A stretch of DNA of 64,000 nucleotides from Pseudogymnoascus verrucosus (lineage: Eukaryota), in NCBI GenBank assembly GCA_001662655.1, contig KV460225.1. The stretch is one strand, 5' to 3'. Below the pieces are notes generated by a model that was not told the origin of the DNA, did not search any database, and was given only the letters and a program-made list of their open reading frames with translations. A program made the position numbers and the translations under genes. Below, piece by piece: positions 1 through 64,000 of the stretch (the first letter of the stretch is position 1; each line of letters opens with the position of its first letter).

Positions 1-85
1 GAGGCCCGTTAACACCACCGATGGTATTGTACCTGATCCTGGGCGTAACGTTGTACGATGACGACTCGCGTGGATCGGTCGTCAT
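1..85 (-). CDS. VMA2: V-type ATPase subunit B, 5' end (runs off the window)
   Basis: ATG at 85 translates MTTDPRESSSYNVTPRIRYNTIGGVNGP, the typical fungal Vma2 N-terminus; not in the ORF track. Confidence 0.85.
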   Translation of the reverse strand, partial: MTTDPRESSSYNVTPRIRYNTIGGVNGP

Positions 86-556
86 GGTTGCGAAGTTTGG
101 CGGAGATGGAGGAGGTGTGGGCTATATAGATGCTGTTCTTGCTGGAGGGGAGTTGTGTCGGGCTCCTGCACTACCAAGAGTGCGGCGTGGGTGAGGTGGT
201 GGGAGGAGAGGGGAGTGAGAGCTTGGAAGTTGGAGCTCAACCCTTGGGGACGATAAGCTAGGTTGCTGGAACATGAGCGCCAAGAGTTACAGCCACGTCA
301 CGTGATTTGATCGACGTGGGAGGTCTGGCGCAAGACTTGAGTGAGAATAATATGGGGATTTTGGAAAATAGAAGGAAATAATGGGTATATGCGGTATATA
401 TGCGTAAAGGGTACACTGATGCTTAATCTTGAGCTGGTTCTTTAACTTGGCGCTGCACAATAGTGAGACTTGCATCCATACCACCCCCCAAACGCTTCAA
501 AGACTTGACTGCTTTTTGATATTTATATTTACATCCAATGCCCAGCAGTACACCTC

Positions 557-1686
557 TCACGTAGCCAGCGTCCTCCTCCCCAGCACCGCCTTCCCCACAC
601 TACTCGAATTCGGCTTCTCAATCTCCTTCGTAATCCACGCCCCAATATCCGCCACCGCATCCAAATCCACCCCCGTATCCATCCCCAAGCTCTCAAGGAA
701 ATACACCATATCCTCCGTCGCCACATTCCCCGTCGCCCCCGGACTATACGGACACCCTCCCAACCCGCCCACACTGCTATCAAACGTCCTAATCCCGTGC
801 TCCAGCGACACCGCCGTGTTAACAAGAGCTTGCCCAAATGTATCATGGAAATGCATCGCCATATCCTCATTCCTTATCCCCGCCGCCGTCATCGCGCGAA
901 GCAGCTCTGCCGTCCGCGGCGCGGTACCCATTCCCGTCGTGTCGCCTAGGGCGATCTCATCAACACCCATCTCGAGGAGGTCCGTAGCCACCTCAGCGAC
1001 TTTATGGGGATCGACATCGTACCCTTCGAATGGGCAGCCGAGGACCGTGGAGATGTATCCGCGCACGCGGTAGCCGGCGTCTTTGGCGCCCTGGATGACG
1101 GGCTTGAACCGCTCGAGGGAGGTGGCGATGTCGCAGTTGAGGTTCTTCTGCGTGAAGGACTCGGTGGCGGCGGCGAAGACGGAGAATTCGATTTTGGGGG
1201 CGTCGGGGCGCGCGGTGTGGCCTGCGGCTTTGAGGACTGCCATGGCGGCTTCGAAGCCCTTGATGTTGGGGGCGAGGAAGGAGTAGTTTATGGGGTATTT
1301 GGAGTCGGGGGTTTCTTTGATTATGCTTTCGAGGATCTCGTTTGATGTTGCCATCTAATGGTTCAGTTTGTTAGCTGGAGCTTGCGGTAGGAGTTGACGT
1401 AGATGTGTGAACGCACCTGCGGAACCCATTTGGGAGATACGAAGGAACCAGCCTCAATATCCCTCAACCCCGTCTTTGCTAATCGCGATATGAGATCCAA
1501 TTTCGTATCTGTTGATATAGTCTTCTTCTCATTCTGCAGCCCATCTCTCGCTCCCACCTCCACAATCCTTACACGATTATTCCTCGGTGGCGGCGTCGGA
1601 TCAGCCGTCGTAGCAAAGGCAAACCCTCTCATTTGGCGCGCATTGAGTCGCCTCACGCATCTCACAGTTGGTCGTAGTAACGCCAT
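557..1686 (-). CDS. HMGCL: Hydroxymethylglutaryl-CoA lyase, mitochondrial; 2 exons (intron 1355-1416)
   Basis: IVEVGARDGLQNE, HFHDT and GLGGCPYSPGATGNVATED motifs; Arg-rich presequence; GT..AG intron with CTAAC branch site. Confidence 0.95.
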
Positions 1687-1977
1687 TGCTGTTCGAATGT
1701 CTCAATAATTCAAAATGACGACGTTTTCTTCTACGGTGTAAGGTTATGTCAGTGTCGTCGTCGGTTCAGAGCTGGCCGCGGGTTACATTGGGGTAGTTAT
1801 GCGGGGAAAGCTCGGGCCAATTGTGCCGCAGCAAGCCGGCGGAGCGCAGCCTTGTCAAAAAGTCGTTAGCCTTGCGGAGGGGTTGATGACTTTTTGGCGA
1901 CGATCGGAGGGTCGGATGAAATATAGTTACTACTTTTGATACGACAACCCCGCCTTTTGCGAATATAAATCGCTGAA

Positions 1978-3353
1978 ATGGAGGAAGATAGAGCGGAAGG
2001 AAATCTAGGGATTGCGGCGGATCTCGAAGAAAACCAGGAGCCTGTCGTCCAGAGGCAGCCGAAGAAGAGGTTTGTGGGGAGACGGGCGGCTGCTGAGAAT
2101 GCAGCGAAGGGTGCGGAGAGTGGGACGTCTATTGAGACTGCGGTGCAAGGTGAGTTTATATTATCAACTTTGAATATACAGAAACTAACTCCGCCCCAGT
2201 TGCAACCCCCCGGCGGACACCCCGGCAACTAAACCAAGTCCCGCCTGAGATCCTCAACGATCCCGACATCAACGCCGCCATCGCCCTCCTCCCCCCCAAC
2301 TACTCCTTCGAACTCCACAAAACCATCCACCGCATCCGCACCAACGGCTCCACCAAAGTCGCCCTCCAAATGCCCGAAGGCCTCCTCCTCTTCGCCACCA
2401 CCATCTCCGACATCCTCACCCAGTTCTGCCCGGGCATCGAAACCGTCATCATGGGCGACGTCACCTACGGCGCCTGCTGCATCGACGACTATACCGCCCG
2501 CGCCCTCGGCTGCGACCTACTCGTTCACTACGCCCATTCCTGCCTCATCCCCGTGGACGTCACGAAGATAAAGACCCTCTACGTCTTCGTCGACATCTCC
2601 ATCGACACCGCGCATCTCCTCGCAACCATCACCCGCAACTTCGCCGCCGGAAAGACAATCGCAATGGTCGGCACGATCCAGTTCAACGCCACGCTGCACG
2701 GCGTCCGCGCCCCCCTCGAAGCAGCAGGCTTTAAAGTCCTGATCCCCCAGATCTCACCCCTCAGCAAAGGCGAGATCCTCGGCTGCACGTCGCCGAAGCT
2801 TGACGCGGATGGCGTGGATTACATCCTCTACCTTGGAGACGGCCGCTTCCACCTCGAGAGCGCCATGATCCACAACCCCTCCATCCACGCCTACCGCTAC
2901 GACCCCTACTCCCGCCGCCTCACCCGCGAACTCTACGACCACGCCGAGATGCACGGTCTCCGGCGGTCGGCCATCCACGCCGCTAAATCAGCCAAAAAAT
3001 GGGGTCTAATCCTCGGTTCCCTCGGACGCCAGGGAAACCCTCACACGATGTCTTTGATCGAGAAGAAACTCACCGAGCGAGGGATTCCCTACATCTACCT
3101 CCTCCTCTCGGAGATCTTTCCGGGGAAACTGGCGATGATGGAGGAGGTGGAGTGTTGGGTGCAGGTTGCGTGTCCGAGGTTGAGTATTGATTGGGGGTAT
3201 GCGTTTCCGAGACCGCTTTTGACGCCGTATGAGGCGCTGATTGTGTTGGGGGAGAAAGAGGATTGGAAGGGGAGTGGGGATGTTTATCCGATGGATTATT
3301 ATGGGAAGGAGGGGTTGGGGAGGGTTAAGGAGGCGGTTGTTACGGCGGCGTAG
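1978..3353 (+). CDS. DPH1: Diphthamide biosynthesis protein 1; intron 2150-2199
   Basis: [37 protein letters not shown] and [10 protein letters not shown] motifs. Confidence 0.95.
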
Positions 3354-5036
3354 GGGGGGGGGGTATGCGCGGATAGGAAGAATATGGGATGAACTGGAGT
3401 TAGGTTGTGGTGAAGCTGGCATGCGCGGCTTGGAAGAAGAAGGAATGAACTGGAGACAGAATGGGGGTGGAGCTGGTATGCTCAGCTAGCAGGAAGAGGC
3501 AAGGAACTGGAGTCAGCGGGATATCGGCTCACACGGCGATGAGGGCAGGGAGTTACTATACAGCGACCTACTCATCAAGATGGCCACATCTGATCTGCGC
3601 TCTTCAAGGTGTGGTCGCCCACGATGCGAGTTAGTCTCACCCCTTCACCCCTCCCCGGAACAGACCGGCAGTCAACCCTCCCACCTGCCAATAGCGGCAA
3701 AGGAGCACGCGTACTCCCCACATCTCGTTGGAGAAGGGGAACGGCACGAGCCCATTCTTCTCATCCCATCCGGAGATGGAGGGCTGAAGAGGGGCACGAC
3801 ATGATGCTGGTTGTCCCAGATACGTGGTGGTGCTTCATGGGGCGTTGAAGGGGAGAGTTTCGGGTCAATAGATATAGGGATACAGATTTGCATATTGGTA
3901 GCACATAGCAGGCAGATTCCGGAAACTGCAGCCTTGATGGTTGAAACTGATGAAGCCGTTTCTGGAGCTCTGACTGATGCCTAGATGAAATGCCATGAGT
4001 GATGCGGGGTGTATTCGATCCATCACAATTGCATGTATTCTCAAGTCCAGACCATCCTCCAACAATCCTCCAACAATAAGCAAATATAAATATAGACGAC
4101 TCGACGGCACCTGGACCTCTCACGAGACTCCCCACGTGCTGGAAAGAAGAGTTGGGATAGGGGGTTGGGGGTAGTGGTGGCGGCTGATTTATACCCTGGG
4201 CTGTGATGTGTGTGGGTGGTGGTGTGGTGGTGTGGTGGTGGCGGTTGTGGTGGCGGTGGCTGCAGCGGAATATGTGCATCTGCACCTGTAGGGCCATTTT
4301 AGAGTGACAACCACCACACCATCACCCACCGACCCCGCCCAGCCCCGCCCAGGCCACAATTGTGTACTGCAACCACTAACAATCACTAAAAACCACTAAC
4401 ATCCACTAACACCATCACTAAACCCACTAACTAACTCCCCATCACCAAATCCACCGAATCATAACACCCGTATCTCAAACCCCAGCCCACTCCTAGCCCG
4501 CAACCTCCCAAGGCACGACCAATGTCTGATTCGAGAAAGGAAACAGCAGCCAGTACAATTACACAATCCCGCACCTCTGACGCACTTATTTATTCCTCTC
4601 GACAAATCCTCAACTTCCCTCAAACCCACGCCAGCGCGCCCCCCAATTGCCGCCATTCCCCATACGATACACACTATAATCCCCGCCGATTCGTCGACTG
4701 GGAAAAAAGAGCAACATCCCGATTGCGGGAACACGAGATTCGAAGCCTAGATCCTCTCTTTCCTCCCCCAATACCGCGAAACTGGCGACAGGAGGGATAG
4801 TCCCTCCTCTATCAGCGCGCACCAACACCGAGAAACAAACACAGAGCAGCGAAAACAAGAACAGGAACGAGAAGAACGGACAGAGCAGCAAGGAGGGCCA
4901 ATCTGATGCGTACGAGCTTACCGACTTCAATCATCCCCCAAAACACACCACCGCCGACGACGACTTCGAGGCCCGAGAGGCGAGACGGCTTGCTAAGAGG
5001 GTTGAGAAGCTCGCGAGGCGAGAGGAGGAGTTCGAG

Positions 5037-7753
5037 ATGAAGTTCTCGCATAGTATACAGTTCAATGCGGTGCCGGATTGGAGTAGCCATTACATCGCAT
5101 ACAGCAATCTCAAGAAATTGTGAGTATAGCCTGTACGAGGATCTGGGCCTGGACCCGAGGGATAGCCCAGGTGTGTGAGAGAGAGACATTGCTAACACCA
5201 CAAACACAGAATATACCAGCTCGAGAAAAACCAAAACCAACAAAATGCCCAAGCCACCGACGCCGAGGCCTCTCCCCTCCTCGCCGGCAACGTCGACCCC
5301 GACCAGATCTTCACGCGCGCCCTAGACGTCGAGCTCGAGAAGATCAGCAGCTTCTACCAGATCAAAGAGCTCGAGATCTTCAGCGAGATTTCCGAGCTGC
5401 TCTCCCAGCAGGAGGAATACGATGCCGAGATGCAGGAGAACGGCATGGAGGGTTCATCCGACGTGCATGACGGACACGCGAGACGGCTTAGCAGCTTCTA
5501 CAGGGGGAATACGGTGAGGAATCCCAGGCCGTTGAGTGCGGCGACTAGGTCGATGACGGATGATGTCGATGATAGCGATGAGGATGATGATGAGGAGACG
5601 GCGCTGCATAGAAAGAAGCCGGAGGTTAGGAGGTCGATGACGGCGCCGTCTGATGTGGACGGGTCGCATGGGGCAGAGGATATGTGGAATTCCACCGCGG
5701 AATTGAACCGGCGCAGCAGCGTCGCCGCATACGACGACTACGCCAACGAGGCATTCACGCTGTACTACTCGTCCGGCATCTCGCTGAAGAAGAACACCGT
5801 CAGCCTGTACGTCCAACTATGCGAGCTCAAATCCTTCATCCAGCTCAACCAAACCGGCTTCCGCAAAGTCCTCAAGAAATACGACAAAATCCTCGACCGC
5901 AACCTCCGCGAGAAATACATGTCCCAAACCGTCGCCCCCTCCTACGTCTTCCGCCCCTCAACCATCAAGCACGTCGAAGAGAACATCGGCCGCATGGAAA
6001 CCATCTACGCCGACGTCGTCACAGCGGGCGACCTCACCCTCGCCAAAAAAGAACTCCGTCTCCACCTCCGCGAACACGTCGTCTGGGAACGCAACACAGT
6101 CTGGCGCGAAATGATCGGCATAGAACGCAAAGCCCAAGCCGCAAACATGGGAATCCGCCGCACCCTCCTCGGCGCGGACCCTGACCCGAGCCACGCGCGC
6201 CTCCAGGGCGACGACGAGGGACTCGCGGATCTAAAGGGCATCAACACCCCCGTGGGACGCATGTACTACCCCGCCTGGCTCTTCAGCAGCACAATGCTCG
6301 TCCTCCTCCTCATCATCGGCATCTTCATCCTCCTCCTCATCGTCCCAATCATGGCCAACCCAGAGCAACAAAACTGCCTCGCAATGCTCGTCTTCGTCTC
6401 CCTCCTCTGGGCCACAGAAGTAATCCCCCTATTCGTCACATCCCTCCTCATCCCCTTCCTTTGCGTCACCCTCCGCGTCGTCCGCTCCGACGACGCTCCC
6501 CACCACCGTCTCGGCGCCAAACCAGCCGCGGCCTATATCTTCGCCGCTATGTGGACACCAGTCATCATGCTCCTCCTCGGCGGCTTCACCATCGCCGCCG
6601 CGTTGTCAAAATACGATATCGCGAAACGCATCGCTACCCTCGTGCTCTCCAAGGCTGGGACGCGCCCGCGCACAGTGCTGGTGACGAATATGTTCGTCGC
6701 CGCCTTCGCAAGCATGTGGATCTCCAACGTCGCCGCCCCAGTCCTGTGCTTCTCCATCATCCAGCCCATGCTGCGTAACCTTCCCTCCGACTCCAACATG
6801 TCCAAAGCGCTCATCCTGGGTATCGCCTTAGCCTCAAACGTAGGCGGCATGCTCTCCCCCATCGCCTCCCCGCAAAACATCATCGCACTCGCCATCATGT
6901 CCCCGCAGCCCTCGTGGGCGATATGGTTCTTCATCGCCATCCCCGTCGGCGTAATCTCCCTCCTACTCATCTGGGTCCTCCTCCTCGCGAGTTTCAAGCC
7001 GGGGAAGGGCACGACTATCGTAGCTGTTAGGCCGGTTAAGGACCCGTTCTCGGGGATTCAGTGGTTTATTTCGCTGGTTACGTTGGCGACTATTATTTTG
7101 TGGTGTGTGAGTCATCAGTTGGAGCATGTGTTGGGGGATATGGGCGTTGTTGCCATCATCCCCCTCGTCCTCTTCTTCGGCACCGGCATCCTCACAAAGG
7201 AAGACTTTAACAACTTCCTATGGACCATCATCATCCTCGCCGCCGGGGGTCTTGCCCTGGGTAAAGCGGTGAATTCATCAGGTCTCCTGCATACCATCGC
7301 TGCATCCATCACCGACGCCGTCGAAGGACTGAGCCTGTACTCTGTCCTCGTGGTATTCGCGACTCTGATCCTGGTGGTGGCGACGTTTATCAGTCACACG
7401 GTCGCGGCGCTGATTATCCTGCCCCTTGTGCATAGCGTGGGGATCGGGATGGAGAATCCGCATCCGAATTTGCTGGTTATGGGGGGGGCGTTGATGTGTA
7501 GTGCTGCTATGGGGTTGCCGACTAGTGGGTTTCCTAATATGAGTAAGTTTAATCCCCCCTATTGGTGTTGGTACCGCGTGGATGGATGATGGCTAACACA
7601 CAGACAGCTGCCATCATGATGGAAGACTCCCAAACAGGCCAACGCTACCTACAAGTAAAACACTTCATCAGCCGCGGTGTCCCATCGTCTATCCTTACTC
7701 TGCTCGTCGTCATTACTGTCGGGTACGGGGCTATGCTCATCTCGAATATTTGA
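5037..7753 (+). CDS. PHO91: SPX-domain low-affinity phosphate transporter (Pho87/90/91 family); introns 5120-5209 and 7543-7607
   Basis: MKFSHSIQFNAVPDWSSHYIAYSNLKK SPX start, LNQTGFRKVLKKYDK, SLC13-type transmembrane region (SMWISNVAAP, SPIASPQN, SGFPNM). Confidence 0.93.
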
Positions 7754-8269
7754 GTCTCTTTTACATATATATTAGTATTTGTACTATTGTGCCGACGTAG
7801 CATACCTTACTTTGCTCCTTTTTTTTCCTTTTTTTTGTTGGAACGCGGAGGAGCTGCAGGAGTGGAAAGTGTGTGTGAGCGGCATTTTGTGTTTTTTTTT
7901 TGGAGGCGTTAGGGGGGTTGTGTGGATAGACCGGGGAGTAGATATAGAGTAATGCATACAAGTGTATTTTCTTTTGTGCTACATTGATTCCGTATGCTGA
8001 GTGGATATCATTTTCCACAATGGATTTACGTGCTCGTACACCTACCTCACCCCATTTCCACCAGGAAATCATACGTTTCTTCATTTTTTGGCTATAAATT
8101 CTGAAGTTTTGAAGCCCGGGAACAATCCCACCATACGCAGATCGACCATCCATATGCCACAGCCATGGAGCGGTTGTTGGAGTTATCAGAGAAAGGATGG
8201 GATCTACTGACATTGGAATCAAGGAAGCTGGTGTGCGGTTGGGGGTGGTTACTCTCGTTGTGGTGTTGT

Positions 8270-9420
8270 CGTGATGAGGTGTTGTCGTTGGAGTCTTCGC
8301 ACCGCCGCGGTTTTCTCACCGCCACCACCCATTTTTCTCACCATCGACCATTCTCCCCACCATCCGCTTTCTCAGTTGTCACTCCTATTTCGAATGATCT
8401 TCCGCGTCCCACCTGTATGGACAGTCGAAGAAAGGATTCGTTCATTCGCAGGTGAACGTGTAAGTGTTAGAGTTGCCATTGTCGCCGTCGCTGTCTTCCT
8501 CGGAAGATAGAGAACGAGAGAAAGAACGGGGGGGGGTAATATAACTGTAGACTTCACCCATAATAGAAAAGCTCGAGTATACGGAAGTATAAAAGATCCC
8601 TTGCCTATGGGTCTGAATTTAGCTCCCCCAAAAAATCAAAGATTCTGCAATGCAACCATTTTAAGTCTTTGGGTGTTTCCCGTATACCGGGTTGGAAAGG
8701 AATGGTCTCACGCAGTGGATCTTTCTCGTGGATGTGCTGCTTTACTTCTATGCTTTGAGGTTGCTGTTGTTGTCGGTGGGTTCTCGCCATCACCCCTTTT
8801 CTCACCCACGCCTATTCTTCCCAACCGGTCCCGTTTCTCAGTTGCCACTCGTATTTGAATTGATCTCCCGCGACCTATCAGCATGGATGATCTGTGGTTG
8901 CGACTCGGTCCTTTACAGACGACCATGTCTATGTTGTTGCCAGTGTTGCTTTTGCCATCGTCTTAAGAAGGAGACGAAAGCCGGGAGTTAAGGTGACTAT
9001 AGAATTCAAAAGCAGTGCCGAACTCGAGCGTATTGAAGTATGGAAGTTGCCTTGAATCTGAATATGAGGCTGCCTCAAGAAAACAAAGAAATCGCCCGCG
9101 AAGAACGCACGTGCTTTCAACCTACTGGATTGGGAAAAAATGGCCTTACGCAATGAGTCCTTCTTACGGACGTGCTGCGCTGGGCCTCTGGTTTGTGGGT
9201 GCTGCTGCTGTTGCGGCTTTCTCACCGTCACCACCCATTTTATCATCGACGTCAATTCTCCCCACCGAGGCCCTTTCTCAGCCACTGCCTAAATTTCTGT
9301 TTAACCCCCCCCACCCCCCCAAAAAAAGATCCACACACGCATGGTTGATCTATGTCAAAGTTCCTGGGCATTTGCCATGAGTGTTGATGTTGTCAGTCGG
9401 CGTCGGCGTCGTTGTCGTCG
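8270..9420. repeat. Diverged tandem repeat, about three units of 440-470 bp
   Basis: Related blocks TTCTC(A/G)CC..CACCC..TTT..ATTCT.CCC..TTTCTCAG at about 8311, 8781 and 9218; CTCGAG..GAAGTAT blocks at about 8572 and 9023. Confidence 0.6.
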
Positions 9421-10556
9421 TCATCGTCGTTGTTGTTTTCGTTATTGTTGTTGGGGAGCTTAATAGGGAGAGGGAAAGGGGTTAAATGCGGGATCGACTG
9501 TTAGAGTTGGGGGGAAGGGGTTACGGAAGTTGGTTGGTTGGTGAGTTGTGCTGAGAGGAGGAGTATGAGATGAGCTGGTGGTCGGAGGAGGGGGGTTGAA
9601 CTAGAATGGGGTCAGCAGCGTTAGATGCGTTGAATGTGTGCTGCGGGATGGGTGGATGAAAAGTGAGAAATGAATATCTTCCAAAAGCAAGTTAACTTAC
9701 TGTGGGAGAAACTGTATTTGCTTACTATATAACCACAATAGGTTGGCCTTACGACTAAGATTGACCAGTTAAGTCCACATGAATACAATGTATTGATATG
9801 GGGTTCTGCGTAATCCTTGGAGGGTTTAGATTTCGGGATTGGGGGTTTCAAGGATGGTGAGTTCTGGCTATGGTGAAAGCTTCTTGTTGGCGGGGCGTTA
9901 TTTAACCGTCGTCGAGCTGTTCTCGTTTCTTTGGTGCTGCCACCGTCGGGTTTGTCACTGTCGTGGAGTTGCTGCTCAGGGGTAAGGGGTGACGTGCCTT
10001 GAGCTTAGCCACGTGGTGATTGGCATCTGCAAGCGTATGAGCTCTGGGGTTCGGCTTCTTAGTTCTGGCTCTCTCATGTCGCTGTAAGCTGCTGCCGAGA
10101 CGTCGCCATGACGGGAAGGAAAGAACATTTTATAGGCGTTGCCAATATGAGTTACCCATGTGACAGTCGGGCCTCAAAAACTGTCCGCAGACATATTAAT
10201 CTCGAACCCCTGGGGTTATTGTGAGACTTCACGATTCTGGCAAGTGCGATCTGGCGGGTGCACCTTCAATATTTGTGTCCAACGGTTCCAGGGTAGCTCT
10301 TTCCAAACATGAAGTTATCACACTCGCTCCTGCCGTCTAGGATCCTTCAAATTAACTCTCGTTTTCACTTGTTTGTCTTGGATATGATCCGTAATTATTC
10401 ATCAACTATCCATACTCACCATCGACGGCTATTATATCAAATAAAACAGTGTTTGTTACTAGCCAGCCAACAGAAACCGATTATACTGTTACTACAAAAG
10501 TGAGAAGACTAAACAATTGCTCGTTCGAAGAAGCACCTCCTTTACAGCTTGAGACA

Positions 10557-11615
10557 ATGGGTTATAAGGTAAATAAACATACTCCCACCGTCTGTCCCAT
10601 ACTCACCCGACCAACTCAGATTGAGAAACGCAGACGTCGCTCCAGCTCCCCAGAACACGTAGACCCCAAACAAAGCACCACTTCACGGAAGCGCACCCGC
10701 CATGGACACAACACTCGAAACACCCGAAGCCAAAGTCCAAACCAAGCAGACTCGCCCCATCCCAGAAGCGAATATACCCCCGCACCCCCAAGCAACCTCC
10801 CCGAAGTTGCCCAGGCGTCTCTCATCGTCAAAGATGAAACAGAATCTCTCGTCCTAGACGCGTTCCCCAATCTCGACATCAGCTCCCCCGTCCCCTCCCC
10901 GATGTCCGTCGACGTCGACTCCACCAACCCCATCGAAAGTTCCGACCCTGACTCCCCCATGCCCGCCAATGCCACAGAATCCGAATCCACCATGAAACTA
11001 GGCTCCGACGTCGAACTCGCCGCCTTCCAGTCCCCCGAAGTCCTCTGCGTCGGCTATAGCACTCTCCCGCTTGCCGGCATCGTCGAGCTCCTCACACCAA
11101 TGGACGTTTCCCACATCGTCGACATTCGCTCCAAACCAGTCTCAAATGTTAACCCGGAGTTTGACATTGTGAAACTGAAGTCCAGCAGGTATCTCATGGA
11201 GAACAACATTGAGTATCTCTGGCTCGGGCTGTCGCTCGGGGGACGAAGGGATAATATGGAAAAGGACAATATGGCAGCCGTGATAAGACACAAGGAGATG
11301 CTCGTGCCGGACTTGAAGAACTACGCTGCGTATATGACTACCCGGGAATTCAAAGCGGGATTGACCCAGTTAAAGGATCTGGCGATAGAGCAGGCGAAGA
11401 TAGGGAAGAGGGTCGTGATTATGTGCGATGAGGCCGTGCACTGGCGGTGTCATCGACGCATGATTGCAGATAGACTTGTGGCGGATAACTGGACCGTGAA
11501 GCATATGGGGTTGAAGGTGAAAGAGTGCGTGGATCATGTCATGTGGAATATTTCGAGGAAGGCTCCGGATGGGGAGGTGGTGTATGATAAGCCGCGGCCG
11601 CAGCTTGAAAACTGA
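10557..11615 (+). CDS. DUF488-domain protein with low-complexity N-terminus; probable in-frame intron 10569-10619
   Basis: VGYS, VDIRSKP, YLWLGLSLGGRR and MCDEAVHWRCHRRMIAD match the DUF488 pattern. Confidence 0.8.
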   Translation: MGYKVNKHTPTVCPILTRPTQIEKRRRRSSSPEHVDPKQSTTSRKRTRHGHNTRNTRSQSPNQADSPHPRSEYTPAPPSNLPEVAQASLIVKDETESLVLDAFPNLDISSPVPSPMSVDVDSTNPIESSDPDSPMPANATESESTMKLGSDVELAAFQSPEVLCVGYSTLPLAGIVELLTPMDVSHIVDIRSKPVSNVNPEFDIVKLKSSRYLMENNIEYLWLGLSLGGRRDNMEKDNMAAVIRHKEMLVPDLKNYAAYMTTREFKAGLTQLKDLAIEQAKIGKRVVIMCDEAVHWRCHRRMIADRLVADNWTVKHMGLKVKECVDHVMWNISRKAPDGEVVYDKPRPQLEN

Positions 11616-11989
11616 GGAGGGGTATGTATCACCTCTCACTAAAAGGATTGATTTTATTATCGAAGGGGGGGCCGTCTCTAGTTGCTTGTAAGGTTAGGGG
11701 TTCAAGCATTTGTTATGGGCTTGTTGGGTAACTCGGTTGCAGGGTGGTAGTTGGATTGAAAAAGGGTGGCTTGGTTGTGTATCGTCGTTAATAAAAGATG
11801 TGATAACTCTCAAAATGGCAGACAGTTTGTAAACCGAACCCGGTGTATTGCAGTATATTAAAACATATCTAAACCCCATAAGTATCGCCATAAAAACCTC
11901 TAATTAATATTAGAAAAAATAATTATAACATTTCAAACCCAAATGATACCACCTCCAACGCCACCACTCAATTCTGCCCCTCTTCTACA

Positions 11990-13255
11990 TTAACCCGATT
12001 CCACCAACGTAGTCTTTCCCGCCTTATCCTCAACTTTTACAGTCGACTTTCCATTCTTGCCCTTTAGCCTAATCTTTGTATTCCCGTCCTTCACCTTGAC
12101 CTTATATTTCCCATTTTTCTGCTTCACCTTTACCTTGGCTGGCTTCCCCTTCTTCATCGCGCTAGGACGGTCGTAGTGGGACTTTCCGAGTTCAAGGGTT
12201 GGATGCTCCTGTTGCTGGGGCTTCGCGGGTTCCTTTGGCTTTTCGGCCGCTTTTGTGTTTTCGACTGTAGGCTTCTTGGCTGCGGGCTTCTCAGCTTTGG
12301 GTCTCTGGGCTGTGGGCCTCTTGGGTTTACAGTGCCTGGGCCTCTTAGGTTCCTCCTCGTCGTCGTCGCAGTCGTCGCAGTTGTCGCAGTCATCCTCCTC
12401 CTCCTGATCTTCATCCACCTTCTTCTCCCAACTCCTATACTCCTCCACCACCTCCCCCCAAATCTCCCCCTTCATCCTCTTCTCAAACTCCCTCTCAACC
12501 CCACCATCCACCTCCCTCCCCTCCTCCCTAACCTCAAAACTCTCCCTCCAAAATCTCTCCTCCCTCTCCACAATCGCCTTCTCCTTCCCCCCCTTCTCCG
12601 CCTTCCAACCCTCCATAACCCTAACCTCCTCCTCCTTCTCCTCCCACATCCGCCGAATCCTCGAATTAATCTCAAAGCCCTTCTCTGCCCTCTCCTTTAG
12701 AACTTCTGCCCTCACCTCCTGTCCGCGCTTAGCCCACTCACTGGACCCATCAAAACAACTATGCTGCCACGCCCCCCAATGCAGCGCATCAACCGCTACT
12801 CCAGTGCGTCCATCGCACTTAGGCGCCTCCTTCGCTTTCTTAAGCTGATAATCCCGAATCCGCTCCGGCGCTTTCATATCAACATCTGCCTTCACTTTCG
12901 ATGCCGCAATCCTCCCCTCCCCGGATTTAGCGGCCTCCTTCACCTCCGCACCAGGCACAACAACCACATCCGTGAGCCCAATATCGTCATTGAAACAGGT
13001 GTACAGCCGTGACTCGAAGCCCTGGGAGGCGGGTGGATCGCACTCATAGATTGTCTTGGGCACGGTGGCGCGGTCTTTCGGCCAGAAGCCGGTGGAGAAG
13101 GCGATGCGGGCTGGGTCGGAGGGGGGGAGGGGGTAGAAGTAGGAGACTGTTGTGTTGGGGCCGGTGCCGAAGACGCCGCCGGTGCGGGGGGAGTTGATGG
13201 GGGGGGTGGCGGGATTGAGGAAGGGGAGGGCGAGGAGTTGGGCAAGGGGTGCCAT
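11990..13255 (-). CDS. Hypothetical protein (421 aa) with Glu/Arg-rich middle and Lys-rich C-terminus
   Basis: Long ORF, A-rich start context, host-like codon pattern; no recognised domain. Confidence 0.7.
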   Translation of the reverse strand: MAPLAQLLALPFLNPATPPINSPRTGGVFGTGPNTTVSYFYPLPPSDPARIAFSTGFWPKDRATVPKTIYECDPPASQGFESRLYTCFNDDIGLTDVVVVPGAEVKEAAKSGEGRIAASKVKADVDMKAPERIRDYQLKKAKEAPKCDGRTGVAVDALHWGAWQHSCFDGSSEWAKRGQEVRAEVLKERAEKGFEINSRIRRMWEEKEEEVRVMEGWKAEKGGKEKAIVEREERFWRESFEVREEGREVDGGVEREFEKRMKGEIWGEVVEEYRSWEKKVDEDQEEEDDCDNCDDCDDDEEEPKRPRHCKPKRPTAQRPKAEKPAAKKPTVENTKAAEKPKEPAKPQQQEHPTLELGKSHYDRPSAMKKGKPAKVKVKQKNGKYKVKVKDGNTKIRLKGKNGKSTVKVEDKAGKTTLVESG

Positions 13256-13725
13256 TTTGGCGGGGTTGTGTGTGTGAAATGAGTAGTTTGTTGATCCCGG
13301 GATGGGAGATATTTAGGAGCGAAGGGGAAGAGGGGGACGAAAGTGCGGGACAAGGGGATGAAATAGGATGGGAGGGGGGTCATGGGACGCAATGAACAGT
13401 GGCATGTTGATTTAGAACAGGCCATTGTTGATGATGAGCCCTATGTTCTGTGGTCGAAGGGTCCAGATAGCTTCAAAATCACTCACCTCGCTGTCAACAA
13501 ATCATCCCACACCAACACTAAGCTCCAAAACGCGCGGTCTTTGCAAGTAAATCATACAATCCCATAGGAAAGAGTGCAAATCGATTAATCGAACTATCGC
13601 ATCGCACCAGGCTCCAAACTCTCAAACTCCAAATAACGCGACACCCCTCTAAAAAAAAGGGGGGGGATCATCACGCACGCACAATATCTAGGCCGTATAT
13701 ACATCCCAATCCCACGCTTCCCAAT

Positions 13726-14578
13726 CTACCTAAACTTGCTAACGATGACTGCAAGAATGAGCAGCACAAGCACCGTGATAATCGCAATCGTAATAATCTT
13801 ATTCGTCGCCATCCTACCACCAAAATCAGCTCGGGCGTCAATACTCCCCCTTCCGTATCTCCCCACATGCCTCCTGTAATAATAATTGTAAAAGAGAAAA
13901 TGGAACTCACCTCCTCGCCATCCCCTTCAGGGTCTTAACACTGCGGTCCACGTATCCCTCACTCTGCAATAGCGTCTCATGCGTGTGATCAATCACATTC
14001 CTCTGACGATGCAGATCTGCCAGCGTGCTCGCACCAATATCCTCTGTCTCGTTCGCCAGCCTCTGGCTGTCCCGCAGCCGCTGCGTCGATCGGTCCAATC
14101 GCTCGGTCCCGCTTAGCAGCTGCTGTCGCTGCTCCAGCTGCACGTCCCCGCCACTTGGATCATCAGCGTAGCGCGCACCGAAAAGAGCTGCGCGGTCGTT
14201 GGAAAGGTTTGCCAGTCTCCTCTTGGCGGAGTCGGTGTCGGTCTCGTGGTTGCGGAAGCGCTGGTTTATCTTGGTGCGTGCTGCGGAGGGGATGTTGGAT
14301 TTCTCGAGGCGCATTTGGTCGAGCTGGAGGGGGTTAGTTTGGGTTCATGGCTGCTAGTTTTTGGGGGCATGGGGCAGGATTGGGGGGGGAAGACGCACGA
14401 GTTCATTTGCCTCCTCCAATGCGCGCTCGGCCTGAGATATGGCGGCTTTGCGCGGCTCCCCGGAGAGCTCTGGGATCTGGTCGAGCTTCTGGTTTAAATC
14501 CGCCTGCACGAGCTTCAGCTCAGCCTCATAGCTACTGAAAAGCTCGGAGCCAGCGTCGGTATCGAGGGGGTTCGACAT
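13726..14578 (-). CDS. VTI1: Qb-SNARE Vti1; introns 14324-14398 and 13814-13910
   Basis: MSNPLDTDAGSELFSSYEAE Habc start, EQRQQLLSGTERL SNARE motif, C-terminal TM ending SKFR. Confidence 0.95.
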
Positions 14579-16007
14579 GGTGGTGGTTGTGATGTTGAGA
14601 GTTCGAGGTTGGGGGGGCTGGTTCTATTGAGAGCTGCCTTGATCGCGCTGTAGGTACTGTGGTTTGCCCAACTGCCCTCCTGTCGTGGTAGCGCTGGTTG
14701 TGAGGATAAGACTGCTCGATGAGACGAATAGGGTCGCGGGTATTTCAGGTATTAAATGCGATGGGATTGTAGAGGAGCGCGGGGAGTTGTGGTTCTTTGA
14801 TGGTTACCTTCAGTTCTGGCCATGACGACGACTGACCTTGAGGCCCTGCGCTTAACTCCAACCCCGGTTCGGCTTCAAGATTATCCTTTAGCCGGTCAAC
14901 AGACAAGTGCCAATACAGCGCTAAGCCTATTTGCGCGTCTGCGACTGTGCATATATGAATAACTTAATATTTTATCCTTTCTTCATTATTATCCAATATC
15001 AAGATGATCATTGAAACATGCCAGATGCCACAATTCTCTTGAGTTTTCTTTGTATGGGTTTATGTGATGGTGATTCTCATGCCGCAGTATGAATACATAC
15101 AGTACTTCTGTTACTAGCATACACCCGCAGATATTCAAGTCACTGTGGCCAGGAACAAGCTGATCCCGCCTTTGAAGGCCCAGAAACTGTGTCTGGACCA
15201 GACCAGGATGGAAGAAGACTTGGCTCCTTCAGACAAGCATTTGCCTGTCTTGTTTAGCTGGTTATTACCCCAGATTCCGAGGTTTCGGGGAGTTGACACT
15301 GTACTCTATTAGAGCCATGTCCTGGGAGAATGTCGTGTGCGTGTGGGTTCCTTACTTTCTCCTGGAAACCAACCTATATGGCGCACTTGACTAATTGCAG
15401 TCGAGTTAGACATGGAATATTCATCTACAGGCCAATCTCCTACTCAGAATGCCATTTTAACTCTATAGAAGCATTACTGCCAAGATCAAAGTTTCATGGT
15501 TTCCACGTTCTAACAGTTGGTGATCGTACTCCCGAGTGGAATGTGGTTGGCGATCTCCGGCGGGAGTGTGGCTTAACCCCGCATATATCGGTGAACACCG
15601 ACGTCTACCACAACCCCATATTTGTGGGGAAGATAGGGGAGAGCTGGCCGTCGCGGCATCATCTCCTGACGACACACTTGAAATGCTATGAGAGAGATAA
15701 AGTAGCCGAGGGAGATCCACATGATTTGCGGGATTTGGATGCGCCATGATGGAATTCGTTCAAGTGAACCACGATTGAACCACGATCTGCGAGGATGAAT
15801 ATGAAAGGCTACCGAAAAGCCAGCTCGTGGCAGTCGCTAGCCCAGATGGTGCACCCGAGTTGTTGAGTCGAGTTGTGGGTCGGAACCCGCCACTTACCGG
15901 CACTCTCATATTGTGGGATTGTGAGCATATTAAAGCAAGTCTAGATCCTCTGAACTTGGATGGTTCAAACTCGACTAGGGTACGACGTTTTGAGAACTGC
16001 ATTGACT

Positions 16008-17710
16008 ATGAACGGAACACTTGGAAAAGACCTCGAAAAGCAAGCCAGCGAAGACGAGCAACAAATTGAAGTGATGGATCAGATTGACTATGTGCCCACC
16101 GGGGCTATTCCTTCCGAAGATCTGGAAAAGGGCGACTCGATGTATGCGAAACTCGCAAGAATGGGGACGAAGATGAAAGTTGAAGTACGAGGCATTGAGC
16201 GAGTTCCCGAGGATGAGAGGACGGATACTTCGTACTGGAATATTGGATCCATGGTACACCCATTTTTACCTTCCCTCTCATGACTACTACTACGTTAAGT
16301 GTCTCTGATTTATCGTGCATCTATCATAGTGGCTGGCTGCCAACATGGTTGTCCCGTCCTTCACAATTGGGGTGTTGGGCCAGGCCGTGTTCGACTTGGG
16401 ATTTGTGGATGCAACTTTGGTCATTATCTTCTTCAACCTGCTATCGGTCCTGACCGTCTGCTTCTTCTCTACATTCGGCGCGGCCTTTGGGTTGCGCCAG
16501 ATGGTGCTCTCGAGGTTCTATTTTGGATGGTGGGGTGTAAAACTGAGTAAGTTCTTACCCCCTCTTGATTCATGGACACATCCCTTACCACTTATATTTT
16601 GCAGTTGCGCTATTCAACGTCTTGGCATGCATCGGCTGGGCCTCAGCAAATATCATAGTCGGAGCCCAGTTGATTAACGCAGTAAACAATGATGTGCCTG
16701 GGTTCGCCGGAATCCTCATCATCGCCTTTTGCACCTTGGTTATCGTCTTCTTCGGATACAGAGTAGTCCACGCATACGAACACTGGAGCTGGATCCCCAC
16801 GTTCATAGTCTTCCTAATCCTCCTTGGCACCTTCGCAAAATCCGGTGACTTTGTCAACCTCCCCATGGGCTCTGGCAAAGAAGAACTAGGAAAGGTTCTC
16901 TCATACGGATCCACCGTCTTCGGCTTTGGGACTGGCTACACTGCCTTCGCAGCGGATTACACCGTATACCAACCAAGCAAACGCTCTCCCCGCAAGATCT
17001 TCCTCGCGACATGGCTTGGAATCCTGCCAACTCTGCTCTTTACAGAGCTACTAGGCGCCTACGTGGTGACAGCTACGGCTCTGAATGGTGGCAATAACAT
17101 CTACCAAGAAGGGTACAAGCAATCCGGAATCGGAGGTCTTCTTGCTGCCGCCCTCTTCCCCCACCTCGGTGCCTTCGGCAAGTTCTGCCTCATCATCCTC
17201 GCCCTATCCGTCGTCGCCAACAACTGCCCCAACATCTACTCCGTCTCCTTGACACTCATGGTAATGGGCAGATGGACGCGCCACATCCCCCGCTTCGTCT
17301 GGACCGTCATCGCCACCGCGGCTTACATCGCTATCGCCATCCCAGGATACAGCAACTTCGAAGCAGTCCTCGAGAATTTCATGAATTTCATTGGGTATTG
17401 GCTAGCTATCTACGAGGGCGTGGCTCTTACAGAGCACTTCGTCTTCCGCCGCAGCTTCGCCGCATACAACGTCGAGGACTATGATAACCGCGACAAGCTA
17501 CCCCCCGGAATTGCAGCCGTTCTCGCTTTCTTCTGCGGTGTCGTTGGTATGGTCACCGGTATGAGCCAGTCGTGGTGGGTTGGACCCATTGCGCTGCGCG
17601 CTGGCTCTGCGCCCTTCGGTGGCGATCTGGGATTCGAGCTGGGCTTTGCCTTTTCTTCTGCCTCGTACTGCCTGTTCCGCACTATTGAGTTGCGCGTCTT
17701 TAAGCGCTAG
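16008..17710 (+). CDS. FCY2: Purine-cytosine permease (NCS1, Fcy2-like); introns 16254-16329 and 16547-16604
   Basis: EVRGIERVPEDER, WLAANM, GLRQMVLSR, ADYTVY, NNCPNIYS and ENFMNFIGYW motifs. Confidence 0.92.
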
Positions 17711-18104
17711 GCGTCGGCGCTGTGTAAGGGCTGATACATCACGCGAAAGAAAATACTGTAGAGCAGTATAGTGGATATGTTGAATTGATTACTATAAATG
17801 CCGGCTAATCGTCCATATGTGCACATGTATATTTGCCCATGAGCTGAACTGAGCTGGCTAGCCTGAAACCTTGGTTACTGCATAGCTAGGATGATATGCT
17901 TCTGTCGACAAGGGAAATATTGTAGTTGGTATGATATCATTTTCTCACATTGCAACAGTTGATGGGCTGCATTGGAACAGTGGCCTTGTTTCCTCCCCCA
18001 CAACCAATATGTAGTCAATCTAACTATCTACAGAGAATCCACCTCCTCCACCTCCTCCACCACTCCACCACCCCCCCTCAACCCCAAACCACCACACCAC
18101 AAGC

Positions 18105-18968
18105 TTATCCAGAGCAGTACCCAGCCTTAGCGGGCTCGCAGCCGTTGTTGCAACCAGTGAACATCTGGCACGAGTGCGCAGTATCGAAGCAACTGTTCTT
18201 GATCGTAGCGGTATCCCCGTAGTTGGAGTTGATACCCGCGAGCACGCCGCCGTTCTTGGCAATGACGCCCTCGATGTAGACGTTGCGCTTGCACTGGGAA
18301 GAGCACTGTGGGGTGTTAGTATATTCAACCGGTCCAACGACATGCACCAGGACATTGCCAGGGTAGGGGTGGAAGGGGGGAGGACTCACGTTTCCGCACG
18401 ACCTGTAAAGCTTGCCGTAATCCTCAACATAGAAGTTGATGATGTTCACAGTACCGCAGCCGTTGTGCTGAACAACCTTATCACTGGCGTGGTACGCACC
18501 ACCGCCAATAATCCAGGTCTCCTGGCCAGCCTTGTCGTTCTTAACGGTGATGGCGTCCTCGCAGACGTCCTCGAACCACACGAACTCAAGCGTACAAGGC
18601 CCATCGCAGTGCACGCCCTCAGCCTGGTTCTTGCCGATAATAACGTTCCTCAGAGTGGCACCAGAGCGGAGGAGGAAGACAGCATCAGCGTCACCTGGGG
18701 TTGTTAGCTAGGTGGTTTCTTCAATGCAAATTCAAAGTCGGCCGGGGGGGGGGAGTATCTCACCTCCCTCAGCCTGCTCATTACAAGCACCACTCCCGCG
18801 ATCAAACCTCGCCCATCCACCATCATACACCTTCCCCGCAGCGACCTCAATGACCTTACTATTCGTCTTCGTCGACGTAGCAGTCGGCACACCGCCCGTA
18901 TACGCATTACACGCCAGCGCGGCGGGAAGCAGAGCCGCGAGGCTGACGAGCTTGGATAGGTAGACCAT
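18105..18968 (-). CDS. Secreted pectate lyase (PL3); introns 18695-18763 and 18306-18389
   Basis: Signal peptide; [30 protein letters not shown] and [10 protein letters not shown] motifs. Confidence 0.93.
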
Positions 18969-19948
18969 GGTGAGCGGTTGATCGGATTTGCTTGCGGGTT
19001 GTGATTGACAAGGTGATCGACTGTGTCAGGCAAGGAGCAGAGTGACGATCTCGAGGGCGAGGGGAGCGGTTTATATAGCTCTATCTCCGGAATCGAATTT
19101 CTTCATGAAACCCATCGGTGGTCCTCGGAAGCCCGCCCAGAGCCTACCCAGCGGGTCATATAGTGGAATTTAATCAACCATATCTCGTGTGGCTGTAAAG
19201 GAAGGGCTGATAATCTCCGTCTAACATCAACCTACCTCGTCCCATATGGAGCAAGTTGTAATTTCTCATTGGAGGAATATAAGTAGACCTCGTACCGCAA
19301 GAACCACTATATAATCTGATCCCACTATACCTCGAGGCGAATTCAGTGCCGTTTCAACTACGCGCCTTGGCGGGTAATATAAACAACATTAAACATCAGA
19401 GGCTCGTCAATGCCGGTGGAGTGCTTTCCCCACACGCTTGGCGCGCGCTGCTGCTGCGTCCTCGGCTGCTTGGCGCCGGAGTGCCGGGATTCGGTGGTGG
19501 GCGGTGTCAGCGGCGAGTTGAAGTTGAAGCACCAGAGGAAGGAAATAAATTTTCCGTGCACGGTGAGGATATATTGGGCAAATTAAGAGGATTGGGCGGG
19601 ATGGGTGTCACATGGCTTTTATGTGGGAGATATTTTTTCTGTCTTCTATGGATTCTTGGGATGTGCGGTCGTTGGTAGGTTTGACAGCTTGTTACCGCGG
19701 AGGGTTTTTTTGGCTAATTTATGCTTGTAGGGCTTTTTTGTTTCCTGATCGTCGACTTTAAACATGGGTTAGCTTTTGCGGGGTAACAAGATGAGGGACG
19801 ATCTATTTGTTTTTAGAACATCCGGACGTCAGTCAGCGAACTTACCTTCAGCGAACTTTCTCTCTTCCCACTTCTCTCTCGCCTTCCCCCAAAAAAACCC
19901 CTTTCATCACTATCACCTCTCTCCTCCACCCTCACTCCCGCCACCCTC

Positions 19949-20623
19949 TCACCTCCCCAAAACCTCCTTCATCCCCCCAACCTCCTCCCCGCTCACCACC
20001 TCCCCCTCCCCCACAATCCCCGACGAATGAAACCACCTACACCTTGTCTCCCTCACCAGCACCTCCAGCACCTCCCTCCTCACTCCTCCCCCCGGCATAA
20101 TCACCAGCTCCCCTTCCCCAAAATCAGGCAAATTCCCATAACCCCCCACCACATCCCCCTCGATCCCCCCAGACGTCAACACCGCCTTGAACCCACAGGC
20201 TGCTACCTCGCGGATCGCGGCGTGGTAATCAGACGTCGCGTCGACCGCGCGATGGAATGTACACGGCAGGGGCCTCGCCAACTCCACCAACTCCGAATTC
20301 CTCTGCTTGTCCACCACCGTCACCCCCTCTTCGTCTTTCAAGATCCCGAAGACAAATCCATCAGCCAACTCCCTAAACCTCCCTATATCCTCCTCCATCT
20401 GCGTAAACTCCTCGTTACTATAAATAAAATCCCCTCCGCGCGGGCGAATCATAACCATAACAGGAATCTTAACCTCCGCCTTGATCGCCTCTAGATCAGC
20501 GAGCAGCGGGGTCGTGCCCCCCACCGAACGGTCCGCACAGAGCTCAATTCGGTCTGCCCCCGCGCTGGCGGCGATGAGAGCGGAGGGGGCGTTGAAGCAG
20601 GCGATTTCGAGGTATTTCTTCAT
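19949..20623 (-). CDS. cutC: Copper homeostasis protein CutC
   Basis: LEIAC, GADRIELC, GGTTP, MIRPRGGDF, TFHRAVD and LTSGG motifs. Confidence 0.93.
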   Translation of the reverse strand: MKKYLEIACFNAPSALIAASAGADRIELCADRSVGGTTPLLADLEAIKAEVKIPVMVMIRPRGGDFIYSNEEFTQMEEDIGRFRELADGFVFGILKDEEGVTVVDKQRNSELVELARPLPCTFHRAVDATSDYHAAIREVAACGFKAVLTSGGIEGDVVGGYGNLPDFGEGELVIMPGGGVRREVLEVLVRETRCRWFHSSGIVGEGEVVSGEEVGGMKEVLGR

Positions 20624-21263
20624 TTTTGGCGTAGTGGTGGTGGAGGTGGATGTTGGTGGTGGCGGGGTTGGCGTTTAGAGGCTGCTGGTGAGGTGGTGGT
20701 GATTGGTGTGGCGGGGTAGTGGGAACTAAAATGGTCGCTAGAGGAAGGGTCATCCCGCGATTTGAGGGGGATTTCAGGGACGGGTAAGGGGAAGGGGAAG
20801 GTTTTTTGCCTCTCGTCTTTTTTTGGAGGGGGGGGTTGTAGGATTAAGGTTAGTTTTTAAGGTTAGAGTTATAAAATATCATATGCAGAGCGGAAAATAA
20901 TAATGTAGAGATCGTAACAAGCGTCTTGATTCATTAATCCATCTATCGATCGTGTAGCCTATTACTAATGCCACTCCTCATTAAGTTATTTCGACCTTTT
21001 TGACCTTTTCGACCTCATTAAGTTGTTTTTGAAGCCATGCAACTGTAGTGTGCATCATTACCTCCTCCTCCGTTCGCCTCTCTCTCTCTTCTCGAGTTTC
21101 GTAGCCACAATCCCATTAAACTGAAACCCGTGCAACTGTAGTGTGCACCATTACCTCCTCCGCCACTCATCGCAGCCACATCCCCAGGCGTCAAGCCAGT
21201 AGAGCTGTGCTGTATCATTACTCCCCATCCCCTCATGTCGTGGTGTCGTCCCCATCCCCGGTC

Positions 21264-21909
21264 TTAAACCATAGGAATCGCATTCGCATCGTCCTTAACA
21301 TCCCCCCCCTTCGTCGCCCCCCCAAACCCACCCCCCGGCTTCACCATATCCACCGCCCTCCCCGAATTAACCTTCCTCCACACAATCACCGCATACACCA
21401 ACCCCCAAAGCGAAATAAACACCAACACCGCCGGGAACGCAACAATAAGGTAATCGCTATACCCAAACTCATACCTCCGCTTCTCGTTCGTAATCCCAAT
21501 AACCATCGAGATCAGACTCAACACCGTCACGGCCCCGTTCCCCAGCAGGAAGATCCACGCCGTCAACCGGAAGTGCGCGAAGAGCACGATGTGCCCGATC
21601 ACGATGAAGGTGCTGACCACCCCGAAGCTGCCGATCGTCGCGTAAAGGGCCTCAGTGTAGGAGTTCGAGCCTGAGTCTGTGCCTTCGTAGATGGAGAATC
21701 TGGGGGGGGGGAGGTGTCAGTAGATGCTGGAGCTGTGGTGTTGTTGGGGGAGCTAGGACGGGGGGGAGAGCTTACCCGTAGTGCATGAGGTGCCAGATGC
21801 CGACGAAGGCAGCGAAGCCGAGCTGGATGGTGAAGAGCGGGATGATGAAGCTTTTGCGCCATGGCGCGTGGATGCTCGGCGGGCGGGAGACGCTGGCCAT
21901 GTTTGACAT
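21264..21909 (-). CDS. Hypothetical four-TM membrane protein; intron 21700-21775
   Basis: MSNMASVSRPPSIHAPWRKSFIIPLFTIQL exon splices (GTAAGC..CAG) in frame to hydrophobic ORF 21264-21620. Confidence 0.7.
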
Positions 21910-23564
21910 GTTTGAGGTGGTGGTGAGGCAGAGGAATTAAGGTGTATTAGAGGAGCGTAGTTGAGGAGATGTGAGTGTGAAGTTTGTAACTTGGAGTCGG
22001 TCGTTGTCGTCGTGATGAGTGTGCCTTTGTTCGGGGGAGCAGAGATAATATATACTTCAATTTTGAGTTATCGAAGGATTCACAAAGTGTGCACCATGCC
22101 GTACGCCAAGTCCTTTGATAGACGGTCGGCAGACAAAAACTGATACCGTGCTATGTGTAAAATGAATCCTTCAGAATCGTATTTTTAGGGCAATTCTGAT
22201 TGATCTTCCTCGGCGATGTCGCATGCTGTCCCATTCTGCCCCAGTGCTCCTCAGTGCTGCCTCAGCCCTGCCCCAGTATTTCGCACATACAGTAGAGATC
22301 AGTCGCCTTCCGTCAAATGCACCCGAGACCGTCCACACATTCACACCATCACAGACAATCAGGCATCACTCCCGCCGCCCCATGTCGTGAGCCAAGAGTC
22401 TCGGCGAAGGCTGAGCCCCCCGCTCCACCATCTGTCACCCAACCATCTCCCCGCCATCATCCAACCGAGCTCTTCACAACCACAGGCCGCGACAACAAAG
22501 CACCCCCAACCCGCTTCCATCTTCCCAACTCGGCATCATCCCCCGTCCATCACGCGCCTGATATTCCTTTGACAGCAGAATCCGACTAAGCGAGCAAGAT
22601 AAACATCCGAGCTGGCGCTGAGCCTAGGGGGAAGGGGGGTTAGTGTGGGAGCTGCCCATAGCTTCTGGGGGCGCTATTGTGGGTTTGACATGTCGAGGAG
22701 GCTGGGAAAGAGGGTTGAGGGCTGTCGTATATCGTATACTTACGTATGACAGCCACGACGTGTCGTCTGAGCGGGGTGGCTTGCGATGGCTTGCGGTGAA
22801 AAAGCGCGGGAAAAGCTTGTGAGTTACTGTATGTGATGGGCTCGGCGACTTGTGATACAGCACGGTGATGCGGTGAGGGAATTCTATGCGATCGTATATC
22901 GTATACCCCATACCCATACCCGAGGGATGATGGCCTGTGGAAGAAGACGACGACCGGATCTATAACTCGAGTCAAGCCGAGGATTGGGGTCCAAAAGATA
23001 TGAAAATGCATGGATTCGTCGTCTTGGCAGGACATTCCTGTCAGTCAGAAACGCCATGCCGGAGAGTTGGTATGCCGGTGGACGGGCGATTGGCTTGCAC
23101 AGATTCGTCGTCATGATGGGAAAAGGTCTTCGGGGATTCATATCGGCGAAAGTGAGAATGCCGAGGAGGGGTGAATATGCCATTGATTCGCCGCCGCAAT
23201 AGGAAATTTATCTTGTGGGATATGCATAAATCCCAAAGAAAGGATAATTATGTATGGCCACTAGCACCAACGACACATCCAAGCACCAGCACCAACACAC
23301 CACAACACCTCACTCCATCTCCAAAACTGCATGTGTATAGTCCAAATATTTTAACCCCCCACCCCCTCCCAACCCATATTTCTTGATCATTACACCCCCA
23401 CCAACTATTCCTACACACATCCCATCCATCTAAGCCCTTTCCCCGCGGTATCTGCAAGCAAGCAGCGCTATACAACGCCGACACAAAGATTTAGATTTCT
23501 GCAAAGCCCTCCCCCAACCGAGATGCCCGTCATGAACCCCTGCACCACCCCCAACCCCGGCTCT

Positions 23565-24791
23565 TCACGCCGTCGCGAGTCCAGCGGCTTTCCCAAGTGT
23601 TCCGCTCCCCCGGCTGCTGAAGATGGACATAATCCCGAAGCCTACGTAGAACAGAGCTACAGGGTACGCGACAAGGCCGCGCGCGCTCTTCATCCTCCCG
23701 ATAACTATTTACACTCGTTAGCTTGACAGCCCCCAACGTCTCTCCACCCACCAGGAAACCGCCGCAAGAAATCCACTTGCGGAAGGGGGGGAAATATAGG
23801 TAAATAAAACAAGACAAAAAAAACTCACCACAAAACATCGCACTCGAACTCAACGTCGACCAACAAATCGCCAAACTCGTCACCGCATACCCCACCACAC
23901 TATCCAACGGCATCGCAATCCCCAACAACGACGTCAGCACCAGCGGCAACAGACAATACCCCAGCACGCTCGCGCTCTGCGGGAACGTAAGGGTACTGCT
24001 CAGATGCCCCCCGCGATCGTCGCCGCCGCCGGAGTAGCCCGCGTTACCTGCTGCCATGTGTGCGGGTGATGCGCGGCCCGAGGGCGTGTCGGGTGTCATG
24101 AGGCTGAGGATTGTGTGGAGGGCTGTGGATCCCATGAGGGCGAGGCCGTAGATGTAGCCGAAGTGGACTTTGCCGCTGAAGAGGAGGAAGGTGCCGAATC
24201 TGAGGGGGGGTTGTTGTTAGCTTAGATCTTCCACTTGAAGCTTGCCGGGGAAAGGGGGGAGTGAAGCTTACAAGAAGAAAAACAGAATCGGACCCGCGAG
24301 ATCAGAATCATCCATAATATGGCTATCAATATGCACAAACGGATTCAACACCGCCAGCGTCTATCACATCGTTAGCCCTTTTCCTCCTCTCCCCCCTCAC
24401 AACAACCGCGCACACCCAGGGTCCAAAACAAACCTACCTTAACCTTAATATGCCCAAAATTAACCCCCAACTCCTCCTGCAGCGGCGGCTCCCCCTCATA
24501 CCCCTCCGTCGAAAAAGCCGCCAACCACCCCGTCCTCAGTCCCCCCTGCTCCCCCATCCGTCCACTCACCCTCGCCTGCCCTGCGCCAACTCCCGGACTG
24601 CTGAACCCCCCCGAGCTTGCGCCGACGCCGTAGCCCCCCATGGAGCCGCTGGGGGCGCCGTAGCCGCCGTATCCGCCAGCTTGTCCGGAGGCGCCGGTGG
24701 GAGGGCTGGGGTAGGAGGAGGGGTAGAATTGCAGGTTTTGGGGGGAGGTGGTGGTGTATTGGTCTGGGGGGGCGCCATAATGTTGTGCCAT
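23565..24791 (-). CDS. YIP1: ER-Golgi trafficking protein Yip1; exons 24791-24438, 24360-24272, 24199-23829, 23704-23565
   Basis: [42 protein letters not shown] and [10 protein letters not shown] motifs. Confidence 0.95.
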
Positions 24792-25558
24792 CGTTGGGGA
24801 GGGTGCACGCCGGTGGGCGTGTGTGCGTTCGTCAGGTATTTGTAGATGTGTGATTGGTGCTCGTCAAGGTGTGTTTGAGACTGAGATTGAGAGAATGAGT
24901 GTCGTTAAACGTGTTCGTGGAGGGTTGGAGCTGGAAGTTGATGTTTCTGGATCTGGAAAGACAGTTTTGGGACAACGAGCGCATAGCTACAAGTTACGGT
25001 GTACGTAGTAAAGGAGGTCTGTGCCAGCCAGGCAGCGGGGTTTGGGGGTCACGTGGTGTTGTTTTCGGAGGGATGGATTTTCCGGCCGGGATGGGTTATA
25101 AGATTATATGAGATCGTCGAACCAGAGGGGGGGAGAGATGGTCTTAACAACTAAGTTTCAATTACTTTTCAAGTAAATACGACGTCTTAAAATATATGAA
25201 CTTGACGGTTAAACAGAGATGATAGCTGATATATATCCTCCTGCGCACGCGGACGCCCCTTTAGCGGCATAGAGCTCTCTTCCAACGGGTCTACCCGCCG
25301 CCATTGCCGCCGCACCAATGATACGGAAGGCTTCTTTAGTCCTTACCGCCGTTTTATTCACTTGAACCGTTCCTGTCTACTTCTCATATCGGCCTGATCA
25401 AAGTACTATAACAGACCACTTTCCATATCCCTATATATACAACCCCTACCAGACCCCTCCTACCTCCCAATCCACCATCCATCACCCGTATCCTCAAAAC
25501 ACCCAACCCCTCCTTCCCCATTTTACTCAGTTAACCTCACATCACCCCTCCCTCCAAA

Positions 25559-25975
25559 ATGGCCATCACAAAATCCAACCCCCGCCTCCCCCCCTCCGCC
25601 CCCCTCACCACCACTCACCCCCGCCGCCCCCACACCCGCAACTGCCCCACCTACGAGCACCCCCTCCTCGACCTCCCCTTCATCATAATCGACTACCTCA
25701 TCATCCTCTTCCAAGAGCTAAACGAGCTCTTCACCATATCCCTCTCCTGTCTCTGGAACTGCACGCTCGCGTACTCGATGTTCGTGGCTGCAAGGATGTG
25801 TTGGGGGTATAACCAGGATGATTGTTTGTGCGTTTCCTCCCTGCCTCCCCTTCCCAAAGCCACACTATAGTGTATTGTATTGTACTAACGGGAGATGGGG
25901 TGGGATAGGAACCTAGTGTACGTGGTGCGAAAAATGCTAGATGTTATGGGGAATTTCTGCGTTGTGCGAGGGTAG
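25559..25975 (+). CDS. Small hypothetical protein (about 111 aa); intron 25828-25908
   Basis: TATA at about 25432, CAAAATGG start context, GTGCGT..TACTAAC..TAG intron, second exon ending FCVVRG*. Confidence 0.55.
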
Positions 25976-26102
25976 ATGTTGTGTGTGCGTGGGTAGACAG
26001 TTTTATTATCAGTTATAACAATGTAATGTCCTACTACACGCTTCCTTCCCAGATCCCAACATCCCATGTGTTGTGTTTATACCCCCTCCCATAATTCATA
26101 AT

Positions 26103-27389
26103 TCATATACTCTGTGAGCTCATCGGCCTCTCCGGCGGATCAACCTCCATCTCTCCCCCTTGCACACTACCTCTCCCCTCTAACGGCGGCGCGACCATCA
26201 CCATCGGCACCCTCGGCGGCGACGGAACATACGTACTCGGCCTCAACAACTCCAACCCCCCCTCCTCCCCCTCCTCCTCGCTTGCTTTCTCAACCCCCTC
26301 CTCCTCCTCCCCTTCCTCTCCAACCCCAATAGTCCAAACCCACGCCCTCTTCTTCTCCCTCTTCCTCTTCCTCCCCCCCACCTCCTCCCCCAATCCCGCC
26401 ATCCTCCGCCTCATCTCCTCAAACGGCCCCGGCGTCTGCCCTCCATCCCTCGTCGCGCCATCATACGCTAGGACGGCTTCAATCCCCGTCTCCGCCTCCC
26501 CCGCTCCCTCTCCATCAGCCCCCGCGTCATCTTCCCCGAGTAGTTCGACGTGTGACCGCACATACAGCTCTGTTGTGATAGTCTGCGTAAGAGGGTTATT
26601 ATACCCCACTCTCCTCCCACCTTTCTCCACCGTAGTCACAGCTGCACCCGCTGCACTAGCCGGGAGGGGCGAGTTGCGGAGGATAGACCGTAAACTCCGA
26701 GGGTGGGTGTAAGGCGGTTTATAAGGCGTTGAAGATCCCGTCGTCGCTCTTCGGCGGGGTGTGCGAGGTGAGGAGGGGAAGGGGGATGGGGCGAGGGTGG
26801 TGGGGATGGAGACATTGATGCGGCGGAGGCGGGAGGTCGTTGCTCCTGTTGTGGTGGCTACAGCGGCGGCGGTGGTTGTAGTGTTGGTGCCTATAGATGA
26901 CGTAGATGAAGGCGAAGAAGGGTGCGCAGACTGCGGCGGCGTGAACGTAAATGGCGCCTTTAGCGATACATCCGGATGCGCCGTAACAGGCGTAGGCGCT
27001 TGCGTCGTCGGCGTATCAGGGTAAACAACCGTGAACGGCCCCGGTGTCTGAATGCGATGAGAGAGCGGGATCGCCGACTGAGGCGCCGCACTCGTAACAA
27101 GTCGTAGAGACTTCGGCCGTGCCGACGTGTTGGCAGAAAAGGGTAAGGCTGTTATGGGCGCCGCGGACATGGGGATCGGCGAGGCGAGCGAGATGGCTGC
27201 GGCGTAAGCGTTGGAGAGGGTGTTGAAGGCTGTGGGGGAGGAGGGGTCGATGTCGGCTTTGAGAGCTGTGGAGGATTTATTCAGCGTCATTGGTGCGCTT
27301 GGGGTTTTGATCTGGAGGGATAGTCGGGGTCGTTTGGGGGGGGAGGAGGTATGCGACATGTCGGCTTGGTGGCTCATGACTGCTAGCAT
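26103..27389 (-). CDS. Disordered Ser/Thr/Pro-rich fungal protein with short linear motifs
   Basis: 428-aa ORF containing RPRLSLQI, RSILRNSPL, RVGY, GGQTPGPFEEMRR and WVWTIG blocks. Confidence 0.8.
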   Translation of the reverse strand: MLAVMSHQADMSHTSSPPKRPRLSLQIKTPSAPMTLNKSSTALKADIDPSSPTAFNTLSNAYAAAISLASPIPMSAAPITALPFSANTSARPKSLRLVTSAAPQSAIPLSHRIQTPGPFTVVYPDTPTTQAPTPVTAHPDVSLKAPFTFTPPQSAHPSSPSSTSSIGTNTTTTAAAVATTTGATTSRLRRINVSIPTTLAPSPFPSSPRTPRRRATTGSSTPYKPPYTHPRSLRSILRNSPLPASAAGAAVTTVEKGGRRVGYNNPLTQTITTELYVRSHVELLGEDDAGADGEGAGEAETGIEAVLAYDGATRDGGQTPGPFEEMRRRMAGLGEEVGGRKRKREKKRAWVWTIGVGEEGEEEEGVEKASEEEGEEGGLELLRPSTYVPSPPRVPMVMVAPPLEGRGSVQGGEMEVDPPERPMSSQSI

Positions 27390-28639
27390 TCTAGAGTCTG
27401 CTTCTCGTTTTAATGAGGAATTTCGTGAGGTTGTTGGCGTTGGTGTAAGTGCTGTACTGTACTGACGACTTCTACCTGTCGTAAATGGAGTGATCCGCTT
27501 TATATCTATTGTCCGTCGAGGTGTGAGGAGGAGGATCCGGCCTCTGGTGAGTGACTTGATATATACGCAAAAAACGAGCCGAGTCGATCGACTTTCTTTC
27601 TATATTCGAGATCCTTGTTAGCCGAGCACTGACTATCCTCCGTATCGAAACAAAACAAGATAAATAATGAAAACGGAAAACTGGAATGGAGGAGGTGGAG
27701 TCAAGCGCGGGCGGGAAGCATGTATATAACCAACACCAAGGCCATGCTTGATCGCCACCCCCCCCCCTCCACTCCCCCCTGGCCCAACCAGCACAACAAG
27801 GGTTCATGAGGGGTGGATTATATTCATAGCGCACTGCATCGGGCAGCCGCCGATAGCGAGTGTCCCCCCATATCTCCCCCTTCCATCCAACAGCAGCGCT
27901 ACCGCTGTCTCTCCCCCCCCGGTGATTCGCAGGATCCCCCCGGGATGTCTCCAGCACCAGCAAGCACAGCACACAGCAGACGCGGTGTGACCACGTCCCC
28001 TCTCCCCGCCTCTACCCAACCAAACCCCCCTATCCCATACCCATACAGGGTCCCTCCGGACCACCATCCCAGAAATGTCGCAGCGCACCCCTCCCCTTCC
28101 GCAATCCACGGCCACGAATCCGAGCAGTGGCCACACCTAAGCGCCGGAGAGAGGATATTAATATCCCACCCCACCCGTCCCGAAGAGCCAATCAGGCGGG
28201 GCGGCGGGGGTCCGAAGGATGTGATGGGTCCGACTTGTAAGCGCCAAGCCTGCGGGTATTCCCTGTCGCTGAACGGGTCTCCTATTTGCTGGGGGAATGT
28301 TGGAATTTAACCGTGCGAGGATGGGGAGACGCGGCTGTCGGCTCGGGTTGGTTTAGCTTTGCGCGCGGAAGATGAGGCGGAGGGGGGATGACGGGGCGGA
28401 TGGGCGGAGTTGGTGGGTAGTGTGAAGGATTGGGGGATTTAAGATTAGTCGCGCTGTGGAGACGGGGGGGATTCCGAGGGTTTGGAAATAGAAGGATGGA
28501 AGGAGTTGAAGGATTGAGGTGGAGATTAGTGAGTGAGTGAGCTATGGTGAATTGCTGCTTGGGGGGTGTATTTTTTTCTAATTACGGACATAAAAATAGA
28601 TGATCCCCCTGAAGATCCTATGTGATCGTGTGTCCTTGG

Positions 28640-29450
28640 TGCGTGTTATGGAGTCATAAACGTCATCTTCGCCACTGGAGGAGCTTCGATTTTGGGGATT
28701 CGTATACTCTACTAGCATCTTCGCCACTGGTGAGCTTCGTGTTTTGAGGCTTCGTATGTATACCCCACTGGTGTCTTCGCCACCGATAACCTTCATTGCT
28801 GGGGCTTCATCTGCGCCACTCGTGTCCTCGTCACTCGGTAAGCTTCAGTTTTAGACTTTGGGTCTGTGCTGGGTTTCGTTTTTTGCACTATGAGCTTACG
28901 CTTTAATCTCAATATAGATCGACGCGTAATTTTATTATAGAAGCCACGAATAAATCCTGTCATCCGCCAAGATAAATATTTACTAGATGTAATTTTATAT
29001 AGAAGCCAAGAGTGAATCCTGTCAGCCCTTGACAAGAAGAAGCTATTGCCAAGTCATGAATTTCACAAATAGTGGGTTGAATTTATGAATACTATTATGA
29101 ATATCACCGGAATGTCATCGCAGGTAATTAAACTTACCCTCACTCAGCCACGATGAAAGCCTGTCCGTTCCTAAAAATGATCACCGTAATTAAACATCCC
29201 CATGTCTCTCTTGATGACGACTGAATCCTACCAAATCTAGACCTGGAAAGGTCGTTGTTATCCATGAACATCACCACAGATACCATCATCGAACTCACAG
29301 TAAAAAATACCCTTACGCTTACTCCCACACTCACATTCACCATCATCACCAAACTCACTTTCAGTAACTCATTTATTAGTGATCCTAAACTATTTAGAAG
29401 TATCCAGCCAGGCAAGAAAAACATCCATAGAACCCATAAAATCCCATGAA
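28640..29450 (-). pseudogene. Possible degraded gene relic with short internal repeats
   Basis: Protein-like frame GDDGECECGSKRKGIFYCEFDDGICGD broken by TAA/TAG; repeated CATCTTCGCCACTGG motifs at 28663-28830. Confidence 0.25.
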
Positions 29451-29684
29451 GCTCCCTTCCCCCGTCAACAAACCGTTCAGCCACTCAGATCATAAAGATC
29501 AAATCTCAGAAAAAATCGCAAAACAATCCTCCATGTATCATCATCCCCCAGTATAAACAAACGCCACCCGAAATCCTCGGTACGCCTCGCCATGCCAGTC
29601 CTAAACACCCGAAAACACATATCACACCGGTAAGAGCGCGTGCGGCTTGTTGAGAAAGAACAGAGGCCGAGAGACGCAAAGACT

Positions 29685-31986
29685 CTAGTTACCGCGCGCC
29701 ATGTCGATGTACGACTGGTTGGGAGTCTCGTACTCGGCGACGAAGTACTTCTCCAGGTTTGGCTTCTTGACCATCCAGTTGGTCAGCTTGATGATCTCCT
29801 CGCGCAGGTGGCTGACGGACTGCTGGTCCATGTTGGTCTGGGCGATGAGCTCAGGGAGAGAGACTGGGGTTGGGTTGTTAGTGATTCTTGTGCTTGACGG
29901 GAGAAAAGGGGGGGGAGGGAAGGACTTACCCAAGAGGCGGCAGAGATGCTCCGCACCGTAGGTCTGGTTGGCGTTCTTGCCAGCCATGTCTCCAGTGGGG
30001 GCCTCCCAGAGCTGGATCATCTCGAGGTATTGAGCACGCTCGAAACTGTAGAACATTAGAATTATAAACCAGATCGAAATAATGATGGTGAACTTACCGG
30101 TACAAGAGGATTCTACCCAAGCACTTGTCAAAGTACTCGCGAAGACCAGCGAGCATCTCCTCGAGGATGCTGGCCTCAGGGCTGCCAGGGGCACGTTTGG
30201 GCATCTCATCGTCCTCATAGTCCTTGAGGATGCTCTCAACCGGGTGAGCAGCCGGAAGAGGAACCAGCTGCTGGTTCTTGGTCACATTCTCCCAGTCGTC
30301 GACGAGGATCGCCTTGATGCGATCTGGGATTGGCAAGCTGATAGCCGGGCGGTCGAGAAAGCCGTCCTCCTGTACATTGAATCGGGTTAGAAAATAATCA
30401 AGATGTCTGGTAGCAAAACAACGTGTGAAAGTAGCGCGGTGGCATGGGCGGTCCTCCTGGAATCCGATTGAACCGCTGTGGATGCGCTTGATGGCCTTGC
30501 GCATTCTGGAGATGCGTTCCTTTGGGTCCTCGGGTTCTTTGTCGCTGGATGATCCATCGGAATCGGTGGGATGAGTACGAGCTGGCTCGTTGGGGATGAT
30601 GGGGTTCTTCTTCTTCTTGAGATCGGATTTGGTAGGGGGGTGGGGAAGAGTGATGCTTTGCTTGACTCTGCCAGACTTGGTGAGGTACTGGTAGTCTGGT
30701 GTGGGAGGTAGCTTGGAAAGGAAGTCCGTTGGATGTTGTGTCGTGTCCAGGAGGAATGCAATAAGTGCAGGATTCTTTGGCACATAATTGGCAATGTGTG
30801 CAGGCACCTCTGGGACCTTCTGGATGGGCAAGGTAAGAGCAGCCAGGCGCTTAGCAACTGGGTCATTGGGAGGTAGAGCTTTCTCCACACCCTCAGCAAA
30901 TGGGTTGGATCTCTTCTTGCTAGATCGGGTGGTCATATTCGGTGGATTGTTTTGCTTGGCTGGCGACATGATGGAGCTTTGCCTGGGGTTGTTGTGGTGA
31001 AGCTCCAATTTTGTCTCGTTGGAAATTTTGAGGTTTGTGGGCGTTGGGGTTGCGTGGTAAACACAACAACCCCCTTTCCGCCACGTTCCGCGAGGTTGGC
31101 GGAAATGCGTACTTGGGTACAAGCGTACATCCCGAAGGTATCCAACAGTGAAATCCAGGTCCAGAGAGGTGAATTGGTCCACAGAGGCTTCCAGGAGGAC
31201 AAAGGCTCACAGCACAACCGTGGTGTTGTCTCTGTAAATAAAGCAAAAGTAAGAAAATTCACATACCTGTTCGAGATCGTAATCTCTAAGGCGCCTCGGG
31301 GCGCGTCCTCCACCTTGAGCAGCCATGCTGCCACGCTCCTCACTGCCGCGGGCAGAGCTGAAATCGGATCCGTTGGCGCGGCCCTTGGTCTTCGCAGACT
31401 TGGAGGCAGATGGTGCAGGCTTGCCCTGGAGAGCCTTCATCTGCTCGTGAAGTTGGGCGGCAAGCTGCTTGTTTTCCTCCGTAAATTTGCGGACGCGATC
31501 CTGAGGAACCCAGTCGTCCCAGCTGTAGAACAGAAGTTGTGTTAGTTGGATTTCTTGTTGCCACCCCTTATTTTGTAGGTTGTGGCGCACGGACTGTAGG
31601 ATCAAGAGGGAAGAGATTCTCGATCTGGAAAAACAAAAGTCCACACGTTTATGAACCACCAATTAAGGAAATAATGATTCACAACAACGGCAACAGATGT
31701 GTACACGACGACAAAACACAACTCCCAAAAAGATAAAAAGACAAAAATACACCACAATATAATACCACAACGAACACCACAAGCACAAAAATCACAATTG
31801 ACAGAACAGAAATCTCCCCATAAGTACTTACGTGTTCTTCCATCCCTTATAATGGATCTTGTATTGCCATGATCCCCCATCAGTAGCGCGCGAGTCCAAC
31901 ACCTTGGCTTCATAGAGCATCTCATGATGGAAGCACAAGACACGCTCGTCCTTGGCGAAAGGAGCCACCGCTTTAGCTGGAGCCAT
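29685..31986 (-). CDS. EAF3: Chromodomain/MRG protein Eaf3; exons 31986-31832, 31522-31267, 30369-30098, 30045-29930, 29863-29685
   Basis: VLCFHHEMLYEAK, IHYKGWKNTWDDWV chromo-barrel; LVDDWENVTKNQQLV and YGAEHLCRL MRG motifs. Confidence 0.93.
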
Positions 31987-32769
31987 GACCCAGAGTGCCC
32001 TATTAGGTGGGAGGCCGGAGTTCTTCTTTCTACCCCTGTGGTGATGTTAGAACGTGAAGAAGGCGGAGAAATAAAGATCCCCAAGATTGTGAAGATGTGA
32101 GGATGTGTCTTGAAAGGATAGTATGATTGTTTGGAGGGGAAGAAAAAAGGGTGATGTTGTGTGTTGTGTTTGGATGCTTGGAGATGCGGAAAGGAGGCCT
32201 TTCAAGACTTCGTTTTCCCGTGACTTTTGGGGTCGACGCGTGCAAGGAACACGGGAGGAAGAAACAGAGAAGAGACAGGTGATAGGCACACAGAAGAAAC
32301 AAGGCTCGGGGTAACTTACATGCTGGCGGATCGGAATATCCTTGCTTCCGAAGAGCTTATCGATTGTAAGAAATCAGGTCCGTGCGTTGATACTGAGGGT
32401 ACGCTATAAAGCCTACCTCAGCCTTGTCGAGGGGTAAACAAATGAAGAAGAAGAAAGTTGAGATCGATGAAAGATTGATGAAACAACAGCCACCAACGTC
32501 GCTGATGAAGAGAAGTTGAAGGTTGAAAAAAACAAGAAGGAAGGAAAAGAGAGAAGAAGAAGGTGCAAAAGGGTGGTAAACAAAGAACACACCTCGCCTC
32601 GCCCGCTACGCACGCTTCGCGTTTGAACTGGCCCCGACTGCTTTAGGACGTACTCTTTCCGCCAGATTCCGGCGTGGGTCCGTTTGGTGGTCACACGCAC
32701 GCCGAGAAGAGGGTATATCGGAGTCTCAGGCCGAGGAGGCGGACAGAGCGGCAACTAAGGCGGCAGCTG

Positions 32770-32945
32770 ACCTATCCACGGAACTATTTGGAAGAATTCC
32801 CCCACGCCGCATACACACGCCCTCCTATCTATCCACGGATTTATTTGGACGAAACCTCTCACGCCGTCCTATCTATCCACGGGACAATTTGGACGAATTC
32901 TCCCACGCCGAGTTCACACACACAGAACAATTTGGACAACACCCC
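32770..32945. repeat. Degenerate 45-55 bp tandem repeat, about four copies
   Basis: CTATCCACGG..ATTTGGA.GAA..C.CACGCCG recurs three times, plus a partial fourth copy. Confidence 0.7.
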
Positions 32946-32985
32946 CCAGGCCTCACATTCGCACACACACCCACGCACCACCACC

Positions 32986-33659
32986 ATGCCACCACCCACC
33001 GAATCCACCATCCTAACCTCCTTCCTCCTCCCCCCCTCCCCCCTCCCCATCATCCTCCCGCCCAGCGCCTTCACCGCCCTCTTCCCCCCCTCCACCCCCG
33101 CATCATCCATATCACACCTCTACCGTCTCCTCAGCCACCAGCGCGCTCTGCTTTCCGATGCGGTGAGGGCGGATATCGAGGATGAGGTCAGGAGGGGGGT
33201 GGTGCAACGGAGGGCGGTGGTGAGGAGTAGGAGGGAGGGGGAGAGGGCGGGGGGGGAGGAGGAGGAGGTCGGGATTGAAAGGGCTGTAAGTCTTATATTC
33301 GCTATCTGCCACTACCACTACCACTATCACCATCACCATCCTATTCCACCCACCTTTCACCCCCCACCACTCCCCTCTCCGTTGAAGAAGAAACAAACTA
33401 ACCCCCCCCCCAGCTCTCCTCAACAAACCCCTCCCCCCTCCACCACCCCCGCCACCACACTCTTCGCACCATCCTCCCCACTCTCGACACCGCAACCGAG
33501 GACATCGAGACCGAAGTCGCCCTACTCGAGCTCGAAGCCGAGACGCTGCTGGCGGAGATCAGGAATACAGTTGGTGGATTGAGCGATCTCAGGTATGGGA
33601 AGTTTAGGAATCAGGAGGTGGGGGAGGGTGTTAGGGGGGCGTTGGAGGGGGGGAGTTAG
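32986..33659 (+). CDS. NKP2: Cnl2/NKP2 family inner kinetochore protein; intron 33286-33413
   Basis: PTESTILTSFLLPPSPLP N-terminus and VGGLSDLRYGKF C-terminal motif. Confidence 0.85.
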
Positions 33660-33949
33660 ATGAGGGGGATGTAGTTGTGTTGTGTTTGTGGGAATGGGAA
33701 AGGGGGGTTGGTGTTGGATGGTATGGAGACGGAGGATATGGCTGTGATGAACTGCAGGGAGTAATTGGGTGTATAGGCGTGGATCAATACCTGGCAGGTC
33801 GTGCTTACTGGTATGGGGAAATGGGAATATTTACAAGATCAATTTGAAGCTGTTGTGGAATAACTAACGAGAGAATCAATAGCTCAGACCAGAACGCGGT
33901 AGACTGAATTGACAGGAACGGGAAATAATAGCCAACTCGTCTAGTTATA

Positions 33950-34207
33950 CCAAGGAAGTTGCGACGGAGTTTGCTTCGTAATCGTTCTTGCCATTTATAA
34001 AAAAAACGCTTCTTCCAAGGAACCTGCGACGGGGTTTTGCTTATGAAATCGTTGTTTCCTTCCCGCATATAAAGGTTGAAAATCTTCAAGGGAAGGTACG
34101 ACTGAGCTTCCTTAGAAATCGTTCTTTCCATATACATATATATGGCCGAGGAGTTCCCAAGGGAAGCTGCGACTGAGTCTGCTTGGTTGGTAATCGTTCT
34201 TTCCATG
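33950..34207. repeat. Four diverged tandem units of about 70 bp
   Basis: CAAGG(G)AAG.TGCGAC.GAG..TGCTT..AATCGTTCTT.CCAT at about 33951, 34016, 34087 and 34157. Confidence 0.75.
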
Positions 34208-34614
34208 TTGGCTGTGATGAAGACAGCGAGCTTGCATGTCGCCGAGACGAATTCTGGTCTTAAGTAGTAGCAATGAATGTATCACGATTGACAGACCCCA
34301 CAGACGCAGAGAGTTCAGCAAGCTACATCACATAACACCGTCACACAAACGTCCTCGACCACCACAGTATATCTTCATCTGAAACAACACACACGCCCAA
34401 AACTCTGAAATTAAAAAGTATGATGATAACTACCACGCGAACTACACCCTTTACATGCCCGCCCCCCACCCCACCCTAATACAGTGGCTACCTGTGCCCG
34501 TGAAGTCGCGTCCCTGACCCTAATACCGCGTCTGTATAAAAGAGTTTTTAAAAAAATCGAAAAGAGCGAAGAAGGAAGGATCTGTCGAGTCGTTCGTCTC
34601 TGGATAGAGAGCAT

Positions 34615-35446
34615 TTATCTGGCTGGTGCTGGTCCTGCGCGGGCTTGTTCGCGGCGGCTCCTGGGATTGGGTTAGTAACGAGAAGAAATTGGACAAACTT
34701 GCTGGGGTGGTAAAATAGAAGGGGACATACATCATAGTGCGCGAAGCGAAAGAGATCAAGATCATGAAAGCCCAGTTTGGCAGAATGTTGAAAGCCCAAA
34801 TAACCCATCCGGTGGCGAGATCCAGACCGTACTGCTGGGCAGTGCCGTGGAATGGGTGAAAGTGTCCCTCATACGCCGGCCTCTCCTTCCAGCTCTTAGT
34901 AGCATGAAGCTTCACCATATCCGCCGCCGTAACAGTCGTAGTATTGAAGCCATGAATATGCACCTCCGTCCTCGCCGGCGGCTTATTAACCTCAAAGATA
35001 TACATCAGCGGCGCCCCAGCCGTCCACGAATGACACAAAACAGGCTGGTGATCACAGTTAATCAACCCAAGATGCGGCGCCGTAGGATCCGCCTTGAACA
35101 ACAACGCGCTCTCATTGAACGCCCGAGTCAGTCTCTCGCAGTTGCCCCAGCACGTCTTGTTGCCTGCCGTGAGGAGGACCCACCATTCCTCTGGCCCGGT
35201 GGAGGAGGGCGTCACGCTGTTGAGGAGGGTGGAGCGCCAGTTGTCGAGGGAGAGGATGTCGATGTTTGATCCGCCTGCCTTTGCGAGGGCGGCTTCGGCG
35301 GCGGAGAAGGTGTTGGTGTGCGGAATAAAGGAGTAGGCTTTGTTGAAGTAGTGGAGGGCGGTGTCCTGGAGTTGTTGGAGGGGGTCTTGGGTCTCGGCCA
35401 CGGCGAGGAGGGGGAGGGCGAGGAGGGTGACGGCGGAGAATCGCAT
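34615..35446 (-). CDS. Signal-peptide thioredoxin-fold-like membrane protein; intron 34661-34730
   Basis: Signal peptide, EEWWVLLTAGNKTCWGNC, INCD..PVLCHSW, C-terminal TM, tail MSRREQARAGPAPAR*. Confidence 0.75.
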
Positions 35447-36701
35447 GGTTGCGGGTTGGTTGGTAGGTATTAAATGAAGGAAGCTGTTGGTGGAGGATTG
35501 ATGTCAGTTATATGTTTACTCGGCCGGCGGCTGTGACGGGAATGGATGGAGATGGGGATAGATAGATAGCTTGTCAGGCGCGTCTGATCTGAGACATGTT
35601 GACGTATTGACATACCTTGAGGGTAGATTAGAAAAGTAATACAAACAACAACAACAACCTCTCACAATTAGATAAATAAAATAAAAAGGGGGTTGAAGGT
35701 TGAATGAAGCTGGAGAGAAATATAGAAATTCTCTAGTTAAGTTAAGATGAGAAGAAGCTCCTCCTTCGGGTCTCACTGGGGGGGACGTGCTTTTTGGGTC
35801 TTTAGGGGAGGCGGATAGGCCAAAGTGGATGAGGTGGAAGAGCACAGAAGGACTGGAAGAACCGCGTTTCTTACCCGTTCTCTGTCCTTTCCTCATTTCA
35901 GGCGATTGAGGGGAGCTGATTGGCTGGGAGAGCTGTTCCCCCACAAATTCGCTAATTTACCCGGAATGCGACTAGTGGCTATAAGTGGAGTATGGGGAGA
36001 TAGATGGAGATAAGGTGGGTTGGATGACAGAACACGTGGAAGTTGACGTATAGAGCACGTGTTTTTAGAGGAGATTTTTGTTTTTACGGTGATATATAGG
36101 GTGATGTATACACTTTAATACTCTAGTACTATGACATTTAGGTGAGAATTAGAATCGTTATATTAGATTATATAAGATGTTTATAAGTTTATGGAAGATT
36201 GTGGTGTCGGAGCTGCTGTTTTCAGGTGACATTAGTTGCTGCTTTACCCAGCCCTATACACCTAAAAGTTTGTCACGTGCCTAAGATTCCACTTGCTAAT
36301 TGTTTGAGCGAAGACGCCGTACCTAAATTTTAAAATCCAAGACCCGCTGTCTGGTCTCTACCTAGAGCCTCAAACATCCCCTTAGGCAACCCGACCCGAG
36401 CAGGTAGTCGATCTAATAGGTGCTTACCATCGACGGCATTGATACTGTGGGACTACCATGCAGCCAGGTCCCTGCAGCTATTCGCAACTTTGGAAACATA
36501 TTGCGCCTCTTCTAGTCACTTTCAACCAAACAGCTTCCCCAGGGTAGTTTTAATACGGTCGCGCTCATGCGTTCTTTAAACATTCACTGCCGGCCTCAGG
36601 ACTTCGAACATTAATGTTATGCTAGTCCCCGCTAGCGTTCCTCGCTCTTCCATCTGCTGATTATCCTTCAGTTGTTCCCTGTTTTCTCATGTCTATGATA
36701 A

Positions 36702-38216
36702 TTATTTTCGAGCATCAAGTCGAGGTTCATGCGACAGCGCATTGACGATCTCCTCTAGAGGATCTAATACCTCTTGCAGGAACTCGGCATCCGTAACAAT
36801 GTGATCGCCCTTCAAATTAAGACACCAGGCAACCAGGTCCTGGTATCTCTCTCCAGTTCTTGCACCTAATAGTGGAACAGTCTCTGACAGTTCGTTAGCC
36901 CAGCCAGACGGGTCGGCAAGTGTTATATCCCTAGCTATCTCTCTAAGCGGTTCCCAGAAGCCCACTTCAAGAAGTACCACGCCAAGACTATATATATCAT
37001 ACGTTCTGATATATCTCGGGCTGCTCTTTCCTTGAAGCCTCTCGGGGTGCTGGAAAACATCGAAATCCCAAACAGATCTTACTTCCGTATTTTCTTTGAT
37101 TGCACCTTCCTTGGTCGTTAATGCTTCGCTCCCGCGTATCAGGTCAAAGCCCATGAGGTACGTGTCGTCAAAATCGGGCATGACTTCCCCATGGGGCAGA
37201 GTCGACCGTCGGAGAGCCACGACGCTAGAGGATGTGATGTTCTTGTGGAGGAAACCTGCGGTATGGAGGAAGAAGACTGCTTCAGCAATTTTATGGGCAA
37301 GTTTGAGGCGATCGTCGAGAGGAGAATCGACCTCTGGGAACGGGTCTCCGCTGATCATCGCTTCTAGGGTCATCATCGACATAGTAGGGTATGGCGGTTT
37401 TTGGGCAAAGAGGAACTGATTGCTGTCTGCATGATAGAAGTAAAATTCAACCTTGAGCAACCTGATGTCCGCAGCTGGGTCCAGGCAGTTAAGTGCGGCG
37501 GCCAGTTCACCCATCTCATAGGCCATGCTGTGGAAATTAGGCGTCCCTGGAATCCTTCCTGGAGGAACCCTCCGGCTAGCAAAGATGATCTGCTCAGTGC
37601 CGTACTGGAGAGGCTGCAAGGAGACATCGCCCCTGCGCGTGACCAAAGAGGCAAGTTCGACTGAGTCCTCCAGCAACATATCCCTAACCCGCGTCTGCTT
37701 GGCATTTGAAGCAAGATAAAGGAATTCCTTCAGCCGGTTGTTGGATCTTACTACTGCAGGGAGTCTGGCCTCGTCTCCAGCAGAGGCAGCGGGGATGATA
37801 TTTCTAAGCTCTTTGGGGAGACCTAGCAACCGCACGTCGAAGCGCCTAGTCCATTCGAACATCTCCTTCTCCATCTCTTTCAAATCTGACCGTCTCGCAA
37901 TCCACGCCGCGTGTCTGATGCTGTCGTGCAGCCACCCCTTCCGCTCAATCTTCCATAGAGTCTTTTGTACCTTGCCTACAAACCCGTCGAGGTAAATCGC
38001 GGTCTGCTCGAGTAGCGCTGCATCTTCAGGCGCCAGTTGTTGGCTTGCTTTCACAGCCCCCCTCTGGGCGAAGTAGTCGCTGAGTACTTGTAATACCCGG
38101 ATGTCCCAGTCGAAACGAGTCTTCAGGGATTTCGCCTCATCTGAGTAGGCACTACATGCGTCAAGAAACCGGAGAATAAGGCCACCTGATGTAATGACAG
38201 TTGTGAACACTTCCAT
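36702..38216 (-). CDS. HeLo/HeLo-like domain plus pseudokinase (MLKL-like architecture), intronless
   Basis: Hydrophobic N-terminal helix MEVFTTVITSGGLILRFLD and helical domain; kinase C-lobe RLKLAHKIAEAVFFLHTAGFLHKNI, LMGFDLIR, QHPE, YDIYSLGVVLLEVG; HRD replaced by HKN, DFG replaced by GFD. An upstream in-frame ATG exists at 38282. Confidence 0.85.
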   Translation of the reverse strand: MEVFTTVITSGGLILRFLDACSAYSDEAKSLKTRFDWDIRVLQVLSDYFAQRGAVKASQQLAPEDAALLEQTAIYLDGFVGKVQKTLWKIERKGWLHDSIRHAAWIARRSDLKEMEKEMFEWTRRFDVRLLGLPKELRNIIPAASAGDEARLPAVVRSNNRLKEFLYLASNAKQTRVRDMLLEDSVELASLVTRRGDVSLQPLQYGTEQIIFASRRVPPGRIPGTPNFHSMAYEMGELAAALNCLDPAADIRLLKVEFYFYHADSNQFLFAQKPPYPTMSMMTLEAMISGDPFPEVDSPLDDRLKLAHKIAEAVFFLHTAGFLHKNITSSSVVALRRSTLPHGEVMPDFDDTYLMGFDLIRGSEALTTKEGAIKENTEVRSVWDFDVFQHPERLQGKSSPRYIRTYDIYSLGVVLLEVGFWEPLREIARDITLADPSGWANELSETVPLLGARTGERYQDLVAWCLNLKGDHIVTDAEFLQEVLDPLEEIVNALSHEPRLDARK

Positions 38217-38959
38217 GATATAAATACCTTTTAGTCCGGTCTTGATTTTTAGGCGTGAATCCGTAGTAGGTGACTTGCCCATAAGTGCGGAGATGGCTGT
38301 ATTTCAATCATCCACAGCATGGACTAATTATGCAGCTCATCCTCGTAGGTGATCCTCCATAGCCACTTCCTCTATATTTTTAGCCTTTATAACCAATCAC
38401 TGGTTTACGCGCCAGGATTGTATGCTGGGCGGCCTGTAAAAGAGTTATAGCGGCAGTTGAATCTCCGCTTTTCATGTAGCTAGGCGGAGCCTGTGACGAA
38501 ATCCGGATTCAGGAAGGGCATCGCACCTCTTAGTAAAAGCGTCGCTGGGTCTTCCCTTCGGATTTCTCTTCGTCGCAATCTTAGTCCTATGGAAAGAAAG
38601 CAATATTGCTTTGAAGAATTGTGGCTGCAGCCAGGCTGCAGGAACCAGGCTCTGCCAGTTGTGTCATGGTACCACCGTAAACGCTGGGTATGCTCCCATT
38701 CCGGGCAATTGAGAGCCAGACATTGAGCAACCTGGAGAGCGTCTAGCCCAGCTACGTGGCAACGAAAACAAGTAGATCCTGATCCTCACAAGGCCTCACC
38801 CGCCGTGATCTAGTCGTTCCTGCTTATGCTGTACCACTCTGGCAGCTAAGCGAGGCTAAGGAAACCTGTCAGCCGACTGCCCGCTTCAGAAGCTGCTGGG
38901 TATTACCCTGTCCCACAGAATTTCAACTTCACCTAACTGAACAGGTCACAACTTCATTA

Positions 38960-40630
38960 ATGTTTGCCACGACGACCAGTTTCCCCAAAGACCTTGTGCA
39001 CCATGTTTACACAAGAGACGAAGACCTTCCATTTACACATGATGGCAACGATGCATTCATTGCCAACAGCCGCAACGTCGACAGGGTCAAAAGAACCTCT
39101 GGCTCTGACGGGGGTCTACTGTATGCCCGGAAAACCCTTACAATCGATGAGCGAGGTAAAGAAGGCCCAGTGGCTAAACGAAAACTCCTCGAGGAAGCAA
39201 AAACTCTCCTCCAAGCTCGCCATGGCCACGTCGTGAAACTTATCGAGACGTACTTTTTTGTGTCCGAGCATTATACCCGTTTCGCAATCGTCATGGAGCG
39301 TGCAGATGCGAATCTGGACGTTTATCTTACTCACAGGACGAGTCTCAAGAAAATTAGTCAATTAGCGGGATGGTTTGGATGCCTAGTAGGCGTCACTTCC
39401 CATATACATGGGTTGGGCATACGACACAGGGACATTAAGCCCTCGAATATCCTAATCAAGGGTAAACGAGTCCTCTTGGCAGATTTTGGCATATCAAAAA
39501 TGGGCCTTGGTAAAACGATGCCAACGACGATACCTGCGTTTGCTCGTGAGAGGACAAAGGATTATTGCGCTCCCGAGGTAGAAGATGGAAGCACCCGCGG
39601 TCGGTCAGCGGACATCTTCTCCTTAGGGGCAGTGTTTCTCGAAATGCTTATAGCTCATTCCTATTATCCAGAGCGTCAAAGTCTTGATGACAAATTAACG
39701 TCAGACGGCCATCGTTCTTACGCCAGATCTGTTGATCAGGTGCACCAGTTTATGGACAGAATAGAGCGAGAGTTGCGACCGGACAAGTGGTTCCTCAAAG
39801 TTATCTCACACTGTCGGGCGATGTTACACGTGGAGCGAGATCAACGGCCGTTAGCCGATGAGTTAAATTTGGCTTGGCTGAGCCTGCAGCCCTCAGATCT
39901 CCCGCTGGCTCCTTGCACATGTTTTAGGGGTGTAGACGTATCGGACGACAACAAGCTAGTTGAGCTATGTAGGACTGGTTCACTAGAACAAGTGGAAGCC
40001 TACCTCGCTAGTGGACGAGACCCGAATACCTTAGGAGCGATACATCAAGCCTCTGCCCGTGGCTGTGGGAAAATTGTGCAGAGTTTGCTACTGCATAAGG
40101 CTGATGTCAACCTAAGGGACTGTAGCGGGCAGACGGCACTTCATTGTGCCGCTGGATATGGGCACACGGAGGTGGTTGGAATGTTACTAGAGAAGGGGGC
40201 CGATGTTCAGCTAAAGGATGACGAGGGACAGACAGTGCTTCATTGTGCGGCTGGACAGGGGCATCGGAGCGTGGTTGAATTATTACTAAGCAAGAATGTT
40301 GATAATCAGGCAACGGACGCAGAGGGACGGACTGCACTTCACTTTGCGGCTAGAAGGGGACACGGCGACGTGGTTAGAATGCTGTTAAGCGGAGGCGCCC
40401 ACACTGAAGTAATGGATGCTAAAGGGCGGACAGCACTTCATTTCGCGGCTGGATATGGGTCTGAAAAAGTGGTCGAAATGCTTCTGAAGGCTGTAGACAA
40501 ATATGTCATTGACGCACAAGATGTAGACGGACAAACGGCGCTTCACTTTGCGGCTAGAGGAAAGCAAGCTAGAGGGAAGTACGACGCAGTAAGAAAAATG
40601 CTAATAGAAAAGGGGGCCGATCCACGCTAA
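38960..40630 (+). CDS. Ser/Thr protein kinase with about seven C-terminal ankyrin repeats, intronless
   Basis: YARK, EEAK, HRDIKPSN, LADFGISK, YCAPE and ADIFSLG motifs; repeated G(Q/R)TALH.AA..G ankyrin units. Confidence 0.92.
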   Translation: MFATTTSFPKDLVHHVYTRDEDLPFTHDGNDAFIANSRNVDRVKRTSGSDGGLLYARKTLTIDERGKEGPVAKRKLLEEAKTLLQARHGHVVKLIETYFFVSEHYTRFAIVMERADANLDVYLTHRTSLKKISQLAGWFGCLVGVTSHIHGLGIRHRDIKPSNILIKGKRVLLADFGISKMGLGKTMPTTIPAFARERTKDYCAPEVEDGSTRGRSADIFSLGAVFLEMLIAHSYYPERQSLDDKLTSDGHRSYARSVDQVHQFMDRIERELRPDKWFLKVISHCRAMLHVERDQRPLADELNLAWLSLQPSDLPLAPCTCFRGVDVSDDNKLVELCRTGSLEQVEAYLASGRDPNTLGAIHQASARGCGKIVQSLLLHKADVNLRDCSGQTALHCAAGYGHTEVVGMLLEKGADVQLKDDEGQTVLHCAAGQGHRSVVELLLSKNVDNQATDAEGRTALHFAARRGHGDVVRMLLSGGAHTEVMDAKGRTALHFAAGYGSEKVVEMLLKAVDKYVIDAQDVDGQTALHFAARGKQARGKYDAVRKMLIEKGADPR

Positions 40631-42589
40631 AGGATTGCAGTGGACGGACAGCGTGTTGGCATGGAGAGTGATGACAGCACACTGATGTCCCAGGGAAGGT
40701 ACGCGGGAGAGAACCGCACTATGCGCTTAACGTACCTGATGAGTTGCATTTGATAACGGCATGCGGACTGTAAAAACGCCCGCTTATGGAAGTCCTCGCT
40801 CGATTGACCTTCTAGGGCTTTTTCCTAATCGCGGAATGTAGTATTTTAGATGCATTCCATCTCTGATTCTGGTATATCAAGTGGAACTCTTGTGAAATCG
40901 TTACTTAGTTTCTATTGCATCGTTTGGCTTGGTTCTAGTCGCTCTAATTTGCTACTTAGGCGATAAATAAGACTGACTTCATTACGTCTCTATCTGTGAG
41001 TAGGAAACAATGACCACCTCGATATCTTTTCTAATGAATCCAACAGATAGATAATGAAGTGGCCCTTGTGTAGACAGTATAGATGTTTCCTTTGCAATAT
41101 ATTGCATTAAAGAAGGCTTAACAATTGAAACCTTTATCTCTGGCTTCATCCGCGGAAAGCGAATCGGTTTTTAATGACCCTATGCTGATTTAATGAATGC
41201 GCTACGTTTCCCTCAATGCTGTGCGTCCGGCGTAGTGATTTTCTATGCATAAAATTCTAGTCGAGTAGGTTGAGAATAATAGTAACAGAGTTAAAATAAA
41301 AACGAGGTAAATAGCTGTAAAATATTCCACTACTTTGCGTAGTATATAAGGTTGATTCCGTGAATTCGCCCTATGCCTATTTCCCTACCCTGGTGATCTT
41401 GTAGTGCTAAGACGACGGTCTCACAACCTATAAGTTTTCCTTTGTTCGTTTCCGTGGCTAAATAAACATGACATACACAGTGAAAAGCGAGTGTGCTTGC
41501 TCGCACACTTGCTGAATAATATTTTCCAACTCAAATTTGGAAATATAGCCCCACGATCTACTAGTCGTCTTGCACAGTGGGTTACATTGGGAAGGCCTCA
41601 TTCCGGGCGACTATGGCCCTCTCGATACCCTGGTGTATTTGATCCTGATCCGTTCTCTCAGCCAGCTCAGAGCAATTTGGAGAAGGTGGTCGAGCTTGAA
41701 CAGGGAATGTCAAAAATTAGTTATATCAGGCTGTTCATGACCTCTTACCTTTTAAGATCGAATGAGTGCCTCAAAACGAAGGTGATCGGCAACAACCTGC
41801 AACACAAGGATGGTCGCGGCCGAGATGGCCTTCGGGAGAAATCTCCGCTTCGATCTCAAATCGGCCTTGCTCTTGAAGAATCTAGACTAAGGCAGACGTC
41901 GCTGCTAGTACCTGTAACTCGCAACGTTGCAAAATGTGCTGCGCAGAGTCTACGAAGGGCCGGCCACTGCAAGGCATTTTTGCGATAGGCTAGGTCGTGT
42001 GCAAGGCACTGTCAAGGCAGACTACATATGCTGCAGTCGCAAGAGAGGGACAGTCAGGGGGGGGAGTGGCCCTTTTATAGAACTCGAAAGCGGCGACAGG
42101 CACTTCCACGCGCGTTCCCCAATTAAGCGGGCGCCAAAACCTAGGAGGTTGAACACCACGATCTAGATTATAGGAGATAAGAGAGAGTACGTGTTAAAGT
42201 AGTTAGGAAATTATTTGGCTAAGTAGTCTATAGTGTTAGGGTTAGAATACTTATATATATAAAGAGGTATTATATTTAATTATTATAGATAGTTAAAGTA
42301 TTTTTACGCAATGTGCGGCACGGATACCAATATACCCGTGGTATCCGGGTATATCCTCGAGTATATACCTACCCGGCGATATTTTGGGAGTATCTAGAGT
42401 ATCTGGATACTCTCGAGTATATATCTAGATACTTGCTAAGAGTTGCTAAGCCTAGCTAAGGCTTCATTTTACAGACGTCATCTCAACGTTATGCTTAAAC
42501 TATAGCCTTATAAGCATACTAATACCCTTAATATCTAGTTGTTACTTAGGCTATTTAGTAATTCTAGTAAACACTATAGCTTTAGAATA

Positions 42590-44428
42590 ACGTATTTCAC
42601 GGGCGAGCTGGTCACACGGGCGAGCTGGTCACCAAAACACCAAAATTTGACTATTACTACTACTACTACACCACTACCCTACATAATAACCCTTATTCGA
42701 TCGTAATTAATTCCTGGCGCCTCTCGCACGTACGGGTATTATGTCCTATTTTCTCACATCGGCCACAGCGCTTCTGTCGGCCTATAGAACCCATCTGCCG
42801 AGTAGTCTCACTTGCTACCTCCGTACGGACTTGAGCTTCAACCTCAGCACTTTGAAGTATATCCTCTGCGTCTCGAACGGAAAGGCTTCCCCCTTGCATT
42901 ATACGTCTCTTACGCTTCCTATCCCTCCTCTTTTTCTGTTCATTTGCAGCTTATAGAGCCTTAACTTCTGCCTTAAGTAGAACAGCAGAATGCATCATCA
43001 TTTCTGCCCCTTTAACAAGGCAGCTAATAGCATCATTAATTGAGGTAGGAGAGCTATTCTGATGTCGTACGATGCAGTTCTTAATGTGCTCTGTCTGAAA
43101 GTTTAGCTCCCGTATAGTTTAGGGAGTCTTTGAAGTCCAATTGTTACTCTTAACTATAGGAGGAGTTGGAGTTCTTAAGTGTAGATTCAAGTAAGAGAGG
43201 ACAATCTGTAGCTCGTACGGAACTAGCCCTATAGCTCGGAATCCGCTCTTAATGTTCTGCTCTGTAAATGTAGCTTTAAATGCTTCTTTAAATGTAGAGA
43301 GAAACTCAAGCTTCGTGATATGATTTAGCCTGTTCCGTATGAAGGTTTTAATCTAACGTCCGTACGAAAGCTTTAGTGGAGTAAAGCAGCTAACGTTAAG
43401 TGGTTGAAGAATGTGCGATGAGTGTAGTGGCATATAGAGGGTAATTATCTTCCGTTCTATGCAGTAGTGTTGAAATTGAGCTAAGAGGTAGCTCTTATGT
43501 CCGTCGAGAATAAGAAGGCGATAGGTTCTGATCGAACGACTATTTGTATGTCGATTGAAGTGTTGAATCTACTTATACCTAATTAAATTTAAAGTCCACC
43601 CATTCTCACTTAGTGTAATCACCTAATCGTCTAGTAATCCCAACTCCTTATACTAAGCTGAGAGGTAATTCTGTGCCTTAAAAATGATAAACGGCAGGAG
43701 TGCCCATCCGTACGAATTAACACCTTAGATAATTGACACCCACTCTCTATTCCCTAGCTGTATAGTCTTTAGACGGCTCTTTGCTTCTAAGCTTGTGACT
43801 ACCTTTACAGTAGCAATAACTCCCATTGCAAAACCTGCTTCATCAAAGTTGTAGATATCCTGCTCTAATATGCTATATTTTGTAACTGTGTTTCGTACGA
43901 GAGAGAACCACTCTTGAATTATCTTAGGATCTTCGCATTTTGCTCGCTTGTAGTCGTACCTCCGACTAAACTTTGATTTGATTTCCGTACGACGCTTTAT
44001 AAAGCTAGTAGCCTAGTTTATCCTAACAGGGCTCTCGCCTCGTTCGGAGAGTAGAAGGTCTGCCATTTCTTGCACAGCTTGTAGCTAGGGTGGAAATCCG
44101 CGTGAATCTAGGTCGAGGATATACTGAACAAGAGCTGACTCTTCGTACAGAGTTAATTTTCGTGAGTTAGGGGTAGAGTTGCGTCGACAAGTAACACCGT
44201 TAAGTCGCGTCCGTAGCGACTCAAATGGGACGTCGTACGACATTGCAGCAGCTCGAATACTCTTAATATTGCCTTCTTTAAGTGCTTTAATAGCAAGAAT
44301 AATTCTACCCTCTTAATTAGAGGATTGGGCTTGTGTTGGTTGTGGCATGTTAACTCTTGTTAAGTTGACGCGTTTTGGTGTTTTGGTGACTAGCTCGCCC
44401 GTGTGACCAGCTCGCCCGTGAAATACGT
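42590..44428 (-). mobile_element. Tc1/mariner pogo/Fot1-type DNA transposon, RIP-mutated
   Basis: TIRs of about 56 bp starting ACGTATTTCACGGGCGAGCTGGTCACACGGGCGAG, TA target duplication, length 1839 bp. Confidence 0.95.
42693..44348 (-). pseudogene. Fot1-like DDE transposase with many premature stops
   Basis: HTH start EGRIILAIKAL..SIRAAAMSYDVP, YNFDEAGF, LLILDGHKSY, HILQPLNV, C-terminal CGRCEKIGHNTRTC; TAA/TAG at expected Gln/Trp/Arg codons. Confidence 0.9.
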
Positions 44429-44576
44429 TAAGGATTTAGTAATATTATAATATTATTATAAAAAAGTAAAATAGGTTATTACTACCTGTAACATTTACTT
44501 TACTTTACTTATAGAATTATATATAAGAGGCTAATAGTAATAGTAATAATGTTAATAATAAAGTAAATAAATAGGT

Positions 44577-44641
44577 ATAGGGAGTATTGGGAGTATAGGG
44601 AGTATAGGGAGTATAGGGAGTATATAGGGTATAGGGTTAGG
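44577..44641. repeat. TAGGGAGTA 9-mer minisatellite
   Basis: About five tandem copies seen directly. Confidence 0.8.
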
Positions 44642-44840
44642 TCAGTTAAGGTATCTTAAAAGCTTCATTTGTATATGCTTCTATTTAGCCTCATGTATCC
44701 GGATATATACCCTACTCTACCCGTGAGATCTTGGCCGGATACATACCCTACCCGTCGACATTACGGATACTACCTGGATATGTATCCGCCGAACACTGTT
44801 TTTACGTGTTATTATTATAACTATAATCCTCGAGTTCCTC

Positions 44841-44917
44841 TTTTACTTTAACTCTTTTACTATAACTCTTTTACTATAACTCTTTTACTATAACTCTTTT
44901 ACTATAACTCTTTTACT
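44841..44917. repeat. TTTTACTATAACTC 14-mer tandem repeat
   Basis: About five and a half copies seen directly. Confidence 0.9.
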
Positions 44918-44923
44918 AGGAAT

Positions 44924-45095
44924 TATACTAGATAGGGGTGGCTTTACTTAATTACTAACTTATAATTTTACTCTTTTATTAAAAAAGGACCCTTATAAAA
45001 GTAGTAGTATGCTAGATAGGGGTAGCTTCACCTAATTAGCAACTTGTAATTTTACTCTTTTACTGAAAAAGGTGCCTTATATAAATAAGTAGTAG
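44924..45095. repeat. Tandem duplication of about 84 bp differing mostly by transitions
   Basis: TA(T)(A/G)CTAGATAGGGGT..AAGTAGTAG occurs twice with mainly C/T and G/A differences. Confidence 0.75.
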
Positions 45096-45230
45096 AATTA
45101 AATAACTATATCTTGCGTCTACGTCAAACCACCTCTGATAACTAAACCCCCCTCTTCCCTCCCTATAATCCTCGCACTCTTAGCTTCCCGCCCAACGACT
45201 CCCCACCTACTTATTACGATGAGTCGCAAT

Positions 45231-46982
45231 CTAAACATGGTTCTTCTCCGGATGCCCAGCTGGCAGCACATCCTCGATCGTCTCGCCCGTGTCGGCGAGA
45301 TCGTGGTCCATGACGACGTGCTCCTTGATAGCATACAGAATGACGGGCGACGCAATGAGTAGCGACCCAGCCAGTAGCGCCCAGTTGCTGATCAGCTCGT
45401 TCATGTACGACGTCTTGTGCGAGTCCAGCGACCACATCACTGCCGCGCCCGCGGACTGGATGCCCTTGTAGAAGCCCACGAAGTTGGCCTGCTTGCGGCC
45501 CGAGTTCGAAAGCGCACCCATGTACCTAGGATAAGACTGTTAGTTGGCTGAATGCGGGCCTGCGGGGGGAGGAGGATGGGGGCAAGAACTCACCAGTACA
45601 CGCAACACTGCCATGCGGCATCGTAGAAGCCGTAGAAGAAGTACAGGAACATGGGGCCTACGTAACCCGGTGTCGTCCAGTCCGTTGGCACGAAGCTATC
45701 CAACTTTACAGACGCGCGCGTGTAGTCTTTCTGGTACGCATAACCGCCGCCCCAGATGGCCATGGTGAGGGTGAGGAGCACGGCCAACGATGCCTTGGCG
45801 CGGGTCGGGCGGCTGAAGCGCTCGAGGTCAAGGGCGTAGCCGAAGATGAGCGCGCCGACGATCTGCGCCAGCCAGAACAGAAGGCCGTTGAGCGCCTTGG
45901 TGCGCGTGGAGAAGTGGGCGCCGTTGACCGAGTTCTGCTGGTACGTGGTGAACCAGTTGCTCGACCAGAACATGGGGAAGAGGAGCAGGATGTGCGGGTC
46001 CGACCGGATCGTCTCGTACAGGCCGATGAACTCGGACTGCCACGACGGGTTCTTCTTCAGCACTACCTTGGAGCCGTCATCGCGGATGATGTCGGTCGCG
46101 TTGCAGAGGAACATGCCAACCACGGCGCCCACAAACATGAGGACGATGAAGGCGATGTAGGTGCCGTCAGTGACGGTGACGTTGCCCTTCACATGGATGT
46201 TTTCGCCGAGGGGGATCTGAAAGACGTAGGCGGTTAGCTGGGATATGACCTGAGGGTTGGAGTTTTCTCGCAAATGACAGGAAAGGCACACGTACCAAGC
46301 TTCCAATCACACCGCCAAGGTTAAAGATCATCCAGAATATGGCAAACGATCGACCCTTCTCGGACTCCTTGGGATATGACAACATGATGGTTCCCTGAGC
46401 CGTCCATAGCAGGCCAGCACAGACACCCAGCAACGCACCGGCAAAGATGTTGAAGCCGCCAACGTTGGCATGCACCGAGGCCAGAAGACTGATGGAGTAG
46501 ATACAGTATCCCAAGCCGCCAAAGGCCAATGTGAGCTTCACACCCAGCTTATTAACGAAGGAGCCGGCGAAGAAGCCGACGACGGCGAAAGTGCTGTAGA
46601 GCGCGATGAGCTAATATTGCGCAGCGCGTTAGATCAAGGCCCGTCACGTAGCATGGCTTGGAAAGGCATCGAGGTGGGGAGCACGTACCATATTATCCGC
46701 CAGCGTGGGGTCCTGCTTCCCTCCGCCACCCAAGCCGCCGAGCGCGTTGAACATGCCCGGGCAAAGAAAGCACACAAACGAGACGAGCAGCAGCTGGGCC
46801 CTAGGCGAGGCATACCACGGGATCACCAAGCCGCCGATTCGACGCTCCCTGTATTTCCAGCCGTCAGGTCGCGGTCCGGGTTGATCAACGGCAAGTTCAA
46901 AGCTGTCGACCGGATCGTGGTTTGACAGACGGCCACCCTCCCTCTCCTCGGTGGAGGCGCCCTTGGTTTCGGCGTCGGCCAT
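45231..46982 (-). CDS. UNC-93-like/DUF895 MFS transporter, four exons
   Basis: FVCFLCPGMFNAL.GLGGGG, AGLLWTAQG, FNLGGVIGS, LLFPMFWSSNWF and GFYKGIQSAGAA motifs. Confidence 0.9.
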
Positions 46983-48159
46983 TGTGATTGCGTTGAGCTG
47001 ACTATGGTGAGTTGTAGAGTTGGAGCGGAGGTGGAGTGGTTGGAGAAAGAAGCTGGAGTAGAGATGAGAGAGCGCACCATGACTATCATATAGTCTCTAT
47101 GCACCCCAGTAGCAAGGATGAAGACTAGGGGGTCCAGAAGAGGAAAGGCTTAAGATGGGGTGATGTGACAATGGTGGCAGTCTCACTAATGGTAGTATCA
47201 CCTAGACTCCGCACACAACAGGATACCATCTAGGTTACTGTGGCATGGCTATGGAAAGGCTGTCAACAGTCCGATGGCTGTCAGCCGTTGGTCCGGCCGC
47301 AATCCGCCATGCCATCGCTTCGCAGATCCCCGGCTTTCCCGCGTCAGGGGGCACTAGCGGTGGGTAAGGATAGGGGGATGGGAGAATAGATAGTAGAGGT
47401 TATTTCGGTAGAGCGGGTTGCATTATCGTGTTACTCGCGTACAGATGGGGGGTGTGTTAGAGAGCAAATCATCGCGTGTTTACCATGTGATAAAGTATAC
47501 TCTCACTCTCGTACTTTAGTATACCTCATATCTCCGTACAGAGAGTATGGTGATATTAGAAAGTGTAGGCGTTAAGACACGTTAAGACACATAATGGCCA
47601 CGCTTCGCTTCGTATCTACAGTATAGAAGAGTTGTGTTTCTAGATCTAGAGTACCATCCATACATGCATGCATCGATCCCCTAAACTAGAAACTCTGGGG
47701 TTTGGGGTTGGGAAGCTATGGCCACGCTAGCAAGGTACAATACTGTAGCAATAGCTCTGTGCACGGCAAGGGAGTAACGTGTGATGAGCCGCCACTACGC
47801 TATCCTTGTCGCCCTTTCCTCCCCATCACCCTATTAATCGACCCTATTAATCGTAGGGAGAGGAGCAAAGCTGAAGAAGTCAAGATCGACGTAACGTTAG
47901 TTAGGGTGGCGCGTGTGTGGAAACTCTACTCTAGAGTAGAAAGTCCACAATAGAAGGCCCACAGTGCAGTGCAGTCCACAGTGTAAGTTCCACACACAGC
48001 GTAAGTTCATTTCTATTGGCTTGTATCAGTAGTTGCAGGCAACATAGTGGCGCAAAGTGGCGTAGGAGGGCGCGTCTAACTAGGGCGGAGGAAAGTAGGG
48101 CCGTGAGTTAGGGGGGGCAGTTAGATATGGTCGCGCGAGTAGCTTGAGGGAGGGCGGGG

Positions 48160-48272
48160 ACAGACAGGACAGACAGGATAGACAGGATAATAGATAATAG
48201 ACAGGATAGACAGGAGGATAATAGACAGGATAGACAGGATAATAGACAGGATAGACAGGATAGACAGGATAG
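48160..48272. repeat. (TAGACAGGA)n minisatellite
   Basis: About ten imperfect copies seen directly. Confidence 0.85.
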
Positions 48273-48301
48273 TTACGGACATAGGAGTGGAGAATAGATA
48301 T

Positions 48302-48612
48302 TGTACGGACCACCAGCCACCCAGCTCCAGCTACAGGGAGGGACCTCTGCCAGCTCGACCCAGCTACAAGCGTCACGTGGTCGTAACCAATTAGGCGCGG
48401 GGGCGATGCGGTACTAATACGGAGTAGGAGGTAGGCAAGTAAGAGGATTAACAAAGTCAGAGCCATTTCGGGTATTTAAGGAGACCGACCTAGAGAGTCA
48501 CCCCTCTATTCTTTTTGTATCTTTCGTAAGACCTATAGGATAGAATCCAGCATCCCCTTAGACTCGTACTCCCATATGCAACTACTATGAGCTGGGTCCC
48601 TAAGTCCTTACA
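48302..48612 (+). mobile_element. Probable solo LTR, followed by a partial duplicate of its 3' part (48613-48648)
   Basis: Near-inverted termini TGTACGGAC..GTCCTTACA, internal TATTTAA, about 310 bp; no TSD found. Confidence 0.5.
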
Positions 48613-48957
48613 CCCTTAGACGTACACTCCTATATACAACTACTATACCTCTAAATTACTTCCTTTTATTTCTTTTACATTTTTTAGTTATATAACTGTT
48701 TTCAGTTTACAACACTAGGTTATAGTCCTTTGCATATAACTACTATATTAATTTATATGTCATGTGACCTACTCGCTATGGCGCCAGGTTATGGTCGTTT
48801 CGCCGCATCACGTGCATCTTATCACCCTTATCGCCCACACTAGCTACGGCGGGGCCGGGAAAACTGCACAGCTTTTGTAGATTCTCACAAATTTCTTGAG
48901 ACGCAGATAACGAGGGACCATCGATAATTCTCGATTTAGACAAAAAAGAGAGCAAGC

Positions 48958-51900
48958 ATGGCTCAACCCACCGCCACGCCTCTCAATATGTCTCTCGAGG
49001 AGAAACTCGACAAGATTCGCATGCCCAAGCTGCAGAATCAGCAACAGGTATGTTTGGACCAAAGAACTGTACACCCTAGACAGCACACAGGCACTGACCG
49101 CAAATCTCTAGACCGGCGTTGTGCTCAAGGCAGTCGAGGACACCCTCAGAGACCAGAAAACCGATTTCACACCAACCGGCTACTTCGCCGCTCTCCTAGC
49201 CCTCCTACCCCAGGCCATCACCTCCAGCGGCGTCGTCAACAAGGAATTGGCCACCTCCGTCGTCTATCTTCTCGATGTCGTAACGCCCTTCGCGCCAGAG
49301 CCTCTCCTGCGCTCAAAATTCTTGCAAATCCTCACAAACATTGCGCCAGCCCTCTCATTACCCGAAGCCGATGCGCCGCTCCTCAGACCCTCGATTGGAT
49401 GCCTCGAGTCCCTTCTCCTGGCCCAGGATGCCTCGGCGTGGGAGCTTTCTCAGACACAAATCGGACCCCGCCGCGCTATCGCTGGTCTCTTACAATTAGC
49501 CGTTGACCACCGCCCAAAGATCAGAAAGAAGGCCCAGGATGCGATTACGAAGGTGCTGAGGAACCCGCCACCAAGCCCTTCCAGCGATCACCCCGCAGCG
49601 GATATGTGCGCTGAGACGGCGCTGAAGAGCATGTCTGATTTGGCAGCGAAAGCTAGCCAAGCAAAGAAGCAGAGGAAGGGACAAGCCGACGCTGAACATG
49701 AGCCGGCTCTTATCCATTCGCTGCATTTGGTCAAGACAGTCGCAGCGGCTTCTGGAGGATGGCCTAGCAAGAAGATTGAGGCGCTTTGCGAAGTCCTCCT
49801 CAATATCTCCAAGTCTAGCAACGAGTACATGACCATGGCTGCGTTTGAGGTTTTCGAGATTATCTTCCAGGGAATGGCCGAGGACGAGGTTGCCTCTGCG
49901 AAACTCCCAAGACTCTTAGAGGTCATTTCCGAGCTGCGACCATCGCAGAACGACTCCCAGCTTCTCCCACCATGGATTGCTGTTATTTCCAGAGGATACG
50001 ACGTCAGCGCTCAAATTAACCCCGACGAGACCTTTCAGCAGCTGCCTGAGTTATTCACCATGATTTCGGGCTTCATGGCTTCCGCATCACACAATATCCG
50101 GATTTCCGCATCGGAGTGCTTAATGTCCTTCATGGCGAACTGCGTACCCGATACCATTCTCCTTGAGCCGTCCATTTACGACGAGAAAGTCCTGGAGAAG
50201 CTGTCAAAGGCAGCAATCGACTTACTCAGCCTTAAATACCAAACAGCATGGATGGAGTCTTTCAACGTCTTTGGCGCCATGTTTGACAGCTTGAGATGGC
50301 GCTCTGACCCCATCCTGAGAGAGGTGGTCAAGACTGTTGGCGATCTTCGTGGCAACAACTCCTTCTCCGGAAAGAAGGAAGCCGACGAGGTTCTTGGCAA
50401 GGCGATCCGTGCTATGGGCCCCGAGGCCGTTCTGTCCATCTTGCCGCTCAACCTGGCAAAGCCAGTCCCTGGCCAGCCCGGAAGAGCTTGGATGTTCCCT
50501 ATCCTCAGAGACTTTGTTAGCAACACCAAGCTCCAGCACTTCAGAGATGAGCTCTTGCCATTGAGCGAGGTCATGTTCCAGAGGGTGTTGGATAACGGTG
50601 ATGCCGAGAGGACTATGGAGATTAAGATTTTCGATACCTTGGTGAAGCAGATCTGGGCTACCCTGCCTGGCTACTGTGACCTGCCATTGGATCTGACCGA
50701 GGCCATGGATCAAAAGTTCGCTGAGATCCTGTCTACTCTTCTTTACACTCAAGTGGACCTCCGATCTGATGTCTGCAAAGCACTGCAGACATTGGTCGAG
50801 TCGAACCAGGTTATTGCCGCAATTGAGGAGGAAGATGACTTGGTTCTCCAGTCCCGAGTCTCCAAGGCCGTGGCACAGAAGAACCTTGAGCACCTGTCTG
50901 GCTTTGCCGGCAACATGCTCGCTGTTCTCTTCAACGTCTACAGTCAGACGCTGCCACAGTTCAGAGGATACATCCTCAAGTGTATCAATGCCTATCTTAG
51001 CATTACCCCACCTGCCGAGCTGATGGAGACATTCCAGCGTGTTACCACTGCGCTCGAAGGTTCCCTCGCCGAGAGTGTTGCAAAGACCCAAGCTGAGAAG
51101 CAGAAGCAAAAGCAGCAAAACAACGAAGACAAGATGCCCCAGACAAGCCACACTCTTATGGATCTTGTTATCACCATCTCTGTATACCTTCCTCGCGAGA
51201 GCTTCATCACCCTTTTCAACATTTCCTCCCTCATTATCGTTAAGGACGATGACCCGCAACTCCAAAAGAAGGCATACAAGCTCATCCCAAGGCTCGCCGA
51301 GTCGGAAACCGGCAAGGCCGCCCTCCAAGAGCGCAGCGCTGAGCTGCAACAGCTCCTACTAAGCAGCTCCGAGAAGGTTTCCCCACCAGCGAAACGTGAC
51401 CGCCTCACAGCCATCACAACACTCATCCCCTTCCTCCCCACCGACTCCCTCCACTTCATCCCCTCCATCCTCTCCGAAGTCGTCATCTCCTGCAAAGAGA
51501 CCAACGAGCGCGCGCGCACTGCCGCCTTTGACCTCCTAATCCTCATGGGCGAGAAGATCGTCTCCTCCTCCGGCGCCACCATCCACAACAGCAAAGTCGC
51601 GCACATGCCCGACGACGCCCCCTCTGCCACCGCCAACCTCGAAGAGTACTTCACCATGGTCAGCGCCGGCCTCGCGGGTAGCACACCACACATGGTCTCC
51701 GCCTCCATCACCGCGCTCACCCGCATCCTGTACCACTTCCGCGAGCAGCTCAGCGCAGAGACCCTCACCGATCTCGTCCAGACAATGGACCTCTTCCTCA
51801 CCTCCAACAACCGCGAGATTGTGCGCAGCGTCCTCGGTTTCGTAAAGGTCTGCGTCATCAGCTTGCCGCTCGCGCTCATGACGCCCCGCCTCGAGACTCT

Positions 51901-52828
51901 GATCCCCAACCTCATGGTCTGGAGCCACGAGCACAAGGCCCAGTTCAAAGCCAAGGTGAAGCACATCCTCGAGCGCATGATGCGCCGCTTCGGCGTCGAC
52001 GTCGTCACCAAGTTCTGTCCCGAGGAGGACCGCAAGCTCATCGCCAACATCCGCAAGACGAAGGAGCGGAACAAGAGGCATAAGGATGCTGCTAAGGCGG
52101 CTGGCGAGGACGATGACGAGGATAAGCAGCAGCGCAAGGGCAGGTTCGAGAGCGAGTACGATGAGGCGCTGCAGGATAGCGATAGTGAGGGCTCGGATGT
52201 CTCGGATAATGAGGTGCTTGGTAAGAGCAGCAAGAAGCGTCGTGCTGAGGAGAAGGGCGGGAAGAGCTATATCGTTGAGGATGAGGAGGAGCCGCTTGAT
52301 CTGCTGGATCGTAGGGCGCTGGCGAATATCTCTAGCACGAAGCCTTTGAGGCAGCGCGCTGCGGCTGGGAGGAAGGCTGCGAAGACGGATTTGGATGGGA
52401 AGTTGGTCTTTGGAGAGGATAGTGATGAGGATGATAAGATGGTCATTGATACTGGTGATAAGGATGAGGAGGGTGGAGTTGGAGCGTATGTCAACGCTCT
52501 TAAGGGCAGAGATGCCGCGCAGAGGGGTAGAGGTGGAAAGCTGAAGTTCAGCAATAAGAGGGATAAGAATGACGATGAAATGGACGTTGACGATGAAGAT
52601 ATCCAGCAGGTGAAGAAGCAGATTGGCGGTGACCGCAGGGATTCAAGGGGAGGTGGCCGAGGCCGCGGCGGAGACCGTGGTGGACGTGGTAGTGGACGCG
52701 GAGGATTCCCACAGAGGAGAGGCCTTGGAGAGGAGAAGAGGAGCGGGCCTTCTGGTGATGGTGGACGGGTTATGAAGAGCCCCAGGGGAAGGGGCGGCCG
52801 TGGTGGTGGCAGAGGTGGAAGGAGATAG
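48958..52828 (+). CDS. RRP12: Ribosome biogenesis HEAT/NUC173 protein Rrp12; intron 49048-49111
   Basis: DHRPKIRKKAQ, QIWATLPGYCDLP, SNNREIVRSVLGFVKV, EPLDLLD motifs and RGG tail. Confidence 0.95.
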
Positions 52829-53298
52829 GTGTAGATGATGACGGTGCTTTTAGTTATGCTGGGAAAAATATCAAGGGTTCTTATGATGCTTATATGTAGA
52901 AATTATCTATATTTTAAATTGATCGAACTCAATGGCACAGAGTGCTTCATGAATATGTTTTCCGTATGGTGATGTGACGCCCCTAATGATGAATGATGTT
53001 TGCTACCCACAGGAATGCATGGTTTGTGATGATATGGAGTTCAGATCCATTTCAAGGTCGTCTTGTTATGTTACAGTCTATACATATACAGTACAAGTTC
53101 CCAAACGCCGTTGCTGTGCTCTGCAATATGTGTACACGAGACTTTTCCTCCCTGTTGTCCCCCAAGGTTGACATCCCTCCACTCTGCCAATTCGACTGTC
53201 GTCCATCTTCCTGCCCCGGCGCTCATCACAGTGACTTCAAACAATACTGTTCTCCGCATGCACCGTCCTTCCCATTATATTCCCCCTTCATCCCCCTT

Positions 53299-53559
53299 TC
53301 ACCTCGGCACCGCCCTCTCGATAAAGAACCCAGGATCCGGCCGCCTCTCCGCACTCAGCTCATCCTTCGTCTTCGCCTCCGCAACCTCCTCCACCTTCAC
53401 CAACTCCTTAACTTTCATAATTTGACCAGCGACATCGTGCGAAACGGGGTAGAAGACCGTCTTCATGCGTCTTCGGAGACCGAGGGCCTTAAGGACGCCC
53501 TGTGTGCGCTTTGGCAGCCCGATGGCAGAGCGCATGAGCGTAATGCGGAAGAACGACAT
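53299..53559 (-). CDS. MRPL33: Mitochondrial ribosomal protein uL30m
   Basis: [30 protein letters not shown]; probable 5' UTR intron upstream. Confidence 0.92.
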
Positions 53560-53864
53560 CGTGTTGATCTGTAACAATGAAGTCAGTCTAAGCCGATTGG
53601 CAGGGTTGGAGAGGGCTGCGGCGTACTGTGGGATTCGTTGCGATATTTGGCTTGAGGCTTCAAAAGTCGAGATGTCGCGAAATACACTTTTTGGTCCTCC
53701 GTCCCGTGGTCACGTGCACAGTGGGACCCGAAACTGGCACCCCTGTAGGTACATGCCCCACGACAGCTATGGTGGACAACAAGTACGACTTCAACGATCG
53801 CAGCGCATGGGCAACGCAAATTGACGGCAAAGAAAAGCCATGATAAGACGTTAGAATCGCCACC

Positions 53865-56126
53865 ATGGATACAATTGACAGCACGGCGGTGAAGCTCACC
53901 GAGCTCCTCCGGCACCCCGAAGACCTCGACAAGATCCCCGCCCTCAAATCCGAGTTCACGCGCAAGAAGGCCGCCTTCGACTCCCAGCTGCGGATTGGCC
54001 TCAAGGAGCAATTGGAGGTCACGCAGGCGGGGATGAATAATATCACGGATGGCCAGCGTACGGTTCAGGCGATCAAGGAGGAGATGATGAAGATTGACAA
54101 GCTGTGCGCGGAGGCGCAGGATATGATCCATGATTTCCCCAACATCAATCTCGTCTCGCAAACACATCGGAACTTTAGTGCGGTGGAGGAGATGATGCAG
54201 AATCTGGAGGGGTTTAAGGAGAGGTTGGATCGTGTGGGGTACATGTTGCAGCAGGACGAGGAGGACGAGGAGAATATGCCGAATCTGCTGAATGTTCATT
54301 ATGAGCTGACTAGGCTAAGGAATATTCGCGATGATGCTATGGAGCAGATTCAGAGGGCCGAGGATGCGAGTTTTCAGGGAGACTTGGAGACGCTATTTGG
54401 GGACTTGGATGATATCATTGAGATGTTTGATGAGCATATTGGCAAGATTGCGCTGAATCTTATCAATATCCTGATCAGTGGGAATAACGCTATGGTGGTG
54501 CGGCTTGCGGTTATTATCGAGGCGGAAGAGAAGAGCGATAAGATGGTGATTGCTTTACAAGAGGCGCTGAAGGACCACAAGGAGATTGCCGCCAGGTTTC
54601 AGGGCATTACGGATGGAGCGAAACAGACCAGAGGGTACAAGGACAAGTTCTTGCAGGCAATCCGGATACACGCCGAGCAGAATATGTCAGAGAGCCAAGA
54701 GACATTCCTCGACGATTCGACAAAGATTGAGAAGAGCATGCGTTGGTTCTTCAATGACCTAAATGCCGTCAAACAGGGCATGGTTCCCCTAATGCCGAAG
54801 AAATGGAAGATCTTCCAGACATACGGCAAGATCTACCACAGCGTAATGCACGACTTCCTCATCGGAATGGTGGACGACCCCGAGACCAGCTCCTCCCATA
54901 TGCTCGCCATCCTCAACTGGCCAGAGAAGTACTACGTCAAGATGCAAAAGCTCGGCTTCCGCGCCGACGAGCTGAGCCCTCACGTCATCGACTCTCGTGA
55001 AACGGAACTTGTGAAGGACTTCCGCCAGCTCATCATCCGCTTCCTCGATGAGTGGATCAGCCGCATCGCGCAGTCCGAGAAGCGCGACTTTGCTGACCGC
55101 AGCACTGATGGCGCAAACCTCGATACCGATGAGTTTGGCTACTTCCGTACTCGCAATCTTGTCGATCTGTGGCGCATGCTGCGCGAGCAGACTGATGCCG
55201 CAGGTAACAGCGAGCGCACCGACGTCGTAGAAGGTGTTATCGACACCATGTTCCAGCGCCTCAAGACGCGCCAGGTCGCATGGCAGAAGATGCTCGATGA
55301 CGAAGCGGACAAATACACTGGCGCAAATCCCGACATGGAAGGTTTCCAAGCTCTACAAGATTGGCTCGTAGCAACCGCCAACGACCAAATCGCCTGTATA
55401 GACGACAACGAAGAAGCCGGCCGCTTCGGCTACCTCACCTCCTTTCGCGAGAAGCTCGCCCCCCTCGTCTCCTCCGCCTACCTCTCCCACGCCGACGCCG
55501 AAATCGCCTCCCTCCGCGACGGCTACGTCGACCTCTCCACACACTGCATCTCCACCTTCGCGCAACTAATCCTCCGCGTCGACTTCCGCACCGTGATGCC
55601 CGAATTCTTCACGCCGAAATGGTACACCACAACCGCTATGAAGCAAATCGTCGTCACATTCGAAGAATACGTCGGGGACTACAAACTCGTCCTCCACCAC
55701 TCCCTCCTCGACATCCTCATCGAAGAAATGTCCGACGCCCTCCTCGTCGCCTACCTCGGCTGCGTCCGCAACCGCGGCGCCAAGTTCCGCCGCCAGGAGC
55801 CCTTCCAAGATAAGCTCTTCGAGGACGTCAGCACGGTGTTCGAGTTCTTCACTAGCTTCCCCAGCCCGGACGTCGCGGATATCATTAAGACGAAGTGGCG
55901 CGTTACTGAGCCGTTCAGCCAGCTCCTCCTTGCGGATAAGGCGTCCGTGCCGGATGTGTTTGAGGGGTTTAAAACGGATTACTGGGATTTGCAGCTTAGT
56001 TGGGTGGAGGCGGTGTTGCGATCGAGAGATGATTTCGATAGGGCGTTGCTGAATAGCGTTAAGGCGCGCGCGGCGCAGATGGAGATCAACAGGGGACAGG
56101 AAACGATTATGAGTAAAGTGAAATAG
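53865..56126 (+). CDS. SEC6: Exocyst subunit Sec6
   Basis: LLRHPEDLDKI, MPNLL.VHYEL, ATANDQIAC and WVEAVLRSRDD motifs; ends TIMSKVK. Confidence 0.95.
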   Translation: MDTIDSTAVKLTELLRHPEDLDKIPALKSEFTRKKAAFDSQLRIGLKEQLEVTQAGMNNITDGQRTVQAIKEEMMKIDKLCAEAQDMIHDFPNINLVSQTHRNFSAVEEMMQNLEGFKERLDRVGYMLQQDEEDEENMPNLLNVHYELTRLRNIRDDAMEQIQRAEDASFQGDLETLFGDLDDIIEMFDEHIGKIALNLINILISGNNAMVVRLAVIIEAEEKSDKMVIALQEALKDHKEIAARFQGITDGAKQTRGYKDKFLQAIRIHAEQNMSESQETFLDDSTKIEKSMRWFFNDLNAVKQGMVPLMPKKWKIFQTYGKIYHSVMHDFLIGMVDDPETSSSHMLAILNWPEKYYVKMQKLGFRADELSPHVIDSRETELVKDFRQLIIRFLDEWISRIAQSEKRDFADRSTDGANLDTDEFGYFRTRNLVDLWRMLREQTDAAGNSERTDVVEGVIDTMFQRLKTRQVAWQKMLDDEADKYTGANPDMEGFQALQDWLVATANDQIACIDDNEEAGRFGYLTSFREKLAPLVSSAYLSHADAEIASLRDGYVDLSTHCISTFAQLILRVDFRTVMPEFFTPKWYTTTAMKQIVVTFEEYVGDYKLVLHHSLLDILIEEMSDALLVAYLGCVRNRGAKFRRQEPFQDKLFEDVSTVFEFFTSFPSPDVADIIKTKWRVTEPFSQLLLADKASVPDVFEGFKTDYWDLQLSWVEAVLRSRDDFDRALLNSVKARAAQMEINRGQETIMSKVK

Positions 56127-56428
56127 AGGGAAGAGTAGTGTTATTTTGACGGCAGCGAGGCGTTGGGGTTGGTTGGGTAGCCACGGCAGTGGCTTCGCAT
56201 TATAGGAGTCTTGAGATTTTGTATACGGAGAAGTGCTTGATCACAAAAAGCAGATTTATAAGTGGTTAAATAAATTTCTTGACAAAGCAAACTATTTTTG
56301 ACTATCTGAACATATGTTTCCAAAAATCAACACAACCCCGTGACTATAATATTGCCAATTGCCACCCCACCCGCCGTGCCCCTGAGCTCTCCTGGCTCCC
56401 TTTCCCCCACCATAACCGTCCCAACATT

Positions 56429-59400
56429 CTAATACTCAGACTCCACCCCCGGCTCCCTCCCCTCAAGCTTCCACTTCCCAATCGTCTTCTTCACCGCAAA
56501 CTTCGTCTCATCCTTCGCGAACTGCAAATTCCTCATCGGCTTCCACTGCATCAACCCCCTCTGTTTCCGATGCAAATCCTTCACATCAGCCTTCGTCTGC
56601 ACCTCCCCACCATCCGCCGGCCCCTCCAACTCCCTCGACGTCGTCGTCGCATCCTGAAGCCCTAAATCGCTATCATCGCTATCCTCATCATCGTACGTAT
56701 ACTCGCTACTGCGACCCCCGCCCGTACTAGGCCGTCCACTCTGCCCCGTACTAGGCCGCCCGTCATAGCTGTCTCCCTGCGCGCTCCTCGCGCCACGATA
56801 ATCAACGAACTTCGACGGGTCCTCGCCGAATGCACCGCTCCAGTCCGTCCCGTCTTTCGAGAGCCACTTCTTCTTGTCGTCCTCGTCGGCCTGTGATAGC
56901 ACATCTCGGCCCTGAGTTAGGCTCTGATCATGCAGCTGCTGCACCGCGGGTGGCATCTCCTTGGAAACATGTGTCGTGCGCACACCCTCCGCATGGCACG
57001 CCTCCCACGTCTCCTGCGTCTCGCGGGTATCATTATCACACACGAAGTGCGCGTGGTCCTCATCCGTACCAGCCTTAAAGCAGCAGCGGAACTGCAGACG
57101 CCCAACCTCCTCAATCTTGATGTCAGGGATACTATTAAAGTTCTCCTCCGTGATATAATTCTGCGTCAACCGCATCCCCTTATCTGTCTTCCAGATCGGG
57201 ATATTGATCGCCTCCTCGCGGTTATCCTCAAGATGATGCAACCAAATCACCGCATACGCGTCCACCGAGCGGCTGCCCGATTTGCGAAACTCGAAGACGA
57301 TGGGGGAGCGGTAGCGGTACTTGACTGGGAGACGCACATTGCTCTTGCCACCCTTCCTGGCGAGGTCCCAGAACACGCCGTCGCCCTCGGCGAGCTTCTG
57401 GCAGTGCGAGCGCCCGATTCGGCCGGTGCTGCCGCCGGTGCGCATCTTTAGCTTCGCGCTGGATTGGTAGCCGATTGCGATTATCTTGGGCGAGCGAAAC
57501 TCGAAGGTGCCGACGTCCCAGCCTAGTTGGTTGATTGGGAGTTTTGTCTCGACGCTCCGGAAGAGGAGGGAGATGCGAATACGGCCGAATCCGATGCCGC
57601 CATCCAGAGGATACCATCTTGTGACCTGGGAGCTTGTTTGGAGAATGTCCGACAACTTCAGTGGTACGACGCCCAGAATAGGGTCGTGCTGCCTCATCCG
57701 TTGATCTCTAACAGTAACAGTGATGATTCCGGATCTCCAGTCCCTCATGAAGCGCTCAGTACCAGCGTTGAAGATGGGCTTGCTGCTAACGACCTTTGCA
57801 CGCGTACGGTAGACCTATAACTGGTTAGTAATCTGCTACAACCATATTGAAAGGTCTCACTTACGAGTTCATCGTTATACAAGATCGTACAGTAACTGCT
57901 TGGAAGCCTCTTGCCCTCCTCCTCTTTCGTTTCTCCACTCTCAACAGCGGGTTCGAATTCTCGTCCCTTCCTGTTGCCATTGCTGCCCTGGGTATTCTCC
58001 AACTCGAGATTGACAATTTGGTGGATAATAACACTGCAAACACCACTTGGCCACAATGGGTCAGGAGGAGTGTGAACAACAGCATCTTCCTCTGGGTTAT
58101 CCAAGGATCCCTTCTCGTCTTGCAATGCTGGGTTGTCTTTCAGACTATCAGGAAGGTTAATATCCTTCCCATGAGTTCTGAGAGCAGGACGCATTTGAGG
58201 CTTGGAAAAGTACCCAACCTCCCACATCAGTTCACCGGGCATCGAACTCTCGGCCTTTGTACCGCGGAGTTTGGATACCTGTGGGTACATCTTGCCAGGG
58301 TGCTGGATCATCTTCTGCATGGAAATTTCGACCTTTCCAACGACATCATCGGCGGTGGATCGATCCGAGTCCCACAGTTCCATTGACAGCTGCTCATCAG
58401 CCTTGATGAGGTCAGGGGTAACCAGAAGAGCGCATGTCTCCTCCCAGACAGGGTTAAGGTCGTCTTGGATAACGCGGGTGCAGTACATTGGCTTGCCGTA
58501 CTTGGAGAAGCTGACAGTAATGTAAGGATCACTTCCGCCGCCTTCACTGCCTCGGCGGTCCTGTTTGCTAAGACCAGTTGCCTTGTGGATCCTAATCCAG
58601 AGGATGCCGAGTGCTTCGACATCTTTCTGGATGTCGTCGCCCTGGAGCATCTTGGCCATATCGAGCGTCATAGACTTTGGAGCAACATACTCAGCTGCCG
58701 CCGCTCCAATAGCGTAGTTGACAAATTTCGAGATGAGAGGCAGATTTAAAATATTAACGTTCGACTCGAGCATTGGCATACAACCGGCTTGGACCTTTGG
58801 AAGGCCCATAAGCGTAAATGTGAGAGCCTTGAGGAATGGTGGCTCGGGAGACATTTGAAGGCGCAGGCGAACAGTGCCAACAAGACCTTGAAGTTCGACC
58901 CAAATCGGCAGAGGAACACCGAACAAGCCTTTAATTCCGAGGTAGAAGACGAGCTCCATATGCATGTTTTTCGCCTTTGATGAGACTCCCTTTCCGGTTG
59001 GCTTGGCATGGTACGCAAAGGAGCATTCGATATTGTAGTAGTCTCCGCCCTCTTCATCCGCCGCAACTTCCTGGGGATCCTTTTTCTCGGCGTTTTGTCT
59101 GTGGATGTCATCCTTCAACTCCTCTACGTGATGATCAGGTAGAGCTCTAAGACTCAGGATTCGGATTGGGTTGCTGCCCTGGTTGATTTCGGCGACTCGG
59201 ACATTCTCGATGATGCCGGGAACAGAGGCTTGCATGACATCCTCGAGAGTATCAGCCACACTGGCAAACATCTCTGGGTCAATCAGGCCCCAAACGACGC
59301 CGAGTAAAGTATTCATCCACTCGACTGACTCTGGGATTAGATTTGCGACGGCTGTCTCGCCCCGCTCTTGCTCGCTCGCCCACTCTTGGTCCCTCCCAGC

Positions 59401-60051
59401 CCGTAGCACAGCCTTCATCCACAGGAAGATGCCTGAAGAGACACACATGCCCAGCGGGATAAGACCATAAAGTGCTCCCCCAAACATCTTTCCCAGTATC
59501 ACAATGCCTACAAGCACGCCAATACATAGTATTTCAGTCCGTTTCTCCAGCGCCTCAAACATTGGCTCGTAACTGATCGAAGGCGTTGGATGGAAGAGGA
59601 TGTTCGTCATTTCACCTTTGATGGGCACATCAGAGGTGCTGCCTGGGTGGATAGGATCTGGCGGCGCCGTAACATCTTGGGCGTGTTTGTATTCTTCGCC
59701 AGATTGAGTGTGGTGGCTTTGCATCGTCGTCGGTTTCCCAAGATTCGCATTGGGCACGGAGAGCTTCGGATTGAGCGCTGCGTCCATGAAGTTGTCATCG
59801 ACGTCCTCAATCTGCACCTGCCGGCCAGTTGTCGGATCCGTCACTCTCTTCCTGGAGCTTGTAGGCTCTGAAGTTCGCTTGTTCTTGTGTGCCTGGACCT
59901 CGCCTGATTGCGCTTGCTGCTGTGCTATCATTTGTGCATCGCGAGCCTTCTTATCCTTGTCCATGTTCTCAACGAACCTCTGGATGTTGGGCACTGGGTT
60001 GCGACCAGAGTAATGCCCCCCAGGCCCGAACTTCGCGTCGCCGGACGACAT
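56429..60051 (-). CDS. SMP and C2 domain membrane-tether protein (Mug190/tricalbin-like); intron 57815-57864
   Basis: TM hairpin, PESVEWMN SMP start, C2 motifs SDPYITV and ELWDSDR, C-terminal RGLMQWKPMRN. Confidence 0.9.
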
Positions 60052-60966
60052 GGTGAAGGTGGCGATATCCTATCAGTATAGGATAGTTTCAATGGAGCTA
60101 CTTTTCGGGATTGAAGCAGCTCCCAATTGCAAAGGTGGTTCCGTCACTCTTTTGACCTGAGTTTCTCATATGATGGCCCGCCAGCAGTTTAAAGAACGCG
60201 TCTATACTGTGATAAATGGAAAGAAAGAATAGAGAAACAGAAGAGCAGGAATTGAAGGCCACTAAATGCCCTAACTGCGGTTCCTTAACAATACAGGCTT
60301 CTTGTAAGGGATCCTGCTGCTGCCATAGGTGAATTGCCAAGTTGCTTCACTGGTTCGCTGCGTGGGGTTGGATCAGGGCCTTGTGACGTCATACCCACTC
60401 CTCCAAGCTTCAGAATATTTTGAGCCACAGCACGATAACAGTCTTTCAAGCGATAAAGCCAGGATAAACTAGGGATAAAGCCACCGGTCTGTGGCTTATG
60501 TCTCACTAAAAGTCACAATAGTCTCGTTAAATATGGAGAATTGATCCAGAAAATGATCCAGAACGGACCAAAAAGAGTAACTTTGGTTTCGGCTTTGCGA
60601 GGTTGGAAAATTTCCGCATTGAGTAATCCAAAATGGAGCGCTTGTGATGAACCAGGCATTGGATCGCCGATCTTTTCCCCAGTTCCTGGTGTATTTGCGT
60701 CATTGCAACAACGACAACAAACCAAGCAAAGCCTCAAAACTACACGAGTGAGGGACATGAGTAAGGTAAGTTAAGGGTATCAGTAGTTTACAATTCTCTA
60801 TGCTCTACCGCCCTTTTCCTAACACTGTTATATAGTTCATATATATATACAAGGTCGAATTGAGATTTGAGATTACCACGAGACGCCGCCCAATGTAAAA
60901 CCGCTGCGAAGCCCATCAATGCCGCTCTATATCATACACTTAGTTGCATAGTGAAACAGCTCCTGC

Positions 60967-61891
60967 TCATGTCACAGCCAGTGGCGACAGCTGGCCGTTC
61001 TTGCCATATCTAGCTTCTACACAGAATATTAGCCTCGTCCACATCAAATATAACCCCCCTCATCCCAAAGGAAGACTCACTGAAGAACGTATAACTCAGC
61101 GTCACCTGCTCAATCCCCTTCATGTTCGGGTCATTCACAAACTCCGGATCAATATAGAAGAACACCGGCATATCGACCGTCTCGCCAGCATTCAACCGCT
61201 GCTCCTCGAAGCAGAAACACTGGATCTTGCTGAAATGCGGCGCCACCTGCCCAGGCGTCACACTGTACGTCGCTACCCCAATGATATCCTCCGACGACTT
61301 GTTCGTCGCAGTGTAGAACGCCAGAGCCGTCTCGCCGGGAAGAACTCGCACCTCGCGCTGCTGCGGTGTGAAGCTCCATGGCAACACATCGGAGACCGAG
61401 CCGTTGAAGGTAACCCGGATACGCTTGGCGCCCACGACGGGCCGGAGCGATTTCGAGGGGTCGTCCGTATTATGCGCAGCAGATTTAATGGGCTGTCCAC
61501 CAAAGCCAGTCGTTGCGCAGATCTAAAACGAGGAGGTCAGCCTATACCCCGTGTCAATCCCTCGGGAGTAAAGTAAACCCACCATCTTATACAACGGCAC
61601 AGAGCCGTACGAAAGCGCGACCGTCCCCAAAATAATACTCAGCGTATAAAACCTGCACCCACACAGTCAGTAAACCGCCCAACCCACCCAGCAACAGGTA
61701 ACCACATACATAGTCGAGGTATTCTTCTTCGCAAACGGCGCCCTCATCTGCTCCATCGTCGGCGCCGAATTGCTGGCCCCCCGCGGCTTCGACTCCCCAG
61801 AGATCCCTCTCACGGGCCGCCGGATCGGCGTCCGCGTGCACGATCGCAGCGCGCTGGCGGCATTCCGAAGCCCGAGTCTTGGGGCGTTCAT
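60967..61891 (-). CDS. COX11: Cytochrome c oxidase copper chaperone Cox11; exons 61891-61710, 61652-61583, 61522-61081, 61016-60967
   Basis: YGSVPLYKMIC..TGFGG, KIQCFCFEEQ and TLSYTFF motifs. Confidence 0.95.
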
Positions 61892-62394
61892 TGTTGGGCG
61901 GGTGAGGTGGTGGTGGGGGTTTCGTTCTGGTTCAATTTCGTTCAAGTAACCGTCTCCATCGCGCACCTTGGTTGGTCGTTTTTGGAGCTTCGGAAATATT
62001 GTCAATGCCAATCCGAGGACCAAGCAAGCGGATAATTGATGATCCGGTTGAAGCTGGGATTTCACGGTGTATCACGTGATGTATATCGTCCGGGTTCAAT
62101 TTGAGAAGGAGCGATCAATGACGAGGCTGATAGTTGGGAAGGAGCAGACGACATGTCCGGAGCTAATTCTAGTTGACTTCTAAGAGAAGAGTGTGATCGT
62201 GAGACTTGGAGTTTTAATCGTTCATATTGTGGGACTTGGTGACCGACCATTTGTGAGGGAGGGGAAATTGTAACCCCCCCAACTCCCAACTTCCAACAAT
62301 AAATGATAAGGTCTCTCTCACTGACAAAAAATACAAGTGTTTATCCAACTAAATGAATTCACATTGTTAAAACTCAAGGCGGAGGTCTCACAAT

Positions 62395-62880
62395 ATGGCA
62401 CCTACCACAACACCATCATCCCCAGCAATGCCTCCAACCCCAACGCCCCCAGAGCCCATCTCATCCGCCCCTCCCCCCGGACAAACCATCCTATACAACG
62501 TCTACCGAATCTATATAACCCAAGGAACCGGCCCTCTCCACCAAGGAATTGCCCTCGTCCCCGCTCAACTTCCATCCCAAACTGCAGGCCGCTTCTACCA
62601 CGTCACAGGCACCGTCGGGCTAGGCATGGATTACCAATGTCGGCCCGCCGAAAAGTTCGGTCTCAACCCAGCGTTTAAAAGCGCCGTTCTGATGTTCCAG
62701 ATGCCGAAGTCCCTGCTGGCGGAGTTCGAGGCTATCGCGACTAGCGTGCCGCCACCGCATGATCCGAGGGTGCTTTTGGAGAGGAACCCGGAGCCGCCAG
62801 CTAGGGACTGTGGTGCGTGGGTCACAGAAGTTTTGGATAGGGCGGGAACACTTTTGAGGGATAAGGGGGTGGATTTATAA
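62395..62880 (+). CDS. Hypothetical protein (DUF6540-like)
   Basis: HQGIAL, GRFYHVTG, VPPP and RDCGAWVTEVL pattern. Confidence 0.7.
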   Translation: MAPTTTPSSPAMPPTPTPPEPISSAPPPGQTILYNVYRIYITQGTGPLHQGIALVPAQLPSQTAGRFYHVTGTVGLGMDYQCRPAEKFGLNPAFKSAVLMFQMPKSLLAEFEAIATSVPPPHDPRVLLERNPEPPARDCGAWVTEVLDRAGTLLRDKGVDL

Positions 62881-63254
62881 GATTTGGAGCTTGGTCTTGA
62901 CTAGCGTTTTACTATGGTTAGTTTTGTTATATTTCTTATATTGGGGGCTCATATGTCACGCTATATTTGCTGAATCGCCTCATTTTAGACTTTTAGGACC
63001 GCGCGAGTGGGCTTAGTCGCTGTTCTATAATAGTCAGGCACGAATTTTGGCCTTTAATTAACATAAGTAGCTGCATCTTTCCTGCATCTTCAGGTTTCCT
63101 TGCTTCTGGTACGTCGACATCTCCGTTGAGAACTCTTCCCGTTTGAACGGCACATCAGTCCTCACGCTTACCAACACCACGACAGAAATCAAGCTTCACA
63201 CAAGAAACGCCAGTAACCAACCTCTCTGGAAAAAGTTTCAGCGTCTGAGCCACG

Positions 63255-64000
63255 ATGTGCACCCCACGGACGCGAGAACTTGACTTTGAAGAGTTCTCAT
63301 ACGTTAATGAACAAGGGAACTTGAGCACCGAGGGGACCGGATGGTTGGCACCATTATCAAATTATATTTTCGAGAACTTCGGAGTCGTCTCAGTTTCGGA
63401 AACATACCCATATTTAATTATGTTTTGTGAAGATAAAGTGCCACCACACTCTGAGCGGCCTTTAAAATTGCAGGCTTGGTCGCAGTTTGGGTTGTGAATG
63501 GAGAAATTTCGTTTCCACGGGTAAGAATTAACTATCATACTGTCTCTTCATGTGTCCTAGAACGCTCTGTACTAACTTTACTGGCAGGATATAGAAATGG
63601 GAGAATTTTATGGAGCCATGTATATGAAGAATCCGTGGATATGGCTCGACCAGAACCTCCTTGCCGAGCTCGACGTTTTAGTTATCCCCAAGGCCAAAAC
63701 ATTGTCGACCATCATGAATGAGCATTTCCCGGACGCGCTCGCCATCTCGTTCATCAGTCATCAGATTCTCATAGAGCTGATCGAGGTTACTTTCGAGGAG
63801 CATCGTAGGCGTCTGGAGTACTTACCTGGGGGGGTTTGGGATACAAACTTTGGCCTGAGATATTACAATGGCCCAATCCACGGACCTGGAGTCAAGCGCC
63901 CGGAGCCAAACATGGATAGGTTCCATGACGAATACGACGACACTGACTATTTGAAGTCCCAGGGGTATTTTAATCCAGGTTCCATGATGTCTTTTGGAGA
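63255..64000 (+). pseudogene. Frameshifted uncharacterised gene (runs off the window)
   Basis: Protein-like frames join only via shifts at about 63463 (RP-F-KIAGLVAVW) and about 63607; intron 63521-63587; open frame continues to DDTDYLKSQGYFNPGSMM. Confidence 0.5.

Follow-up and report, generated by a model that had tools for sequence, protein, structure and literature searches.

A divergent kinase and pseudokinase gene pair in Pseudogymnoascus verrucosus and other fungi: a candidate MLKL-like module in filamentous fungi

Background

Fungal death executors of the HeLo and MLKL type are currently explained by NLR receptors and amyloid templating. Two divergently transcribed genes of the soil fungus Pseudogymnoascus verrucosus, lying in a 64,000-nucleotide stretch of contig KV460225.1 that is referred to here as the window and that matches Pseudogymnoascus at 99%, raise the question of whether the hallmark of animal necroptosis, a kinase acting on a pseudokinase, is shared by fungi. 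The initial annotation had read one gene (A) as a pseudokinase with a HeLo-like head and the other (B) as an ankyrin-repeat kinase that phosphorylates it. In the literature we found no description of such a pairing of a kinase gene with an MLKL-like pseudokinase gene. Section 18 of a 2025 review urges the exploration of fungal HeLo and four-helix-bundle (4HB) proteins (PMC12881547).

Results

Reading frames and spacer

The long open reading frame of gene A extends from 36702 to 38282 on the minus strand and encodes 526 amino acids when counted from its first ATG. Homologues numbered 121 at E<=0.001. Of the 55 that were aligned, 52 start with the Met found at position 23 of this frame, and the true start is therefore most likely the one at 38216, which would give a protein of 504 amino acids (Table 1). 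The public model V499_08768 (526 aa) takes the upstream ATG. Since the orthologues of gene A were aligned by tblastn as single segments spanning residues 1-495, and the contigs of runs X1 and X2 were collinear across both reading frames with no joint within either, the two genes are considered to be intronless. The initial description of two intronless, divergent genes separated by 743 bp was reproduced with the start at 38216. Orthologous A/B spacers ranged from 583 to 1545 bp and no conserved motif was found in them, with no 8-mer common to four or more of six orthologous spacers. The gene A locus adjoins a transposon remnant and lies amid housekeeping genes.

Table 1. Coordinates of the gene pair and its parts within the window
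Feature	Position	Strand	Basis and remarks
Gene A CDS	36702..38216	minus	ORF; 504 aa and stop, counted from conserved Met; head with predicted four-helix bundle, helical linker, pseudokinase
Pseudokinase domain, gene A residues 203-495	36732..37610	minus	Kinase fold in AlphaFold2 model; family profile
Thr367, activation-loop segment, candidate phospho-acceptor (putative)	37116..37118	minus	Between GFD and HPxR motif
GFD replacing DFG, gene A residues 356-358	37143..37151	minus	Translation; after model strand 351-354
HKN replacing catalytic-loop HRD, gene A residues 324-326	37239..37247	minus	Translation; aligned to LIMK2 HRD
Linker ("brace"-like) helices, gene A residues 135-195	37632..37814	minus	Full-length model: 135-144, 154-166, 170-180, 186-195
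Predicted four-helix bundle, gene A residues 1-130	37827..38216	minus	Helices 2-22, 26-55, 63-92, 98-130; two models
N-terminal hydrophobic helix, gene A residues 2-22, EVFTTVITSGGLILRFLDACS	38151..38213	minus	Helix in both models
Divergent spacer, presumed bidirectional promoter region	38217..38959	none	743 bp
Gene B CDS	38960..40630	plus	ORF, 556 aa plus stop; Ser/Thr kinase and ankyrin repeats
Gene B kinase domain, residues 48-302	39101..39865	plus	Pfam match; K58, E79, HRD156-158, DFG175-177, APE204-206
Gene B ankyrin domain, residues 327-556, about 7 repeats	39938..40627	plus	Pfam Ank; sequence

The pseudokinase domain of gene A

A complete kinase fold is predicted in the full-length AlphaFold2 model of gene A (pLDDT 83, pTM 0.82). 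It aligned best with BRAF (6u2h_D; Z 21.7, rmsd 3.8, 270 residues aligned), with MET, HER2 and JAK ranking close behind, and gave Z>=8 with all 999 chains compared. Foldseek analysis of this domain produced a best E value of about 2e-6, and its leading matches included IRAK4, JAK1 and Pto; Pfam Pkinase was matched below threshold only (E 0.0092). The HKN that stands in place of HRD was present in all 55 aligned family members and, by regex scan, in 107 of 114 homologues; at the GFD position all 55 members had the G, 49 the F and 45 the D, and the position of the beta-3 Lys was occupied by Arg (Arg215) in 54 of them. An active eukaryotic protein kinase is ruled out by these three replacements, and gene A is therefore, to judge by its sequence, a pseudokinase unable to catalyze phosphotransfer. 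That part of the initial annotation, a kinase fold without the catalytic Asp, was borne out. Residue 367 was Thr in 51 of the 55 members and Ser in the other 4. The family profile hit the MLKL pseudokinase (4m68; E 8.9e-4) alongside other TKL kinases; MLKL ranked behind TYK2, eIF2AK1 and eIF2AK3, with IRAK4 at a similar level, and a pseudokinase closer to MLKL than to other kinases was rejected on account of the three that scored ahead.

The head domain of gene A

Hydrophobicity over 19 residues peaks in the first helix (Kyte-Doolittle 1.42), which is also conserved, with the consensus MDxFGTxxTAGxLIxxFLxAC, in agreement with the hydrophobic N-terminal helix noted initially. The linker helices lost confidence when the head was modeled alone. 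Whether the predicted four-helix bundle belongs to the HeLo domains was a separate matter. Structural alignment with VIA-align, in which helical bundles can reach Z of roughly 13 through their common arrangement, gave values of 8-10 that fall below this level: Z 9.7 with the MLA13 CC domain, Z 8.7 with the Rx CC domain, Z 8.2 with residues 2-117 of MLKL 4btf (rmsd 3.0, 99 aligned), a score common for helical bundles, and Z 7.9 with HET-S 2wvo (rmsd 4.2, 132 residues), which is likewise within the generic range. Of 48,161 chains compared, the 50 highest-scoring included plant CC domains, the MLKL 4HB and HET-S, whose alignments all start at residue 1-3, and the best match was an unrelated sperm microtubule protein (Z 11.0).

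Sequence comparisons did not establish HeLo membership. None of the 55 family members matched Pfam HeLo (PF14479), HeLo-like (PF17111, PF17107), PigL_N or SesA, even at E<=10; Foldseek found no match to the head below E 0.59; and the hhalign score against a profile of eight HeLo sequences (19.2) was not significant, the reversed control scoring 17.9 and 1 of 30 column shuffles reaching the same value. In the Atlas of language-model clusters the nearest named cluster was HeLo (0.91), followed by PigL_N and SesA, and the Atlas heuristic, which requires that 5 of the ten top hits belong to one family, marks this HeLo lead as probably wrong. Of the HeLo-like helical domain initially proposed, the predicted four-helix bundle stands and its assignment to HeLo is unsupported by sequence, with a fold similarity to HET-S and MLKL in the generic range. 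The head is its own small sequence family, represented by 93 clusters at E<=0.001 among 1.84 billion, nearly all of them proteins of about 500 amino acids with the architecture of gene A or fragments thereof; none of the 93 representatives was an NLR or carried another known death-pathway domain. It defines a new N-terminal domain family, apparently without a Pfam entry.

The ankyrin-repeat kinase gene B

Gene B was the only match to a kinase profile in the 64-kb window. It matched Pfam Pkinase (PF00069) at E 2.5e-29 (102.9 bits, cut-off 31.7) and Pfam Ank (PF00023) at E 3.4e-46 in six tandem stretches, seven repeats being counted by eye. In an alignment of 43 sequences, K58, E79, HRD (39425-39433), DFG (39482-39490) and APE showed no variation or a conservation of at least 90%. 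All of the catalytic motifs and the roughly seven repeats listed initially were recovered, and the product looks, from its sequence, like a catalytically competent Ser/Thr kinase. Its orthologues are 552-578 amino acids long and cover 97-100% of gene B. Among the best 60 of 75 solved structures matched at E<=1e-10 were JNK, CDK7/KIN28, RSK and CDK-like kinases, and no RIPK, and a RIPK-like or TKL kinase was rejected. Fungal NLR sensors show homogenization of their repeats at the DNA level; neither a DNA-level tandem repeat nor homogenization was found in the ankyrin repeats of gene B.

Linkage of the two genes in other fungi

Nine metagenome loci at least 45% identical to gene A were collected, and the six with enough upstream DNA represent five distinct loci (L004 and L005 being the same). 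A B-type kinase-ankyrin gene lay head to head with the gene A orthologue in four of these five, while in the fifth (L003) the position of gene B was taken by a gene encoding FB_lectin (1e-41) and Pkinase domains. Consecutive locus tags for A and B were also found in Coleophoma (BP5796_03614/03615), Cadophora (IFR05_007327/007328) and Diatrype (SLS62_008046/008047), which together span Leotiomycetes and Sordariomycetes. A further 14 A/B pairs come from contigs of matching length and may thus share a contig, two of them being confirmed, as L002 and L004. None of the other ORFs from 26-50 kb of the window recurs at the orthologous loci, which suggests that A and B are retained together and, because the pairing recurs in other genomes and its flanking genes do not, that it is more than chance. 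These findings support the expectation that the pair stays linked, with a patchy distribution, across distant fungi. Pairwise identities of A and B were correlated (r 0.66 over 153 non-independent pairs). A paralogue with 32% identity to gene A (L010) had no kinase within 6 kb.

Kinase neighbors in the wider DUF7580 family

Matches to DUF7580 (PF24476) were obtained for 40 of the 55 gene A family members at E<=10 (best 7.3e-7), and gene A itself had none at E<=0.1. Against the gathering score of 27 bits, relatives P0097 (28.1) and P0033 (35.3) lay above the cut-off and P0003 (24.6) and P0026 (26.9) just below it. Background density of kinase genes, by which enrichment was judged, was taken to be about one per 250 kb. 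A kinase ORF was adjacent or fused to the DUF7580-type gene at 28 of the 71 distant loci, which amount to some 20 distinct ones; the distinct loci comprised nine head-to-head, three convergent and three tandem arrangements and five fusions, kinase-helical-pseudokinase fusions being present at five loci. All 16 kinase neighbors that were scanned matched Pfam Pkinase (E<=1.3e-11), and at 12 distinct loci the kinases belonged to a single family whose catalytic loop reads HGD or HCD. Three branches of the pseudokinase family were accompanied by three different kinase families, including single-ORF fusions. A Pfam HeLo domain was detected in relatives L015, L049, L052, L061, L065, L066, L069 and P0119, all except L061 and L069 also reaching PF24476, and a kinase lay beside or was fused to six of seven relatives with a Pfam-certified HeLo head. 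Linkage to a kinase extends beyond the two genes to their wider families, and this association suggests a function for DUF7580.

Discussion

We read A and B as a module of a kinase and an MLKL-like executor. With a predicted four-helix bundle that begins in a hydrophobic helix, a helical linker and a dead pseudokinase, gene A would be MLKL-like, and the ankyrin repeats of gene B would bind proteins or act as a sensor. Gene B would most likely bind the gene A pseudokinase and phosphorylate it, with Thr367 as a candidate site, whereupon the pseudokinase would switch and release the helical head. The freed head could then oligomerize on a membrane and disturb it, the outcome being regulated cell death or a related defense response. 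The architectures, the conserved pseudo-active site of A, the conserved active site of B and the linkage are observed, and these elements of the earlier interpretation remain, whereas the HeLo identity of the head is not supported. The binding, the phosphorylation, the direction of control, the sensing, the membrane attack and the death are what we infer from them. A two-gene signaling module built like animal RIPK3-MLKL, in which B activates A, is the explanation we tentatively favor, at somewhat under even confidence.

The linkage that argues for coupling is silent on output, and the pair might be a true kinase-pseudokinase pair that is not a death switch. Gene A would then scaffold B or regulate it allosterically, or B would do so for A, in a pathway concerned with stress, development or nutrients, and the head of gene A would serve oligomerization or localization and leave membranes unharmed. 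The head has no HeLo-type sequence match, its fold score is in the generic helical-bundle range, and the kinase-pseudokinase fusions resemble tandem regulatory arrangements, all of which would suit such a role. However, paralogous systems that carry a Pfam-certified HeLo domain where gene A has its head share the kinase association, the conserved hydrophobic helix starts at residue 2 as in membrane-targeting heads, and a patchy distribution together with the transposon remnant among housekeeping genes suits an accessory defense gene; we regard this alternative as unlikely, with an appreciable share of the probability. The control could also run in the opposite direction, B silencing A by constant phosphorylation or binding, much as in guard or toxin-antidote systems, so that A would be released when B is lost or is inhibited, for example by an effector of a competitor or parasite. 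Tight linkage in variable orientation is expected where loss of one partner is harmful, and the active site of B is strictly conserved, but the exchange of an ankyrin for a lectin sensor fits an activating receptor kinase better than a constitutive inhibitor, and we consider inhibition by B quite improbable.

Least probable, and in our opinion very much so, is that the two genes are neighbors without direct functional coupling, kept adjacent by a shared bidirectional promoter or by inheritance of a small accessory block. Although the spacers yielded no conserved promoter motif and paralogue L010 stands without a kinase neighbor, the adjacency has outlasted divergence between classes while all other flanking ORFs changed, a non-orthologous lectin-kinase occupies the place of gene B at L003, and three kinase families track three pseudokinase branches, in some cases within one ORF.

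It is possible, though less likely than not, that filamentous fungi have a widespread necroptosis-like system independent of NLRs and amyloids, in which kinases directly switch on pseudokinases with membrane-attacking HeLo or HeLo-like heads. The kinases of such a system would carry interchangeable sensor arms (ankyrin, fruit-body lectin) or be fused in cis, and the pair in the window would be one branch of it. The same association occurs in relatives with certified HeLo domains, and the sensor arm of the partner kinase appears to be swappable. The conserved pair also offers a concrete two-gene system for expression, mutation and assay.

Comparison with known systems

Plant MLKLs are HeLo-brace-pseudokinase immune proteins (bioRxiv 681015, PMC10951266) and, as far as the available text of these sources goes, share with gene A the three-part architecture outside animals; in that text no dedicated neighboring kinase is stated, and their sequence relationship to gene A is limited to the kinase fold. 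A HeLo + DUF7580 architecture is mentioned in the available part of the 2025 review (PMC12881547), which mentions no neighboring kinase for it; such proteins have the overall architecture of gene A, but the gene A head is a separate sequence family. At the het-V locus of Podospora anserina, according to the portion of the report available (PMC9262711), het-Va encodes a SET-domain methyltransferase and het-Vb an MLKL-like N-terminal head with a methyl-binding TUDOR domain. Like A/B, it combines an enzyme with an executor whose domain is related to the enzyme's chemistry, but the enzyme class and reader domain are different, and het-V is a proven incompatibility locus whereas A/B is a candidate.

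The HET-S and HELLP executors, which are triggered by NLRs through amyloid motifs, resemble gene A, as predicted, in having an N-terminal helical head that starts from a hydrophobic helix and a partner gene next door. They differ in that the C-terminus of gene A is a pseudokinase rather than a prion-forming motif, its partner is a kinase rather than an NLR, Pfam HeLo, PigL_N and SesA are absent, and no protein of NLR size was seen to carry its head domain.

Vertebrate MLKL is composed, like the predicted product of gene A, of a four-helix bundle, linker helices and a pseudokinase that lacks the catalytic Asp and has G-F-acid for DFG, in parts of similar size, and gene A, like MLKL with RIPK3, is accompanied by a separate, apparently active kinase, here its genomic partner. 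No orthology to MLKL is detectable, the gene A pseudokinase being equally close to IRAK4, LIMK, eIF2AK and TYK2; the beta-3 Lys of gene A is Arg, and gene B is not RIPK-like and bears ankyrin repeats. The RIPK3 and MLKL genes are not adjacent, unlike A and B. If the widespread fungal system considered above exists, the logic by which a kinase controls an MLKL-like protein would be found in fungi as well as in animals.

Gene models of the divergent pair

The sequence of the window is fungal. Pseudogymnoascus belongs to the Thelebolales within the Leotiomycetes, and the product of gene A shares 99% identity with V499_08768, a hypothetical protein from Pseudogymnoascus sp. VKM F-103. Two long ORFs run without interruption in divergent orientation, at 36702..38282 on the minus strand (gene A) and at 38960..40630 on the plus strand (gene B). 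Because 52 of 55 aligned homologues start at the Met corresponding to residue 23 of the long gene A ORF, the start of gene A was placed at 38216, which gives a protein of 504 aa. The head-to-head arrangement and the 743-bp spacer claimed in the initial annotation both hold with this start. The public 526-aa model probably starts too far upstream, since the orthologues begin at the next Met. Residues of gene A are counted here from the Met at 38216, and motif coordinates were verified by translation.

Table. Coordinates of features in the window, in gene A and at metagenome loci encoding relatives of gene A
Feature	Location	Strand	Remarks
Extra 22 residues (MGKSPTT...) of the public 526-aa gene A model	38217-38282	minus	upstream ATG
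Four long helices of gene A	residues 2-22, 26-55, 63-92, 98-130		AlphaFold2 model
Four short helices of gene A	between residues 135 and 195		AlphaFold2 model
Complete kinase fold of gene A	residues ~203 to 495		AlphaFold2 model
308-aa ORF, signal-peptide-like start (MRFSAVTLLALPLLAVA)	34520-35446	minus	1.3 kb downstream of gene A; no Pfam match
Stop-riddled ORF pieces	43119-44312	minus	within low G+C stretch; read by eye
Second B-like kinase-ankyrin gene	L002:771-2783	plus	671-aa ORF; catalytic loop HGDIKPTNV; adjoins A/B pair on a 7.9-kb contig
Lectin-kinase gene	L003:3678-5378	minus	upstream of A orthologue at L003:6001; PF07367 fruit-body lectin, E 1e-41
Fusion ORFs	L016:2598-4871, L017:4387-6756, L019:4285-6723, L021:3-2936, L043:4165-6588		active-looking kinase; HHD[LI][KR]PxNI, LADFGL

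Linkage of A and B orthologues across fungi

Orthologues of the two genes carry consecutive locus tags in Coleophoma crateriformis (BP5796_03614/03615), Cadophora sp. (IFR05_007327/007328) and Diatrype stigma (SLS62_008046/008047), the last a member of the Sordariomycetes (Xylariales). A further 14 A/B pairs are putatively linked, their two members coming from contigs of equal length, and linkage was confirmed for two, the metagenome loci L002 and L004. Nine metagenome loci encode gene A at 45% identity or more; six were usable, having the 5' end and at least 1.5 kb upstream of it, and with L004 and L005 identical in sequence, five distinct loci remain. A kinase-ankyrin gene lies head-to-head with gene A in four of these five. 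At L003 the partner in the same place and orientation is a 566-aa protein with a lectin and a kinase domain, the latter about 30% identical to that of gene B and bearing the active-looking motifs HKD and DFG. With a lectin in place of ankyrin, the presumed sensor arm seems to have been exchanged. None of the other ORFs of window 26-50 kb recur at the orthologue loci. The identities of A and B correlate (r 0.66) over 18 putative pairs giving 153 non-independent comparisons. L002 holds a second B-like gene besides its A/B pair (Table), and no kinase was found within 6 kb at L010, which encodes a 32%-identity paralogue of gene A.

Homologues of gene A were found in Leotiomycetes, in Sordariomycetes (Xylariales, Hypocreales, Glomerellales and Diaporthales), in Lasiodiplodia and in one Penicillium. 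The consecutive tags in three species and the metagenome loci bear out the expectation that the pair stays linked across fungi, and the comparative linkage test, the decisive one, favors a putative A/B module. The patchy distribution also expected is borne out in part: the homologues sit in scattered genera and look patchy, on a count of presences only.

Partner kinases of the wider DUF7580 family

Besides the orthologues, the scan of metagenome contigs yielded 71 loci of more distant relatives, with products 22-40% identical to gene A over its pseudokinase domain; DUF7580, a kinase-like Pfam family (PF24476), is matched by the majority of the ORFs scanned there. A Pfam-certified HeLo domain is found at the N terminus of seven ORFs (L015, L049, L052, L061, L065, L066 and L069) and of protein P0119. 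Using a profile built from gene B, a kinase ORF beyond the pseudokinase was found in 28 of the 71 loci, or about 20 distinct loci once evident duplicates were removed, and all 16 neighbors scanned matched Pfam Pkinase at E<=1.3e-11. As a rough yardstick for the apparent enrichment, the kinase background is estimated at about one per 250 kb of ascomycete genome; within the 64-kb window the profile matched gene B only. Of the seven HeLo-certified loci, all but one have a kinase next to the gene, and the flanks of the exception are short.

Among distinct loci the head-to-head arrangement occurs nine times, the convergent and the tandem three times each, while at five others (L016, L017, L019, L021 and L043) a single ORF encodes kinase, helical region and pseudokinase. 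The L021 fusion carries TPR repeats at its C terminus and retains HKD in the second domain. Three families can be told apart among the partner kinases, each following a branch of pseudokinases. The family that accompanies the gene A branch combines HRDIKPxNI with ankyrin repeats, and the fusion ORFs have HHD[LI][KR]PxNI. The third, with an HGD or HCD catalytic loop replacing HRD and mostly K[IL][SA]DFG, forms a coherent group (mutual identity 25-49%) at 12 distinct loci (L015, L024, L026, L031, L041, L050, L051, L060, L062, L065, L066 and L069), beside DUF7580-type genes, several with HeLo.

Kinase domains of genes A and B

Gene B matches Pfam Pkinase (E 2.5e-29) with six Ank matches, and seven ankyrin repeats can be counted in its sequence. 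K58, E79, HRD156-158, DFG175-177 and APE204-206 show little or no variation among 43 aligned sequences, in agreement with the intact kinase and roughly seven repeats of the initial annotation. A RIP-kinase identity was considered for gene B and set aside: its closest solved relatives, among the best 60 of 75 matches, are JNK, CDK7/KIN28 and RSK (E ~1e-13).

Against Pfam, gene A gave only sub-threshold kinase matches (Pkinase, E 0.0092). An AlphaFold2 model computed from 55 homologues (pLDDT 83, pTM 0.82) places a kinase fold behind the helical regions (Table). In structural comparison this predicted fold aligned with BRAF over 270 residues (Z 21.7, rmsd 3.8) and gave Z>=8 against all 999 kinase chains compared, and Foldseek returned IRAK4, JAK1 and Pto at E ~2e-6; as modeled, a kinase fold is beyond question. 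In alignment HKN of gene A stands opposite HRD of LIMK2. H324-K325-N326 is kept in all 55 family members, as is G356, with F357 in 49 and D358 in 45, so that the loss of the catalytic Asp (HKN, GFD) described earlier proved well founded. Arg215 occupies the beta-3 lysine position in 54/55, and residue 367, in the segment equivalent to the activation loop, is Thr in 51 and Ser in the other four. With catalytic residues absent and their replacements conserved, gene A is a pseudokinase under purifying selection and not a decaying kinase.

The N-terminal head of gene A

The first helix of gene A begins at residue 2 and has the conserved consensus MDxFGTxxTAGxLIxxFLxAC; no other 19-residue stretch of the protein is as hydrophobic. 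The head (residues 1-130) was folded separately (pLDDT 73) and compared exhaustively with 48,161 chains, for which 50 matches were listed. Among the matches listed are the MLA13 CC (Z 9.7), the Rx CC (Z 8.7), MLKL (4btf residues 2-117; Z 8.2, rmsd 3.0, 99 aligned), HET-S (2wvo; Z 7.9), the NRG1.1 CC-R (Z 6.4) and a wheat CC resistosome (Z 6.2), each aligned from its own first residues; according to the method's own warning, helical bundles can attain Z up to ~13 through arrangement alone, and the top match was an unrelated microtubule protein (Z 11.0). Foldseek of the head against the PDB gave no match below E 0.59. In protein-language-model features the nearest named clusters were HeLo (0.91), then PigL_N and SesA, with the HeLo lead rated probably wrong by that method's own heuristic.

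None of 55 members of the gene A family matched HeLo, PigL_N or SesA of Pfam, even at E<=10. With hhalign the head scored 19.2 against a HeLo profile that is thin (8 sequences), the reversed control scored 17.9, and one of 30 shuffles reached the observed score. When 1.84 billion proteins were searched with a profile of the head, no more than 93 cluster representatives matched at E<=0.001. Since in nearly all of these the head is N-terminal in proteins of ~500 aa or fragments thereof, and HeLo annotation was absent from the 26 representatives scanned, the head forms a small, separate sequence family. By hmmsearch of all ORFs of 80 loci, the profile matched no HeLo-bearing ORF, only the orthologues, L010, L013 (3e-7) and L055. 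The predicted fold is thus compatible with HeLo, 4HB and CC domains, and homology beyond that is not supported by the sequence tests. Of the HeLo-like head first proposed, the hydrophobic helix stood, the structural likeness to HET-S and MLKL is of a degree common among helical bundles, and the assignment to HeLo by sequence did not hold; the head is the weakest part of that case.

Genomic setting and possible transcripts

Housekeeping genes (MRG, Cnl2/NKP2, RRP12, Sec6 and Mug190-like) surround the pair. About 2.5 kb downstream of gene B, where G+C falls to 0.41 at window 42-44 kb, stop-riddled pieces look, by eye, like a pogo/Tc5-type transposase; one of them (43356-43568) shares 48% identity with L010:11551-11742, at the locus of the gene A paralogue. 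The 308-aa ORF downstream of gene A is not conserved beside the pair in other loci. No 8-mer is common to at least four of six orthologous spacers.

Contigs of sequencing runs X1 and X2, from a close relative, are collinear on both ORFs and leave 38172-39067, across the spacer, uncovered, a stretch that X12 covers; that these runs are RNA is a guess, and the gap in coverage carries no evidential weight. One X1 contig extends from within gene B beyond its stop codon and omits 51 bases bounded by GT and AG (40996-41046, plus strand), possibly an intron in the 3' untranslated region of gene B or else the trace of a transcript farther downstream. The skip would fit spliced RNA, a nature only guessed for the runs.

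Proposed function and relation to known systems

Comparative genomics gives good support for a coupling between a kinase and an A-type pseudokinase, and we consider it very probable. The architecture of gene A, its fold-level resemblances and the true HeLo domains at the same place in sister systems tilt the balance modestly toward a membrane-directed executor. By analogy with RIPK3 and MLKL, and given the conserved Thr367, gene B would phosphorylate gene A to activate it. The logic may also be the reverse, with B restraining A. The whole chain, in which the two are coupled, A is the executor and B activates it by phosphorylation, is put forward tentatively.

No DNA-level tandem repeat was found in the ankyrin region of gene B, which argues that this arm is without repeat homogenisation, unlike the sensor arms of fungal NLRs, of which such homogenisation is typical. 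The gene A family profile matches the MLKL pseudokinase (E 8.9e-4), but TYK2 and the eIF2-alpha kinases match better and IRAK4 about equally, so no special tie to MLKL is apparent at the sequence level. In literature lying mostly outside subscription journals and supplements, we found no prior description of a HeLo-type pseudokinase gene that has a kinase gene as its partner, and a search for 'DUF7580', again with most subscription journals outside its coverage, returned nothing. According to a figure legend in a 2025 review, certain HELL domains are part of proteins that also have a kinase or pseudokinase domain, as in MLKL-reminiscent architectures (PMC12881547), and a 2022 survey of NLR N-termini, in the portion available, treats MLKL-like heads on NLRs only (PMC9815663). 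In Podospora het-V, as portrayed in part of a published account, a methyltransferase is paired with a protein in which a methyl-binding TUDOR domain accompanies an MLKL-like head (PMC9262711), a precedent for enzyme-plus-executor pairs.
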